Shown here: positions 1 through 64,000 of the stretch, piece by piece
How positions within the stretch are numbered: the first letter of the stretch is position 1
Layout: every line of letters starts with the position of its first letter
Origin: Myxococcota bacterium
GTDB taxonomy: Bacteria; Myxococcota_A; UBA9160; UBA4427
Assembly (NCBI GenBank): GCA_965250285.1
Contig: OZ252299.1
Location: 1,088,001 to 1,152,000 of the forward strand
Reading direction: 5' to 3'
DNA: 64,000 nucleotides
Translations under genes and position numbers: made by a program
The notes under the pieces: model-generated
The model's input: only the letters and a program-made list of their open reading frames with translations
What the model was told of the DNA's origin: nothing
Database searches by the model: none

Positions 1-90
1 GACGCGGTCGACCGACTCGAAGCCATCGGCTGCGTGGCGATCCTCGAGACGGGGCTGCGCCACGCGCGGCTGGTCGAAGAAGGCCCGTAG
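1..90 (+). CDS. Partial CDS (3' end of a gene entering the window)
   Basis: Frame 1 is open from base 1 (DAVDRLEAIGCVAILETGLRHARLVEEGP) to TAG at 88-90, with typical high-GC codon usage. Confidence 0.5.
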   Translation, partial: DAVDRLEAIGCVAILETGLRHARLVEEGP

Positions 91-398
91 GCCTGGCCCG
101 GGGTCGGCGGCGCCGTGGCGCGGGTCACACCTCGACCGCGACCCGAACCATCGTCGCGGTCGCTGCTTGCCAGCGCTCCGCCCAGCGCATTACGCTCTGG
201 GCCACCGAACCGAGGCCTCGTCTCGGGGGTCGAATCGGCGATCGGTCAGCCCACTTCGGGATGGGCTCGAGCACTCGGCGCAGGACGTCCGAGGGAACCG
301 ATCGAGAAGTTGATGTCGAAGCGGCCATGCCCGAGCCGGCCAGAGCATCATCGCGGCGCCGAGCCGAAGACGGCCGGCCGCGCATGGAGGGGGTGAAC

Positions 399-893
399 AT
401 GAGCAAGCGAACTCAGCGAAGCATCCGCGGCATCCTGTTCGGGACGGCGCTCGCCGTCGTGCTCGGCGCGATCGCGCCGTTCGCGGCGACGGCGCAGCAG
501 ATGAATCCGATGGTGAAGGAGCAGCTCGACCGGATCCCGACGGGCGAAGAAGGGGTCAATCAGATCCTCGAGCCGATGAAGACGCGCCTCGACCTGTCGG
601 ATGCGCAGGTCGCCGAGGTGAAGCCGATCGTCGAGGAGCTGGTCGCGGGCATGGAGTCGGGCAAGGCCGATCTCGAGTCGGGCGAGACCACGATCATGAA
701 GTTCATGATGCAGATGAACATGCAGGGTGAAGCGGCCGCCAAAGAGATCGAGCAGCACCTGACCGAACCGCAGCTCGCCGAGTACGAAGCGATGCGCGCA
801 GAGCAGAAGCAGCGCATGATGGAAGAACGCCGCAAGGCGATGCAGGCCATGATGAAGGCCCGCCAGGACGAAGCCGCAGTCGGCAACAACTAG
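399..893 (+). CDS. Secreted alpha-helical protein (Spy/CpxP-like, Met/Gln-rich)
   Basis: GGAGG RBS before ATG 399; signal peptide ending ATA-QQ; LDLSDAQ and LTEPQ motifs resemble LTxxQ repeats. Confidence 0.65.
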   Translation: MSKRTQRSIRGILFGTALAVVLGAIAPFAATAQQMNPMVKEQLDRIPTGEEGVNQILEPMKTRLDLSDAQVAEVKPIVEELVAGMESGKADLESGETTIMKFMMQMNMQGEAAAKEIEQHLTEPQLAEYEAMRAEQKQRMMEERRKAMQAMMKARQDEAAVGNN

Positions 894-948
894 GGGCGAA
901 CGGGATCGCGCACTGGACCGATCGGCTCGCGCCGGCCTTTCGGTGGGC

Positions 949-2247
949 TCAGTCGTCGCTGCGCGAACCGCCATCCAGCTCGAATGCGCCGTGGAGCGGC
1001 CACGGATGCGCGACGACGCGGGGCCGGTAGAGGTCCATGCGCGTCTTCATGACGTCGAGGGTCGCCCACATGTCGCCGTCCGTGCCCGGGGCCAGATTGC
1101 AGACGTACGTCATCAGCAAGATGCCCTCTGGCGAGAGCGCAGCGTGGGCCTTCGACGCGTAGCAGAAGCGCCGGCCGCGTCGCGCATCGCGGGGCGGTTC
1201 GAACGCCTCGGGCATGAGATAGAGGCGCTGACGCTTCGACCACGGGCCCGTCAGCGAGGTCGCGGTGCGCACGAAGATCGAGTTGGCGTCGAGCCGCGGT
1301 GTGTCCGAAGCCGTGCCGCTGCCCGACGTCTGCGTGGGTGAGCCGTAGACGACGAAGTAGAGCCCCGTGTCGCCGATGCGATCGATCGTCATCTCGGACG
1401 CGCTGTCGGGGAGCAGGATGCGCGCGTTTTCGGCGTGGAGTCCGGGCTCCCAACCGCCTCGATGGGTGAACGTCTCGAGGCGGGTCGCGATGTCGTCGGA
1501 CCAGTCTTCGATCCCCTCGACGGGCAGGCGCACGAGGAACCTCGGCTGCTCGATCGTCTCGGGGCTGGGCGTCGCCATCATGTGCACCCAGCCTCGCTCG
1601 ACGTACACGCCGCCCGAGAGCACGGGCTGGCCATCGCTCGTCAGGGCGCGCTGCTCGACGCGCCAGTACGCCGGCGGCGCGTCGGGGTTCTCGACGCGGG
1701 CGAGCAGTGTGCGCGTCACGACAAAGGGCAGGCCGAGCGGGCCACGCGTCGAAGATGGCCGGACCTCGACGAGCACCACGTAGAGCCGCTCGCCGAGGAA
1801 GAAGCCATCGAAGGGCCACACGAAGTGACGCGCGCGGTCGGTCGTGAAGACGGCCGCGGGCCGATCGGCATCGTCGGCGCGCCAGCTGTACTCGATCTCG
1901 AACGCGTCGTCGCTGCGGCAGCGCGAGACCCCGACGCTGTTGTGGATCAGCGCCGCGCCGTCCCGGTCACGCGCGCCGGGCGCGCCGACGTAGGTGTCGC
2001 CGAAGAGCCAGATCGTCTCGTGATCGTCCTGACCCGTTGGCACCGGGATCGAGAACACGCCATCCCCCCCGAGCCAGCCCTCTGCGTACTGGAAGTCGGG
2101 GATGCATGTGCGTTCGCCGGTGCCGAGTGGCCCGGGGATCGCGGCACAGCCGGTCGCCAGGATCGCGACCGACGCCCACGCGAGCGCGAGCCGGCGCCAC
2201 GCGGCGCGCGCGAAGGGAGAGTCTGAGCCGGTACGGCTGGATTGCAT
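949..2247 (-). CDS. DUF4185/DUF5005-like lipoprotein (beta-propeller glycoside-hydrolase-like)
   Basis: Lipobox LATGC; WLGGDG..S, IWLFGDT, GPWS and YRPR motifs. Confidence 0.7.
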   Translation of the reverse strand: MQSSRTGSDSPFARAAWRRLALAWASVAILATGCAAIPGPLGTGERTCIPDFQYAEGWLGGDGVFSIPVPTGQDDHETIWLFGDTYVGAPGARDRDGAALIHNSVGVSRCRSDDAFEIEYSWRADDADRPAAVFTTDRARHFVWPFDGFFLGERLYVVLVEVRPSSTRGPLGLPFVVTRTLLARVENPDAPPAYWRVEQRALTSDGQPVLSGGVYVERGWVHMMATPSPETIEQPRFLVRLPVEGIEDWSDDIATRLETFTHRGGWEPGLHAENARILLPDSASEMTIDRIGDTGLYFVVYGSPTQTSGSGTASDTPRLDANSIFVRTATSLTGPWSKRQRLYLMPEAFEPPRDARRGRRFCYASKAHAALSPEGILLMTYVCNLAPGTDGDMWATLDVMKTRMDLYRPRVVAHPWPLHGAFELDGGSRSDD

Positions 2248-2390
2248 GGCGTCCTCGGTCGAACGACGTCGAGAGGGGAAGACGGCGGATCGCGCCGAGT
2301 CTGACGACGATGGGGCACGCGGGCAAGCAGAAGGTTCCGTGTGCGGCCTGGGAAGGCGAAGTGAACCCATCACGAATCGGATGCGCCCGG

Positions 2391-3263
2391 TCAGGCGGTC
2401 GGGCGCAGCGAGACGAAGAGCGTCCCGCCGATCACGAGTGCGGCCCCCGCCACCGTCCAGGCGTGAATCGGCTCGGCGAAGAAGAGCACGCCGATCGTCG
2501 CGGCGAACACGACCTGCACATAGGAGAGCGCCGTTCCGCGCGATGCCGGCAGCAGCGAGAGGCCGCGCGTCAACCACACCTGCCCGAGCTGGGCGGCGAC
2601 CCCAACGCCGAGCAGGCCCGCCCACTCGATCGGCGTCGGCCAGACGAGGTCACGAAACACGGTCGGGAGCGTCGCCGGGACCGTCACGAGGGGGAAGTAG
2701 AGCACGATGACGAGCGGGTGCTCGGTCGCGCTGAGACGGCGCACCGTGACGTAGGCGCACGCACTGAAGAATGCCCCCGCCAGCCCGAGCGCGACCGCGG
2801 TGGGCGCGAGATCGGTCGCCCGCGCGCTCGAGAGCTGCAGCGCGCTCTGCAGCCAGGCCGGCTGCGCGACGAGCAGGACGCCGATCAAGCTGACGCCGCT
2901 GGCGACGAGCACGCGCGAACTCGCGCGTTCGCCCAGCGCGGCCCAGGCGAGGATCGCGGTGAACGTCGGGTGCGTGTACTGCAAGACCGTCGCCTCGGCG
3001 AGCGGCATGCGCGTGACCGCAGCGAAGACGCACGAGAGGCCGAGAAAGCCGAAGAGGCCCCGCAGCAGAAGCAGTCCGCGTCGCTGGCCGAGCAGGGGGA
3101 TACCCGCCCGACGCAGCAGTGCGTAGCTCAGGCCGAGGCTCACGACCGCGCGCGCGAGCACGATCTCCTGGGTGGGTAGCCGGGTCCCGATCGCCTTGAC
3201 CAGCGCGCTCATCACCGCAAAAGCGGCGGCGCTGCCGATCATCCACGAGGCACCCCGCGCCAT
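2391..3263 (-). CDS. DMT/EamA family transporter
   Basis: About 10 hydrophobic helices in two repeats; LLLRGLFG, PLAEATVLQYTHP and LGER motifs. Confidence 0.9.
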   Translation of the reverse strand: MARGASWMIGSAAAFAVMSALVKAIGTRLPTQEIVLARAVVSLGLSYALLRRAGIPLLGQRRGLLLLRGLFGFLGLSCVFAAVTRMPLAEATVLQYTHPTFTAILAWAALGERASSRVLVASGVSLIGVLLVAQPAWLQSALQLSSARATDLAPTAVALGLAGAFFSACAYVTVRRLSATEHPLVIVLYFPLVTVPATLPTVFRDLVWPTPIEWAGLLGVGVAAQLGQVWLTRGLSLLPASRGTALSYVQVVFAATIGVLFFAEPIHAWTVAGAALVIGGTLFVSLRPTA

Positions 3264-3545
3264 CACGCCACGGCTGGGCTCGGACGGGCTCGGGGACGGG
3301 GCTTCGCTCAATGTCGGTCCGCAATGACGGTGGATGGAGGGGTGGCCCGGCGACACGGCCGCGACGCCGTGCCCCTTCGGGGTCACGATACCGCACGCGC
3401 ACGCCCGAGCCGGTCTCCGATCGATTTCACTCGCGCATCGCAGGCCTGCCCTCCATCATGGGGGCGCGGGGCCGTCGGATCGAATGCAGCCTCGATGCAG
3501 GCGCCACGTTGTCGCAGGGGCGGGGAGCGGCCGTAAGGTCGATGA

Positions 3546-3700
3546 ACCCGGGACGTCGAGATCGACGTCGATCCCGAAACAGAAGCCGAGCAGAGTCAGA
3601 GGCCGAGCCGAGTCGGAAACAGAGCAGAGCTTGACGCAGAGCAGAAGCCAAGGCTGAAGCCGCCGCGAGAGTCGAAGCCGAATTCGCAGGCGAACCCCCC
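3546..3700. repeat. Purine-skewed degenerate hexamer repeats (GCAGAG/GCCGAG/GAAGCC) upstream of the EF-G paralogue
   Basis: A/G-rich low-complexity run on the + strand with very few T. Confidence 0.5.
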
Positions 3701-3782
3701 GCCACGCAGGAGTGCACAGAGGACGAACCACGAAGCACACACAGAGCGCGCGGCCGCGGGCCGCGCCCGGGAGGAAGAGGAC

Positions 3783-5852
3783 ATGCACAACGTCCAAGTC
3801 GGCCAAACTCGCAGCTTCGCTCTGATCGGCCACGCGGGAGACGGCAAGACCTCACTCGGCGAATCGCTGCTGCACGTCGCGGGCGCCACGTTGGAGCTGG
3901 GCCGCGTCGAAGACGGCTCCTCCGTGTTGAACTCCCTCCCCGAAGAGAACGACGGGCACCACACCCACACCGTCACCTCCCATCTCTACGCCTTCGACGT
4001 CGACGACTACCACTTCACCCTGATCGACACGCCCGGCGACCCGAACTTTCAGGGCGACGGCGAAGTCGCACTTCAGGCCGTCGACGGGGCCGTGCTCGTG
4101 ATCGACGCCGTCGAGGGCGCGAAGTCGGGCACGTCGCGCATGCTGCACATGGCCGAGTCGAACGATGTGCCGGTCGTCGCGTTTCTCAACGGGCTCGACC
4201 GGGACCGCGCGAACTTCGACGGCGCCGTTGCATCGCTCTCGAACCTCGATGCGAACCCGGTGCTGCTCAGCATGCCCGTCGGCAGCGAGGACGAGTTCCA
4301 AGGCGTGGTCGATCTGATCGACCTGTCGTGGCACGGCGCGCCCGAGGCCGCAGGTGAGCTGCCCGACGGCGTCTCCGAGGCGGCCCAGCAGCTGCGGGAG
4401 ACGTTCGTCGAAGCCGTGGCCGAGCACGACGACGCGTTGCTCGAGAAGTACCTCGAAGACGGTGAGCTGACCCGGGACGAGATCATTCGCGGCCTCGCGG
4501 CGGGCGTACGTCGGCACGCGATCCTGCCCGTCGTGTGCGGCTCGGCCGAGCGCGAGCTCGGGGTCGACGTGATGCTGCGCGATCTCGAGGTGCTGTTGCC
4601 TTCGCCCACCGAGCGCGGCGAGTGGGCGGCGAGCGACGTCGCGGGGGACGCGCCCGTCAGCGTGAAGGCCGATCCCGAGGCGCCGTTCTCGGCGGTGGTG
4701 TTCAAGACGATCCTCGACCGCTACGCGGGCACGCTCTCGGTGCTGCGCGTCGTGTCGGGCACGCTGCGCCCCGACCAGACGGTGCTGAATGCGACGCGTG
4801 ACGCCCGGATGCGCGTGGGCAAGCTGCTGATGCCGATGGGCGAGCGCCACGAAGAGGTCGATGAGGCGGGGCCTGGCGACGTCGTCGCGGTGGCGAAGCT
4901 CAAGGATGTGCACACCGGCGACGTGCTGACCTGCGAGAAGGGGGGCGTGCACCTGCGCGAGCTGCAGATGCCCGAGGGCGTCATCAGCTATGCCGTTGCC
5001 GCCCACGACCGCAAGGAAGAGGACAAGGTCTTCGCTTCGCTCGCGAAGCTGGCCGAAGAAGACCCGGCGCTCTCGATCGGGCGCGAGCCGACGACGGGCG
5101 AGTTCCTGCTCTCGGGGCGCGGCGAGCTGCACATCCGCACAGCGGTGCACAAGCTCGAACGACTCTTCAGCGTGTCGGTCGATCTGCGGACGCCGAAGGT
5201 GCCGTATCGCGAGACGATCAGGGCTTCGGTCCAGCACGTGGAGGGCAACCTCAAGAAGCAGTCGGGTGGCGCGGGGATGTACGGCGTCTGCTTCCTCGAT
5301 CTCGAGCCGCTGCCGCGGGGGGGCGGCATCGAGTTCGAGGACAAGGTCGTCGGCGGCGCGATCCCGAGAAACCTGATCCCGGCCGTCGAGAAGGGCGTGC
5401 GCGAGGCGTGCGAGGCCGGGCCGCTGGCCGGCTATCCGGTCGTCGACGTGAAGGCCCGCTGTGTCGACGGCAAGTACCACAGCGTCGACTCGAACGAGAT
5501 GGCGTTCAAGCTCGCGGGCTCGTTCGCCCTGCGCTCGGCGGTCGAGGCGGCGAAGCCCGTGCTGCTCGAGCCGGTGATGACCATCGAGGTGACGGTGCCC
5601 GACGAGCATGTGGGTGATGTGATGGGAGACCTCGCTTCACGCCGTGGCACGGTGCAGGGCACCGAGTCGGCCGGACGCGAGGCCGTGATCACGGCCAGCG
5701 TGCCGATGAGCGAGATTCTCGAGTATGCGAGCGTGCTGACCAGCATCACCGGCGGGAAGGGCATGTTCCACGTTCACTTCTCGCACTACGACGAGCTGAG
5801 CGCGAAGCTTGCGCAGAAGGTGATCGAGGCGAACGCCGCCCCGAGCGCCTGA
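3783..5852 (+). CDS. fusA: Elongation factor G paralogue (EF-G2-like)
   Basis: Full five-domain EF-G layout; GHAGDGKT, DTPG, PKVPYRETI, KQSGG, YHSVDS and LLEP motifs; GAGGA RBS. Confidence 0.92.
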   Translation: MHNVQVGQTRSFALIGHAGDGKTSLGESLLHVAGATLELGRVEDGSSVLNSLPEENDGHHTHTVTSHLYAFDVDDYHFTLIDTPGDPNFQGDGEVALQAVDGAVLVIDAVEGAKSGTSRMLHMAESNDVPVVAFLNGLDRDRANFDGAVASLSNLDANPVLLSMPVGSEDEFQGVVDLIDLSWHGAPEAAGELPDGVSEAAQQLRETFVEAVAEHDDALLEKYLEDGELTRDEIIRGLAAGVRRHAILPVVCGSAERELGVDVMLRDLEVLLPSPTERGEWAASDVAGDAPVSVKADPEAPFSAVVFKTILDRYAGTLSVLRVVSGTLRPDQTVLNATRDARMRVGKLLMPMGERHEEVDEAGPGDVVAVAKLKDVHTGDVLTCEKGGVHLRELQMPEGVISYAVAAHDRKEEDKVFASLAKLAEEDPALSIGREPTTGEFLLSGRGELHIRTAVHKLERLFSVSVDLRTPKVPYRETIRASVQHVEGNLKKQSGGAGMYGVCFLDLEPLPRGGGIEFEDKVVGGAIPRNLIPAVEKGVREACEAGPLAGYPVVDVKARCVDGKYHSVDSNEMAFKLAGSFALRSAVEAAKPVLLEPVMTIEVTVPDEHVGDVMGDLASRRGTVQGTESAGREAVITASVPMSEILEYASVLTSITGGKGMFHVHFSHYDELSAKLAQKVIEANAAPSA

Positions 5853-5871
5853 CTGGGGGAGCCAACGCATC

Positions 5872-5904
5872 GGGCCCGAAGACGCGTCGAGCGTCTCCGG
5901 GCCC
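5872..5904. terminator. GC-rich hairpin between convergent genes (possible terminator)
   Basis: GGGCCCGAAGACGC ... GCGTCTCCGGGCCC inverted repeat just after the EF-G stop; no U-tract. Confidence 0.4.
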
Positions 5905-6002
5905 TCTGTGTTCAGCGCGGTGCTGCCGTCGACCGGCGCGGGCCACCGTATCGTGCTCGGGGGAGCATGCGACCGGGTGGGTTCGCGTGGCCGGCCCGGC
6001 GC

Positions 6003-6731
6003 TCAGCTCGGCTTCTGCGATGCGCCCGCAACGGGCTTGGCGGCGCAGCGCAGGCGGCGCATGCGTGCGACGAGTCCACTCCGCCCGCCCGCCTGCACGT
6101 TGCCGAGCAGCAGCGCGGTCGTCGGCCCGTCATGTGTGTTGCGCCAGCAATGGGGCTGCGTGCCCTTGAAGTGGATCGTGTCGCCGGGACGCAGCGTGAA
6201 CTCGTCGTTGGCGACCCGCACCTCGAGCTCGCCGGTCTCGACCATCAGCACGACGTCGCCCGAAAGATGCTTGATGCGCTCGCCTCCGAAGGTGAACGCC
6301 TCGGGATGCGTGATGCGCCAGAGCTCGATCTCGGGGGCGAGGGCCTCGCCGATCAGCCACTCGATGTGGATCCCCTTGCCCGTCACGAGCTCGGCGCCCG
6401 TGCCCGCGGGCGTGTGGACCGCACCCGACTCGCCGTCGGCGTCTTCGAGCAGCTCGGTGGGACGGCGGCCGAGGCCTTCCGCTAGCTTCAGCAGGACCGC
6501 GATCGTCGGCACGGTCTGCCCGTTCTCGATCTTGTGGATCGTCGACGGCGACACGTCCGACCGGTTGGCGAGCACCTGCAGGCTCATGCCCGCGGCGGTT
6601 CGCCAGGTCTTGATGCGATGAGCGATGCGATCCACCTGCTCGGCGACGGGCAGCCCCCGGTCGTCGGTGGGGGAGGATCGGAGGGCCGGCTCGGCCGGCG
6701 CGGGATGGAACGGCGCATTGGCTACGGACAT
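6003..6731 (-). CDS. XRE-family transcriptional regulator with C-terminal cupin domain
   Basis: HTH MSLQVLANRSDVSPSTIHKIENGQTVPTIAVLLKLA; cupin LRPGDTIHF...PHCWRN. Confidence 0.9.
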   Translation of the reverse strand: MSVANAPFHPAPAEPALRSSPTDDRGLPVAEQVDRIAHRIKTWRTAAGMSLQVLANRSDVSPSTIHKIENGQTVPTIAVLLKLAEGLGRRPTELLEDADGESGAVHTPAGTGAELVTGKGIHIEWLIGEALAPEIELWRITHPEAFTFGGERIKHLSGDVVLMVETGELEVRVANDEFTLRPGDTIHFKGTQPHCWRNTHDGPTTALLLGNVQAGGRSGLVARMRRLRCAAKPVAGASQKPS

Positions 6732-6879
6732 GGACAACTCCAGGGGGGGCCAGCTCGGGCTAGGGCGCGTTCGGGGCCTTGCGCGACAATCGGCCTGCCA
6801 GATTCGGTCAAGTGGTCGTCGGCACGAGGAATTCCCGATGACTTGCAACGGGGACGTCGACCACCCTAAAGACGGCATT

Positions 6880-6926
6880 CCTGTTTTGCAAACGTTTTCG
6901 TATCTGAAACTGGCAACAGTTGTGCC
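6880..6926. promoter_or_regulatory. AT-rich divergent control region with palindrome TTTC-N6-GAAA and a possible sigma54 element (TGGCAACAGTTGTGC)
   Basis: TTTCGTATCTGAAA at about 6896-6909; GG-N10-GC at 6912-6925 upstream of the M20 gene. Confidence 0.4.
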
Positions 6927-6982
6927 GCAGAATTGATCCGGCGCCGTCTGCGACTCGGAGTCAGCTGCGCCTCGGAGGCTCG

Positions 6983-8140
6983 ATGAGCGAATTCTCTCGC
7001 GCGACCCAGTACCTGCGCGACTTCGTCGCGATCCCGTCGGTGAACCCGATGGGTCGCGACGACGTGCCCGCGTCGATCGCCGGCGAGACCCGACTGGCCG
7101 AGCACCTCGAGAACGTGTTGCGCGCACACGCCATCGATGCGGTGCGCGTGGGCGAGGGGGCGCGGCAGAGCGTGGTCGCCGAGGTGCGCTGCGACGCCCC
7201 CGACGCCGACACGGTGCTCGTGGCGTCCCACATCGATACGGTGCCCGTCGATCACATGGCGATCGATCCCTTCGCACCCGACGTCGTCGATGGGCGCCTC
7301 TACGGTCGGGGCAGCTGCGACACGAAGGGTGGCATGGCGGCGTTGATCGCAGCGCTCGAGCGCGTGCTACCGAGCGGGGGGCTGGCGCGCAACGTCATCG
7401 TGGTCGGCGAAGCCGACGAGGAGCTCTCGAGCCAGGGGGTGCAGGACGTGTTGGATCATCTGGGAGGGCGGCGGCCCGACTGGGTGCTCGCGACCGAGCC
7501 GACGTCGCTCGAGATCGTCAACGCGCACAAGGGCGTCGTGCACATTCGTCTCGAGGCCCATGGAGAGGCGGGGCATGCGTCGGCGCCGGTCGGACGCCGC
7601 AACGCCATCGTCGAGCTGGCGCGCGCCGCCGTCGCGCTGGCTGAGCTCGGCCTGGAACTCCAGTCGACCGACCACCCCGCGCTCGGGCCGGCCACACTCT
7701 CGGTTGGACGCTTCGGCGGGGGCCAGGCGCCGAACATCGTGCCCGACGCGGCTTGGCTCGTCGCCGATCGTCGGTCACTCCCGGGTGAGACGCTGAGTGC
7801 GATCCAGGCAGAGATCGAAGCCGCGGTGAAGCGGGCGGGATGCGAGGGTGTGCGCGTCGTCGCATGCACGCAGGAGAAGCCCGCGCTCGGAACGCCCGAG
7901 GACCACGCCTGCGTGGGGCACTGCCGGGCCGCGCTCGGCCGGATCGGCCACGAAGCCGTGACGGGCACGGTGGCGTTCGGGACCGACGCGGGGGTCTTCA
8001 GCGAGCTCGACATCCCCGGCGTCGTGATGGGGCCGGGTTCGATCGAGCAGGCGCACACCGAACGCGAATGGGTCGAGGTCGCCCAGCTTGATGCCATGAC
8101 CGACTTCTTCGAGCAGCTGCTCCGGTCGCCGGAGCGCTAG
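6983..8140 (+). CDS. M20 family metallopeptidase/deacylase (ArgE/DapE-like)
   Basis: SHIDTVP, LYGRGSCDTKGG, DEE, TEPT, GTDAG and GPGSIEQAHT motifs. Confidence 0.9.
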   Translation: MSEFSRATQYLRDFVAIPSVNPMGRDDVPASIAGETRLAEHLENVLRAHAIDAVRVGEGARQSVVAEVRCDAPDADTVLVASHIDTVPVDHMAIDPFAPDVVDGRLYGRGSCDTKGGMAALIAALERVLPSGGLARNVIVVGEADEELSSQGVQDVLDHLGGRRPDWVLATEPTSLEIVNAHKGVVHIRLEAHGEAGHASAPVGRRNAIVELARAAVALAELGLELQSTDHPALGPATLSVGRFGGGQAPNIVPDAAWLVADRRSLPGETLSAIQAEIEAAVKRAGCEGVRVVACTQEKPALGTPEDHACVGHCRAALGRIGHEAVTGTVAFGTDAGVFSELDIPGVVMGPGSIEQAHTEREWVEVAQLDAMTDFFEQLLRSPER

Positions 8141-8157
8141 GGAGCCTTTGCCCGGTT

Positions 8158-8421
8158 CGCGGTGCCAGGGCCGGGGCAGGCGGGGGCACCGTGCTCGGAC
8201 ATTCTCGGCGCGACCTGACTGGGAAGCTCCGATGTTGCGCACGTCGCGCCTGCGAACTGCGCGCGGTACCCCCGACTGCCCCGGCCGCGGTCCGCGGTGC
8301 CAGGGCCGGGGCAGGCGGGGGCACCGTGCTCGGACATTCTCGGCGCGACCTGACTGGGAAGCTCCGATGTTGCGCACGTCGCGCCTGCGAACTGCGCTCG
8401 GTACCCCCGACTGCCCCGGCC
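8158..8421. repeat. Two tandem copies (135-bp period) of a 129-bp element with 23-bp imperfect inverted repeats (REP/MITE-like)
   Basis: 8158-8286 and 8293-8421 differ at one base; arms GGCCGGGGCAGGCGGGGGCACCG and CGGTACCCCCGACTGCCCCGGCC. Confidence 0.9.
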
Positions 8422-8733
8422 TCGGGACGCTTCGGTCACAGCGCAGCACGCGTCCTCATGTGAGCCCCGGGGTGGCTGTTCGATCCGGAGCGCGTGCATG
8501 TCCCGCCCCTTCGGGCGAGTCGAGATCCGCTTTCTTCCGAGTCCGCTGGGCCTCGTCGCGGGGCATGCAACGAGATGGCCCGATCGACGCGCGGAGCGTC
8601 GATCGGGCGGTGGATCAGCGCGCGGGCATCCGGCGGCTCCCCCCGGAGTCGGCCACCCTGGCCTGTGCCGGCTTGCCCGCGCGCGATCGGCTCGTTTCGC
8701 GCACCTCAGGCCAGCGAATAGGCGCGGCCCGGG

Positions 8734-9816
8734 TTAGGCCCCGGCCTGCGCGACGGCCTGCCCGCCCGCCTTGGGGCGGTTCGGCTCACGCGAGAGCAGC
8801 AGCAGGGGCTGGTTGAACTCGCGCTGCTTGCTGCGGATCGTGTGCGCCCGCTTCCGAACCCACTGCACGTTCCGCCGATGACCGAGCGCGCGCGCGATCT
8901 CGGGCCCGGTGGGCGGATGCGCGCGGCGTTCGACCAGGTCGAGGTAGGCCGTGAGGAACTCGCGCTCGTGGCTCGTCCACTCGGGCTCGGTCTGGATCCC
9001 GCGCAGCCACTTCGACATCTGGCCCTTGAGCACCAGCGGGAGCTGACGCGCCTCGATCTGCTTCCACCGGATGTTGTGCACGAGCACGTGCACGCCGGTG
9101 CGATCGACGTCGCCGAGCACGGCCGCGATCTCTTCGGCCGAAGGGAACGCTCCGCCGTTCTGCTCGACCAGCGTGAGGTAGGCCTCGGCGACCCGAACCT
9201 CCTTCGGCGTGAGCAGGCGCGTCTCGGCCGCCTCTCGCAGCGCCTCGGTCACGAGGTTCGCCAGCGGGACCGGCTGCGGATTCTGCCGGAAGTGGCGGAT
9301 GTGTCCCGCCTCATGGTCGGTGCCGCGCAGGCCGAGCCCCTCGCGAACGCACTCGATGATCTCGTCTGCACCGTGCTGGGTCGCGGCATTGTTGCGATTG
9401 AGATCGATGACGACCGCGAGACCCGAGAAGAGGTAGTCGTCGATGCGATACGCGATGGCCCCCGCCGCTGAGCTCGGCGGTTCGACGAACGCGACGAAGA
9501 GATCGCCGACTCGCACGCCGTCCTCGGGCTTCGCTTCGAGATCGACGGGCCCCTGGGCTGCATCGTCGGTCACCCGAGGCGCGACGCGGCGCGCGCCGAG
9601 CCCGGCGCGCAGCTTCAGCGCACCGGCGCGGACGACCGGGTCGTGGCTCGTCTCGAGCGTGTGCGTGAGCGAGAGGTCGAGGTCTTCGACCGCCTGGAGC
9701 ACCTGGTCGACCACGTCTTCGTGGGGGTCGATCACGGCCGCACGGCGCGTGTCGCTGCAGGCGACGACGTAGGCGTGGCGGCCATCGGTACCGACGTTGA
9801 ACTGGCGAAAGATCAT
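8734..9816 (-). CDS. Degenerate MBL-fold (ETHE1/persulfide dioxygenase-like) domain fused to two LexA-like wHTH repeats; putative regulator
   Basis: MIFRQF..YVVAC..AAVIDP..THTLET N-terminus lacking HxHxDH; C-terminal repeats LTPKE..FPSAEEIAAVLG and WTSHE..PPTGPEIARALG; AGGAGG RBS. Confidence 0.75.
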   Translation of the reverse strand: MIFRQFNVGTDGRHAYVVACSDTRRAAVIDPHEDVVDQVLQAVEDLDLSLTHTLETSHDPVVRAGALKLRAGLGARRVAPRVTDDAAQGPVDLEAKPEDGVRVGDLFVAFVEPPSSAAGAIAYRIDDYLFSGLAVVIDLNRNNAATQHGADEIIECVREGLGLRGTDHEAGHIRHFRQNPQPVPLANLVTEALREAAETRLLTPKEVRVAEAYLTLVEQNGGAFPSAEEIAAVLGDVDRTGVHVLVHNIRWKQIEARQLPLVLKGQMSKWLRGIQTEPEWTSHEREFLTAYLDLVERRAHPPTGPEIARALGHRRNVQWVRKRAHTIRSKQREFNQPLLLLSREPNRPKAGGQAVAQAGA

Positions 9817-9911
9817 TGGGACTTCCTCCTGAAAGGCGGCGCGGCCCTGCCGCGTCGTCCCCGCTCCAGCGGGCTCCTTGCCCGCCCTGGCCGTGGGGCA
9901 CCCGCCGAATT

Positions 9912-9927
9912 TGCAGCGAACGTGCCA
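9912..9927 (-). promoter_or_regulatory. Sigma54 (-24/-12) promoter for the MBL-wHTH gene
   Basis: Minus strand reads TGGCACGTTCGCTGCA against consensus TGGCACG-N4-TTGCW, about 95 bp upstream of the start codon. Confidence 0.7.
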
Positions 9928-9993
9928 AGCCCGCAGATCGGCGATTTCTCAGGAATTTCAAGCATTTGCGGGAATGCACGAAATGGTCCGCAC

Positions 9994-10009
9994 TGGCTGA
10001 TTTCAGCCA
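9994..10009. promoter_or_regulatory. Palindrome, candidate enhancer-binding (UAS) site
   Basis: TGGCTGA-TT-TCAGCCA perfect inverted repeat about 70 bp upstream of the -24 box. Confidence 0.45.
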
Positions 10010-10189
10010 TCTGCGTGAATTCGCGGTGCATCCCAACCAGTGGGGCGCGGCCTCAAGCCGGCTTCTCTGCAGGCCGATTTCGATGATCGGGATCGTGCGA
10101 CGCCCGGCCGCCGCGCCGTCGATGAACGGTGCGGTGCGGGCGCCTGCGGGCGCGCGGCGTGAGCCGCTCCGCGTCCAGGGAGGTGCACC

Positions 10190-11056
10190 GTGCAGAACGG
10201 ATTCAAGGGGATCGTGCTCGCGGCCTGCGTGGGTCTCATGGCCTTCGGCTGCGCGAGCGTCGACGGTCAGGGAGCGAGCGGCGATGCCGAGCTCGTCGAG
10301 ACGCCGCAGACCGTGAGCGCCGCGTGCAAGGTCAAGGTCGACGATTACCGCGGAACGGCGATCGTGAGCTGCGCCGATCGCGGCGGCGAACTCGATCTGC
10401 TCGAGGGCGACTCATACTTCAAGGCGCATCTTCGCGGCATGGCGAACCGAGGCGGCGCCGAGAGCTTCCAACTCTACGTTGCGACGCGACTCGATGCCGG
10501 CTGGGAGAACTTTCGCGCCGCGCGCGACCAGCACGAGATCCCGTTGACGGTCAGCAAGATCGACCGCAAGAAGAGCTGCCAGAGTGAAGAAGACTGCACC
10601 TACTACGAGCACTTCGGCGTGTCGTTCTCGCGCCCCTACCTCGAGGCCCGCAAGGTGCGGGGGATCTCGCTGCGCGTGCGCAGTCATGCAGGTGAGTCGG
10701 TGATCGAGCTGCCGGCAGCGTACGTCGAGGGCTTCATGAACCGCTTCGATGCGGCGCGCGGTGGTGCGCCCGCGTCGGCCCAGGCGGCGGCGACCGCCAA
10801 CCGCAAGTCGTTCTGCAAGGGCAAGTACGGGCGGGATCCCGAGGCGCACGCATTCTGCGAGAAGCAGGCGCGCGCCTCCTACGATCGACTCGAGCCCGCC
10901 CTTCGCCGCATGCGAAACGACTCGTTCACCCCCGAGGCCAAGGCGCTCGATGGCTGCATGAAGCGACACGGCAGCCGACTCGGCCTCGATTGGATGATGG
11001 TCGAGCACTGCTTCGGTCGAGCGACGGGCCGTTCGCCGGCGTCGCACGGGCAGTAG
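10190..11056 (+). CDS. Cys-rich lipoprotein of unknown function
   Basis: GGAGG RBS with GTG start; lipobox AFGC; paired cysteines; separate C-terminal Cys-containing helical domain. Confidence 0.75.
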   Translation: MQNGFKGIVLAACVGLMAFGCASVDGQGASGDAELVETPQTVSAACKVKVDDYRGTAIVSCADRGGELDLLEGDSYFKAHLRGMANRGGAESFQLYVATRLDAGWENFRAARDQHEIPLTVSKIDRKKSCQSEEDCTYYEHFGVSFSRPYLEARKVRGISLRVRSHAGESVIELPAAYVEGFMNRFDAARGGAPASAQAAATANRKSFCKGKYGRDPEAHAFCEKQARASYDRLEPALRRMRNDSFTPEAKALDGCMKRHGSRLGLDWMMVEHCFGRATGRSPASHGQ

Positions 11057-11060
11057 ATCG

Positions 11061-11768
11061 ATGAACGAGGGATCGCTCCACTCGACGTCATGGGCTGGCC
11101 GGGTCGCGCTCGCTGCGCTGGCCACCGCGATCGCGTTCGCGGTCGGTTGTCAGACGGGACCGCCCCCCACGCCCATCGACCGCGCGCACACCGCATTCGA
11201 CGCCGGCGACCTCGAAGCGGCGTTCGCCCTCTACGAAGAAGCTGCGCGGACACAGCCCCAGCGCCGGGCGGAGGCCCTGCACGGGGCCGCCCGCGTGCGG
11301 ACCCTGCGCCGCGATCCCGAGCGCGCGCTCGCGCTCTACCGGGCCGTGGCGAAGGCCGACGGTGACTACTTCACCGCCGCCGCGCGCGGTGACTACGCGC
11401 AGACGCTGCTGCTCGCAGGTCAGATGCGTCTCGAGGCCGACGAGCTCGCGGCATCGATCGACGCGCTCGAGGCCCTGCATCGGATCGATCCCGACTACCC
11501 GGGCCTCTCGAAGGCACTCGCCCAGGCGTGGACCGCGCACGGTGAGCAGCTGTCGATGCACGGACGGCGGACCGAGGCGATGGCGCGATTCGAGGGCGCC
11601 ATGGCGCTGCGTCCCCAGGCGGCCGAAGCGTGGATCGGGGCCGCCGAGATCCTCATCGCGACGGGCCGAAAGAAGGAGGCGCTCGCGCTGCTCTCGAACG
11701 CCAGTCGGTACAACCCCAGCGATGGCCGGGTGCGCGCCCTGACCGTTCAAGCGATGGGTGTCTACTGA
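11061..11768 (+). CDS. Tetratricopeptide-repeat lipoprotein
   Basis: Lipobox AVGC; TPR-like repeats (AMALRPQAAEAWIGAAEILIATGRKKEA). Confidence 0.8.
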   Translation: MNEGSLHSTSWAGRVALAALATAIAFAVGCQTGPPPTPIDRAHTAFDAGDLEAAFALYEEAARTQPQRRAEALHGAARVRTLRRDPERALALYRAVAKADGDYFTAAARGDYAQTLLLAGQMRLEADELAASIDALEALHRIDPDYPGLSKALAQAWTAHGEQLSMHGRRTEAMARFEGAMALRPQAAEAWIGAAEILIATGRKKEALALLSNASRYNPSDGRVRALTVQAMGVY

Positions 11769-11814
11769 CCGAGTGCATCCACGGCGCCGCCGTGGTGTCG
11801 ATTCAGCTGCTGCG

Positions 11815-13065
11815 ATGATCAACGTGTCCGACCCCTCCGATCGCCCTCCGAACGATGCGTCCAAAGCCGCCCCGCGCGGTTTGTCGGGCCAGGTGCATCC
11901 CGACTTCGCGCCGGTCGCCAACCTGCTGCGACGACAGCTGGCTCGAAAGCGAGGCGCCGGCGCCGCGATCTGCGTGATCCATCGCGGCGAGTGCGTCGTC
12001 GACATCTGGGGTGGTGCGCGCGACGTGGCTGGCCGCCCGTGGGAGCGCGACACGCTCGCGCTCTCGTTCTCGACGACGAAGGGGGTGGTCGCCACGCTGC
12101 TTCATGTACTCGTCGACCGAGGGGCGCTCGACTACGACGACCGGGTCGCGACGCACTGGCCCGAGTTCGCGGCCGGCGGCAAGGAGGCGATCACCGTTCG
12201 TCAGCTGCTGGCGCATCAGGCGGGGCTCTACGACGTGCGCGGCCTCGTCGCTCACGCGAGTGAGTTGCTCGACTGGGAGCACATGGTGACGACCCTCGAG
12301 GCCGCGTCGCCTGCGCACGCGCCGGGTGCGCACCACGGCTACCACGGCCTCACCTGGGGCTGGCTTGTCGGCGAGCTGATCCGCCGCGTCTCGGGCAGCG
12401 GCGTCTCGGAGGGGGTGCAGGCCGAGATCGCGCGGCCGCTGCGCCTCGACGGGCTCTACGTCGGTCGATTGCCTGCCGACGCGCGACTGCGCCGCGCCGA
12501 TCTGCTCGATCACCGAATGGGGACGCAGCCCCTCGAGGCCGCGCGCCGCCAGGCGAGACGACTCGGACGGGGGCTGCGCGCGGTAGGCGCGCCGTTCGAC
12601 GTGTCGTGTCTCGAGGGGGCGTTGCTGCCGCCCGGGATCGAAGAGCTCGACTGGAACTCGGACGCGATCGCCGATGCCTGTATCCCCGCGGCGAACGGCT
12701 ACTTCGACGCGCGGTCGCTGGCGCGCATGTACGCGGTGCTGGCGGCCGGCGGGGAACGCGACGGCGTGAAGCTCGTGCGGCCCGAGACCCAGGAGCGGTT
12801 CGCGCAGGTGCAGATGCGCGGCCTCGGTCGCGTGGTGCCCTTCCCGATGAACTGGCGGCTCGGCTACCACCGCATTCCCGTGCCGGGGCGCGTCGGGCCG
12901 CGGCCCTTCGGCCATTTCGGCTTCGGGGGCTCGGGCGCCTGGGCGGATCCGCAACGCGATCTGGCCGTCGCCTGCGTGCTGAACTCGGGCGTGGGCACGC
13001 CCTTCGCCGACACGCGCATCGTGCGGCTCGGCGTGACGGCATCGCGCATCGCCGACCGGCGGTAG
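11815..13065 (+). CDS. Serine hydrolase, beta-lactamase class C / EstA family
   Basis: FSTTKG (SxxK), LLAHQAG, YHG and FGHFGFGGS motifs; start codon uncertain. Confidence 0.9.
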   Translation: MINVSDPSDRPPNDASKAAPRGLSGQVHPDFAPVANLLRRQLARKRGAGAAICVIHRGECVVDIWGGARDVAGRPWERDTLALSFSTTKGVVATLLHVLVDRGALDYDDRVATHWPEFAAGGKEAITVRQLLAHQAGLYDVRGLVAHASELLDWEHMVTTLEAASPAHAPGAHHGYHGLTWGWLVGELIRRVSGSGVSEGVQAEIARPLRLDGLYVGRLPADARLRRADLLDHRMGTQPLEAARRQARRLGRGLRAVGAPFDVSCLEGALLPPGIEELDWNSDAIADACIPAANGYFDARSLARMYAVLAAGGERDGVKLVRPETQERFAQVQMRGLGRVVPFPMNWRLGYHRIPVPGRVGPRPFGHFGFGGSGAWADPQRDLAVACVLNSGVGTPFADTRIVRLGVTASRIADRR

Positions 13066-13095
13066 GCCCGGCGGCACGCCCGAGGCGAGGTCGGG

Positions 13096-13932
13096 TTACT
13101 GGCTCTTGACCTCGACGCGCACCGGGATCCAGCGGTTCAGCACCTGGTCGAGCTGGCCGCTCTCGCGCCACGTGTCGAGCAGCCCGTTCAGCTGGTCGAC
13201 CAGCTCGGGGTCGCTCTTCGACACGGCCCACGCGAGCGATTCATTGGTGAGCGGCGTGTAGAGCCCCATCAGCTCGCGCTCGTCGATCCCGGCGCCGATC
13301 CGCCAGACGGTCGGGGCGTCGTGGACGAACGCGTCGATGCGCCGCGCGCGCAGGTTGCGCACGCCCTCTTCGACGGTCGAGAACGCGTACGACTCGGCGT
13401 TGCCGAGGTGTTCGGCGACGTAGGCCTCGCCGGTCGTGCCGTCGACATAGCCGATGCGGACGCCCGGCTTGCGCAGGGCGTTCGGCGCCGAGAGTTGCTG
13501 GAGGTCTTCGATGCGGATCAGCGCGAGCTGTCCGACCTGCAGATACGGTTGCGTGAAGAGCACCTGGCTGGCTCGCTCGGGTGTGATCGAGATGCCCGAC
13601 ATCGCGACGTCGACGATCCCCGTCCGCACCGCCGGGATGAGCTCTTGTCGCGTCATCGGCACGTACTCGATGCCCCGGCCGAGAGCGACCGACACGCCCG
13701 TCGCGAGCTCGGCCTCGACCCCCATCATCTCTCCGTCTTGCTCGAAGATGATCGGCGGGTAGTAGGGCGCCACGCCGATGCGCAGGGCCGGCTGGCCCTT
13801 CGAGTTCGATCGGCCTGCGCAGCCACTCAGGACTGCGACGGCGGTGAGCGCAACGAGGACGAGGGCGCCGATGTGGACGATCGGCCTCGTACGACATTCG
13901 GTGGCGGCGGGGCGCGGACTCGAGGGGCGCAT
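13096..13932 (-). CDS. Amino-acid ABC-type substrate-binding lipoprotein (family 3)
   Basis: Lipobox LSGC; YPP, ISITPER, FTQPY and DAFVHD motifs; no adjacent permease. Confidence 0.88.
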   Translation of the reverse strand: MRPSSPRPAATECRTRPIVHIGALVLVALTAVAVLSGCAGRSNSKGQPALRIGVAPYYPPIIFEQDGEMMGVEAELATGVSVALGRGIEYVPMTRQELIPAVRTGIVDVAMSGISITPERASQVLFTQPYLQVGQLALIRIEDLQQLSAPNALRKPGVRIGYVDGTTGEAYVAEHLGNAESYAFSTVEEGVRNLRARRIDAFVHDAPTVWRIGAGIDERELMGLYTPLTNESLAWAVSKSDPELVDQLNGLLDTWRESGQLDQVLNRWIPVRVEVKSQ

Positions 13933-14109
13933 GACGTCTCCTGCGGCAGAGCGGGGGCGCTCCTAGTCTCCCGCATCCCGAGCGATTGGAAAGGGGGCGG
14001 GCCGCCGCAGCGGGTCTCTTCGGGTGCTTTCGCCCCGGCCAGCGGGTACGCTCGGAAGCCCGCCGCGCCGCGACGGAGCGGTCGCGCGAGGGGAGGGGGG
14101 CGAGCCCAG

Positions 14110-14877
14110 ATGATCAAGCTGTGCTGTTTCGTGAAGCGCAAGCCCGGCATGGACCGAGACGCATTTCACAGCCACTGGCTCGAGTCCCATGGCCCGCTGA
14201 TCCGCGACACGCCCGAGCTCGCCGATCCGCTCCTTCGCTACGAGCAGAACCATCGACTCGATGCCGACTACGAGCGCGATCCCGATGGCTTCGATGGCGT
14301 GACGATGCAGTGGTTCGCCTCGTTCGAAGACTTCACCGCCTTCGTGGCCTCGGACGCCTATCGCGACGTGCTGTCGCACGATGAAGCGAGCTTTCTCGAT
14401 CGCGCAAATCTTGCGCTGATCTTCGCCGGGCCGGCGAATCGAGTCATCGTCGACCCGGCCGCGCGCGCGGCCGCCGGCACGAAGCTGCTCTGTCTGCTGA
14501 CACGCCAGCCGAAGCTCTCGGCCGAGGCGTTCCACGCGCACTGGCGCTCGCCCCACGGCGAGCTGTTTCGCGACACCGAGACGCTCGCCCGGCACATCGC
14601 GGCCTACGAGCAGCACCCGCGGAGCGCACACGACTACGGGCGCGCAGGGGGCGGCGACGGGCTCGCGGAGCAGTGGTATCGCGATCTCGACGCGTTCGCG
14701 GCGTTCGTGCGCGAGCCGGCCCAGGCGGAACTGATCCGGCCCGACGAGGATCGATTCATCGACCGGGCGGCGATCCGGTACGTCCTGACGGGCCCGGCCG
14801 ACGTCATCATCGACGACCACGACCACGACCGCGACGCGCTCGAAGCCGGCGCGGTCGAATCGGAGTCCCAGGCATGA
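14110..14877 (+). CDS. Tandem EthD-domain (dimeric alpha/beta barrel) protein
   Basis: Two repeats: KRKPGMDRDAFHSHWLESHGPL..YEQNH..FDGV and RQPKLSAEAFHAHWRSPHG..YEQH..DG. Confidence 0.85.
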   Translation: MIKLCCFVKRKPGMDRDAFHSHWLESHGPLIRDTPELADPLLRYEQNHRLDADYERDPDGFDGVTMQWFASFEDFTAFVASDAYRDVLSHDEASFLDRANLALIFAGPANRVIVDPAARAAAGTKLLCLLTRQPKLSAEAFHAHWRSPHGELFRDTETLARHIAAYEQHPRSAHDYGRAGGGDGLAEQWYRDLDAFAAFVREPAQAELIRPDEDRFIDRAAIRYVLTGPADVIIDDHDHDRDALEAGAVESESQA

Positions 14878-14929
14878 GCGAAGAGAAGCCCAAGTCGGAG
14901 TCCCAGGCATGAGCGAAGAGAAGCCCAAG
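14860..14929 (+). repeat. Exact 35-bp tandem duplication spanning the EthD stop and pepN start
   Basis: TCGGAGTCCCAGGCATGAGCGAAGAGAAGCCCAAG at 14860-14894 and 14895-14929. Confidence 0.95.
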
Positions 14930-17575
14930 GCAGTCCACCGACTCGACTACACGCCGCCCGACTACACGATCGACACGGTCGACCTCGACTTCGATCTCGG
15001 CGAGCACGAGACGATCGTACGCGCCTCGCTCGGCGTCCGGCGCAACCCCGACCTGCGCGGCGACGCGCCGCCGCTCGTCCTCGACGGCGAGCATCTCGAA
15101 CTGCGCCGCATCGCGATCGACGGGGCCGAGCTGCCGACTTCGCAGTGGCACGAGGCGGACGACAAGCTCAGCGTGGATCGATGCCCCGAGCGCTTCACGC
15201 TCGAGACCGAGGTGCGCATCCTGCCGCACGAGAACACCGCGCTGTCGGGGCTGTACAAGAGCGGCTCGATGTACTGCACGCAGTGCGAGGCCATGGGCTT
15301 TCGCCGCATCACGTACTTCCTCGACCGACCGGACGTGATGGCGCGGTACAGCACCACGATCACGGCCGATGCCGAGCGGTATCCGATCCTCCTCTCGAAC
15401 GGCAATCGCGTCGACGTCGAGACGGGCCTCGACGGGGGGCGGCACCGCGTCCGTTGGGAAGACCCGTTCAAGAAGCCCTCGTACCTCTTCGCGCTGGTGG
15501 CCGGCGACCTGCGCTGCCACGAGGGCGTCTTCACGACCCGATCGGGCCGAGACGTCAAGCTCGAGATCTGGGTCGAGCCCGAGAACATCGAGAAGTGCGA
15601 GCACGCGCTCGGTTCACTGCAGCGTGCGATGAAGTGGGACGAGGACGTGTTCGGGCTCGAGTACGACCTCGACATCTACATGATCGTCGCGGTCAACGAC
15701 TTCAACATGGGTGCGATGGAGAACAAGGGGCTGAACGTCTTCAATTCGAAGTACGTGCTCGCGAAGCCCGACACGGCGACCGACACCGACTACGAGGGGA
15801 TCGAAGGCGTCATCGGCCACGAGTACTTCCACAACTGGACCGGCAATCGCGTGACCTGCCGCGACTGGTTTCAGCTCACGTTGAAGGAGGGGCTCACGGT
15901 CTTTCGCGATCAGCAGTTCAGCGGCGACATGGGGAGCGCCGCGGTCAAGCGCATCGACGAGGTGAATCTGCTGCGCGCCGCGCAGTTCCCCGAGGACGCG
16001 GGGCCGATGTCGCACCCGATCCGGCCCGAGTCGTACATCTCGATGGACAACTTCTACACGGCGACCGTCTACAACAAGGGCGCCGAAGTGATCCGCATGT
16101 ACCACACGCTGCTCGGCGCCGACGGTTTTCGCCGCGGCATGGATCTCTACTTCGAGCGCCATGACGGCGACGCCGTGACCTGCGACGACTTTCGGGCCGC
16201 CATGGCCGATGCGAACGACCGCGACCTCGAGCTGTTCGGGCGCTGGTACAGCCAGCCCGGTACGCCCGAGCTGCACGCGACCGAGTCGTTCGATGGGGCG
16301 ACCGGGACCTACGCGCTCACCCTGCGCCAGGCCTACCCCGAGGCGGCGCATCCCGTCGAGGGGGCGACCGATCGCAGGCCGCTCCACATGCCGGTGGCCA
16401 CTGGCCTGCTCGGCGCCGACGGGGCCGATCTGGCGTTGCGGCTAGAGGGCGAGGCGCGACCCTCGGCGCCGGGAACGCGTGTGCTCGAGCTGACCGAGGC
16501 CGAGCAGACCTTCGTCTTCGAGGGGCTCGGGGTGTCGGAGAAGCCCGTCGCTTCGCTGCTGCGCGACTTCTCGGCGCCGGTGCGGCTGCGCATGGATCGG
16601 CCGCGCGCCGAGCTGGCGTTCCTCTTCGGGCACGACGTTGACCCCTTCAACCGCTGGGAGGCGGGGCAGACGCTGGCGACCGAGCTGCTGCTCGAGGCAG
16701 CGCCGGTGATCGACGGGCATCCCGACTACACGTTCGACCCGGTCTTCGTCGATGCGATCGGCAAGGTCCTTGCCGACGAGACGCTCGATGGCTCGCTCAA
16801 GGCGCTGGCGCTCACGCTGCCGGCCGAGCGCATCGTCGGCCAGGAGATGGACGTCATCGATCCGACCGGTGTGCATCTCGCCCGGGAGGCGCTGCGCCGG
16901 TCCGTCGGGTCTGCGCACGCCGACGCCCTGCGCGCGGCCTACGAGGCGCGCAGCGGCGCGGTCTACTCGAACGACCGCGCGGCGATCGACGACCGCCGTC
17001 TCAAGAACGCCGCGCTCGCGTATCTCGCGGTGACGGGCGCAGAGGGGCTCGCGCTCGCCGAGGCGCAGTACGATGCGGCCGACAACATGACCGACTCGGC
17101 GGCGGCGCTCTCGTTGCTGGTCGACTTCGAAGGCGAGGCGCGCGACCGGGCACTGGCCCACTTCTACGAGCGCTGGCAGCACGACCCCCTGGTGGTGGAC
17201 AAGTGGTTCACCGTGCAGGCCATGTCGCGGGCGGCCGACACGATCGAACGCGTCCAGACGCTGCAGTCGCACCCGGCCTTCGGCCTCGACAACCCCAACC
17301 GCGTCCGATCGCTCGTCGCCTCCTTCTGCGCGGGCAACGCGGTGCACTTCCACCGCCTCGACGGGGCGGGCTACGACCTGCTCGCCGAGACGGTGCTCGA
17401 GCTCGACGGTCGGAACCCACAGCTCGCAGCGCGACTCGTGTCGGTGTTCAATCAGTGGCAGCGCTACGACACGGAGCGCCAGGCGCTGATGGGCGCGCGG
17501 CTACGGCGCATCGCCGACAAACCCGGGCTTTCGAAGGATGTCTTCGAGATCGTCGGCCGGGCGCTCGGCGACTGA
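14909..17575 (+). CDS. pepN: Aminopeptidase N (M1)
   Basis: GAMENKGLN, HEYFHNWTGNRVTCRDWFQLTLKEG and YNKGAEV motifs. Confidence 0.97.
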   Translation: MSEEKPKAVHRLDYTPPDYTIDTVDLDFDLGEHETIVRASLGVRRNPDLRGDAPPLVLDGEHLELRRIAIDGAELPTSQWHEADDKLSVDRCPERFTLETEVRILPHENTALSGLYKSGSMYCTQCEAMGFRRITYFLDRPDVMARYSTTITADAERYPILLSNGNRVDVETGLDGGRHRVRWEDPFKKPSYLFALVAGDLRCHEGVFTTRSGRDVKLEIWVEPENIEKCEHALGSLQRAMKWDEDVFGLEYDLDIYMIVAVNDFNMGAMENKGLNVFNSKYVLAKPDTATDTDYEGIEGVIGHEYFHNWTGNRVTCRDWFQLTLKEGLTVFRDQQFSGDMGSAAVKRIDEVNLLRAAQFPEDAGPMSHPIRPESYISMDNFYTATVYNKGAEVIRMYHTLLGADGFRRGMDLYFERHDGDAVTCDDFRAAMADANDRDLELFGRWYSQPGTPELHATESFDGATGTYALTLRQAYPEAAHPVEGATDRRPLHMPVATGLLGADGADLALRLEGEARPSAPGTRVLELTEAEQTFVFEGLGVSEKPVASLLRDFSAPVRLRMDRPRAELAFLFGHDVDPFNRWEAGQTLATELLLEAAPVIDGHPDYTFDPVFVDAIGKVLADETLDGSLKALALTLPAERIVGQEMDVIDPTGVHLAREALRRSVGSAHADALRAAYEARSGAVYSNDRAAIDDRRLKNAALAYLAVTGAEGLALAEAQYDAADNMTDSAAALSLLVDFEGEARDRALAHFYERWQHDPLVVDKWFTVQAMSRAADTIERVQTLQSHPAFGLDNPNRVRSLVASFCAGNAVHFHRLDGAGYDLLAETVLELDGRNPQLAARLVSVFNQWQRYDTERQALMGARLRRIADKPGLSKDVFEIVGRALGD

Positions 17576-17642
17576 AACCCGCGGTGGACCCCGCGAATCG
17601 AACACACACGGGCCCGTGCCGGGCCGAGGAGAATCATCCGAG

Positions 17643-18149
17643 ATGGCGAGCTTCTACGAATTCGAGATGAACGATATCGACGGGAAGGCGCGCTCCCTCG
17701 CCGACTTCGACGGCAAGGCGGTGCTCGTGGTGAACGTCGCGTCCAAGTGCGGTCTGACGCCGCAGTACGACGGGTTGCAGCGTCTCTACGAGCAGTACCG
17801 TGACCGTGGGCTCGAGATCGTCGGCTTCCCGTGCAATCAGTTTGCGGGGCAGGAGCCTGGGACCGATGCGGAGGTCAAGGAGTTCTGCACCGTGAACTTC
17901 AACGTCGGCTTCCCGATGTTCTCGAAGGTCGAGGTGAACGGCGACGGTCGGGCACCGCTCTATGCGTGGCTCTGCGCGTCCGAGGTCGGCCCCGAAGAGG
18001 CGGGCGACGTGAAGTGGAACTTCGGCAAGTTCCTGATCGGCCGGGATGGTCAGATCGCAGGGCGCTTCGACCCGTCGGTGGAGCCGAACTCGGACGAGCT
18101 GACGGCCGCCATCGAGGCCGCGCTCGAGCGCCCCGCCGTCCTCAACTGA
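17643..18149 (+). CDS. Glutathione peroxidase family protein (Cys-type)
   Basis: NVASKCGLTPQY, GFPCNQF and WNFGKFL motifs. Confidence 0.95.
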   Translation: MASFYEFEMNDIDGKARSLADFDGKAVLVVNVASKCGLTPQYDGLQRLYEQYRDRGLEIVGFPCNQFAGQEPGTDAEVKEFCTVNFNVGFPMFSKVEVNGDGRAPLYAWLCASEVGPEEAGDVKWNFGKFLIGRDGQIAGRFDPSVEPNSDELTAAIEAALERPAVLN

Positions 18150-18422
18150 AGGACGCGCCTCGTCTGGAGCGACGGACGCCCCGCCTCCAGGGCGATGGGC
18201 GCCCGGCGCCCGGCGCTCGAGACGACGGATGGGGCGCTCGCGTCGCCCGCAGCCGCACGTCGGCACGACCCAAAGCACGCCGGGCTTCGACGGGTGGCGC
18301 GGCTCGCGCTACCTATACGCCCGCCGCGGCCCCGGGCCCACGGCCGGCGAGCCATTGCGCATCCCGGCTGGACGAACCCCGCCGCCATCCACTCCTCCCG
18401 AGCGCCTCCCGGAGCCATCGTC

Positions 18423-20141
18423 ATGAAGGGCCTGAAGCCCGGTCAGCCGGTTCTGACCGTCACGAATCTCAAACGCAAGTTCGGCGACCGCGTCGTGCTG
18501 AAGGACATCCACTTCAGCTTGCAGCCCGGCGATCGCGTCGGCGTACTCGGCGTGAACGGCACCGGCAAGTCGACGCTCATGAAGATCGTCGCCGGGCGCG
18601 ATCCCGAGTTCGAAGGCGTGTGCGCCTTCGCCAAGGGGGCGACGGTCGGCTACGTGCCGCAAGAGCCCGAGCTCGACCTCGACAAGACGGTGCGAGAGAA
18701 CGTCGAGCAGGCGGTCGCCGACACGCGCGCTCTGCAGGCCCGCTATGAAGAGATCCTCAAGCTCTGGGAGGATCCGAAGGTCCTCGAGAGCGAAGAGCTG
18801 ACGAACGATCTGCTGACCGAGCAGGGTGAGGTTCAAGAAGAGCTCGAGCACCGTGACGCGTTCGATCCCGGCAAGCTCGACGCAAAGATCGAGCAGGCCA
18901 TGGAGGCGCTGCGACTGCCGCCCGATGACAAGGTGTGCTCGGTGCTCTCGGGGGGTGAGAAGCGCCGCGTGTCGCTGTGCCGCGAGCTGCTCGCGCACCC
19001 CGACGTGTTGATCCTCGACGAGCCGACCAACCACCTCGACGCCGACACGATCACGTGGCTCGAGCACTTCCTCGCCGACTACACGGGCACGTACATGCTC
19101 GTGACCCACGATCGTTACTTCCTCGACCGCGTGGCGACGCGCATGCTCGAGATCAGCCACGGCTTGATCAAGTCGTACGACGGCAACTACAGCGACTTCC
19201 TCGAGGCGAAGCAGAAGCAGCAGGAGATTCAGGACCGCACCGACGCGAACCTGTTGAAGGCCGTTGCCCGCGAGCTCGAGTGGGTTCGGTCGACGCCGGC
19301 GGCCCGCCGCACCAAGAGCAAGGCCCGTCTCAAGGCCTACGACCAGCTCGTCGAGGAGGCGACCAAGATCATTCCGGCGCAGGAGCTCGACCTGCGGATC
19401 CCCTTCGGCCCTCGGCTCGGCAGCACGGTCCTGCGGCTGCACGACGTTGCGAAGCGATACGGCGAGAAGACGCTCTTCGAGCACCTGAGCTGGGACATGC
19501 CCCACGGTGCCATCGTCGGCATCACGGGCGCGAACGGCCTCGGCAAGACCACGCTGCTCAATCTGATGACCGGGCGAGACGAGCCCGACGAGGGCAGCGT
19601 CGAGATCGGTCAGAACACGAAGTTCTGCTACGTCGACCAGACGCGGCAGACGCTCCAGGACGACAAGACGGTCTACGAAGAGGTCGCCGAGGGCAGCGAG
19701 GTGATCGAGTACGGCGACAAGGACCTCTCCGTTCGGCACTACCTGGCGCGATTTCTCTTCAGCGGCTCGATCCAGCAGACGCGGGTGGGCGACCTCTCGG
19801 GCGGCGAGCGCAACCGTGTTCAGCTCGCGAAGTTTCTGCGCAACCCGAGCAACTTCATCATTCTCGATGAGCCGACGAACGACCTCGACCTGATGACCCT
19901 GCGCGTGCTCGAGGAGGCGCTCCTGTCGTTCCCCGGCTGTGCGATCGTCGTCTCGCATGACCGCTACTTCCTCGACCGCGTCGCCACCCACATCATCGGC
20001 TTCGAGGGCGATGGCCGCGTCGAGTTCTGCGCGGGGGCGTGGGAGACGTACGTCGAGCAGCGCGCGGCGCGCGAGGCCGCCGACGGAGGGCAGGGGCCTT
20101 CTCAGGCCTTCAAGCACCGCAAGATCTCGCGCGCGCACTGA
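18423..20141 (+). CDS. ettA: ABC-F ATPase, energy-dependent translational throttle EttA-like
   Basis: Two ABC domains (GVNGTGKS, GANGLGKT, LSGGE, LDEPTN); RELEWVR..RRTKSKAR linker; no TM helices. Confidence 0.85.
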   Translation: MKGLKPGQPVLTVTNLKRKFGDRVVLKDIHFSLQPGDRVGVLGVNGTGKSTLMKIVAGRDPEFEGVCAFAKGATVGYVPQEPELDLDKTVRENVEQAVADTRALQARYEEILKLWEDPKVLESEELTNDLLTEQGEVQEELEHRDAFDPGKLDAKIEQAMEALRLPPDDKVCSVLSGGEKRRVSLCRELLAHPDVLILDEPTNHLDADTITWLEHFLADYTGTYMLVTHDRYFLDRVATRMLEISHGLIKSYDGNYSDFLEAKQKQQEIQDRTDANLLKAVARELEWVRSTPAARRTKSKARLKAYDQLVEEATKIIPAQELDLRIPFGPRLGSTVLRLHDVAKRYGEKTLFEHLSWDMPHGAIVGITGANGLGKTTLLNLMTGRDEPDEGSVEIGQNTKFCYVDQTRQTLQDDKTVYEEVAEGSEVIEYGDKDLSVRHYLARFLFSGSIQQTRVGDLSGGERNRVQLAKFLRNPSNFIILDEPTNDLDLMTLRVLEEALLSFPGCAIVVSHDRYFLDRVATHIIGFEGDGRVEFCAGAWETYVEQRAAREAADGGQGPSQAFKHRKISRAH

Positions 20142-20527
20142 CCGCCGGCTCGGCGGCCGAGTGGGCCCACGCGTTTCGGCGCGACGCGTCGACGCAGGGC
20201 GTCGTGCTGCGGCTGGGTGCTCTTCGCGGCCCGGGTTGCGGGTTTCACCGGGGTTCGATCGTTCGATGGCGCCGAATTCGATCGGCGACCGAGCACGCGG
20301 GCGCGCACCGTCTTCCGATGCGAGCTGCCTGTCGGTTGCGAACCGCCGAGCGGTGACGAGCATCGAATCTCGACACGAATGGGGGCCTCACGCGACATCC
20401 TTGAAGGGCCTGTCGGGTTCTGGCTGCGCGGGGCAGGGAGATTGCTCTGGATTCGCGAAGACCCAATCGGCATGATCCGGGGGTGGCACGTTTGAGCTGG
20501 CGACGAGCGGAGCGGACGGTGGGATCG

Positions 20528-21658
20528 ATGCGGCGCGACGACACGCGCGGCCGCCGGGCACAGATCCAAAGCCCGATCCTGTCGCTCGTCTCTCTTCTGG
20601 GCCTCCGCGGCGCTCCGGGCGCCGCTCTCGCGATCCTGGGCGCTCTCCTGTTGGCTCCGGACGTGGGCCTGGCCATCGACTCCGACGCCGTCGATGCGAG
20701 TGAGCAGCCGCCCTCCGAGAAGCCCGAGACCCCCGAGCTGCCCGTGGTCTCGTTGGCGCCGCCGCCGAGCGACTCTTCGGCGCTCTGGGGCTCGGAGACC
20801 GCCACCGCCGAGACGTTCGACTACGACGCGCTGCCCGGTCGCCTCGCCGACGAGAAGCTGCGCCCGCTGTGGTATGCCGGCCTGACGCACGAGCGGGCCG
20901 AGCGTCTGCTCGAGTCGTCGGAGCAGTACGAGCGCATCGTCGCTCAGGTGCCCGAAGAGTCGTTCACCTACTGGCGGTTGGCGCGCAACTACTGGCGCGC
21001 CGGCGAGGCACTGCCGGCCGACGCGGCCGATGAACGCCTGACGTACTTCAAGCGGGCCGAGCACTGGGCTGCGCGCGGCATCGCCGTCGATCCCGACTGC
21101 GCCCCGTGCATGCTCTGGCAGTTCGTCTCGATGGGCCGGCAGGCGACGACCGAGGGCATCTGGACCGCGGCCCGCTACGCAAAGGAGATGTCGCAGCTCG
21201 TCGAGCGGGGCATCGAGCTCGAGCCCGAGCACAGCGACGATCCCGGCAACTCGGTGCTGGGCAACCTCTACTACTCGGGCGCCGTGTTCTATCGCTTCGT
21301 GCCCGACAGCTGGTGGGTCAAGTTGCTGATCGGCGTTCGAGGCGACCTCGACCGCTCGCTCGAGTTCATCCGCAGCGCGGTCGAGATCTCGGAGCAGCGC
21401 GTCGACTATCGCGTCGAACTGGGGACCGTGCTGCTGTGTCAGGGCCAGCGCAAGAAGAACGGGGACCACGTGGCCGAGGGGCTGGCCGTGCTCGAGGCGG
21501 CGCGTGCGTTGCCGACCTACCTCAGCACCGACCACCTCGACATCGAGCACGCCGGGATGCTGATCGAGAACCCGAAGCTCGCTTGCGGGTACTCTCGGGA
21601 CGGCTTCATCGACATGGACGAGGTCGTGAGCCGGGCCAAGGTGGCGAGCCAGCAGTAG
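20528..21658 (+). CDS. Exported TPR-like protein (RMDN/TatT-like helical repeat)
   Basis: Signal-like N-terminus; YWRLARNYW, GIELEP and GDLDRSLEFIRSAVE helical repeats; start uncertain. Confidence 0.6.
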   Translation: MRRDDTRGRRAQIQSPILSLVSLLGLRGAPGAALAILGALLLAPDVGLAIDSDAVDASEQPPSEKPETPELPVVSLAPPPSDSSALWGSETATAETFDYDALPGRLADEKLRPLWYAGLTHERAERLLESSEQYERIVAQVPEESFTYWRLARNYWRAGEALPADAADERLTYFKRAEHWAARGIAVDPDCAPCMLWQFVSMGRQATTEGIWTAARYAKEMSQLVERGIELEPEHSDDPGNSVLGNLYYSGAVFYRFVPDSWWVKLLIGVRGDLDRSLEFIRSAVEISEQRVDYRVELGTVLLCQGQRKKNGDHVAEGLAVLEAARALPTYLSTDHLDIEHAGMLIENPKLACGYSRDGFIDMDEVVSRAKVASQQ

Positions 21659-21722
21659 GGGGCCGCCCCGCCATCAGGGGATGGGCCCGCGTCGGCCTCG
21701 AAGCGCCGCTCAGGGCCATTCT

Positions 21723-22475
21723 GTGACCGACGCTCGGCTCCCCGTGATTCCGCACCGCAACGCGATCGACACGCTCTTCCTCGACGTGGGCAATACCCTC
21801 ATCTCGATGGACTTCGACTGGATCGCCGACGTGCTCGGCGAAGCCGGGCTCGACGTGTCGGCCGAGGCCGTCCGACGCGCCGAAGCGGCCGCGCGGCCCG
21901 CGACCTCCCGCAGCCTGCACACCCAGAGCGAGCGCGAGCCCGAGCGGCTCTTTCGCTACCGGTTCGGGCTGATCCTCGACGAGGTCGAGGCGCGCACGCT
22001 CGACCGGGCCGACGGGGACCGCGCTGCGTTGCTCGATCTGTTGAACCAGCGCCTGCGCGTCGAGCGGGGGACGCGGCGCCTGTGGTCGATGGTGATGCCG
22101 CGCATCCCGGCGGCGCTCGAGCAACTGGTGGCCGCGGGGCTGCAGTTGGTCGTGGTGAGCAACGCCGACGGCACGATCGAGAACGAGCTCGTCGAGGCCG
22201 GTCTACGCCCCCACTTCGACGTCGTGATCGATTCGCATCACGTGGGTTTCGAGAAGCCCGATCGGCGCATCTTCGAGGTGGCGCTCGAGCGATCGGGCGC
22301 CGACCCGGCGCGCACGCTGCACGTCGGTGATCTCTACGACGCCGACGTGACGGGCGCCCGCGACGCGGGCGTGCACGCGCTGCTGCTCGATCCGTATCTC
22401 GACTGGCCGCCGCTCGATTGCGCGAGCCTCGGGAGCCTGCCCGAGCTGGTCGAGCACTGGGACGGCATCGTCTGA
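21723..22475 (+). CDS. HAD-IA family hydrolase (REG-2/HDHD3-like)
   Basis: FLDVGNTL, VVSNAD, EKPD and HVGDLYDADV motifs. Confidence 0.9.
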   Translation: MTDARLPVIPHRNAIDTLFLDVGNTLISMDFDWIADVLGEAGLDVSAEAVRRAEAAARPATSRSLHTQSEREPERLFRYRFGLILDEVEARTLDRADGDRAALLDLLNQRLRVERGTRRLWSMVMPRIPAALEQLVAAGLQLVVVSNADGTIENELVEAGLRPHFDVVIDSHHVGFEKPDRRIFEVALERSGADPARTLHVGDLYDADVTGARDAGVHALLLDPYLDWPPLDCASLGSLPELVEHWDGIV

Positions 22476-22535
22476 GGACGACGTTGCCCGACGCGCCGGG
22501 CTTGCGGCGCAACGACACCCGCCGCCGCTCGCTGG

Positions 22536-23393
22536 CTACGACGCGACGCGCTCTTCCTCGTCGATGGTCATGTACGGGCGGTCGCTGCGGTAGCGCGCGG
22601 GCGGGCACCCCATGCGCTGGGCGAAGACGCGCGTGAAGTAGTAGCGGTTCGCGAAGCCGCAGCTCTCGGCGATCTCGTCGATCGACTGCCCGGTCGAGAT
22701 CAGCAGCTCGGCGGCCTTTCGCAGTCGCCGATCCTGCACGTAGCGCCCGGGCGTCCGGCCCGTCGCCTCGCGGAAGCGCCGGATGAAGCGCGACTCGCTC
22801 GCCATCGCAATCTCGGCGAGCTTCGCGTTGCTGAGCGGTTGGTCGAGGTTCGCGTCGATGTGCTGGAGCACGGCGAGCAGCTCCTGCTGCCCTTCCGCGA
22901 TGCGCAGGAACCGCGTCGCCCGCTCTTCGGGGATCTCGGCGAGCGCATCGGCCGAGGCCAGGTGAACGAGTGCTTTCAGCCGGCTGGCGATCACCGGCTC
23001 GATCTCCTTCGCGACCTTCACTTCTTCGATCACCTGCGCGAGCAGGGCATCGCGCAGGGGTTCGGGGTCGAGGAAGACCGGGCCGGGCACGATCTCCTGC
23101 GCGGCCTTCGCCGGCCAGCCGACGAACTCGAAGTACACGAAGAACTGGCTGACTGGACTGTCCACGACGACGTCGAACTCGAGGCCTGCGGGCACCAGGA
23201 CCAGTCGATTCGCGGGCAGGGGGTGCAGCTCGGAGCCGACTCGGAGGGTGATCCCGTCCGCCTCGTTCAGATACAGTCGCCAGACGTCGCGAATGCGATC
23301 CGACTCGGCCCACCACGAGCCAGCAGTCGCGTAAGAAGCTGAAAACAAACGGACATTGAGCGGTTCGGCGATGCCGGGGAAGACGAAGTTCAT
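22536..23393 (-). CDS. AraC family transcriptional regulator
   Basis: C-terminal double HTH: SIDEIAESCGFANRYYFTRVF..PARYR; AGGAGG RBS. Confidence 0.93.
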   Translation of the reverse strand: MNFVFPGIAEPLNVRLFSASYATAGSWWAESDRIRDVWRLYLNEADGITLRVGSELHPLPANRLVLVPAGLEFDVVVDSPVSQFFVYFEFVGWPAKAAQEIVPGPVFLDPEPLRDALLAQVIEEVKVAKEIEPVIASRLKALVHLASADALAEIPEERATRFLRIAEGQQELLAVLQHIDANLDQPLSNAKLAEIAMASESRFIRRFREATGRTPGRYVQDRRLRKAAELLISTGQSIDEIAESCGFANRYYFTRVFAQRMGCPPARYRSDRPYMTIDEEERVAS

Positions 23394-23626
23394 GCTGATG
23401 CCTCCTGGGTCGGTTCGTGCGGCCGCCAATTATATACACGAGATCCAGAGATTGGGGTTGCAAAAAACGGCACGTCTCTGTCAGTGTGCGTCGCCGATGC
23501 GAGGCCGCAGCCGGGCTCCCGTGGGATGTGTCCATTCCGGGATCCTGGGGCGAGCCCGCTAGGCCCCGGGGGCGGGGTCGGGTTCGTGCACGCGACGTCC
23601 AGGGGGCGTGCAGGGGGAGACGAGAG

Positions 23627-23926
23627 ATGGTGCGCCACGTCGTGGCCTTTCGATTCAAGGCAGATACGACCGCCGAGCAGCGCGAGCGTGTGGTGGCCGG
23701 GCTCGAGACGCTGCCGGGTCAGATCGACGACATCCGGCGCTATGCGTTCGGTCCCGACCTGGGGCTCGCCGAGGGCAACTTCGACTTCGTGGTCGTGGGC
23801 GACTTCGACGATGCGGCGGCCTACCAGCGGTACGCGGGGCACGCGGCCCATCAGGCGCTGATTCGCGACGTCATCCGGCCCGTGCTCGCCGACCGCGTCG
23901 CCGTGCAATACGAGATCGAGGGCTGA
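23627..23926 (+). CDS. Dabb family stress-responsive A/B barrel protein
   Basis: MVRHVVAFRFK...FDDAAAYQRYAGHAAH motif. Confidence 0.9.
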   Translation: MVRHVVAFRFKADTTAEQRERVVAGLETLPGQIDDIRRYAFGPDLGLAEGNFDFVVVGDFDDAAAYQRYAGHAAHQALIRDVIRPVLADRVAVQYEIEG

Positions 23927-24186
23927 CAGTGCGGCCCGTCGAGCAGGCGACGTGGCCCGCGCACGCCTCGTGCGAAGCCCCGAGTGTGCCGGCGTGTTTT
24001 CTCTCGACGAATCGCGGCGAGGTCGATTCGACGCGGGGGGTTCTGCCCCGCCTGTGCCCGTCTCGACCAAAACGGTGCCAGATGCTGTCGAGCGCGCGAT
24101 CCGTCGTTGACGCGACAACCCCATCCGGGTTCCATTCGCGGCCGCATCGGGGCGTCCGACCCCGTCGAGAGGGGGTCTCGTTGCGT

Positions 24187-26838
24187 GTGAATCGATTCGT
24201 CCGGGTGGGCCGGCACCCGTTCCATCCTGGACGTGCGGATCGGCGGGGCACGGCGCGGCTGCGACGCGCGCTGACCTTCGCCTGGCTCCTCGCCGTGGCT
24301 CTGGTGATGGTCGGTCCGCTCGACGCGCTCGCACAGTCGGCGTCCGACCGCGCCGCCGCCGAGGTCGAAGAGGCCGATGCCGCGGCGGACGCGTTCGAGG
24401 AGATGGTCGACGAAGAGGGCGCCGAGGCCGAGGCCGAGGCAGTCGAGGAGGCGGCGGACGACTTCGACGAGTTCGATGCGTTCGACGCGGCGGCCGCCGC
24501 GAGCGAGCCCGACGACGTCAACACCGACGTCCTCGCCGATCAGACCGATCCGGCCATCGTCGACGACGACGCCGAGGAGCCGATCGGCGCCTACCAAGGC
24601 CTCGAAGAGCTGACGGTCACCGCTGCCAAGCGAAAGCAGTCGGTGCAGGACGTGCCGATCTCGGTCACCGCGATCCAGGGCGACTTCCTGCAAGAGACGG
24701 GCACGACCGGCTTCGCCGAGATCCAGAAGTTCGTGCCGAACCTGCAGATCCTGCCGGTGACCGACACGCGTTCGACGAGCATCCGCATCCGCGGCATCGG
24801 CTCGGTGGGCACGAACGCGGGCATCGACCCGAGCGTCGGTGTCTTCATCGACGGCGTGTACCAGGGGCGCGCCGGCATGAGCGTGAACGATCTGCTCGAC
24901 ATCGAGCGCATCGAGGTGCTCCGCGGTCCGCAGGGCACGCTCTACGGCAAGAACACCGCAGCCGGCGCGATCAGCATCATCACCCGCGATCCCACAGACG
25001 AATACGAGTTCACGGGTGAGACCGTGCTCGGCAACTACAGCCAGAGGGAGTTTCGGGGCTCGGTCAACATCCCGATGATCGAAGAGACTCTGGCGGCGCG
25101 CATCTCGGGCTACAAGGTGATGCGCGACGGCTTCGACACGAACCGCTTCAACGGCGAGCGGGTGAATACGGCCGACAAGTGGGGCGCGCGCATCAAGCTG
25201 CTCTACCAGCCCACCGAGACGACCGACCTCCTCGTGAACGGCGACTATTCGGTCGACGCCTCGAAGTGTTGTGTCGCCGACATCATCACATATCAGGGGC
25301 CGAACAGCCTTGGGATCGACTTCAACGATCTGGCCGATGCGAGTGGGATTCCTCTGGCGAAGGAGGACCCCTATGACCGCATCGTCGGCGCGAACGTCGA
25401 TCCGTTCAACCGTGTCACCGTCGGCGGCGTTTCGCTCAAGGCGGCGCAGGAGATCGGTGACTACGAGCTCAGCTGGCTGAACGCGTGGCGCAGCTACACC
25501 TCGGACAGCCAGTTCGACGCCGACTTCTCGATCTACGACGCCGTCTTCTCGCGCACCGACGTCGACTACTGGCAGTTCTCGAGTGAGCTGTTGCTCGTTT
25601 CGCCGGGTGGCGAGACGATCGAGTACCAGGCTGGGCTCTACTACTACATGTCGAACCTGCACACCGTTGACGTGCTCGGGTGGTCTGAGTTCTATGCGGA
25701 TCAGTCGGCGCTGCTCAGCGGGATCGGTGCCGCATTCAACGTGAACGACAACGTCCACAAGACGTTCAGCGCGTCGGGCTTCAGCCAGATGACGTGGAAC
25801 TTCGCTGAAGACTGGAGCCTGACGGGCGGCTTTCGCCTCGACTACGAGCGCAAGACGCGCGACGGGACGAGCATCTCGGAGCCGGAGGACTGCAAGAACC
25901 TCGGCGCTCCGCCGGTCTGCGGCCCCGACAGCGCGCGCAATCAGGCCCGCCACGTGTGGAACCCGCAGGGCACGGCGATCCTGCGCTACCGCCCCACCGA
26001 TACGGTCATGGCGTATGCGAGCATCGCCAACGGCTTCAAGTCGGGCGGCTTCAATCAGCTGCGCACGTCGGCCAGCGAAGGGTTGGCCGGCGCAGAGTTC
26101 GACGACGAGAAGTCGCTGAACGCCGAGATCGGCACGAAGACGACCTGGATCGACGGGACTCTGCTCTTCAATCTCACGGGCTACTTCACGTGGTATCGCG
26201 ACTTCCAGGCCCAGCTCTTCAACGGCTCGGTCATCACGGTCGATAATGCGGGCAGCATGCGAAGCTCGGGCATCGAGTCGGAGGTGCGCTGGGTGCCCGA
26301 CTTCTCGATCTTCCCCGATCGCAACTTCGTGCTCGGCGGCTCGCTCGGCGTGAACATCACGGCCTATGGCGACTATGAAGGGGCGCCCGCGACGTTGCCC
26401 CAGCAGGCCGAGATCGTCGGCACCGACAATGCGGTCGGCATCCTCTGTGGCTTCCGGCCCGATGGCTGCACCCAGGATCTCACGGGCGAGCGCATCGACA
26501 ATGCGCCGCGCATCACGCTCACGCTCTTCAGCTCGTACGAGCGCGAGATTCCCGGAACCGACCTGATCTGGTACTCGAGCGGCAACTACCTCTACGAGAC
26601 GTTCAAGTACCTCGATACCGATCTCGACCCGAACACGATCCAGACGCCGATCCACCTGCTCGGCCTGCGCACCGGGTTCAAGACCCCGAACGACATGATC
26701 GACGTCTCGTTCTGGGTCGAGAACACGCTGAACGAGCGGTGGTGGGTTACGTCGTCCGACGTGCCGATCGTGTCGGGCTACTTCGCCGTCAATGCGCCGC
26801 CGCGCACGTTCGGCGGGACGCTGCGCATCCGCTACTGA
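24187..26838 (+). CDS. TonB-dependent receptor with a long acidic N-terminal extension
   Basis: LEELTVTAAKR..QDVPISVTA plug; IERIEVLRGPQGTLYGKN; C-terminal PRTFGGTLRIRY; start uncertain. Confidence 0.93.
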   Translation: MNRFVRVGRHPFHPGRADRRGTARLRRALTFAWLLAVALVMVGPLDALAQSASDRAAAEVEEADAAADAFEEMVDEEGAEAEAEAVEEAADDFDEFDAFDAAAAASEPDDVNTDVLADQTDPAIVDDDAEEPIGAYQGLEELTVTAAKRKQSVQDVPISVTAIQGDFLQETGTTGFAEIQKFVPNLQILPVTDTRSTSIRIRGIGSVGTNAGIDPSVGVFIDGVYQGRAGMSVNDLLDIERIEVLRGPQGTLYGKNTAAGAISIITRDPTDEYEFTGETVLGNYSQREFRGSVNIPMIEETLAARISGYKVMRDGFDTNRFNGERVNTADKWGARIKLLYQPTETTDLLVNGDYSVDASKCCVADIITYQGPNSLGIDFNDLADASGIPLAKEDPYDRIVGANVDPFNRVTVGGVSLKAAQEIGDYELSWLNAWRSYTSDSQFDADFSIYDAVFSRTDVDYWQFSSELLLVSPGGETIEYQAGLYYYMSNLHTVDVLGWSEFYADQSALLSGIGAAFNVNDNVHKTFSASGFSQMTWNFAEDWSLTGGFRLDYERKTRDGTSISEPEDCKNLGAPPVCGPDSARNQARHVWNPQGTAILRYRPTDTVMAYASIANGFKSGGFNQLRTSASEGLAGAEFDDEKSLNAEIGTKTTWIDGTLLFNLTGYFTWYRDFQAQLFNGSVITVDNAGSMRSSGIESEVRWVPDFSIFPDRNFVLGGSLGVNITAYGDYEGAPATLPQQAEIVGTDNAVGILCGFRPDGCTQDLTGERIDNAPRITLTLFSSYEREIPGTDLIWYSSGNYLYETFKYLDTDLDPNTIQTPIHLLGLRTGFKTPNDMIDVSFWVENTLNERWWVTSSDVPIVSGYFAVNAPPRTFGGTLRIRY

Positions 26839-26865
26839 TCGGCTCGGCGGTCAGCCGCGTCGCGG

Positions 26866-28695
26866 TCAGGCGTCGCTCGATCCGTTCTTGTCGAAGAGCG
26901 TCGGGTTCTCGCGCTTCTGCCGGGAGTGGGGCAGGGTGACGGTGAAGGTCGTTCCTTCGCCGACGATGCTCGCGACGGTGATGTCGCCGCCGAGCGCGCG
27001 CAAGAGATGCTTCACGATCGAAAGACCGAGACCGGTGCTGCCGATGACGCGTGAGCGCGCGGCGTCGACGCGGTAGAAGCGCTCGAAGATGCGATCGAGG
27101 TCGGTTTCGGGGATGCCGATGCCCGTATCGCGCACCGCGATCTCGATGCGATCCTCCATCGCCGCCAGATCGACGTCGACGTGGCCACCCGCGTTCGTGT
27201 AGCGCACCGCGTTCGTGAGCAGGTTGCTGATGATCTGCTCGACCGATTCGCGATCGGACCAGCAGATGAGCTCCTCGTCCTTGCAGTGCAGCTCGGCGGT
27301 CAGCTCGGCCTCGTGCAGGCGCGGCTGCAGGTCGCGGAGCAACAGCTGGCAGAGCTTGACGAGGTCGATCTCGCTCTCTTCGATCACGGCCTTGCCGCTC
27401 TCGATGCGTGACAGCTGAAGCAGGTCGTCGACCAGATCGGCCATGCGCTGGCTGTTGCGCGCGATCACCTCGAGATACGGGCCGATCGCCTCCTTGTCGA
27501 GGTCGGCGTTCACGAGCGTGTCGGCGAAGCCGCGGATCGCCGTCAGCGGTGTTCGCAGCTCGTGGGACGCGTTGGCGATGAAGTCGCTGCGCACCCGATC
27601 GACGCGGCGAAGCTCCGTCACGTCGTGCAGCACCGCGACGGTGCCGAGTCGATCCCCCTCCTTGGGGAAGCGACCCGCGTGCACCATCACCGTGCGCTCG
27701 CGGGGCACCACGACGTTCACCTCTCCGACCACGATTTCGTCGCTCGCCAGCGCCTGGTCGAGGGTGACGTTCACGTCGAACGAGCGCACGACCTCGGCGG
27801 CGAGGCGGCCCTCGACGGGGCCCCAGATGTCGAACATCTCGCGCAACCGCGGGTTGGCCAGCATGACCCGGTTCTCGGTATCGAGTACGAGCACGCCCTC
27901 GGCCATGGCGCTCAGCACCGCTTCGAGCTGGTCGCGTTCTCGCGTGGCTTGATTCGCGCGATCGCGAAGCTGCCGCGCCATGCGATTGATGGCCGTCGCG
28001 ATCTCGGTGCGCTCGTCGAAGCTGCCCTCCCAGTGGAGGCGTCGGTCGAGGTTGCCCTCCGAGATCGCGGCGACGGTCGCCCCGAGTTCTTCGATCGGCC
28101 GCAGCGTGAAGCGCGAGAGGATGACCGACAGGCCGACGGCCGCGATCAGCCCGAAGACGCCGGCCCAGAAGAGGTCGAGCCTCAGGTCGGCGATGGCGGC
28201 GTCGACCTCGTGGAGGTCGACCGCGAGGCGCACGACGACCCGGGGTGGGCCTCCGGGCTCGTCGACGACGGGGGATGCGAAGTAGACGAGCTCGCGCTTG
28301 AGCGTTTCGCTCCTGCGCACCGAGCGACCTTCGCCCCCTGCGAGGGCGGTCACGACCTCGGCGCGCCCGCCGTGGTTGGGAACACTCAGGATCTCGTCGA
28401 ACGAGAGGGCCGAGTCACCGAGGACGACGCCATCGGGGGCGATCAGCGTGACCCGCGAGTGGGCCGCTTCGGACGTGTCCTTTGCGAAGGCGACGAGCTC
28501 CGGTGTCGGCTCGGGGCCGAAGTCGATGCGGCGGGCCATGGTTGCCACGAGATTCGTCTGACTCGCGAGGCCCTCGACGATCTCGTCGATCGTGCGCTTT
28601 CGCAGGCGCTGCTCGGCGAGGATGGCGGAGAGCGCGACGACCAGGACGACGAGCGCGGCCAGCGCGCCCACGATCTTCAGCTGGATCTTGGGCAT
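26866..28695 (-). CDS. phoR: Phosphate regulon sensor histidine kinase (HAMP-PAS-HisKA-HATPase)
   Basis: ASHELRTPLT, NLLTNA, DTGIGI, FERFYRVD and GLGL motifs; follows phoU-phoB. Confidence 0.9.
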   Translation of the reverse strand: MPKIQLKIVGALAALVVLVVALSAILAEQRLRKRTIDEIVEGLASQTNLVATMARRIDFGPEPTPELVAFAKDTSEAAHSRVTLIAPDGVVLGDSALSFDEILSVPNHGGRAEVVTALAGGEGRSVRRSETLKRELVYFASPVVDEPGGPPRVVVRLAVDLHEVDAAIADLRLDLFWAGVFGLIAAVGLSVILSRFTLRPIEELGATVAAISEGNLDRRLHWEGSFDERTEIATAINRMARQLRDRANQATRERDQLEAVLSAMAEGVLVLDTENRVMLANPRLREMFDIWGPVEGRLAAEVVRSFDVNVTLDQALASDEIVVGEVNVVVPRERTVMVHAGRFPKEGDRLGTVAVLHDVTELRRVDRVRSDFIANASHELRTPLTAIRGFADTLVNADLDKEAIGPYLEVIARNSQRMADLVDDLLQLSRIESGKAVIEESEIDLVKLCQLLLRDLQPRLHEAELTAELHCKDEELICWSDRESVEQIISNLLTNAVRYTNAGGHVDVDLAAMEDRIEIAVRDTGIGIPETDLDRIFERFYRVDAARSRVIGSTGLGLSIVKHLLRALGGDITVASIVGEGTTFTVTLPHSRQKRENPTLFDKNGSSDA

Positions 28696-28726
28696 GACGG
28701 TCTCCGGACCGGGAGGTGCCCGCCCC

Positions 28727-29407
<681 letters not shown>

Positions 29408-29471
29408 GGTGGGGTCCCTTCCGGTCGGCCGGATCGGCGCTCGTTTCTCGGCCGGCTCGGGCACGCGCCCG

Positions 29472-30170
29472 TCAGGACGAGAGCTTCTGAGCGTGTTTGA
29501 GGTTGAGAGACTCGACGATCAGAATCACGTCTTCGGCGACGTTGGTGGCATGGTCGGCGACGCGCTCGAGGCTCTGGGCGATGAAGATCAAGTCGATCGT
29601 CTGCTCCGTGGCGTCGGGGTTGTCGTGGATCTCGCGGATCGCGGCGCGAATCACCTGGTCTTCTTCGTCGTCGATCTCGTCGTCCTGGTCGAGGACGACG
29701 CGGGCGAGGGTCGGGTCGGTGTCCGCGTACGCGCGCAGCGCCTTCGAGAGCACGTCCTGGCAGTCGATGGCGAGTTTGCGAAGTGAGCCGGGCATCTCGG
29801 CCGGTCCGCGGTCGGCGAGCCGGATGGCGCACTTCGCGATGTTTCGGGCGAGGTCGCCCACGCGTTCGAGGTTGGTCGCCATCGTCTTGGCGGCGACGAC
29901 CTCGCGCAGATCAGAGGCCACGGGCGCGAGCAACGCCAGATAGCGGAGCACGGCCTGGTCGATCTCGACATCGAGGCGGTCGATCTCGAGATCGAGCTGG
30001 GCCACCTGCTCGGCGTCGCCTCGGTCGCGCTCCCAGACGGCGCGCAGCGCACGAGCGAGGATCTCCTCTGAGAGCTGTCCCATGCGTAGGATCAGCTCAC
30101 GGAGGGAGTTGAGCTCGCGGCTGGTCTTCGTCGGCTGTTGATCCAAGTGGGGCGCAAAGCCTCCGGACAA
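29472..30170 (-). CDS. phoU: Phosphate signalling complex protein
   Basis: PVASDLR, LERVGDLARN, DDEIDD and LERVADHATNVAE motifs. Confidence 0.95.
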   Translation of the reverse strand: MSGGFAPHLDQQPTKTSRELNSLRELILRMGQLSEEILARALRAVWERDRGDAEQVAQLDLEIDRLDVEIDQAVLRYLALLAPVASDLREVVAAKTMATNLERVGDLARNIAKCAIRLADRGPAEMPGSLRKLAIDCQDVLSKALRAYADTDPTLARVVLDQDDEIDDEEDQVIRAAIREIHDNPDATEQTIDLIFIAQSLERVADHATNVAEDVILIVESLNLKHAQKLSS

Positions 30171-30201
30171 GACGCTTCCTCCCGGAGCCGTCGATTAGCC
30201 C

Positions 30202-30224
30202 CGGAACGTGACGCGGACGTGACG
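30202..30224 (-). promoter_or_regulatory. PHO-box-like direct repeats facing phoU
   Basis: GTCAC twice on the minus strand with 11-bp period (30219-30223, 30208-30212). Confidence 0.6.
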
Positions 30225-30278
30225 TGCAGGTTGTATGTCGCGCAAGCACGGGGACTTGGGGAGATCCCCGTTGGAGAC

Positions 30279-30311
30279 CTTCACTTAATCGTAACAACTC
30301 CGTCACGTCCA
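30279..30311 (+). promoter_or_regulatory. PHO-box-like direct repeats facing pstS
   Basis: cTTCAC, cGTAAC and cGTCAC at 30280, 30291 and 30302 (11-bp period). Confidence 0.7.
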
Positions 30312-30493
30312 GAGAACCGCCCGATCCTAGTGTGCTCTCGTCCGGAAGATCGGGGGGCGGACATCCGGGCAGCCGCAGCAATTCGACCGGGTTCGAGCCC
30401 TCAAATCGACCGGGTCATCCCCCAGCGCTCTCGCGCCGCGTGTGGGATGCTTGCGGCCGCCCGACACGAATCCCCTCGAAGGAGTCCCGCCCC

Positions 30494-31546
30494 TTGACTC
30501 GACTCTCCGCCCGCTCGGGGCAGGCGACCCGGCTGTGCTCGCTGCTCGTGATCACGCTGTGGGTTGCCTCCTCGGCCTCTGCGCGAGATCAGATCCAGAT
30601 CGTCGGCTCTTCGACGGTGTTCCCGTTCTCGACCGCCGTGGCCGAGCAGTTCGGTCGCTCGACCGACTTCAAGACCCCGATCGTCGAGTCGACCGGGTCG
30701 GGCGGCGGCCTGAAGCTCTTCTGCGGCGGCGTCGGCGCGGGGACGCCCGACGTCGCGAACTCGTCCCGACGCATCAAGCAGTCCGAGGTCGATCTATGCG
30801 CCCAGAACGGTGTCGACGAGATCATCGAGGTGCGCGTCGGCTATGACGGCATCGTGCTCGCCAGCGCCCGAAGGGCCACACCGGTGGCGCTCACGACGCG
30901 CCAGATCTTCCTCGCCCTGGCTCGACAGATCCCGGTCAACGACCAGCTCGTGCCCAACCCGAACAAGACGTGGCGCGACGTCGATCCCTCACTGCCCGAC
31001 GTCCCGATCGAGGTGCTCGGTCCTCCCCCGACGTCGGGCACACGGGACGCCTTCGTCGAGCTCGGCATGGAAAGGGGTGCGCTCAGCTTCCCCTATCTGC
31101 AGAACCTCAAGAAGACCGACAAGAACGCCTTCAAGGCTGTCGCACACGCGTTGCGCGAAGACGGGGCCTACGTCGAGGCGGGCGAGAACGACAATCTCAT
31201 CGTGCAGAAGCTCGTCGCCAACCCCAACGCGCTCGGTATCTTCGGCTTCTCGTTCCTCGATCAGAATGGCGACCGCGTCTCGGGCGCGACGGTCGACGGC
31301 GTCGAGCCCTCGTTCGAGGCGATCGCCGACGGCAGCTACCCGATCTCGCGTTCGCTCTACGTGTATGTGAAGAAGGCCCACGTCGGCCAGATCCCCGGTC
31401 TCGAAGAGTTCATCGTCGAGTTCCTGAGCGACCGCGCCAACGGCGACGAGGGGTATCTGGCGGAGAAGGGGCTGATCCCGCTGTCCGATGACGAGCGCGC
31501 GCGCGTGCGCGCATCGTCGTCGGCACTCGAGCCGCTCCAGCTCTAG
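30494..31546 (+). CDS. pstS: Phosphate ABC transporter substrate-binding protein
   Basis: IVGSSTVFP, STGSGGG, NSSR, GPPPTSGTRD and YPISRSL motifs; AAGGAG RBS with TTG start. Confidence 0.95.
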   Translation: MTRLSARSGQATRLCSLLVITLWVASSASARDQIQIVGSSTVFPFSTAVAEQFGRSTDFKTPIVESTGSGGGLKLFCGGVGAGTPDVANSSRRIKQSEVDLCAQNGVDEIIEVRVGYDGIVLASARRATPVALTTRQIFLALARQIPVNDQLVPNPNKTWRDVDPSLPDVPIEVLGPPPTSGTRDAFVELGMERGALSFPYLQNLKKTDKNAFKAVAHALREDGAYVEAGENDNLIVQKLVANPNALGIFGFSFLDQNGDRVSGATVDGVEPSFEAIADGSYPISRSLYVYVKKAHVGQIPGLEEFIVEFLSDRANGDEGYLAEKGLIPLSDDERARVRASSSALEPLQL

Positions 31547-31610
31547 CTCCGCGGCCCGGCGCCGGCCGAGTGAGACGGCGACGCACGCTCTGAACGCGAG
31601 ACCGACAACG

Positions 31611-32591
31611 GTGCAGATCCCTTTCATCGACCAGGCCGCCCTCTCTCTGACCCGCCGGTTCCCGGCGCGCTCGTCGGCCCGTCGCTCGATCGAGGGCGTG
31701 CTGGTGCGCGTTCTGGCGCTGAGCAGCGGCGTCGCCATTCTCGTGACGATCGGCATCCTGCTCTCCCTGATCTTCGAGGCATCTCGGTTCTTCGAGCAGA
31801 TCTCGCCCGTCGAGTTCTTCTTCGGTACCGAGTGGAGCCCGCAGACGGCGCTTCGAGCCGACCAGGTCGGCGCATCGGGCGCGTTTGGCGCCGTGCCTGT
31901 CTTCGCGGGCACGCTGCTCATCACCTTGATCGCGATGGCGGTTTCGGTCCCGATCGGGTTGATGTCGGCGATCTACTTGAGCGAGTACGCGACGAAACGC
32001 ACGCGCGACATGGTCAAGCCGCTGCTCGAGGTGCTGGCCGGCGTGCCGACCGTCGTCTACGGCGTCTTCGCGGCGTTGACCATCGCTCCAGCGATTCGCG
32101 GGATGGGCGAGGACATCGGGCTCGCCGTGTCGAGCGAGAGTGCACTCGCGGCCGGGCTCGTGATGGGCGTGATGATCATCCCGTTCGTCTCTTCGCTCTC
32201 GGACGATGCGATCACCGCGGTGCCGCGTTCACTGCGCGAGGGTTCGCTCGGCCTCGGAGCCACGCCGTCGGAGACGATTCGACTTGTGCTGCTGCCCGCT
32301 GCGCTGCCGGGGATCGCTGGCGCCGTGCTGCTGGCCGTTTCGCGCGCGGTCGGCGAGACGATGATCGTGGTCATGGCCGCCGGCCTCGCCGCCAACCTGA
32401 CCGCGAATCCGTTCGCAGCGGTGACGACCGTGACTGCGCAGATCGTGACGTTGCTCGTCGGTGATCAGGAGTTCGAGAGCGCCAAGACCCTCGCGGCCTT
32501 CGCCCTCGGTCTGACGCTCTTCGTCGTGACGCTCGCGCTCAACGTGGTCGCGCTGGTCACCGTTCGGAAGTACCGGGAGCAGTATGAGTAG
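31611..32591 (+). CDS. pstC: Phosphate ABC transporter permease
   Basis: KPLLEVLAGVPTVVYG and SRAVGETMIV motifs; start uncertain. Confidence 0.95.
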   Translation: MQIPFIDQAALSLTRRFPARSSARRSIEGVLVRVLALSSGVAILVTIGILLSLIFEASRFFEQISPVEFFFGTEWSPQTALRADQVGASGAFGAVPVFAGTLLITLIAMAVSVPIGLMSAIYLSEYATKRTRDMVKPLLEVLAGVPTVVYGVFAALTIAPAIRGMGEDIGLAVSSESALAAGLVMGVMIIPFVSSLSDDAITAVPRSLREGSLGLGATPSETIRLVLLPAALPGIAGAVLLAVSRAVGETMIVVMAAGLAANLTANPFAAVTTVTAQIVTLLVGDQEFESAKTLAAFALGLTLFVVTLALNVVALVTVRKYREQYE

Positions 32592-33876
32592 CGGCGGCGA
32601 GTTCGATCGGGCCGCGTTCCAGAAGCGGCTGGCACGGCGGCACCGCAACGAGGCGCTGTTTCGCTTCGCGGGGCTGTCGGCCATCGGGGCGGCCCTGGCC
32701 ATGCTCGTGCTGCTGCTCGGATCGGTGTTGATCCAGGGGCTGCCCGCCTTCAAGACCCACGATGTGCGCCTCGAGCTCGATCTCGCCCCCGACCTGGTGG
32801 ACCCGAACGGTGATGCGTCGCGCGCTTCGATCCGAGCCGGCAACTACGCGGCGGTGGTCAAGAAGGCGCTCTACGCCGAGTTCCCCGAAGTGAAGGGGCG
32901 CACCGCCAAGCGCAAGCTTTCGGCGCTGATGAGCCGGGGCGCGGCGTACGACGTGCAGGATGCCGTGCTGGCCGACCCCAGCCTGATCGGTCGCACGGTG
33001 TCGTTCGATCTACCGCTCTCCGCCGACGCCGCCCTGTATCTGAACGGGCACATTCGCCGCGACGTCGACGCGGCCCAGCGCCGACTGAACGATGCCCAGC
33101 TCGATGAGCTCGATCACCTGAAGGCGGCCGGCCAGATCAGGACGCGCTTCGCCGTCGAGTTCCTGACCGCCGGCGACAGTCGCGAGCCCGAGCTCGCGGG
33201 CGTCGGGGGCGCGCTCTGGGGCTCGCTCTACACGCTGGCCGTCACGCTCCTGTTGAGCTTTCCCGTCGGTGTTGCCGCGGCCATCTACCTGCAGGAGTTC
33301 GCCTCGCAGAACCGGGTGACCGACTTCATCGAGGTCAACATCAACAACCTCGCAGCCGTGCCGTCGATCGTATACGGCCTGCTCGGTCTGGCCGTTTTCC
33401 TCGGCTTCTTCGGCATGACGCGTTCTGCGCCGGTCGTGGGCGGGATGGTGCTCTCGCTGATGACGTTGCCGACGATCATCATCGCCACTCGGGCCTCGCT
33501 GCTCGCAGTGCCCCCCTCGCTTCGCGAAGCCGCGATGGGGGTTGGGGCCTCGCCCGTGCAGGTGGTGTTCCACCACGTGCTACCCATGGCACTGCCGGGC
33601 ATTCTGACCGGCACGATCATCGGTATGGCTCGCGCGCTCGGCGAGACGGCACCCCTGCTCATGATCGGCATGGTCGCGTTCGTCGCCGACGTGCCCTCGT
33701 CGTGGACCGACCCGTCCACCGTGTTGCCCGTGCAAATCTTCCTCTGGTTCGACGCGCCCGAGCGCGCCTTCGCCGAGAAGACGTCCGGGGCCATCATCGT
33801 GCTGCTCGGTTTCCTCTTCGTGATGAACGGTGCCGCCGTCTGGTTGCGCCGCCGCTTCGAGCGTCCGGTTGCCTGA
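32584..33876 (+). CDS. pstA: Phosphate ABC transporter permease
   Basis: [16 protein letters not shown] and [10 protein letters not shown] motifs. Confidence 0.95.
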
Positions 33877-33914
33877 CTTCGGCTCTTCGAACCCGCACTT
33901 CATGGAGCTCGCCC

Positions 33915-34706
33915 ATGTCCCCGGAGATCGTCGTGGATGATCGCCAGTCAAAGATCCGCATCTCGACGCAGAAGCTGAGCGTCTTCTACGGCGAGAACCA
34001 GGCGCTGAAAGAGGTCGATCTCGACATCGTCTCGAACTCGGTCACGTCGCTGATCGGACCGTCGGGGTGTGGCAAGTCGACGTTCCTGCGCTGTCTGAAT
34101 CGCATGAACGATGTCGTGCCCGACTGTCGAGTCGAGGGCCAGGTCACGCTCGACGGCGAAGACATCTACCGCGAGGGGCTCGACCCGGTCGAGCTGCGCG
34201 CACGCGTCGGCATGGTGTTCCAAAAACCGAACCCGTTCCCGAAGTCGATCTACGACAACGTCGCGTACGGACCCAAGATTCACGGGCTCGTCGAATCGAA
34301 GGCGCACCTCGATTCGCTGGTTCACTCGTGTCTCGAGCGCGTCGGTCTCCTCTCCGAGGTCGAAGATCGGCTGTCTGAGCCGGGGACAGGTCTCTCGGGC
34401 GGGCAGCAGCAGAGACTCTGTATCGCCCGCGCCATTGCGGTGAACCCCGAGGTGATCCTGATGGACGAGCCGTGCTCGGCCCTCGATCCGATCGCCACGG
34501 CTCGCGTCGAAGAGCTGATCGACGACTTGCGATCCAGCTACACGATCGTGATCGTGACCCATTCGATGCAGCAGGCCGCGCGCATCTCGCAGCGCACGGC
34601 GTTCTTCCATCTCGGCAAGATCGTCGAGGTCGGGGATACCGAGCAGGTGTTTACGAGCCCGCGTGACGCGCGCACCGAGGACTACATCTCCGGCCGCTTC
34701 GGGTGA
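33915..34706 (+). CDS. pstB: Phosphate ABC transporter ATP-binding protein
   Basis: [37 protein letters not shown] and YISGRFG motifs. Confidence 0.97.
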
Positions 34707-34859
34707 TCCGGGCGCCCTTGCCCGGAATCCCTAGAATCGACCCTTCGCGATCGACGGCCGAGCGGGCCGTCGGCCGGGGGAGGCGGCGCGTTGCGCTCGA
34801 CGCGCAGGGGTTTCGTTGACGTACGCGAACACGCAGGCCCCGCGCCGAAGTGAGACGTC

Positions 34860-35897
34860 ATGAGCGATGACGCTGCTCTGCTCGACGCCGAAGATCGGCC
34901 CGCCCCGCGCGGCCGCATCGCGCTCGCGCTCGGCAGCGGCGCCGCGAAGGGCTGGGCGCACATCGGCGTCATCCGCGCCCTCGAGGCCCGCGGCGTTCGA
35001 CCCGAAGTGATCTGCGGGACGTCGATGGGCGCCATCGTCGGCGCGGCGTATGCCGCCGACCAGCTCGACGAATTCGAAGAGTGGGCCGGAAGCCTCGAGT
35101 GGACGAGCGTGGTGAGCTTTCTCGACCTCGCGATGCGAGGGGGACTCATCAAGGCGCAGCGCCTGTTCGAGTTCTTCGCCGAGCAGCTGCCCGAAGCGCG
35201 CATCGAAGATCTGCCGCGTCCCTTCGCCGCCATCGGCACCGACCTCGCGACGGGCCAGGAGGTCTGGATGCGAGAGGGCTCGCTGGTCGACGCCCTGCGC
35301 GCGACGATCGCATTGCCGGGCTTGATCACCCCGTCGCGCTGGCAGGATCGTTGGATGGTCGACGGCGGGCTCGTGAACCCCGTGCCGGTCTCGCTCGCGC
35401 GGGCGCTCGGCGCCGACTTCGTGATCGCGGTCGATCTCAACACGACGCTGCTCGGACGCCGCCTGAACGAAGAGGCGCCTGCTGAGGGCGAACGCGAAGC
35501 CGCCGACGAAGCCGAAGCGGCGGAGGCGGCGCTCGCCGAATGGGAGGGGTCGGGTGGGGCCGAAGGCGAGCGCGAAGCCGCCGCGTTCGGCATGGACTTC
35601 GCCGATCGGCTGAACGTCGCGTTTCGCGAGATCGCCAACGAGTGGCGCGAGCGCTTCGGCTCCGAAGCCCCGCCGCGCGCCGACATGCCGAGCCTCTACG
35701 ACGTGCTCGCCAATTCGATCAACATCATGCAGATGCGGATCGGCCGAAGCCGCATGGCCGGCGACCCGCCCGAGCTGCTGATCACCCCGCGGCTCCACGA
35801 CTTCGGGGTGCTCGATTTCGACCGCAGTGCCGAGGCGATCGAGGAGGGCGCGCGCGCGGTCGAGCGGGCCTGGGCCGCCGGCTTCTCGACCCGCTGA
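34860..35897 (+). CDS. Patatin-like phospholipase (RssA-like)
   Basis: GSGAAKGWAHIGV, GTSMG and DGGLVNPVP motifs; acidic insertion. Confidence 0.9.
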   Translation: MSDDAALLDAEDRPAPRGRIALALGSGAAKGWAHIGVIRALEARGVRPEVICGTSMGAIVGAAYAADQLDEFEEWAGSLEWTSVVSFLDLAMRGGLIKAQRLFEFFAEQLPEARIEDLPRPFAAIGTDLATGQEVWMREGSLVDALRATIALPGLITPSRWQDRWMVDGGLVNPVPVSLARALGADFVIAVDLNTTLLGRRLNEEAPAEGEREAADEAEAAEAALAEWEGSGGAEGEREAAAFGMDFADRLNVAFREIANEWRERFGSEAPPRADMPSLYDVLANSINIMQMRIGRSRMAGDPPELLITPRLHDFGVLDFDRSAEAIEEGARAVERAWAAGFSTR

Positions 35898-36033
35898 GGG
35901 CGCCTGGGCGCCGCGATCAGCCGATGCGCTCGGGCCGCCTGGGCGCCGCAATTTCCCGATCCGCCGCCCTTCACAGGGTGCCTTCGCTGCCTACACTTCG
36001 AGCGTCACGGCCCGGGGTCGTGAGGAGGACGCC

Positions 36034-36936
36034 ATGACAGCCGATGCTCGAACCCTCGTCGTCGCCACCGACTTCTCGCCGACCGCCGCGGTCGCCCTCG
36101 ATCGGGCCTGCGAGCTCGCGCTCGTTCGGGGCGACAAGCTCGTCCTCACCCACGCGGTCTCGATCGAGCCGGTGCCGATGGCCGGCCCCGAGCTGCTGGT
36201 GCTCCCGGTCGACTACGAATCGAAGATCCACGAGGCTTCGGAGACGGCGCTGCAGAAGCTCGTCGACGAGGTGAAGCAGAAGGGCGTCGACGTGAGCGGG
36301 TCGCTCGCCGTCGGGCCGCCGGTGGACGTCGTGCTCGAGTCGGCGAAGGAGCACGATGCCGCGATGATCGTGCTCGGCACCAAGGGCATGTCGGGCTTCA
36401 AGCACCTGCTCCTCGGCAGCGTGGCCGAGGCGGTCGTCCGCAAGGCGCACGTCCCCGTGCTGACCGTCCACCCCGGCGCCGACAAGCCGCTCTCGTCGAT
36501 CGACCACGTCATCGTGCCGACCGACTTCTCCGACCAGGCGGCCCACGTGCTCGAGCACCTGAGCGACGTGCTCGCGGCGGACAAGAAGCCCAAGCTCACG
36601 CTGGTGCACGTCTATCAGCTGCCGGTGATCGTCGCGCCGCTCGTCGGGCTCGCGCCCGAGATGCCGACCCTCGCTGAGGATGCGCGCGAGGAGGCCCACA
36701 AGGCCCTAGATCCGCTGGCCGAGCGATTGCGTGCGCAGGGCTTCGAGGTCGAGGTGATCGGACGCGAGGGCGATCCGGCCACGGTGATCAGCGAGATGAC
36801 CGAGACGCCGGGCGCCGACCTCGTCGTGATGTCGACGCGGGGCCTCTCGAAGCTCGAGCAGATCCTGCTCGGCAGCACCACGGAGCGCGTGGTCCAGCAC
36901 GCCCACTGTCCGGTGCTGACGCTCCGCAGGGCCTGA
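36034..36936 (+). CDS. Tandem-domain universal stress protein
   Basis: Two Usp domains (ATDFS/PTDFS; LLGSVAEAVVR and LLGSTTERVV). Confidence 0.95.
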   Translation: MTADARTLVVATDFSPTAAVALDRACELALVRGDKLVLTHAVSIEPVPMAGPELLVLPVDYESKIHEASETALQKLVDEVKQKGVDVSGSLAVGPPVDVVLESAKEHDAAMIVLGTKGMSGFKHLLLGSVAEAVVRKAHVPVLTVHPGADKPLSSIDHVIVPTDFSDQAAHVLEHLSDVLAADKKPKLTLVHVYQLPVIVAPLVGLAPEMPTLAEDAREEAHKALDPLAERLRAQGFEVEVIGREGDPATVISEMTETPGADLVVMSTRGLSKLEQILLGSTTERVVQHAHCPVLTLRRA

Positions 36937-36957
36937 GCGCGTTCGGCCGAACGCGCT

Positions 36958-37033
36958 CCGATCTGCCAGGGGCCAGACGTCGAGCCGGTCGCGCCCCGAT
37001 CTGCCCGGGGCTAGACGTCGAGCCGGTCGCGCC
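36958..37033. repeat. 38-bp tandem duplication covering the holin-family gene stop codon
   Basis: CCGATCTGCC(A/C)GGGGC(C/T)AGACGTCGAGCCGGTCGCGCC twice. Confidence 0.85.
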
Positions 37034-37427
37034 CCGGGCCGGGGCCGGGCTGCGGCCCCGCGACGATGACTTCGACGTGGCCCTTCGGCCCGATGAACAT
37101 GTTCCCGATGAACGCCACCGCGCCGATGATCAGCGAGCCCATCATCGCGGTGCCGAGGCCCGCGACGTACACGTCGGGCATCAGCCAGCCGACGAGCATG
37201 AGCATCGCTCCGTTGATCACCCACAGGAACAGGCCCATCGTGAAGATGGTGGCGGGCAGCGTGAACAGGATCGCGATCGGGCGGACGACCGCGTTCACGA
37301 AGCCGAGCACGAGCGCAGCGAGAAAGAACTCGGCGGCGCCGCCGCTCACGTGGATGCCGTCGAGCAGCCCCTCCGCGGCGAAGAGCCCCACGACGTTCAA
37401 TGCCCAGCGAATGATGATGCCCTGCAT
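37011..37427 (-). CDS. Phage holin superfamily IV (YvlD-like, 4 TM) membrane protein
   Basis: ALVLGFVNAVVRP..TLP..TMGLFLWVINGAML motif; no phage context. Confidence 0.85.
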   Translation of the reverse strand: MQGIIIRWALNVVGLFAAEGLLDGIHVSGGAAEFFLAALVLGFVNAVVRPIAILFTLPATIFTMGLFLWVINGAMLMLVGWLMPDVYVAGLGTAMMGSLIIGAVAFIGNMFIGPKGHVEVIVAGPQPGPGPGRDRLDV

Positions 37428-37490
37428 GACGGTCTTCCTCTCATGGGACGCATGCCGACACGGGCGGACGCGTCTTCGTCGCTCGCCCTC

Positions 37491-37567
37491 GCTGCGAACG
37501 GGCCCCGTCGTCGTTCGACGCGCGCTGCGCACGGGCCCCGTCGTTGTTCGACGCGTGCTGCGCACGG
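37491..37567. repeat. 33-bp intergenic tandem repeat (about 2.3 copies)
   Basis: GCTGCG(A/C)ACGGGCCCCGTCGT(C/T)GTTCGACGCG(C/T) units starting at 37491, 37524 and 37557. Confidence 0.85.
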
Positions 37568-37586
37568 CGGTTGCGTCGCCGGACGC

Positions 37587-38636
37587 TCAGTCTGACACAG
37601 GCGCGTCCGCGCGGCCGGGGACGAGCACGGCGGCGCCCTCGAAGCGCCCGCCCCGCAGATCGTCGAGCGCCTGCTGAGCGTCCTCGAGGGCATAGCGATG
37701 CGTGTGCGTCTCGATCCGGGTGCGTCCGGCGCGCTCGAGGAAGCGCGTCGCGTCCTGGCGCGTGAGATGCGCGACCGATGCGACCTCGCGCTCCTCGAAG
37801 AGCCGGGCGTAGGGAAACGACGGGATGTCGCTCATGTGAATCCCCGCGCAGACCACCCGTCCGCCGGGCCGCACGTCGGCGAGCGCCTTCGGCACGAGTG
37901 CGCCGACGGGCGCGAAGAGGATCGCCGCATCGAGGGGCTCGGGCGCCGGCTCGTCGGAGCCGCCGGCCCAAGCGGCGCCCAGGTCGCGCGCGAAGCGCTG
38001 CCCGGATGCGTCGCCGGGTCGCGTGAACGCCACGATCTCACGACCGTCGTCGCGGGCGACCTGGGCGACGATGTGGGCGGCCGCGCCGAAGCCGTAGAGG
38101 CCGAGCCTGCGAACGTCGCCGGCCCGCTCGAGGGCGCGGTGCCCGATCAGCCCGGCGCAGAGCAAGGGCGCCGCCGAGACGTCGTCGTAGCCGCTCGGCA
38201 GCGCGAAGGCGTGATCGGCCCAGGCCACCGCGTACTCGGCGTAGCCCCCGTCGACGTGGTGTCCGCGAAAGCGTGCGCTCGGGCAGAGGTTCTCCTGGCC
38301 TCGCCGGCACGCATCGCAGGCGCCGCAGACCCAGGCGAGCCAGGGCAGGCCGACGCGGTCACCGAGCGCGTGCCGCTCGACGCCCTCGCCGAGCGCGACG
38401 ACCACCCCCACCGCCTCGTGCCCGGGCACGATCGGCGAGGCCGAGCCGTCGAGCTCGCCATCGACGACGTGCAGGTCGGTGCGACACACGCCACAGGCGC
38501 GGATCTCGACGAGCACCTGGCCGGGGCGAGGCTCGGGGATCGGCACCCGTTCGAGCGTGACGTGACCGTCCCCCGCGCCGTGGTGGCGTTGGGCCCACAT
38601 GCGGGCGTCGTCGTGCTTCGCTTGGGATTCGTCCAT
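37587..38636 (-). CDS. Zinc-dependent alcohol dehydrogenase (AdhP-like MDR family)
   Basis: CGVCRTDLH, PGHE, CGACDAC..C and LYGFGAAA motifs. Confidence 0.92.
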   Translation of the reverse strand: MDESQAKHDDARMWAQRHHGAGDGHVTLERVPIPEPRPGQVLVEIRACGVCRTDLHVVDGELDGSASPIVPGHEAVGVVVALGEGVERHALGDRVGLPWLAWVCGACDACRRGQENLCPSARFRGHHVDGGYAEYAVAWADHAFALPSGYDDVSAAPLLCAGLIGHRALERAGDVRRLGLYGFGAAAHIVAQVARDDGREIVAFTRPGDASGQRFARDLGAAWAGGSDEPAPEPLDAAILFAPVGALVPKALADVRPGGRVVCAGIHMSDIPSFPYARLFEEREVASVAHLTRQDATRFLERAGRTRIETHTHRYALEDAQQALDDLRGGRFEGAAVLVPGRADAPVSD

Positions 38637-38760
38637 CGATCCGCCCGATGCTCACTCGTCGCGGCCGAGCGTGCACGTCGGGCCCGACCGGTGTGGGCGA
38701 TGCCGCCGCGCTGTCTCGGCGACGCCGCCCGCGCGATTCAAGCGCCGCTTCGCGCCACGA

Positions 38761-39432
38761 TCATCCGAGCCGGGCCAGCGCCGCGAAGCCCGTCGACCAG
38801 TCGGGGCCGATCGATTCGGCACCGGGTGCATCGCGGGCGACGTGCCACCAGGTCGGTCGGAAGCCGCCGTCGTCGAGCATCCACAGGCGCTGGGCCCGCG
38901 CAGCGAAGCTCGCGACGTAGTCGCGCGGCTTGATCTCGCCGATGAAGCGCCAGAGCGAGGGATCGCATTCGTCAGGCACGTCGCCCCGCGGCCGCAGGCG
39001 CTCGGGGGGGCGGTCGAAGTCGGGCTCGCCGTCGTTTTCCCCCAGACCGGCGCCCGGGCCCAGGAGTGCGCCGCGCACGAGCTCGGCCCGGGCGCCCGCG
39101 AGTAGCAGCGCCACGTAGGCCCCGAGCCCGGCGCCCGCGATCACGAGGCCTGCGGCTTCGCCGTGCCGGGCGGCGACCGACGACAGCGCGGCGTCGGCGT
39201 CGGCGACGAAGAGCTCGGGCGTATAGCCGCCGCCTCGCACGTGTCCCGAGGCGCCGTGGCCCGAGAAGTCGAGCGCATGGACCGGGCCGGCCCACGCGAT
39301 CTCGCTCGACCAATCGACGGTCGAGCCGTGGAGCGCGTGCAGCAGCAGCAACGGCGTGCCCGGGCCATCGGCGAGATGGTGACACGCCAGGTCGACGCGG
39401 GCGTTCTTCACGGTGTGCGTTTCGAGCGGCAA
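38761..39432 (-). CDS. Truncated alpha/beta-hydrolase-fold protein lacking the catalytic Ser
   Basis: LLLLHALHG and ALDFSGHGAS present, but the nucleophile elbow reads GAGLG. Confidence 0.75.
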   Translation of the reverse strand: MPLETHTVKNARVDLACHHLADGPGTPLLLLHALHGSTVDWSSEIAWAGPVHALDFSGHGASGHVRGGGYTPELFVADADAALSSVAARHGEAAGLVIAGAGLGAYVALLLAGARAELVRGALLGPGAGLGENDGEPDFDRPPERLRPRGDVPDECDPSLWRFIGEIKPRDYVASFAARAQRLWMLDDGGFRPTWWHVARDAPGAESIGPDWSTGFAALARLG

Positions 39433-39459
39433 GGGCGTCTCCCAGCGGGCGCGATCGAT

Positions 39460-40401
39460 TCAGGCTTCGAGGAAGTCGAGGATCAGCTCGGCGGTGGCAC
39501 CGGGCTGCTCGATGGCCATGAAGTGTCCGGCGTCGGGCACGACGGCGCGCTCGACGTCGGGGAAGTGGGCCAGGCGGTCGCTCAGCACGGGCTCGGGCAG
39601 GGGGCCCCACGTGTCGGGTTCGCCCCCGATCACGGCCAGCACCGGCACCGGGACATGTCGCCACATCGGCGCGATCCAGTCGGGTCGGAACGGGCCGAAC
39701 CCTGCGCCCGCCATCGGGTCGGACTTCCAGCGCCAGCCATCCGGGTCGCGACGCGCGCCGAAGTGCGAGAAGTAGGCGAGCCACTCGCGGCTGAGTCGCG
39801 GGTTCTGGTGCTTTCGCCGATCGATCAGCGCCTCGACGTCGGCGTAGGGGCGCCAGTCGCTGCGGGTCGCCAGCGTGCGACGTCGGTCGAGGTACTGCTC
39901 CATGCGTTCGGCCACGCTCAGGTGGATCGGCATCGGCTCTCGGCCGGGCGGCGTGAAGCCCTCGTCCGGCGGCCCGAAACCGTCGAGGTTGACCAGCTGG
40001 CGGACGCGCCCTTCGGCGAGCATCGTCGTGTCGGTGGCCTGGCCGCCTCCCTTGCTGTGGCCGACGAGGTGGACGGGCTGGCCGATCCAGTCGATGACGG
40101 TCAGCACGTCGTCGATGTCGTCGGGCCAGCGGTATGCGTCGACCCAGCTGCTGTCACCGTGTCCGCGCGCGTCCATCGCGATCACCCGAAACCGATCGGC
40201 GAGCAGCGGCGCGAGCAGGTCGAAGCAGTGGGCGTGATCCCACATGCCGTGCGTGCAGAGTACGGGCTGGGCTTCGGGATCGCCCCACTCGATGACGTGC
40301 AGGCGCACGCCGTGGCCGTCGACGAAGGCTTCGCGCTCGGGCAGCACGGCGCCGTCGAGGGGCGGCGGGGCGTCGCTGCGGGCTGCGTCTTGCTCTCTCA
40401 C
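39460..40401 (-). CDS. Alpha/beta fold hydrolase
   Basis: HG oxyanion motif, DARGHGDS, GHSKGG and AGHF motifs. Confidence 0.9.
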   Translation of the reverse strand: MREQDAARSDAPPPLDGAVLPEREAFVDGHGVRLHVIEWGDPEAQPVLCTHGMWDHAHCFDLLAPLLADRFRVIAMDARGHGDSSWVDAYRWPDDIDDVLTVIDWIGQPVHLVGHSKGGGQATDTTMLAEGRVRQLVNLDGFGPPDEGFTPPGREPMPIHLSVAERMEQYLDRRRTLATRSDWRPYADVEALIDRRKHQNPRLSREWLAYFSHFGARRDPDGWRWKSDPMAGAGFGPFRPDWIAPMWRHVPVPVLAVIGGEPDTWGPLPEPVLSDRLAHFPDVERAVVPDAGHFMAIEQPGATAELILDFLEA

Positions 40402-40438
40402 GTTCTCTCCCCTCTGCGCGGGCGCGAGTCGGTCGGGT

Positions 40439-41728
40439 TCAGTGCGTTCGGGCGAGGTCGCGCGCACGCAGCGCGAGGCCGCTCGCGACCGAGACCAGCT
40501 CTTCGCCCCCTCGCACCTTCTCGGGGCCGAAGCGTTCGGTGAAGATGCGGCGGACCGCCGGCACGAAGCTCGAGCCGCCCGTCATGAAGACCCGGTCGAC
40601 GCGCGACGGGTCGGTGCCGGTTTCGGCGAAGAGGCCGTCGAGGCAACGCTCGATGCCCGAGAGCTCGTCTTCGATCCAGGCCTCGAACTCGGTGCGTTCG
40701 ACGCGCGCCTCGATGTGCACCGGGTCGTCGTGAAAGACGAACGTGGCGGTCTCGTCCTGCGAGAGTGCCGACTTCGTCGTCTCGACCGACCGGTACAGGG
40801 CGTGCCCGAGGTCGGCTTCGATCACGTGGATCAGGGCCTCGATCTTCTCGGGCTCCTGTGCCCCGTCGAGGGCTTCGAGCAGGAAGCCCATCGTCTTGCG
40901 GCTCTTCAGGAACGACAGATGGTGCCAGCGCTCGAGGTCGCGGTAGATCCAGTTCGGCAGCGGCACGGCGTTGCCCATGAACACCTGGTGGAGCGACCCC
41001 TTGCCGAGGCGCTCGGCGATCACGTGCCGCACGATCTTCGCGTCGAACGCGTCGCCGGCGATCGCCACGCCGGCAGTGCCGATGATGTCGTCGGCGTCGC
41101 GCGCCCGACCGCGATGTGAGGGGCCGACGGGCAGCAGGCAGAAGTCGCTCGTACCGCCGCCGAAATCGGCGATCAGCACGAGCTCGTCGCGGTCGAGGCT
41201 CTGCTCGTAGTGATGTGCGGCCGCGACCGGCTCGTACTCGAAGACGGGCTCGGGCAGGCCGGCCTCCCAGAGCGCCGCCTCGAGGCGCGAGACGGCACGG
41301 CGGTCGTCCTGCTCGTCATCGGCCTTCGCGAAGCGCACGGGGCGACCGACGACGATCGGCCCCTCGATCGCCCCGAGCTGCTCGGCCGACTGGTCGCGCA
41401 GCGGGCGCACCAGCTCGCCGATCAGGTCTTCGAGGGTGCAGGTGCGGCCCATGACGTTCGTCGACTTGAAGAGGCGGCTCGCGAGGAACGACTTCAGACT
41501 CTGGACGAGCCGGCGCTCGTGCTCGCAGTGCAGGTAGCGCTCGATGGCGTCCGGCCCGGCGGCGCTGTGCACGGGGCCTTCGTCTTCGTCGCGGCCGAAG
41601 AAGAGCACCGAGCGGAAGGTCGGCTCGTGGGCGGCGCCGAAGCGAGCGAGGCGCACCTCGCCGCTGTCGCTGGCCCACGCCATCGCGCTGTTCGTCGTTC
41701 CGAAGTCGAGCCCGAAGCCGGCGGACAT
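40439..41728 (-). CDS. Hsp70-family protein, YegD-like
   Basis: GLDFGTTNS, YEPVAAA, ADFGGGTSDF and TGGSS motifs; no substrate-binding domain. Confidence 0.9.
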   Translation of the reverse strand: MSAGFGLDFGTTNSAMAWASDSGEVRLARFGAAHEPTFRSVLFFGRDEDEGPVHSAAGPDAIERYLHCEHERRLVQSLKSFLASRLFKSTNVMGRTCTLEDLIGELVRPLRDQSAEQLGAIEGPIVVGRPVRFAKADDEQDDRRAVSRLEAALWEAGLPEPVFEYEPVAAAHHYEQSLDRDELVLIADFGGGTSDFCLLPVGPSHRGRARDADDIIGTAGVAIAGDAFDAKIVRHVIAERLGKGSLHQVFMGNAVPLPNWIYRDLERWHHLSFLKSRKTMGFLLEALDGAQEPEKIEALIHVIEADLGHALYRSVETTKSALSQDETATFVFHDDPVHIEARVERTEFEAWIEDELSGIERCLDGLFAETGTDPSRVDRVFMTGGSSFVPAVRRIFTERFGPEKVRGGEELVSVASGLALRARDLARTH

Positions 41729-41971
41729 GGTGGCGTCGCCTCCCATCGCTCCAACGACGAAAGCCCGACTCCGTCGCCAGACACCCCCTCCGGCGCGGAC
41801 GGGGACGTCCAGGGACGTCACGGGCGCGTGGAGCGGCTGCAGGGTCGCAGTCGGGTCTTCGGTTCGTTGGAAGGCCGGGAGAGTGCGAAAACTCGAGTCG
41901 GGTCGCAAGGGCTCGCCCAAGCCAGACGCGAGAATGTGTCGCGCCGGACCGGTCGGGCCGGGGGGCGCGGG

Positions 41972-42694
41972 TCAGTCTTTCGCGCTGCTCTGCCCGACGC
42001 GGCGGATGCCGCCCATCGAGAAGTCGAAGAGCCCACCGAGCAGCCGCGCGCGCGTCGCCGCGCGCCGCTGGGGTGGGGTCTCGGTGTACTCGGCGATGGC
42101 GGCCCAGCAGAGGCCGACGACGAGGCGGGCGGCCAGATCGGCGTCGAAGCGCTCGGCGACGGCGCTCCCGGCCGAGTCGGCGATGCGGGCGTAGTCGGTG
42201 GCGAGACTCTCGATCCAGCGCTCGCGGTTCGCTCGGAGGAACGCGCGCACGCGTGGATCGCGGCTGTCGCGCTCCTTCAGCTGGATGCGCCAGATCGAGT
42301 CGTCGGCGTCGGCCAGATCGAAGAACAGGCTCGTGCTGCGCATCGCGATGTCGCGGATCGACCGGCCCGGCGCGGGTCGATGCAGCTCGCGCAGCTCCGC
42401 GCGGAAGACGCGCGCGTGCTCGTCGAGGATCGCGAGGAGCAGCTCGGTCTTGTCGTCGAACTGGTGATAGAACGATCCCACCGAGACGCCGGCGGGCTCG
42501 AGGATGTCGTTGCGGAGGTTCACCCCCGCCAGCCCCTTGGCCGCGAAGGCCGCACGCCCGGCTTCGATCAGTCGGCGACGTGTCTCGAGGGCCGGACCGC
42601 GCCGGCGCGCCGGCGCCCCCGCACGCCCACTGACGCTTCGTCCCGCGTTCGGCCCCGCACCCCGCCCGCTGCTGCTCGTCTGCGACTTGGCCAC
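41972..42694 (-). CDS. TetR/AcrR family regulator
   Basis: TRRRLIEAG..FAAKG..AGVSVGSFYHQFDDK motif. Confidence 0.9.
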   Translation of the reverse strand: MAKSQTSSSGRGAGPNAGRSVSGRAGAPARRRGPALETRRRLIEAGRAAFAAKGLAGVNLRNDILEPAGVSVGSFYHQFDDKTELLLAILDEHARVFRAELRELHRPAPGRSIRDIAMRSTSLFFDLADADDSIWRIQLKERDSRDPRVRAFLRANRERWIESLATDYARIADSAGSAVAERFDADLAARLVVGLCWAAIAEYTETPPQRRAATRARLLGGLFDFSMGGIRRVGQSSAKD

Positions 42695-42961
42695 GGCCCG
42701 AGAGTATCCGAAATCGACAGTCGCCCGGCAGAATTCGGCGTTGGCCCGGTTCGGGAGCGCGCTCAGGTGGGCGAGACCCGCCCATCTGGCGTGAAGCCGC
42801 GATCAAAGCGATCTTGGTGTGCGCGCGTTGGGTGCCGGGACGCGGTCGAGTCCCAGCGCCGTCGACGGCGCGCTCGAGCGCCGGCGACCCGACTTCGAAG
42901 CAGCGTCTGCGGTGCAAGCCGCGGCGGAGCCCGGGGTAGTCGTCGAGCCAAAGGGGGGATC

Positions 42962-45616
<2,655 letters not shown>

Positions 45617-45625
45617 GTCGTGAGC

Positions 45626-45738
45626 ATGAGCCACGGACACGCGTGGGGGCTGAACCGATGAGCCGCGAGACCGAGGTCCGTGCGCGGGCCCGTCGACTGA
45701 TCGAGGTCGCCCGTCTGTCGTGGCGGAGGCGGGGGTGA
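45626..45738 (+). other. Two chained mini-ORFs (45626-45661 and 45658-45738) coupled into the aceF-like start
   Basis: ATGA and TGATG overlaps; the second begins with a near-copy of the aceF 5' end (MSRETEVR versus MSREIEVR). Confidence 0.5.
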
Positions 45739-46922
45739 TGAGCCGCGAGATCGAGGTCCGCGTGCCCGACATCGGTGACTTCGAGGCGGTCGACGTCGTC
45801 GAGATCCTCGTCGCGCCCGGCGACCGGGTCGCCATCGAAGACCCGCTGGTCAGTCTCGAGAGCGACAAGGCGACGATGGAAGTGCCGAGCCCGGTCGCGG
45901 GCGAAGTGCGTGCGGTCAAGGTCGCGCTCGGTGATGCGGTGAGCGAAGGCTCGCTGCTCGTCGTCGTCGCGGGGAGCGAAGCGGCCGAGCCGGCGCCGGC
46001 CGAAGCGGTGGCCGCGCCGCCGCCCGCCCCGATCGAGCCGAGCCTCGAGTCGAGCGAGGCGACCGCGCCGGCAGCGTCTTCGCCCGCGTCTCCGCCGCTC
46101 GCGCGCTTCGCGCACCCTGCGCCGGCTGAGCCGATGGCTCCGGCCCCGGGCGTCGACCGTCCCGTTCGGTCGCACGCAGGGCCAGGGGTGCGGCGCTTCG
46201 CGCGCGAGCTGGGCGTCGACCTGGCGGGCGTCGAGGGCAGCGGCCCGCACGGCCGCGTGCTCGAAGGCGATCTCAAGCACCACGTGCGCTCGACCTTCGA
46301 ATCGGGCGGGGCCCGCGGCGGAGCGGCCATCGCGGGCTACGAGCGCAGCGCCGACGTCACCGACCTCGAAGCGTGGCGCAGGCGCATTCCGACCCCGAAA
46401 GGTGAAACCGCGCCGCCGACGGCGGCCGTGGTGTTGAAGGCGGCGATCGCCGCACTGCGGGCCTTCCCCGAGCTCGGCGGGGTCGAGGAGGGGCGGCCTC
46501 TGGTCGTGGCGGTCGACGGCGCCGCGGTCGGGGGCACGACGCAGCCCGCCCTCGTCGCGCAGGCCGATCTGCTCGGTGTTCGCGAGCTCGCGCAGGCGCT
46601 GGATACGCCGGCCGAGACGGCCGCCGGGATCGATCCCGTGTTTCGGCTGACGACCGACGAGGGGCGCGGCGGACGGCGCCTGCAGCCGGTGCGGGGCGCG
46701 CGCGAACGCTTCGCGCTCGCGGTGGGGCCCGTCGAGGTCGTGCCGCACTGGACGGGCTCGGCCGACGACGCCATCGAGCCCGACTCGACCGCGGGCTTCG
46801 AGCCGAGGCTCTCGATCCCGATCGCCGTCGATGTGGCCCCCGACGTCGCGCCCGAGCTCGCCGATCGGTTCCTCGACCACTGGGCCGAGATCCTCTCGGC
46901 CCCCGCAAGGCTGCTGCTCTAG
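45738..46922 (+). CDS. AceF/E2-like lipoyl-domain protein with degenerate acyltransferase domain
   Basis: LESDKATMEVPS lipoyl motif; binding domain VRRFARELGVDL..GSGPHGRV; no DHRxxDG. Confidence 0.85.
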   Translation: MSREIEVRVPDIGDFEAVDVVEILVAPGDRVAIEDPLVSLESDKATMEVPSPVAGEVRAVKVALGDAVSEGSLLVVVAGSEAAEPAPAEAVAAPPPAPIEPSLESSEATAPAASSPASPPLARFAHPAPAEPMAPAPGVDRPVRSHAGPGVRRFARELGVDLAGVEGSGPHGRVLEGDLKHHVRSTFESGGARGGAAIAGYERSADVTDLEAWRRRIPTPKGETAPPTAAVVLKAAIAALRAFPELGGVEEGRPLVVAVDGAAVGGTTQPALVAQADLLGVRELAQALDTPAETAAGIDPVFRLTTDEGRGGRRLQPVRGARERFALAVGPVEVVPHWTGSADDAIEPDSTAGFEPRLSIPIAVDVAPDVAPELADRFLDHWAEILSAPARLLL

Positions 46923-47034
46923 CCGTCTCGCGATCGCGCGGCCGGCCACTCGACGGTGCGCCCGAACGACCCACTCGCCGGGCGCAGCGGGCCCGGTTGC
47001 ACCGCTCCGGGTGAGCCGGCACAGTCGCGCCCCC

Positions 47035-47739
47035 ATGAGCGAGCTCGGATCGGCCATGTGGAAGGCGCTGGGTCTCGTCGCGGGGCTCGACGCCGAATTC
47101 CTCGAGATCGTCGCGCGGTCGATGCAGCTGAGCCTCGTCGCCCTGGCGCTCGCGTGCGTCGTGGCGCTGCCGCTCGGCGCGGCCCTCGCCCTGGCGCGCT
47201 TTCCCGGCCGGGGCGCGATCGTCGTTCTGTTGAATGCCTCGATGGGCCTGCCGCCCGTCGTGATCGGCGTCTTCGTCTACCTGCTGCTCTCGCGCTCGGG
47301 CCCTTTGGGCGGGCTCGGCTGGCTGTTCACGATGAAGGCGATGATCGTCGTTCAGTTCATCCTGATCACGCCGATCATCGCTTCACTGACGCGCCAGACG
47401 ATCGAGGATCTCTGGGGCGAGTATCGCGAGCTGCTGACCAGCCTCGGCGCCTCGAAGCGTCAGTCGATCCCGACGCTGCTCTACGACGGTCGGCACCGAC
47501 TGACGACGGGGGTGCTCGCCGGCTTCGGGCGGGCGATCGGCGAGGTCGGCGGCATCATCATCGTCGGGGGCAACATCGCCCACGCAACGCGCGTGATGAC
47601 GACGGCCATCGCCATGCAGACGAGCAAGGGCGATCTCGAGCTGGCCCTCGCGCTCGGCCTCGTGTTGCTCGCGCTCGCCGTGGCGGTCAACGCCCTCGCC
47701 GCCTGGCTCACGCGTCGCACCGCCGAGGTGTCGGGATGA
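47035..47739 (+). CDS. tupB: Tungstate ABC transporter permease
   Basis: MGLPPVVIG, SRSGPLG and EVG..GGNI..TRVMTTAI motifs. Confidence 0.92.
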   Translation: MSELGSAMWKALGLVAGLDAEFLEIVARSMQLSLVALALACVVALPLGAALALARFPGRGAIVVLLNASMGLPPVVIGVFVYLLLSRSGPLGGLGWLFTMKAMIVVQFILITPIIASLTRQTIEDLWGEYRELLTSLGASKRQSIPTLLYDGRHRLTTGVLAGFGRAIGEVGGIIIVGGNIAHATRVMTTAIAMQTSKGDLELALALGLVLLALAVAVNALAAWLTRRTAEVSG

Positions 47740-48461
47740 GCGGCGGCGACGGGATCCTGCCGCTGCGCTTCGCTTCGGTCGGCTTCGAAGCCGGCGGCCG
47801 CGAGCTGCTCGGCGACATCGACTTCGAGGTCGAGCGCGGCCGGCCCGTCGTGGTGCTCGGCCCAAACGGCGCGGGCAAGAGCCTGCTGCTTCGCCTCGCG
47901 CACGGGTTGATTGAGCCATCGCGCGGCCGGGTCGAATGGCAGGGACCGCAGGGCGACCGCGCCGGCCCGGCGCAGGCCATGGTGTTCGCCGAGGCCGTGT
48001 TGCTGCGTCGGTCGGTGGCCGCGAACGTCGCGCACGCGCTCGGCGTGCGCGGGATCTCGGCGCCCGAGCGCCAGGCGCGCACCCGGCGCGTGCTGGCCGA
48101 CACGGGCCTCGAGGGCCGCGCGGCGCAGCCCGCACGATCGCTCTCGACGGGCGAGAAGCAGCGGCTCGCACTCGCGCGGGCCTGGGCGCTCGAGCCCGAG
48201 GTGCTCTTTCTCGACGAGCCGACAGGCTCTCTCGACCCGGCAGCGACAGCGCAAGTCGAGTCGATCGTCGAACGCCTCGCGGCCGAGGGGCGTCAGATCG
48301 TGATGACGACGCACGATCTCGGGCAGGCGCGGCGCATTGCGGGGCGTGTGCTCTTTCTGCATCGTGGGCGCCTCGTCGAAGACGCGCCGGCCGATGCGTT
48401 CTTCGATGCACCGGCGAGCGACGAGGCGCGTGCCTTCCTCGCCGGCGATCTCGTCTGGTAG
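47736..48461 (+). CDS. tupC: Tungstate ABC transporter ATP-binding protein
   Basis: GPNGAGKS, LSTGEKQR and LDEPT motifs; ATGA overlap with tupB. Confidence 0.88.
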   Translation: MSGGDGILPLRFASVGFEAGGRELLGDIDFEVERGRPVVVLGPNGAGKSLLLRLAHGLIEPSRGRVEWQGPQGDRAGPAQAMVFAEAVLLRRSVAANVAHALGVRGISAPERQARTRRVLADTGLEGRAAQPARSLSTGEKQRLALARAWALEPEVLFLDEPTGSLDPAATAQVESIVERLAAEGRQIVMTTHDLGQARRIAGRVLFLHRGRLVEDAPADAFFDAPASDEARAFLAGDLVW

Positions 48462-48520
48462 GGGGCCGCCGAGCGGACCGCTCGAAAGCTCGAACGCCAA
48501 AGCAGGAAAGGTTCGACCCG

Positions 48521-49429
48521 GTGTCGCTTCGTATGCTCCTCTCGATTCGTGTGGCCCTGATCGCGTGTGCCTCGCTCGCCGTCTTCGCTTCGGCTCGGGC
48601 CGACGACACGCAGACGCTCACCCTCGCGAGCACCACCTCGACCGAGAACTCGGGGCTCCTCGGCTATCTGTTGCCGAAGTTCACCGAGCAGACCGGTATC
48701 GACGTGCGGGTCGTCGCAGTCGGGACCGGCGCGGCGCTCGAGCTCGGGCGCAACGGCGATGCCGACGTCTTGCTCGTGCACGACACCGAGTCGGAGGAGG
48801 CCTTCGTCGAAGCAGGGCACGGCGTCGAGCGCGTCGACGTGATGTACAACGACTTCGTCCTCGTGGGGCCGAAGGACGACCCGGCCAAGATCGTCGACAA
48901 GGGCGGGGCGCAGATCACCGTCTCGTTGCGGCGGATCTACTACACGCGCGTGCCCTTCGTCTCTCGCGGAGACGACTCGGGGACCCACAAGGCCGAGCGG
49001 CGCATGTGGCGGCGCTCGGGCAAGAATCCGGTCGCCGGTCGCGACGCGTGGTACCGAGAGACCGGCTCGGGGATGGGGGCCGCGCTCAATACGGCCAATG
49101 CGATGGGGGCGTACACGATCAGCGATCGCGGTACGTGGATCTCGTTCCGCAATCGCGGTGACATGAAGATCGTGATCGAAGGCGACCCGCCGCTCTTCAA
49201 CCCGTACGGCGTGATCCTGGTCAACCCCGAGAAGCACCCGCACGTGAAGGCCGAGGCGGGGCAGGCGTTGATCGACTGGCTCGTGAGCGACGCCGGGCAG
49301 AAGGCCATCGGCGAGTTCCAGGTCGAGGGAGAGGTGCTCTTCCACCCGAACGCGAAGCCGGCGGGCGAGGAGGCGGGGGCACCCACTCCGCCTCCTCCTG
49401 CGCCGAAGCCGAGCGGCGAGGCGGGTTGA
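48521..49429 (+). CDS. tupA: Tungstate ABC transporter substrate-binding protein
   Basis: STTSTENSGL, VAVGTG, MYNDF and FVSRGDDSGTH motifs; signal peptide. Confidence 0.93.
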   Translation: MSLRMLLSIRVALIACASLAVFASARADDTQTLTLASTTSTENSGLLGYLLPKFTEQTGIDVRVVAVGTGAALELGRNGDADVLLVHDTESEEAFVEAGHGVERVDVMYNDFVLVGPKDDPAKIVDKGGAQITVSLRRIYYTRVPFVSRGDDSGTHKAERRMWRRSGKNPVAGRDAWYRETGSGMGAALNTANAMGAYTISDRGTWISFRNRGDMKIVIEGDPPLFNPYGVILVNPEKHPHVKAEAGQALIDWLVSDAGQKAIGEFQVEGEVLFHPNAKPAGEEAGAPTPPPPAPKPSGEAG

Positions 49430-49480
49430 GACGCCCGGCGGGCCCATCCGGCCGGCACGGCCTGAGCGGCAGTCGACCCC

Positions 49481-50311
49481 TCAGTCCTCGTACTTCGCGG
49501 GTCGCTTCTCGAGGTTCGAGCGTACGGCCTCGATCTGGTTCGGCTTGCCGATCAGGCCGACCTGCAGCTTGGCCTCGAGTGCCAGCCCGTCGGCGACGTC
49601 GAGATCGCGCGTCTCGTTGAGCAGCTGCTTGCTCGCCCGGACGGCCGAAGGCGACTTCGAGGCGATCGTCTGCGCGAGCTCGAGGGCGTCGTCGAGCGGG
49701 CGCTCCGAGACCTTGGTCGCGAGACCCAGCTCGACCGCCTCGGGGCCCTCGACGATGCGGCCGGTGAACGTCAGGTCCTTCGCGACGTCGAGGCGAACGA
49801 GATTGCGGAGCGTCTGCGTGGCCGACATGTCCGGCACGAGCCCCCATTTGATCTCCATGACCGACATGCGCGCATCGGGCGCGACGAAGCGAATGTCGGC
49901 GCCGAGCGCGATCTGCAGTCCGCCGCCGTACGCGACCCCGTGGATCGCCGCGATCACGGGCTGCGGCACCTCCTGCCAGATCCAGGCGGGGGTCTGCGCC
50001 GTGTTCGCCGGCGTGTCGTCGAGCGTCTGCAGCAGGTTGAGCCCAGGCTTCTTGTCGCCGGTGTCGGCCTTCTCTTGTTGGCCCCCCGCGTTGCCCATGG
50101 CCGCGAAGTTGCTGAAGTCGAGGCCAGCGCAGAAGCCGCGGCCCTCGCCCGACAGCACGATCGCGCGGACGCTGTCGTCGGCTGCGAGCTGTCGACCGGC
50201 CTCGGCGAGGGCGACGAACATGTCGCTGTCGAGCGCGTTCATCTTGTCGGGGCGGGCGAGTCGGACGTCGGCGACGCCGTCCTGGATCGAGATGCGCACG
50301 CGGTCGGACAT
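49481..50311 (-). CDS. Enoyl-CoA hydratase/isomerase family protein
   Basis: FCAGLD, GGGLQIALGAD and EIKWGLVPD motifs. Confidence 0.92.
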   Translation of the reverse strand: MSDRVRISIQDGVADVRLARPDKMNALDSDMFVALAEAGRQLAADDSVRAIVLSGEGRGFCAGLDFSNFAAMGNAGGQQEKADTGDKKPGLNLLQTLDDTPANTAQTPAWIWQEVPQPVIAAIHGVAYGGGLQIALGADIRFVAPDARMSVMEIKWGLVPDMSATQTLRNLVRLDVAKDLTFTGRIVEGPEAVELGLATKVSERPLDDALELAQTIASKSPSAVRASKQLLNETRDLDVADGLALEAKLQVGLIGKPNQIEAVRSNLEKRPAKYED

Positions 50312-50580
50312 GGGGACTCCTCGGTGGTGATCGCGCGGGGGCGATCCGCGCAGGGCCGGGCACGGGGCGCGGCCCGAGAGTGGGGGCAGGGGGCCTGCCG
50401 GGCGGTCGCCAAGCATACCGGATGGGTCGGGCGCGATCCGGGCCCATGTGGGCGCGCACATGGGGCCCCGTGTCCCGATTCGGGGATTCGGGGCCCGAAC
50501 CCGGTCGCCGAGCCCGCGATCACCGGGCCGGGCGGCGCGGTCGCCTCAATCTCGACCCGGGCTCGACCGATGAACCCCCC

Positions 50581-51870
50581 ATGGCTGCTGCACCCCGAAT
50601 TCAAGCTGCTGGTCCCCGAGACTCGGCCGAGCCCGCCCACGGCGCGCTTCCGACGCTCCCCGAAGTCTGCACCGAGATCGAAAGCTGCTTCGACCGCCAC
50701 GGTGCGCTCGGCGTGTTGGTGATCGACGCCCACTCGCTGCACGGCGTCGAGCAGAAGCACGGCGACCGGGCCCGGCTCGAAGTGCTGCATGCGCTCGCGG
50801 CGCTCGTGCACGGGATTCGAGAAGATCGGCTCGAGGGAGATGACCTGGTCGTCCTCGGCGAGATGGGCCGCAACGAAGTCATCGTCCTCTTCTTTCGCGA
50901 GCCGACGAGCGCGGCCTTCTACCGACAGGCGATGCCCGGCTTCGACCAGACCCTGCGCCGACGCCTCGAAGAGCGCGGCGGCAAGGATTTCTACCCCTAC
51001 CTGAGAGGCACCCCCACGCTCTGGACCGGCATGTCGGTGGGCATCCGCAACCCGCAGTACAGCGTGCCGACGCAGCTTCGGCAGCTGGTCGAAGAGGCGC
51101 GCGCCGATGCCGATCTGAGCCGACGCTTCGCTGCCCGTGAGAGCAAGCAGCAGATCAGTGAGCTGATCCTCGACCACGGCATCTACTCGGTCTACGAACC
51201 CATCGTCGACGTGTCGACGCGCACCGTCTTCGCGTATGAGGCGCTCGCGCGCGGACCGCAGGGGACGCCGTTCCACTCGCCGGCCGCGCTCTTCGGTGCG
51301 GCCGCGAAGCACGACCTCGTGTTCGAGCTCGACTGTGTCTGTCGCATGTCGGGGCTGCGCGGCGCGATCGACTTTCCCGAGGACACGAAGCTCTTCCTGA
51401 ACGTGCTGCCGACGTCGATCCACGACCCGAACTTTCGCACGGACCGGCTGATCCAGACGCTCGCCGAGTGCCAGCTGCGCCCGACCGATGTGGTCTTCGA
51501 GATCAGCGAGCAGGAGTCGATCCGCGACCTCGCCGCGTTCCGCGACCTGCGGGACGAGTACCGCGCCCTGGGTTTTCAGTTTGCGCTCGACGACACCGGC
51601 GCGGGCTACGCGGGGCTCGAGGAGATCGTCGAGCTGCAGCCCGAGTTCATCAAGATGGACCGCAACATGGTCTCGGGCATCGACGAAGACCCCGCCCGTC
51701 AGGAGGTGCTGACGGCGCTGCTGACGGTCGCCGAGAAGATGGGCTCGAAGGTCATCGGCGAGGGCCTCGACCGCCTGGAAGAGCTCGAGATGCTCGGCCA
51801 GCTCGGCATCCACTTCGGGCAGGGCTGGCTCTTTGGGCACCCGACGCCGCTCCGCGCTTCCGATCGCTGA
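50581..51870 (+). CDS. EAL-domain c-di-GMP phosphodiesterase with degenerate GGDEF-like N-terminus
   Basis: YEALAR, FLN, FEISE, LDDTGAGY, IKMD, EG and GQG motifs; GGDEF position reads GRNEV. Confidence 0.85.
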   Translation: MAAAPRIQAAGPRDSAEPAHGALPTLPEVCTEIESCFDRHGALGVLVIDAHSLHGVEQKHGDRARLEVLHALAALVHGIREDRLEGDDLVVLGEMGRNEVIVLFFREPTSAAFYRQAMPGFDQTLRRRLEERGGKDFYPYLRGTPTLWTGMSVGIRNPQYSVPTQLRQLVEEARADADLSRRFAARESKQQISELILDHGIYSVYEPIVDVSTRTVFAYEALARGPQGTPFHSPAALFGAAAKHDLVFELDCVCRMSGLRGAIDFPEDTKLFLNVLPTSIHDPNFRTDRLIQTLAECQLRPTDVVFEISEQESIRDLAAFRDLRDEYRALGFQFALDDTGAGYAGLEEIVELQPEFIKMDRNMVSGIDEDPARQEVLTALLTVAEKMGSKVIGEGLDRLEELEMLGQLGIHFGQGWLFGHPTPLRASDR

Positions 51871-51876
51871 GTTCGA

Positions 51877-52488
51877 TCAGCCCCTTCGGTACTCGAGCAG
51901 CAGATTGTTCGCCGGCATCGCGTGACGGGCGCTGCGCGTCAGCCCGTTCGTTTCGGCCAGCGCATCGACGCGGTCGAGTGAGCGAATGCCCCACGCCGGG
52001 TCGCGGCTGCGCAGGCTCTCGTCGAACGACAGGTTCGAGGGCGCCGTCTCGACGTCGCTCTCGAGGAACGGCCCGTAGAGCACGAGCCCACCCCCCGGCT
52101 CGAGCAGCCGCCCGGCGCCCGCCAGCAAACCCTCGCACGCCGCAATCGGTGCGATGTGGATCATGTTCGCGCAGAGGATCACGTCGATGGGCCTCAGGTC
52201 GGCGCTCCAATCGGACTCGGTCGTGTCGACCAAACGCGCGGGGCGGACATTCTCGAGACCGAGGTGACTCACCCATGCATCGATGCTCGCGACGTGCTCC
52301 ACCTCGAGATCGCTCGGTTGGAAGACCGCGTCGGGAACCGCCTCGGCGAAGTGCACGATGTGCTCGCCGCTGCCCGACGCGATCTCGAGGACGCGCATGT
52401 CGGCCGAGAGCAGTGGCCGTAGGCGCTCGAGGATGGGTGCTCGGTTGCGCTCGGTCGCGGGAAAGTGGAGTCGAGCGTCGTCGCTCAT
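51877..52488 (-). CDS. DUF938 family SAM-dependent methyltransferase
   Basis: ATERNR, LEIASGSGEH, QPSD, NMIHI and MPANN motifs. Confidence 0.9.
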   Translation of the reverse strand: MSDDARLHFPATERNRAPILERLRPLLSADMRVLEIASGSGEHIVHFAEAVPDAVFQPSDLEVEHVASIDAWVSHLGLENVRPARLVDTTESDWSADLRPIDVILCANMIHIAPIAACEGLLAGAGRLLEPGGGLVLYGPFLESDVETAPSNLSFDESLRSRDPAWGIRSLDRVDALAETNGLTRSARHAMPANNLLLEYRRG

Positions 52489-53393
52489 CGACGCGGATCG
52501 GTCGCGCGGGCGACTTCGCGGTCGAGGAAGTCGACCACGGCAGCACTGAACTTGTCGTTGCGATCGCCCGCGACCATGTGCCCGGCACCGGTGACGTCGA
52601 CGAACTTCGCATGGGGCGCCTGAGCGAGGAACGTCTTGGCGTTCTCTTCGCTCAGCAGATCGGATTGCCGGCCGCGCACGAGCAGGGTCGGAACGACGAG
52701 CCCCTCGGCCGACGCATCGAGCAGGTTCAGGTCGTCCTGGTGATCCTCGTACTCGTCGAATCGGCCCTCGATGAACGCGGGATCCCAGTGCCAGCGGTAG
52801 CGACCGTCCTCGCGCATCCGGAGGTTCTTCTTGAGCCCGTCGAGGTTCTTGGGGCGCGGGCGGTGCGGGTTGTAGGTCGCGATGGCGTCGGCCGCCTCTT
52901 CGAGGTTCTCGAAGCCTTCGGGCTTCTGGCGCATGAACTCGATGATGCGCCGTGCCCCCGACTCCTCCATGCGCGACGCGATGTCGACGAGGACGAGCGC
53001 CCGGGCCCGGCGTTCGGGCTCGCCTGCGCGCTGTGACTCACCGAGCGCCAGCAGGCTCGAGATGCCGCCGAGGCTCGCGCCGACGAGCACCGGCTTCAGG
53101 TCGAAGGCGTCGGCCACCGCGGCGGTGTCTGCGGCGAACGCGCGGTGCCGGTAGTCGCCGTCCGGGGCCCACTCGCTATCGCCGTGGCCGCGCAGATCCA
53201 TCGCGATCGCATGCCAACCATGCCTTGCAAGCACCTCGCCGGTGCCCGACCAGGCGTGCCGCGTCTGGCCGCCGCCGTGGAGCAGCAAGACAGGCGGCGC
53301 CTCGGGCTCGCCCCAGGCATCCGCCGCGAGGGCGAGGCCCGTGGCCCCGCGCAGGGTGATCGATCGCTTTTCGAGGGTCGAGGCGTCGGTCAT
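52485..53393 (-). CDS. Alpha/beta hydrolase (non-haem haloperoxidase-like)
   Basis: LLHGGGQTRH, GASLGG and AGHMVAGD motifs. Confidence 0.9.
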   Translation of the reverse strand: MTDASTLEKRSITLRGATGLALAADAWGEPEAPPVLLLHGGGQTRHAWSGTGEVLARHGWHAIAMDLRGHGDSEWAPDGDYRHRAFAADTAAVADAFDLKPVLVGASLGGISSLLALGESQRAGEPERRARALVLVDIASRMEESGARRIIEFMRQKPEGFENLEEAADAIATYNPHRPRPKNLDGLKKNLRMREDGRYRWHWDPAFIEGRFDEYEDHQDDLNLLDASAEGLVVPTLLVRGRQSDLLSEENAKTFLAQAPHAKFVDVTGAGHMVAGDRNDKFSAAVVDFLDREVARATDPRR

Positions 53394-53418
53394 CGGTCCT
53401 TCTTCGGCCGGGTCGAGC

Positions 53419-54288
53419 TCAGGCGGGCAGGCCGACCATGTCGGCGCTCAGCTTCCAGAGTCGCTCGGCAGCGTCGTCGTCGAGGGCGAGGTCGGTGGGG
53501 CGCTTGGGCTTCTCGTTCTGAAAGTACAACCCCGTCGTGTCAGCGAGCTCGGGCGACGTGCAGAGATGGATCGACGTCCTGGCGCCGTCGGCGGGCGAGC
53601 GCAGGAAGAACTTGGTCAGTGGGTGGATGAGCTTGAAGAGCCAGCCATTGTCTTGACCGAGATTCGTGTCGACGGCGCCGGGGTGCAGGCAGTTGACGGT
53701 CACGTCGTCGCCTTCGACGCGCGTCGCGAGCGCTCGGGTGAACAAGATGTTGGCGAGCTTCGAGTTGCCGTAGACGCGCATGCCCGAGAAAGACCGCTCG
53801 CTCTGGAGGTCGTCGAAATCCCAGCTCGCGAAGCGGTGCGCCTCGCTCGACACGTTGACGACCCGCGCGCCGGGCGTCTCGACGAGACGGTCGAGCAGCA
53901 GTCGGGTCAGCAGGTAGTACGCCAGGTGGTTGGTGCCGAACATCGCCTCGAAGCCGTCATCGGTGGTCTTGCGCGAGAGCAGCACGATGCCGGCGTTGTT
54001 GAGGAGCACGTCGATCCGCGGGCAGGCGTCGAGCAGCTCGGGCGCGACGGCCCGGATGTCGTCGAGCCGCGAGAGGTCGGCGCGGTGCACGCTGATCTCG
54101 GCCCCGGGGCGATCGGCGAGCAGCTCGGCGCGCACCTGGTCGGCTTTCTCGGTACTGCGCGCGACGAGCGCCAGCCTTGCGCCGGCGCGGCTGAGCGCAT
54201 CGACCGTCGCGCGACCGATCCCCGACGTCGCGCCGGTGACGACGCAGGTCTTGCCGCTCATGTCCAAGCCGATCTCCTCCCGCTGCAC
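53419..54288 (-). CDS. SDR oxidoreductase (retinol-dehydrogenase-like)
   Basis: TGATSGIG, NNAG, VSS and YGNSK motifs. Confidence 0.92.
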   Translation of the reverse strand: MQREEIGLDMSGKTCVVTGATSGIGRATVDALSRAGARLALVARSTEKADQVRAELLADRPGAEISVHRADLSRLDDIRAVAPELLDACPRIDVLLNNAGIVLLSRKTTDDGFEAMFGTNHLAYYLLTRLLLDRLVETPGARVVNVSSEAHRFASWDFDDLQSERSFSGMRVYGNSKLANILFTRALATRVEGDDVTVNCLHPGAVDTNLGQDNGWLFKLIHPLTKFFLRSPADGARTSIHLCTSPELADTTGLYFQNEKPKRPTDLALDDDAAERLWKLSADMVGLPA

Positions 54289-54312
54289 GCGACGAACTCG
54301 GCGGTGCAGCGG

Positions 54313-54579
54313 TCAGAGAACGTAGAGGATTCGATCGTGACCCGAGAGGGCTCGGTAGACGTCGTCGAGCTGCTCGCGGCTGCGTGCCGTGAACGTGACG
54401 GTCACCGAGCGGAACCGGCCGTTGCGGCTCTCTTTCGAATCGACCTCGGCGTCTTCGAAATCGTCGATCAGTGGCTGAATCAGTGAGACGACGAGCTCGG
54501 TGAACGAATCCTCCGACTTCCCCATGGCTTTCACGGGAAAGCGCATGGGGAAGCGGAGGGGATCTTCGGGCTCGGTCAT
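54313..54579 (-). CDS. DUF493/YbeD family protein
   Basis: FPMRFPVKAMG..SRNGRFRSVTV..SREQLDDVYRAL..YVL motif. Confidence 0.88.
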   Translation of the reverse strand: MTEPEDPLRFPMRFPVKAMGKSEDSFTELVVSLIQPLIDDFEDAEVDSKESRNGRFRSVTVTFTARSREQLDDVYRALSGHDRILYVL

Positions 54580-54624
54580 CGTGTGGTGTCGCTCGTCGAC
54601 AGGGTGGGCGGCCCAACAGACCGG

Positions 54625-55752
54625 TCACACGCGATAGATGGCGCCCATCTTCTGTCGGTTCTCGTTGATGTCGCGCAGCACCTCGGTGGCTGCATCGGCC
54701 ACCTCGATCCCGGCCACCTCATCGTCCTCGGCCTTGAGCTCGTCCATGTCGACCCAGTTCGCGTACACGTGCTTCGTGCGGTCGGTGATGATGCCCGCCT
54801 TCAGCAGGGTCTTGATGAGCACCCGGAAGATGTTGGTGTTGTTGGTCATGTCCTGGCGGCGGTCTTCCTCGGTGAATGCTTCGAGCACCGCGCCGCGCAC
54901 CTCGCGCCAGTCGAGGCCGAACTCGCCATAGATGCCCTGCTTCTGCTCGCTGTTCACGAGGTTGAAGAGCAGGATCTGGAAGACCTCGGCCGACCAGTCC
55001 TCGACGAAGATCGCCTCTTCTTCGTCGAGCTTCGGGATCGTGCGGTCGGCCCAGATCTTTCCGAACTTGTGGTGGCCGGCCTCGTCGGCCATCGTGAACT
55101 GGATCAGCCGCTTGAGCAGCGGGTCGTAGGTCTCACGCTGGATCGTCGCGAAGGCACCCATCGCGAGGCCCTCGATCATCATCTGCATGCCGATCAGCTT
55201 CTTGTAGACCGCGGGCGAGCGGATGATGTCGGTCAAGAAGTGGCGCACCGTCGCGCCCGACTCGACCGGGGTCCCCCACCGAGCCTTGACGTAGTTGCTG
55301 AAGCCCGCGACGTGGCGCGCCTCTTCGCGGGTCTGGTTCGCGGCGTATTCCTGGCTGCCCGGGTCGCGCAGAATCGACGTCAGGCTGGCCGACAGCGACA
55401 GCGCACCCTGCTCGCCGTGCAGAAGCGTCGACACGATGAAGCGCGTGTTCTGGTTCGCCAGGCGAATCTTCTGCTGCTCGTCGAGCTTGTCTGCGATCGA
55501 CGTTTGCAGCTCGATGCAGAACTCGGCCGGCATGATGAGCTGCTCTTCGAGGTTCATCGTGTGCGCATCGAAGTCGAGGTAGCGCTTGTCGTTCGGGTCC
55601 CAGAAGTGATCGACGGTTGCCGAGATGATCTCGTCGAACGCATCGGTCCGCTCCGCGTAGCGATCGACCGCGATCAACGGGTCGAAGTCATCGCGATCGA
55701 CGATGTTGTAGATCGGGTCGTAGGTGATGTGTCGTTCGGTGGGGGCGGACAT
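54625..55752 (-). CDS. Ferritin-like di-iron protein (AurF/desaturase-like fold)
   Basis: Di-iron ligand pattern HGEQGA...EEARH...IEGLA...DEAGHH; AGGAG RBS. Confidence 0.85.
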   Translation of the reverse strand: MSAPTERHITYDPIYNIVDRDDFDPLIAVDRYAERTDAFDEIISATVDHFWDPNDKRYLDFDAHTMNLEEQLIMPAEFCIELQTSIADKLDEQQKIRLANQNTRFIVSTLLHGEQGALSLSASLTSILRDPGSQEYAANQTREEARHVAGFSNYVKARWGTPVESGATVRHFLTDIIRSPAVYKKLIGMQMMIEGLAMGAFATIQRETYDPLLKRLIQFTMADEAGHHKFGKIWADRTIPKLDEEEAIFVEDWSAEVFQILLFNLVNSEQKQGIYGEFGLDWREVRGAVLEAFTEEDRRQDMTNNTNIFRVLIKTLLKAGIITDRTKHVYANWVDMDELKAEDDEVAGIEVADAATEVLRDINENRQKMGAIYRV

Positions 55753-55810
55753 CGGTGGATCACTCCTGCTGTGACGTCTTCAAGACGTCCTGGATCGTTC
55801 GACGCCGTGG

Positions 55811-56476
55811 CTACTCGTCGTCGTCGTTCTGGGCGCGTTCGAAAGCGGGGTACGTGCCGCGCAGCTGGATGCGCGTGAGCGTCTCGATGACGGTCTCGCG
55901 CGAGGCACGGGTCGGGTCTTCGGCCCACCACGCGATCACGCGAGCCCACATGCCGACGAGGGCCTGCGAGACGACTTCGGGATCGAGCAGGTCGGAAAGC
56001 TGACCGCTCGCGATGAACTGGCGACGTACGTCGGCCACCGAGCGAGCCAGTCGGTCGAGCACGTCGTGCTCGACCTGCGCCGACTCGGCGTCGCCGCTGA
56101 AGACGACGCGAATCATGTCGCGGTTGTCCTCGGCGAAGTCGATCAGGGCGGTGGCGTGCGCGCGCAAGCGTTCGGGGAGCGGGGCGGCCTCGTTGCGCGC
56201 GCGCTCCACTCGCCGGTTCAGCTCGTCCACTGCGGCATCGACCAGCTCACGAAAGAGCGCGTGCTTGTCGCTGAAGTGGTTGTAGAACGTGCCGGCGGCC
56301 ACGCCCGCATGGGCGGCGATGTCGTGTGTCGTCACCTTGTGCAGGCCCTGCTGGGCGAAGAGTGCCTGGCCACTCTCGAGCAGCCGCTGGCGCGTGGCCG
56401 CGCGCGCGCGCGCGGCCACGGTCTGGCGACCGGCGGCGGGGGCGTCGCTCGGGCTGTCCGATCCGGTGACATTCAT
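55811..56476 (-). CDS. TetR/AcrR family regulator
   Basis: TRQRLLESG..TTHDIAAHAGVAAGTFYNHFSDK motif. Confidence 0.92.
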   Translation of the reverse strand: MNVTGSDSPSDAPAAGRQTVAARARAATRQRLLESGQALFAQQGLHKVTTHDIAAHAGVAAGTFYNHFSDKHALFRELVDAAVDELNRRVERARNEAAPLPERLRAHATALIDFAEDNRDMIRVVFSGDAESAQVEHDVLDRLARSVADVRRQFIASGQLSDLLDPEVVSQALVGMWARVIAWWAEDPTRASRETVIETLTRIQLRGTYPAFERAQNDDDE

Positions 56477-56499
56477 GTCAGTCGGTGACAGTATCGTCA
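56467..56499. promoter_or_regulatory. Tandem TGAC-N6-GTCA operators at the tetR start
   Basis: TGACATTCATGTCA (56467-56480) and TGACAGTATCGTCA (56486-56499). Confidence 0.7.
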
Positions 56500-56642
56500 G
56501 TCCGAAGCGGCAGCAAGAGACCTCGTTCGCCCGCATGCACGGCTCGACCCGCGTCTCGATTCCCCTCGGGGCGGTGGGCGTCGCTCGTTCGATCGCGCAT
56601 CGTTCGGTCGGTCCCCGACGATGCGGGCCCGAGGAACGCACG

Positions 56643-57104
56643 ATGGCTTCGATCCGGACCGCGGTGAAGGCGCTGATCCTGCGCGAGGGGCGGCTGTTGG
56701 TGAACCACTGCCGCAACGCCGGCGGCGAGTACTACGCGCTGCCGGGGGGCGGTCAGCGGGTCGGCGAGCCGGCCGACGAGGCCCTCGTGCGCGAGTGTCG
56801 TGAAGAGATCGGCGTGACCGTCGAAGTCGGGCCGCTGTGTTTCGTCCGAGATCACATCGTCGCCCACCACACGCACTCGTACGTCACCGAGTCACCGCAT
56901 CAGCTCGAACTGCTCTTCGCGTGCACGCTGCGACCGGGTGAAGAGCCGCGGCTCGGACCCGAGCCCGATGCGCAGCAGCTCGGCGTCGTTTGGCTCGGCG
57001 CAGACGAGCTCGCTCGGGTGACGGTCAAGCCGTCGTGGCTCGTCGACGTCGTTCGGGTCGGTGGGATCGGCTCTCTGTCGGTGTACCAGGGGGATCGAGA
57101 CTGA
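56643..57104 (+). CDS. NUDIX hydrolase
   Basis: Nudix box PGGGQRVGEPADEALVRECREEIG. Confidence 0.9.
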   Translation: MASIRTAVKALILREGRLLVNHCRNAGGEYYALPGGGQRVGEPADEALVRECREEIGVTVEVGPLCFVRDHIVAHHTHSYVTESPHQLELLFACTLRPGEEPRLGPEPDAQQLGVVWLGADELARVTVKPSWLVDVVRVGGIGSLSVYQGDRD

Positions 57105-57119
57105 GCCGTTCGAGGGGAC

Positions 57120-58313
57120 TCAGCGGTCGACGGTCTGCGCCATGCGCTCGACCACCTCGTCGAGGATCGACTTCGACGTGGCGAAGTTGATCCGCGCGAA
57201 GTCGCGGTAGCCGGTGCCGAACGAGCGCCCGTCGGTGAGCGCGACGCGCCCCTGCTCCCGAAAGCGAGCGGCGGGCGAGCCGTCGAGGCCGAGCGGCGCG
57301 AAGTCGACCCACGTGAGGTAGGTGCCTTCGGGTACGCTGGGATCGAGCTCGGGGAAGCGCTTGCGCAGCAGGCCGTCGAGGTAGCGGCGATTCTCGTCGA
57401 GCACGTCGACGATCACGTCGAGCCACGCGTCGCCGTCGCGCCACGCTGCGACGGTCGCTTCGAGGCCGAGCATGCCCAGGCCACCGCGCACGCGCCGCGG
57501 AACGTGGCCCAGGAACCGCTTCTGCAGGCCGGGCGACCCGAAGTGTGCGACGGCGCAGCGCAGCCCGGGCGTGTTGAACGACTTGCTGGCCGAATTGAAC
57601 GTGACTGTACGCGCCTCGACTTCGGGCGCGAGGCTCGCGAACGGAACATGGCGCCGACCGTCGAAGACCAGGTCGGCGTGGATCTCGTCGGCCAGGACGA
57701 CGACGTCGTGGCGCAGCACCAGCTCGGCCATGTGCTCGAGCTCGCCGCGATCGAAGACGCGACCGGTCGGGTTCTGCGGATGGCAGAGCAGCAGCGTACG
57801 CGCGCCCCCGACGAGCGCGCGCTCGAGGTCGTCCCAGTCGATCTCCCAACGCGCGCCCCGGCGCACCAGGTGGTTCTCGACGAGCAGCCGCCCCGACTCG
57901 CGCACGGCCTTGAGGAAGGGGGGATACACCGGTGTCTGCGCCACGACTTCGCTGCCCGGCTCGGAGAGACAGTCGAGGCCGATGAACAGGCCTTGCATGA
58001 CGTCGGCCATGACCTCGACGCGCTCGAAGTCGACGTGCCAGCCGAAGCGGTCCGCCATGCGAGAAGCGAAGGCCTCGCGGACGCCCGTCGCGTTCGGGTT
58101 CAGTGGGTAGCCGAGATCCTCGAGCTCGATCGCGCGCTCGAGCACGCGGCGCACCGGCTCACAGAGGGGGAAGTCCATCTCGGCCACCCAGGCCGGAAGG
58201 ATGTCTGCGTCGAAGGTGTTCCACTTCTCACTCGGCCTCTGGGCGAGCACCTCGGGCTCGAGCGCATCGATCGCCGCGCGCAGCTTCGCTTCGGGGTCGG
58301 CGGCCTCGGTCAT
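57120..58313 (-). CDS. PatB/MalY family PLP-dependent C-S lyase
   Basis: KW, WVAEMDF, PVYPPF, CHPQNPTGR, DEIHADL and SKSFN motifs. Confidence 0.92.
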   Translation of the reverse strand: MTEAADPEAKLRAAIDALEPEVLAQRPSEKWNTFDADILPAWVAEMDFPLCEPVRRVLERAIELEDLGYPLNPNATGVREAFASRMADRFGWHVDFERVEVMADVMQGLFIGLDCLSEPGSEVVAQTPVYPPFLKAVRESGRLLVENHLVRRGARWEIDWDDLERALVGGARTLLLCHPQNPTGRVFDRGELEHMAELVLRHDVVVLADEIHADLVFDGRRHVPFASLAPEVEARTVTFNSASKSFNTPGLRCAVAHFGSPGLQKRFLGHVPRRVRGGLGMLGLEATVAAWRDGDAWLDVIVDVLDENRRYLDGLLRKRFPELDPSVPEGTYLTWVDFAPLGLDGSPAARFREQGRVALTDGRSFGTGYRDFARINFATSKSILDEVVERMAQTVDR

Positions 58314-58756
58314 GCTCGCAGGCTCCCGGCCGCCGCGAACCACGCGCGGAGCTTCGCCTCGATGTCGTCGCGGACCGACCGAAACGACTCGAGTCGGGCG
58401 GCTTCGTCGCCGTCGGCCGATGCGGGGTCGGGATGCGGCCAGTGCAGCCGATCGACGTCGCCAGCGAAGACGGGACAGACCTCTTCGGCACACAGCGTGA
58501 CCACGTGGGTGACGCGTTCGACTGCGATCGCGTCGACGCCCTTGCTGACCTGGTCGGTCGCGTCGATGCCGCGCTCGGCCAGGACCTGCACGGCCTCGGG
58601 GCGAACCTCGCCGGGCTCGCTGCCTGCGCTCGCGACGTCGACGCCGGGCGGCGCGAGCCGACGCGCCAGCCCTTCTGCGAGTTGGCTGCGCGCCGAGTTC
58701 GCGACGCACATGAACAGCACGAGATCGCCGGCCTCGACGGGGCGCGGTTCAGGCAT
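58310..58756 (-). CDS. arsC: Arsenate reductase, LMW-PTP (thioredoxin-dependent) family
   Basis: CVANSARSQLAE P-loop; TLC..CP resolving cysteines; HW..DP motif. Confidence 0.85.
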   Translation of the reverse strand: MPEPRPVEAGDLVLFMCVANSARSQLAEGLARRLAPPGVDVASAGSEPGEVRPEAVQVLAERGIDATDQVSKGVDAIAVERVTHVVTLCAEEVCPVFAGDVDRLHWPHPDPASADGDEAARLESFRSVRDDIEAKLRAWFAAAGSLRA

Positions 58757-59927
58757 CGCCGCCGTCTCCTTCTTCGCCCGCGAGCCCGAACTCTGCGAGC
58801 AGGGCGTCGCGGTGGGCGTCGAGTGCCGGGGCCGCGCCGCCGGGCGGCGGCGCGAAGCCCGAGAGCTTGATCGGCTGGCCGGCGACGCGCATGGGCTTGC
58901 CCGCCGGTGTTCTGGCTTCGCTCACCATGTCGCGTGCCCGCACCTGGGGGTGCTCGAGCACCTGCGCGACGTTCTGGATCGGACCGCAAGGGATCTCGGC
59001 CGCCTCGAGGCGCGCGAGCCAAGTTTCGGCGGGTTCGGTGATCAACACAGACTCGATCTCGTCGCGCAGGCGCGCTTCGTGTTCGGCGCGGCCGGCGTTG
59101 TCGGCGAACGCGGGGTCGGCTGCGAGTCCGGGCCGGCCGATGCAGGTGCAGAGCCGTTCGAACAGAGCATCGTTGCCGGCCGCGATCACGATCGGGTGAT
59201 CGAGGGTGTCGAACGCACGAAACGGCGCGATCGATGGATGTCTCGAGCCGATCGGACCCGGCACATCGCCCGTCGTCTCGTAGCGGGCGATGGCGTTCTC
59301 GAGCAGCGCGACCTGGCAGTCGAGCATCGCGACGTCGAGATGCCTTCCCTCACCGCTGCGCGCGCGCTCGTGCAGCGCCGTCAGCACGCCGATGGCGGTG
59401 AAGAGGCCCGCTGCGATGTCGCCGATCGAGCTGCCGACGCGCGTCGGCGAACCGCCTGGCTCGCCGGTGAGGCTCATCAAGCCCCCCATCGCCTGGGCGA
59501 TCAGGTCGTACGAGGGGCGCGTCGAGAGCGGGCCGGTCTGACCGAAGCCCGAGGTCGACGCGAGGATCAAGCGTGGGTGCCGCGCATGCAGGTCGGCCCA
59601 GCCGTAGCCCAGCCGTTCGAGGGTGCCGGGCCGGTAGTTCTCGACGAGGACGTCGGCGCGCTCGAGCAGCGCATCGAAGATCTGCCGGTCTGCCTCGTCC
59701 TTCAGGTCGAGGGCGATGCTCTCCTTGCCACGATTGATCGACGTGAAGTAGGCCGATTCGCCCTCGACGAAGGGGCCGATCGCGCGCGCATCGTCGCCCT
59801 GGCCCGGGCGCTCGACCTTGATGATCCGAGCCCCGAGATCGCGCAGCAGCTGCGTGCAGAAGGGCCCGGCGAGGACGCGGGTGAGGTCGACCACGACGAC
59901 ATCTGAAAGCGGACCGGAAGCAGGCAT
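58749..59927 (-). CDS. CaiB/BaiF family III CoA-transferase
   Basis: VLAGP, IKVE, NRGKES, ENYRPG, GFGQTGP and SIGD motifs. Confidence 0.93.
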   Translation of the reverse strand: MPASGPLSDVVVVDLTRVLAGPFCTQLLRDLGARIIKVERPGQGDDARAIGPFVEGESAYFTSINRGKESIALDLKDEADRQIFDALLERADVLVENYRPGTLERLGYGWADLHARHPRLILASTSGFGQTGPLSTRPSYDLIAQAMGGLMSLTGEPGGSPTRVGSSIGDIAAGLFTAIGVLTALHERARSGEGRHLDVAMLDCQVALLENAIARYETTGDVPGPIGSRHPSIAPFRAFDTLDHPIVIAAGNDALFERLCTCIGRPGLAADPAFADNAGRAEHEARLRDEIESVLITEPAETWLARLEAAEIPCGPIQNVAQVLEHPQVRARDMVSEARTPAGKPMRVAGQPIKLSGFAPPPGGAAPALDAHRDALLAEFGLAGEEGDGGDA

Positions 59928-60136
59928 CCGCCAAAGGTACCGCGAGGTGGAGGGGTGGCCGCTGCGCCGCGCACGATTCGGCGCAGCGCCGGTCTCTTTC
60001 GCCACTCGATGGATGTATCTCGCGTCACGACACTCGAACCACTCGGGCTGAGGTCGCCAGGCGCTATCCTGCCGCCGCATCGAGTGACGACTCGGCCGCA
60101 TCCGCATCCAAGAACCGTGGGAGAGTGGGAGAAACG

Positions 60137-61540
60137 ATGACTTCGGCTTCGTACGACGTGGTGGTGATCGGTGGGGGACCGGGGGGCTACCCGGCGGCCA
60201 TCCGCGCGCGCCAGCTCGGCCTCTCGGTCGCGCTCGTCGAGCGCGAACACCTCGGAGGGATCTGTCTCAACTGGGGCTGTATCCCGACGAAGGCGCTGCT
60301 GCGCTCGGCCGAGGTTGCGCACACCCTCGACCGGCTCGACGAGTTCGGCTTTTCGGCCGAAGGCATCCAGGTGGACTTCGATCAGGTGATCAAGCGCTCG
60401 CGCAAGGTGGCCAAGCGGCTCACCACCGGCGTCACGGGGCTGCTCAAGAAGAACCAGGTCGACGTCATCGACGGCCACGGCCGCCTCGACGGCGGTGGCC
60501 GCGTCGTGGTCGAGAAGGACGGCGCGCAGGTCGCCGACCTGACGGCGCGCCACATCGTGCTCTCGACCGGTGCGCGCGCCCGCGTGCTGCCGGGGCTCGA
60601 ACCCGATGGCGATCGCGTGTGGACCTACAAGGAGGCGATGGTGCCCGAGAGCCTGCCCGCCTCGGTGCTCGTGATCGGCTCGGGCGCGATCGGCATGGAG
60701 TTCGCCAGCTTCTACCGCGATCTCGGCACCGAGGTGACGGTCGTCGAAACACTGCCGCGGATCCTGCCCGTCGAAGATCACGAGATCTCGGCCGCGGCGG
60801 CCAAGCAGTTCAAGCGCCGCAAGATCGCGATGCATACGAGCGCCACCGTGTCGGCGCTCGACCGCAAGCCCGACGGCGTGACGGCGACGATCGAGCCCGA
60901 GTCGGGAGAGCCGATCCAGCTGACCGTCGACCGCGTGATCCTCGCCGTCGGCATCACCGGCAACGTCGAAGACCTCGGTCTCGAAGGCACGGGCGTGCAG
61001 GTCGATCGGGGGCACGTGGTGACCGACGAGTGGGGCCGCACGGGCGAGCCGGGCATCTACGCGATCGGCGACGTCGCCGGGCCGCCGTGGCTCGCGCACA
61101 AGGCAACCCACGAAGGCGTGATTGCGGCCGAGCACATCGCCGGTGTGCCCGGAATGCACCCGATGGACAAGGCCAAGATCCCGGGCTGCACCTATTGCCG
61201 GCCGCAGATCGCGAGCGTCGGCCTGCGGGAGCACGAGGCGGCCGAGGCCGGTCGTGAGGTGCGGATCGGGCGCTTCCCGTTCGTGGGCAACGGCAAGGCG
61301 ATCGCGCTCGGCGAGAGCGACGGGCTGGTCAAGACGATCTTCGACGCGAAGACGGGCGAGCTGCTCGGGGCGCACATGATCGGTGCCGAGGTGACGGAGC
61401 TGATCCAGGGCTTCGTCGTGGCGATGAACCTCGAGACGACCGAAGCCGAGCTGATGCACACCGTCTTCGCGCATCCGACGCTCAGTGAAATGATGCACGA
61501 GTCGGTCCTCGAAGCGTACGACCGAGCGATCCACATCTGA
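60137..61540 (+). CDS. lpdA: Dihydrolipoyl dehydrogenase
   Basis: GGGPGG, GGICLNWGCIP, GSGAIG and HPTLSE motifs. Confidence 0.97.
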   Translation: MTSASYDVVVIGGGPGGYPAAIRARQLGLSVALVEREHLGGICLNWGCIPTKALLRSAEVAHTLDRLDEFGFSAEGIQVDFDQVIKRSRKVAKRLTTGVTGLLKKNQVDVIDGHGRLDGGGRVVVEKDGAQVADLTARHIVLSTGARARVLPGLEPDGDRVWTYKEAMVPESLPASVLVIGSGAIGMEFASFYRDLGTEVTVVETLPRILPVEDHEISAAAAKQFKRRKIAMHTSATVSALDRKPDGVTATIEPESGEPIQLTVDRVILAVGITGNVEDLGLEGTGVQVDRGHVVTDEWGRTGEPGIYAIGDVAGPPWLAHKATHEGVIAAEHIAGVPGMHPMDKAKIPGCTYCRPQIASVGLREHEAAEAGREVRIGRFPFVGNGKAIALGESDGLVKTIFDAKTGELLGAHMIGAEVTELIQGFVVAMNLETTEAELMHTVFAHPTLSEMMHESVLEAYDRAIHI

Positions 61541-61585
61541 GCGAAGCGACTTGATGGCCCCGCCTCGACACCCGAGCGAACGCGT

Positions 61586-62593
61586 ATGAGTGATCTGCTT
61601 CAGATCGATGGTGCGAAGCCCGCAGCGCCGCGTGCGCCGAAGCCGCCTTGGCTCAAGGTGCGACTGCGGCAATCAGAGGGGCTCGACGAGACCCGTGCGC
61701 TCGTGCGAGAGCTCGGGCTGAACACGGTCTGCGAAGAGGCGGCGTGCCCGAATCTCGCCGAGTGCTGGGCGTCGAAGCACGCGACCGTGATGATCCTTGG
61801 TCGGGTGTGCACGCGGGCGTGCGCGTTCTGCAACGTCGATACGGGTCTGCCCGAGCCGGGCGTCGACGATGACGAGCCGGCCCACGTCGCTGAGGCGGCG
61901 GCGCGGCTCGGCCTCGAGCACGTGGTGATCACCAGCGTCGATCGCGACGATCTGTCCGATGGCGGCTCGCAGCACTTCGTCCACTGCATCGACGCGGTGC
62001 GCGAGCGCTCACCCGGCACGACGATCGAGGTGTTGACGCCCGACTTCCGACGCAAGGCCGGGGCGCTCGAACGGGTCGCGGCCGCTCGCCCCGACGTCTA
62101 CAACCACAACCTCGAGACCGTCCCGTCGCTCTACCGCCGGATCCGCCCCGGCGCGAACTACCGGCATTCGCTGGCCATCCTGCGACTCGCGAAGCAGGTC
62201 GAGCCGACGCTCTTCACGAAGTCGGGCATCATGCTGGGGCTCGGCGAGACGCGGGACGAAGTGCTGGCGCTGATGGACGACCTGCGTGCCCACGACGTCG
62301 ATTTCGTGACGATTGGCCAGTACCTGCGACCGACGCCGCGCCATGCGCCCGTCGATCGGTACGTCGAGCCCGATGAGTTCGAAACCCTCGCAGAGGAGGC
62401 ACGGCGCCGCGGCTTCCTGCTCGTCGCGTCCTCCCCGTTCACGCGGTCGTCGTACCACGCAGGCGCCGACTTCGCGCGGCTTCAGGCCGCGCGGCGGGCT
62501 CGGATCGCGGGCGGCGCCGAGGCTCCGAAGCCCGGTTCGGGCGCGACCGGCGCCGCGGCTCCGAAGTCGGGTTCGGGCGCGACCGGGATCTGA
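61586..62593 (+). CDS. lipA: Lipoyl synthase
   Basis: [20 protein letters not shown] and RSSYHA motifs. Confidence 0.97.
62513..62586 (+). repeat. In-frame 36-bp duplication in the lipA C-terminal tail
   Basis: Encodes [12 protein letters not shown] / [12 protein letters not shown]. Confidence 0.85.
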
Positions 62594-62697
62594 GCGCCCC
62601 CGTCGCCATCCCGCCAGGCCACGTCGCTGGACGTCCTCGACCGGGCGCCGGGCAGTCTCCGCTCAGGCCGATCGCGCGGCGCGCCGAAACGTTCGGT

Positions 62698-63198
62698 ATG
62701 CGCACCCTCATCGCCCTCTCGGCGTTCTTCGTCGTCGTCTCCGGCGGCCTCGTGATCACCCTCGAAGGTCCCAAGCACATCCCGGCCATTGCCGAGATCA
62801 TGCCCGGCGTCGAGGCTGCATCGGAGCACAAGGTGTTGGTCTTCCTCGTCGGCGACAGCCAGGGGGTGGACACCGTGCGCCACTCGGTCGATCCCCGGCG
62901 CATCGTCTGGTCGAGCCCCGAGGCGGTCGCGTTGAAGGAGGGCCGGATCGTCGCGGCCGGCCAGCACGCGGTGGGCGAGCCGATCAAGCAAGCGGGATGG
63001 ATGGATCGCGAGATCGAGATCTTCACGGTCGCGAAGCGCGATCTCTTGCCCGCCAAGGGCGGCGCCAGCGACGGCGAGGGCGTGGAGGTCGACCCCGAGC
63101 GCATGGCCCGTCTTCAGGAGCTCGTGAACAAGCCGACGCTCACCTACGGTGAGCAGCTGTTCGTGCTTCAGGCGATGAACGACGGCATCTCGTTCTAG
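62698..63198 (+). CDS. Hypothetical membrane-anchored or exported protein
   Basis: Hydrophobic N-terminus and typical codon usage; no recognisable family. Confidence 0.7.
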   Translation: MRTLIALSAFFVVVSGGLVITLEGPKHIPAIAEIMPGVEAASEHKVLVFLVGDSQGVDTVRHSVDPRRIVWSSPEAVALKEGRIVAAGQHAVGEPIKQAGWMDREIEIFTVAKRDLLPAKGGASDGEGVEVDPERMARLQELVNKPTLTYGEQLFVLQAMNDGISF

Positions 63199-63298
63199 GC
63201 GCAGACTCGTCGATCCCGGGCGCCCCAAGGCAGGGCGGTTGAACGGGCGCAACGGACCCGACCGATTCAGCCCCGCTCGCGCGCGGCCGCAGTCGCCG

Positions 63299-63404
63299 TG
63301 CCCAGGGCAGACTCGAACCTCTTCCCCTCGGGTTGACCGCTCCAGGCTTCACCCACGCTCTCCAGTCTGACGCGCATCTGCCTGATTCCACGGCAGAACT
63401 GGGC
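63299..63404 (-). pseudogene. Degenerate tRNA-Leu-like sequence
   Basis: 5' GCCCAG...CTGGGC-A acceptor-like ends, GGAAT..GGCAGATGCGC D-arm-like block and GGTTCGAGTC T-loop; stems disrupted and no clear anticodon. Confidence 0.5.
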
Positions 63405-63727
63405 TCGACTGGGCCGAGCCGTCTCGTCTGTGCGGTCTTGCGGATTTCTGCACGTTCCGTACGTCGACCCGTACAAGCGGACGAAGTCTCTGATCGAACG
63501 CGTGCCTTCTGCGCCGAGTACGAATGGAGCGTGAGGTGGTCGGCGCTTCGATCATCGCGGTCGAGGTGATTTGCGAGCCGAGCACGGCCCCGCTGCTCGG
63601 CGCCGGCCTCATCGGTCTCCCGCTCCGACGCCGCTCCGTCTGAGGCCAGCTGCGCCGCCCGCTCACGAGCGGGCGCTCGACACAGGGGGTTCTCGACCTG
63701 GCGGTGGCTCTCGCGTAACGCGCACGA

Positions 63728-63948
63728 GCGCGCGCGTGCGGTTCAGCCGCGTTGTTTCAGCTGGCTCTGGTCGCGGTACCAGTCGATCGTGTCCTCGGCG
63801 CGCGCGCGCGGTTCAGCCGCGTTGTTTCAGCTGGCTCTGGTCGCGGTACCAGTCGATCGTGTCCTCGGCGCGCGCGTGCGGTTCAGCCGCGTTGTTTCAG
63901 CTGGCTCTGGTCGCGGTACCAGTCGATCGTGTCCTCGGCGCGCGCGCG
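63728..63948. repeat. Three tandem 70-bp copies of the 3' end of the terminal minus-strand gene
   Basis: Units start at 63728, 63798 and 63868, are near-identical, and join at GCGCGCGCG. Confidence 0.95.
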
Positions 63949-64000
63949 TTCCTGCTCGAGAAACTGCTTCACGGCGCCCGCGAGCCGCGGGTCGGCGAGA
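63883..64000 (-). CDS. Partial CDS, C-terminus resembling DUF482/FemAB-like GNAT proteins
   Basis: LADPRLAGAVKQFLEQERARAEDTIDWYRDQSQLKQRG*. Confidence 0.6.
   Translation of the reverse strand, partial: LADPRLAGAVKQFLEQERARAEDTIDWYRDQSQLKQRG

Follow-up and report, generated by a model that had tools for sequence, protein, structure and literature searches.

A Dead, Truncated Persulfide-dioxygenase Fold Joined to Two Helix-Turn-Helix Repeats: A Probable Second-tier Transcription Factor in Myxococcota

RESULTS

A PDO-like Domain Fused to Two HTH Repeats

Within a 64,000-nucleotide stretch of Myxococcota DNA (the window, meaning the whole stretch that was analysed) we find a gene for a protein, P0001, in which a catalytically dead persulfide dioxygenase (PDO)-like domain is joined by a variable linker to two helix-turn-helix (HTH) repeats. 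This architecture is real and conserved and, as a first-pass annotation of the same DNA had proposed, undescribed: a literature search that mostly covered papers outside subscription journals found neither a transcription factor on the metallo-β-lactamase (MBL) fold nor a tandem LexA-like protein. P0001 is probably a second-tier DNA-binding transcription factor, the output of a cascade that runs from a sensor kinase through an enhancer-binding protein to sigma54. Its gene and domains are arranged as follows.

9825..9829, minus strand: ribosome-binding site GGAGG, recognized from the sequence
8734..9816, minus strand: open reading frame of 360 amino acids (P0001), with dead PDO-like domain, variable linker and two HTH repeats
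9406..9816, minus strand: residues 1-137, truncated, metal-less PDO fold (type I, ETHE1-like), from sequence and fold match; dN/dS 0.10-0.51
9271..9405, minus strand: residues 138-182, variable, low-confidence linker; pLDDT <50 for 139-182, column identity 0.36
9022..9213, minus strand: HTH repeat 1, residues ~202-265, third helix DRTGVHVLVHNIRWKQ; conservation of 90% or more at 24 of 70 positions
8788..8982, minus strand: HTH repeat 2, residues ~279-343, third helix VQWVRKRAHTIRSKQ strongly basic; conservation of 90% or more at 32 of 75 positions

The start codon is ATG, and contigs from three public runs of one study, which is possibly the source, cover the stretch without a difference. In the structure model of P0001, residues 1-137 are folded and residues 139-182 disordered; the linker is shorter in a 313-residue paralogue. 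No Pfam or NCBIfam family reached its cut-off with P0001, and domain searches that included the other family members detected no S24 peptidase or self-cleavage domain, the chain stopping after repeat 2, in agreement with the earlier remark that the LexA peptidase domain is absent.

The N-terminal Domain Is a Dead and Shortened PDO

Residues 1-143 match the Myxococcus ETHE1 structure 4YSB in sequence (phmmer E 2.2e-12), and the N-domain matches it in fold (Foldseek E 2.2e-9, root mean square deviation 2.4 Å, 129 columns), which upholds the assignment of the first ~140 residues to the PDO/ETHE1 type. What that assignment overlooked is the truncation of the enzyme domain: the MBL fold with the type I PDO sequence pattern is present for residues 1-137 only, the PDO match ends near residue 140, and on a 226-position PDO profile the match of the homologues breaks off between positions 110 and 179. 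An ESM Atlas search with the homologue P0026 returned MBL clusters only, all sub-0.9. An alignment of repeat 1 on the C-terminal helix of the PDO was forced and of low confidence, and it was dropped.

The iron ligands of PDO are His57, His113 and Asp130, and its glutathione contacts are Arg139, Tyr173, Arg190 and Lys212, the residue roles being those given in the accessible part of PMC6060420. P0001 has Ser, Ser and Leu at the three iron-ligand positions, and the broken motifs reported earlier (ETSHDPVV, PPSS and SGL) were found in all three cases. Across the 67 full-length homologues His57, His113 and Asp130 are retained in 9, 3 and 12 sequences, respectively, and the His of the second motif in none, while Arg139, Tyr173, Arg190 and Lys212 are retained in 3, 1, 0 and 0; the region that would hold the equivalents of the last three is unaligned or deleted, leaving essentially no counterparts. 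Nor does the full-length alignment contain a conserved cysteine, with no column exceeding 30 of 67. The PDO-type domain is catalytically dead and shortened, and its metal and glutathione sites are lost.

Conservation of 90% or more is confined to 16 of the 140 N-domain positions, almost all of them ordinary structural PDO residues, with Tyr39, Pro80 and Tyr128 as the sole family-specific positions among them. The former active-site loops vary freely across the family, and no conserved or replacement pocket is seen in the sequence conservation of the N-domain. Given this structural conservation and the dN/dS values reported below, the fold of the N-domain is under selection, whereas a persulfide pocket is not supported because the iron ligands, the glutathione half and a conserved cysteine are all absent. 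The ligand or redox sensing that the first-pass annotation had ascribed to the PDO fold is thus not supported: the glutathione-binding region is gone, Arg139 survives in 3 of 67 homologues, and the conserved positions are structural. Enzyme folds are commonly reused as sensor domains, and the retention of the N-domain under purifying selection in every full-length homologue would suit a DNA binder controlled by some other small molecule or a metal bound to the dead domain; with so few conserved positions, nearly all of them structural, and with variable active-site loops, we consider such control unlikely. A homodimer prediction for residues 1-345 (score 0.00, mark 0.42) speaks neither for nor against a dimer; ETHE1 is a dimer according to the available portion of PMC4383860.

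The Repeats Resemble LexA N-domains and Are Predicted to Bind DNA

The internal duplication noted earlier in the C-terminal half is borne out by a profile comparison of repeat 1 with repeat 2 (probability 94.7, E 6e-8, 63 columns), with a period of 78 residues where about 75 had been given. Each repeat is modelled as a three-helix HTH unit, and neither model has a β-hairpin wing, confidence in that region being moderate. The repeats are the most conserved part of the protein and contain invariant basic residues; in repeat 2 the mean net charge over residues 315-331 is +6.8.

By fold, the repeats match the HTH domains of sigma region 4, LuxR, DtxR, Fur and LexA with Z up to 7.4, all of them below 8, a level that the tool calls common, and the match to LexA 3K2Z (Z 5.6, root mean square deviation 1.9, 57 residues aligned) is tied with many other HTH families. 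Foldseek with the C-terminal model returned nothing at E 0.001, the ESM Atlas gave no usable match for residues 183-345, and the repeat profile found nothing in the PDB better than E 0.38, with LexA at 0.48. Pfam LexA_DNA_bind scores 13.4 bits on P0001 against a cut-off of 23.7 and matches 4 of 28 family members (best E 0.006). The combined repeats matched a local LexA-N profile, built from five related sequences, with a probability of 92.5 (E 4.8e-7), compared with 36 for sigma70 region 4, 15 for GerE and 3.4 for the sigma54 core-binding domain; single repeats score low against the LexA-N profile (10 and 37). The LexA-N pattern that had been claimed for each copy is therefore the best of the four families tested but remains below the Pfam cut-off.

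Other fold matches of the repeats, at Z ~6, are sigma70 region 4, WhiA and the sigma54 core-binding domain. Together with a faint Sigma54_CBD match in one family member (E 0.16) and the lack of a modelled wing, these would fit repeats that contact RNA or a protein such as RNA polymerase, mimicking a sigma domain and feeding back on sigma54 transcription. The profile comparison, with 92.5 for LexA-N against 3.4 and 36 for the two sigma domains, and the basic third helices make this very unlikely in our view.

Because the third helices are conserved and basic, and because of the likeness to HTH and LexA-N domains, we infer that the repeats bind DNA. The third helices of the two repeats are unlike one another, and since the two recognition helices differ, P0001 would be expected to read an asymmetric DNA site. 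Of the "pseudo-dimeric" binder suggested before, the two HTH units per chain stand, but their recognition helices are not the same.

The Architecture Is Conserved within One Family

A word search found 31 homologues of 40-86% identity, and a profile search with the repeats found 77 proteins (120-2000 amino acids) and no other architecture. These 77 and three divergent members make up the homologue set, of which 67 are full length, all 67 with the PDO N-domain, and the rest are fragments or frameshifted; their source labels are mostly Myxococcota. The C-terminal region is present in 17 of 68 genomes of the source family, in 6 of its 19 genera, and in 9 of 401 genomes of the phylum, all within the source family. 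For five orthologue pairs dN/dS was 0.10-0.51 in the N-domain, 0.03-0.22 in the repeats and 0.34-0.94 in the linker, and P0001 is under purifying selection in these pairs. A degenerate enzyme half and a narrow range might be taken for a decaying fusion or an assembly artefact; that reading, to which we give a negligible chance, is refuted by the 31 homologues, the low dN/dS of the repeats, the conserved promoter and the contig support.

Dead PDOs also stand alone in relatives, as proteins of ~200 amino acids (~195 in loci L187-L195); with the queries used, none was found in the source genome. A quick tree places 19 fused and nine stand-alone dead domains on one side of a 97% branch, against 37 other rows, and their shared grouping is tentative because the branches are long. 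The stand-alone dead PDO is a likely intermediate in the emptying and regulatory reuse of a detoxification enzyme. In several relatives it lies between serine-hydrolase/binding-protein genes and an aminopeptidase gene; the same gene block follows the P0001 gene at 11758-17575 of the window, where an ORF at 14110-14877 takes the place of the stand-alone PDO.

The 313-residue paralogue (C1:2244059-2245000) has the same architecture and no sigma54 box. It immediately precedes a DevB/DevC-type ABC exporter cluster (C1:2244059-2249309, L063), and its upstream region contains an inverted repeat conserved in three sequences. Six contigs of 1192-1284 nucleotides (L044-L049) contain only a P0001-type gene and begin 54-80 nucleotides upstream of the start codon, an extent as for a single-gene transcript.

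The Promoter Has the Layout of a sigma54 Activator Target

The following elements lie upstream of the P0001 gene.

9912..9927, minus strand: sigma54 -24/-12 element TGGCAC-N5-CTGCA; box shared by all 19 promoters compared, sigma54 encoded in the genome
9956..9968, plus strand: IHF-like site ~41 bp upstream of the box; 13 of 18 orthologue loci match with no more than one mismatch, at -39 to -42
9994..10009, no strand assigned: proximal palindrome (-82), the first of two predicted activator (bEBP) sites; 7-bp arms, TT centre
10024..10039, no strand assigned: weaker, distal palindrome (-112), the second predicted activator site, from comparison of orthologue promoters

The promoters compared were that of the window and those of 18 of 34 fetched loci, near-duplicates, paralogues and contigs short of upstream DNA having been set aside. 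The near-consensus sigma54 box reported earlier is indeed there, and it recurs with its -24 GG and -12 GC at exact spacing in all 19 promoters; transcription is predicted to start near 9901. Two palindromes with a consensus of ~YGGYYNAWWTNRRCCR occur near -82 and -112, 30-31 bp apart, in 18 of the 19, and their motif scores 204, compared with 103-112 in three shuffles. The proximal palindrome had been described as perfect; it is present, but its arms extend for 7 bp around a TT, and it has a weaker partner at 10024-10039. We call the site at 9956..9968 IHF-like for its likeness to the IHF consensus. Enhancer-binding proteins typically act at promoters arranged in this way, with a sigma54 box, paired upstream sites and an IHF-like site, and the source genome has a sigma54 gene and ~14 enhancer-binding activators. 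The palindrome at 9994-10009 is better read as a predicted activator site than as P0001's own operator. A further motif downstream of the box, possibly autoregulatory, scored 105.9 and did not exceed the shuffles (89-107).

A link to the SOS box was also considered and rejected: the P0001 promoter scored 13.8 and that of the paralogue 7-8.7, and 177 sites in the genome score above 13.5. The source genome has its own LexA. A direct repeat of the form ~YTTTCGYC-N4-TTTCGCC lies upstream of lexA in five of five genomes (C1:174098-174144; L202-L206) and is likely the SOS box of the source lineage; its top matches in the genome precede genes that, from their sequence, we take to be radical-SAM-like (C1:3248036) and dinB/dnaE2-like (C1:2805386). 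Elsewhere in the window, at 8150-8450, a direct repeat ~120-130 nt in length lies downstream of an M20 peptidase gene, seen as duplicated text in overlapping ORF translations.

A Kinase and a Receiver-domain Activator Accompany the Gene

In the loci fetched from outside the source genus, genes for a membrane histidine kinase and a REC-AAA+-Fis activator follow the P0001-type gene, the activator being called in 14 of 15 genome loci. Among 68 family genomes, 22 encode the activator C-terminus; every one of the 17 with a P0001-type gene is among them, and in 14 of these 17 the C-terminus lies on the same contig and strand, ~3 kb downstream; the 17-genome set and the 15 fetched loci overlap, and as the genomes are related, neither these co-occurrence counts nor the regulon counts given below are independent. 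The "one-component regulator" of the first-pass annotation leaves out the conserved two-component system predicted to act upstream of P0001. In the source genome the orthologue of the activator (60% identity) lies far from the P0001 gene (C1:226739-228160), and the closest kinase (C1:1082870-1084729) matches in the kinase core only. In a genome scan with subgroup-A sites, taken from the eight promoters of the subgroup nearest to the source genome's activator, the P0001 promoter scored 30.4 and the next 13.2 among 716 box candidates. The activator is also present in three genomes that have no P0001-type gene. The kinase and activator pair occurs without a twin-HTH gene in L198 (G015), L199 (G012) and L200 (G061), and in G015 a box, with a site at -97, precedes a gene divergent from the pair.

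A Persulfide Regulon Is Improbable

A true pdo operon (C1:2291927-2295232), encoding a type II PDO, a rhodanese, TauE and a YeeE/YedE pair, is present in the source genome and is divergent from a gene for a Cys-rich PAS-AAA+-Fis activator (C1:2290427-2291797), the whole (C1:2290427-2295232; L060:6428-11233) forming a FisR-like persulfide locus with a sigma54 box. FisR regulation of pdo-type genes is described in the accessible text of PMC7315123. Our first reading was a persulfide regulon, in which a FisR-like activator would co-induce P0001 with the pdo operon and the dead PDO would sense sulfane sulfur. The pdo promoter has a palindrome pair 31 bp apart that resembles the P0001 pair, and it ranked top in two of three scans, with 29.8 against 28.5 for the P0001 promoter using pooled orthologue sites (250 candidates) and 36.7 against 23.3 using subgroup-B sites.

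With subgroup-A sites, however, the pdo promoter falls to 11.7 against 30.4. The PAS domain of the PAS activator has a strong match in only 2 of 8 orthologue-bearing genomes (24 searched; as these are drafts, a missing match need not mean absence), and the C-terminus of the activator matches in 2 of 15. This activator also has a recognition helix unlike that of the receiver-domain activator, with sites TGTTTCA-N2-TGAAAC in three genomes (source, G001 and G008), and in two genomes that carry the system no sigma54 box is present at the fetched loci of intact type I PDO genes (L149, L155). As for sensing, the P0001 family is without iron ligands, glutathione contacts and a conserved cysteine. The rarity of the PAS activator, the co-occurrence of the receiver-domain activator and the subgroup-A scan have lowered the persulfide response to a decidedly improbable reading. 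Because the PAS activator is strong in only two of the eight orthologue-bearing relatives, the receiver-domain activator is the better candidate, cross-talk between the two being possible.

Two other genes are likely co-regulated with the P0001 gene, as judged with a matrix trained solely on promoters of the P0001 gene. The first, of 118-122 amino acids, carries both box and site at all 11 of 11 loci in ten system-bearing genomes; in genomes that lack the system a box is present at 1 of 19 loci, and there the site is missing. The second is the stand-alone dead PDO, with a box in 8 of 9 loci and best site scores of 4.4-17.7. The source copy of the first gene (C1:583937-584290, 118 amino acids; relatives L157-L171, L186) encodes a helical, unannotated protein with no NCBIfam match. 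A 63-residue ORF (C1:5557968-5558159; L061:7969-8160), with no Pfam or NCBIfam match, has a conserved sigma54 box, seen also in G003 and G022, and a weak site at -111.

DISCUSSION

We propose that a membrane kinase would phosphorylate the REC-AAA+-Fis activator, which would bind the two palindromes and, with bending by IHF, drive sigma54 transcription near 9901. The two unlike recognition helices of a single P0001 chain could then read an asymmetric or directly repeated site in second-tier promoters. The weakest steps of the scheme are that the dead enzyme domain may be retained as a scaffold or protein-contact module rather than as a ligand pocket, and that P0001 may have a partner or antagonist in the dead PDO that stands alone in relatives and is probably co-regulated. 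A more far-reaching version, which we hold to be rather unlikely, is a module of dead PDOs in which one signal would induce both a transcription factor with a docking domain and a free tuning copy, with two diverged LexA-type heads per chain; if true, this would be the first transcription factor family on the MBL fold within the literature searched.

P0001 adds an unclassified transcription factor architecture, in which regulation has taken over the emptied fold of a detoxification enzyme. Now that the activator, the motif of its sites and candidate co-regulated genes have been named, a laboratory host could be used to reconstitute the circuit. The reach of these findings is that of one family of uncultured bacteria.

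Among known systems, the circuit layout resembles that of MrpAB and MrpC in Myxococcus xanthus, where, according to the accessible portions of PMC10701913 and bioRxiv 10.1101/737593, a two-component enhancer-binding system activates a transcription factor gene through two upstream sites at a putative sigma54 promoter, and MrpC has no known ligand. We use this as a working analogy and not as family membership, since MrpC is a Crp/Fnr protein in which no homology to P0001 was seen. The FisR persulfide operons of Cupriavidus and Acinetobacter, as described in the same accessible text of PMC7315123, likewise combine a sigma54 activator with pdo genes, and a similar locus lies elsewhere in the source genome; the P0001 gene, however, tracks a receiver-domain activator and kinase and not a PAS-domain activator.

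With LexA, P0001 shares the three-helix pattern LT..E....Y.....G.PPS..EIA..LG of the N-domain over ~51 columns, but it scores below the Pfam cut-off, has no modelled wing and other recognition-helix residues, and carries two copies per chain without a peptidase or cleavage domain. With the type I PDOs (ETHE1; M. xanthus 4YSB) its N-terminal 137 residues share the fold and the structural motifs, but the 2-His-1-Asp iron site and the C-terminal glutathione-binding half are missing and the domain is fused to HTH repeats. In PqsE of Pseudomonas aeruginosa, an MBL fold has a regulatory, protein-binding role that is separable from catalysis (available text of PMC12077149). PqsE, however, is an active enzyme that acts in trans on RhlR, whereas in P0001 the fold is dead, truncated and joined to the HTH repeats in one chain.
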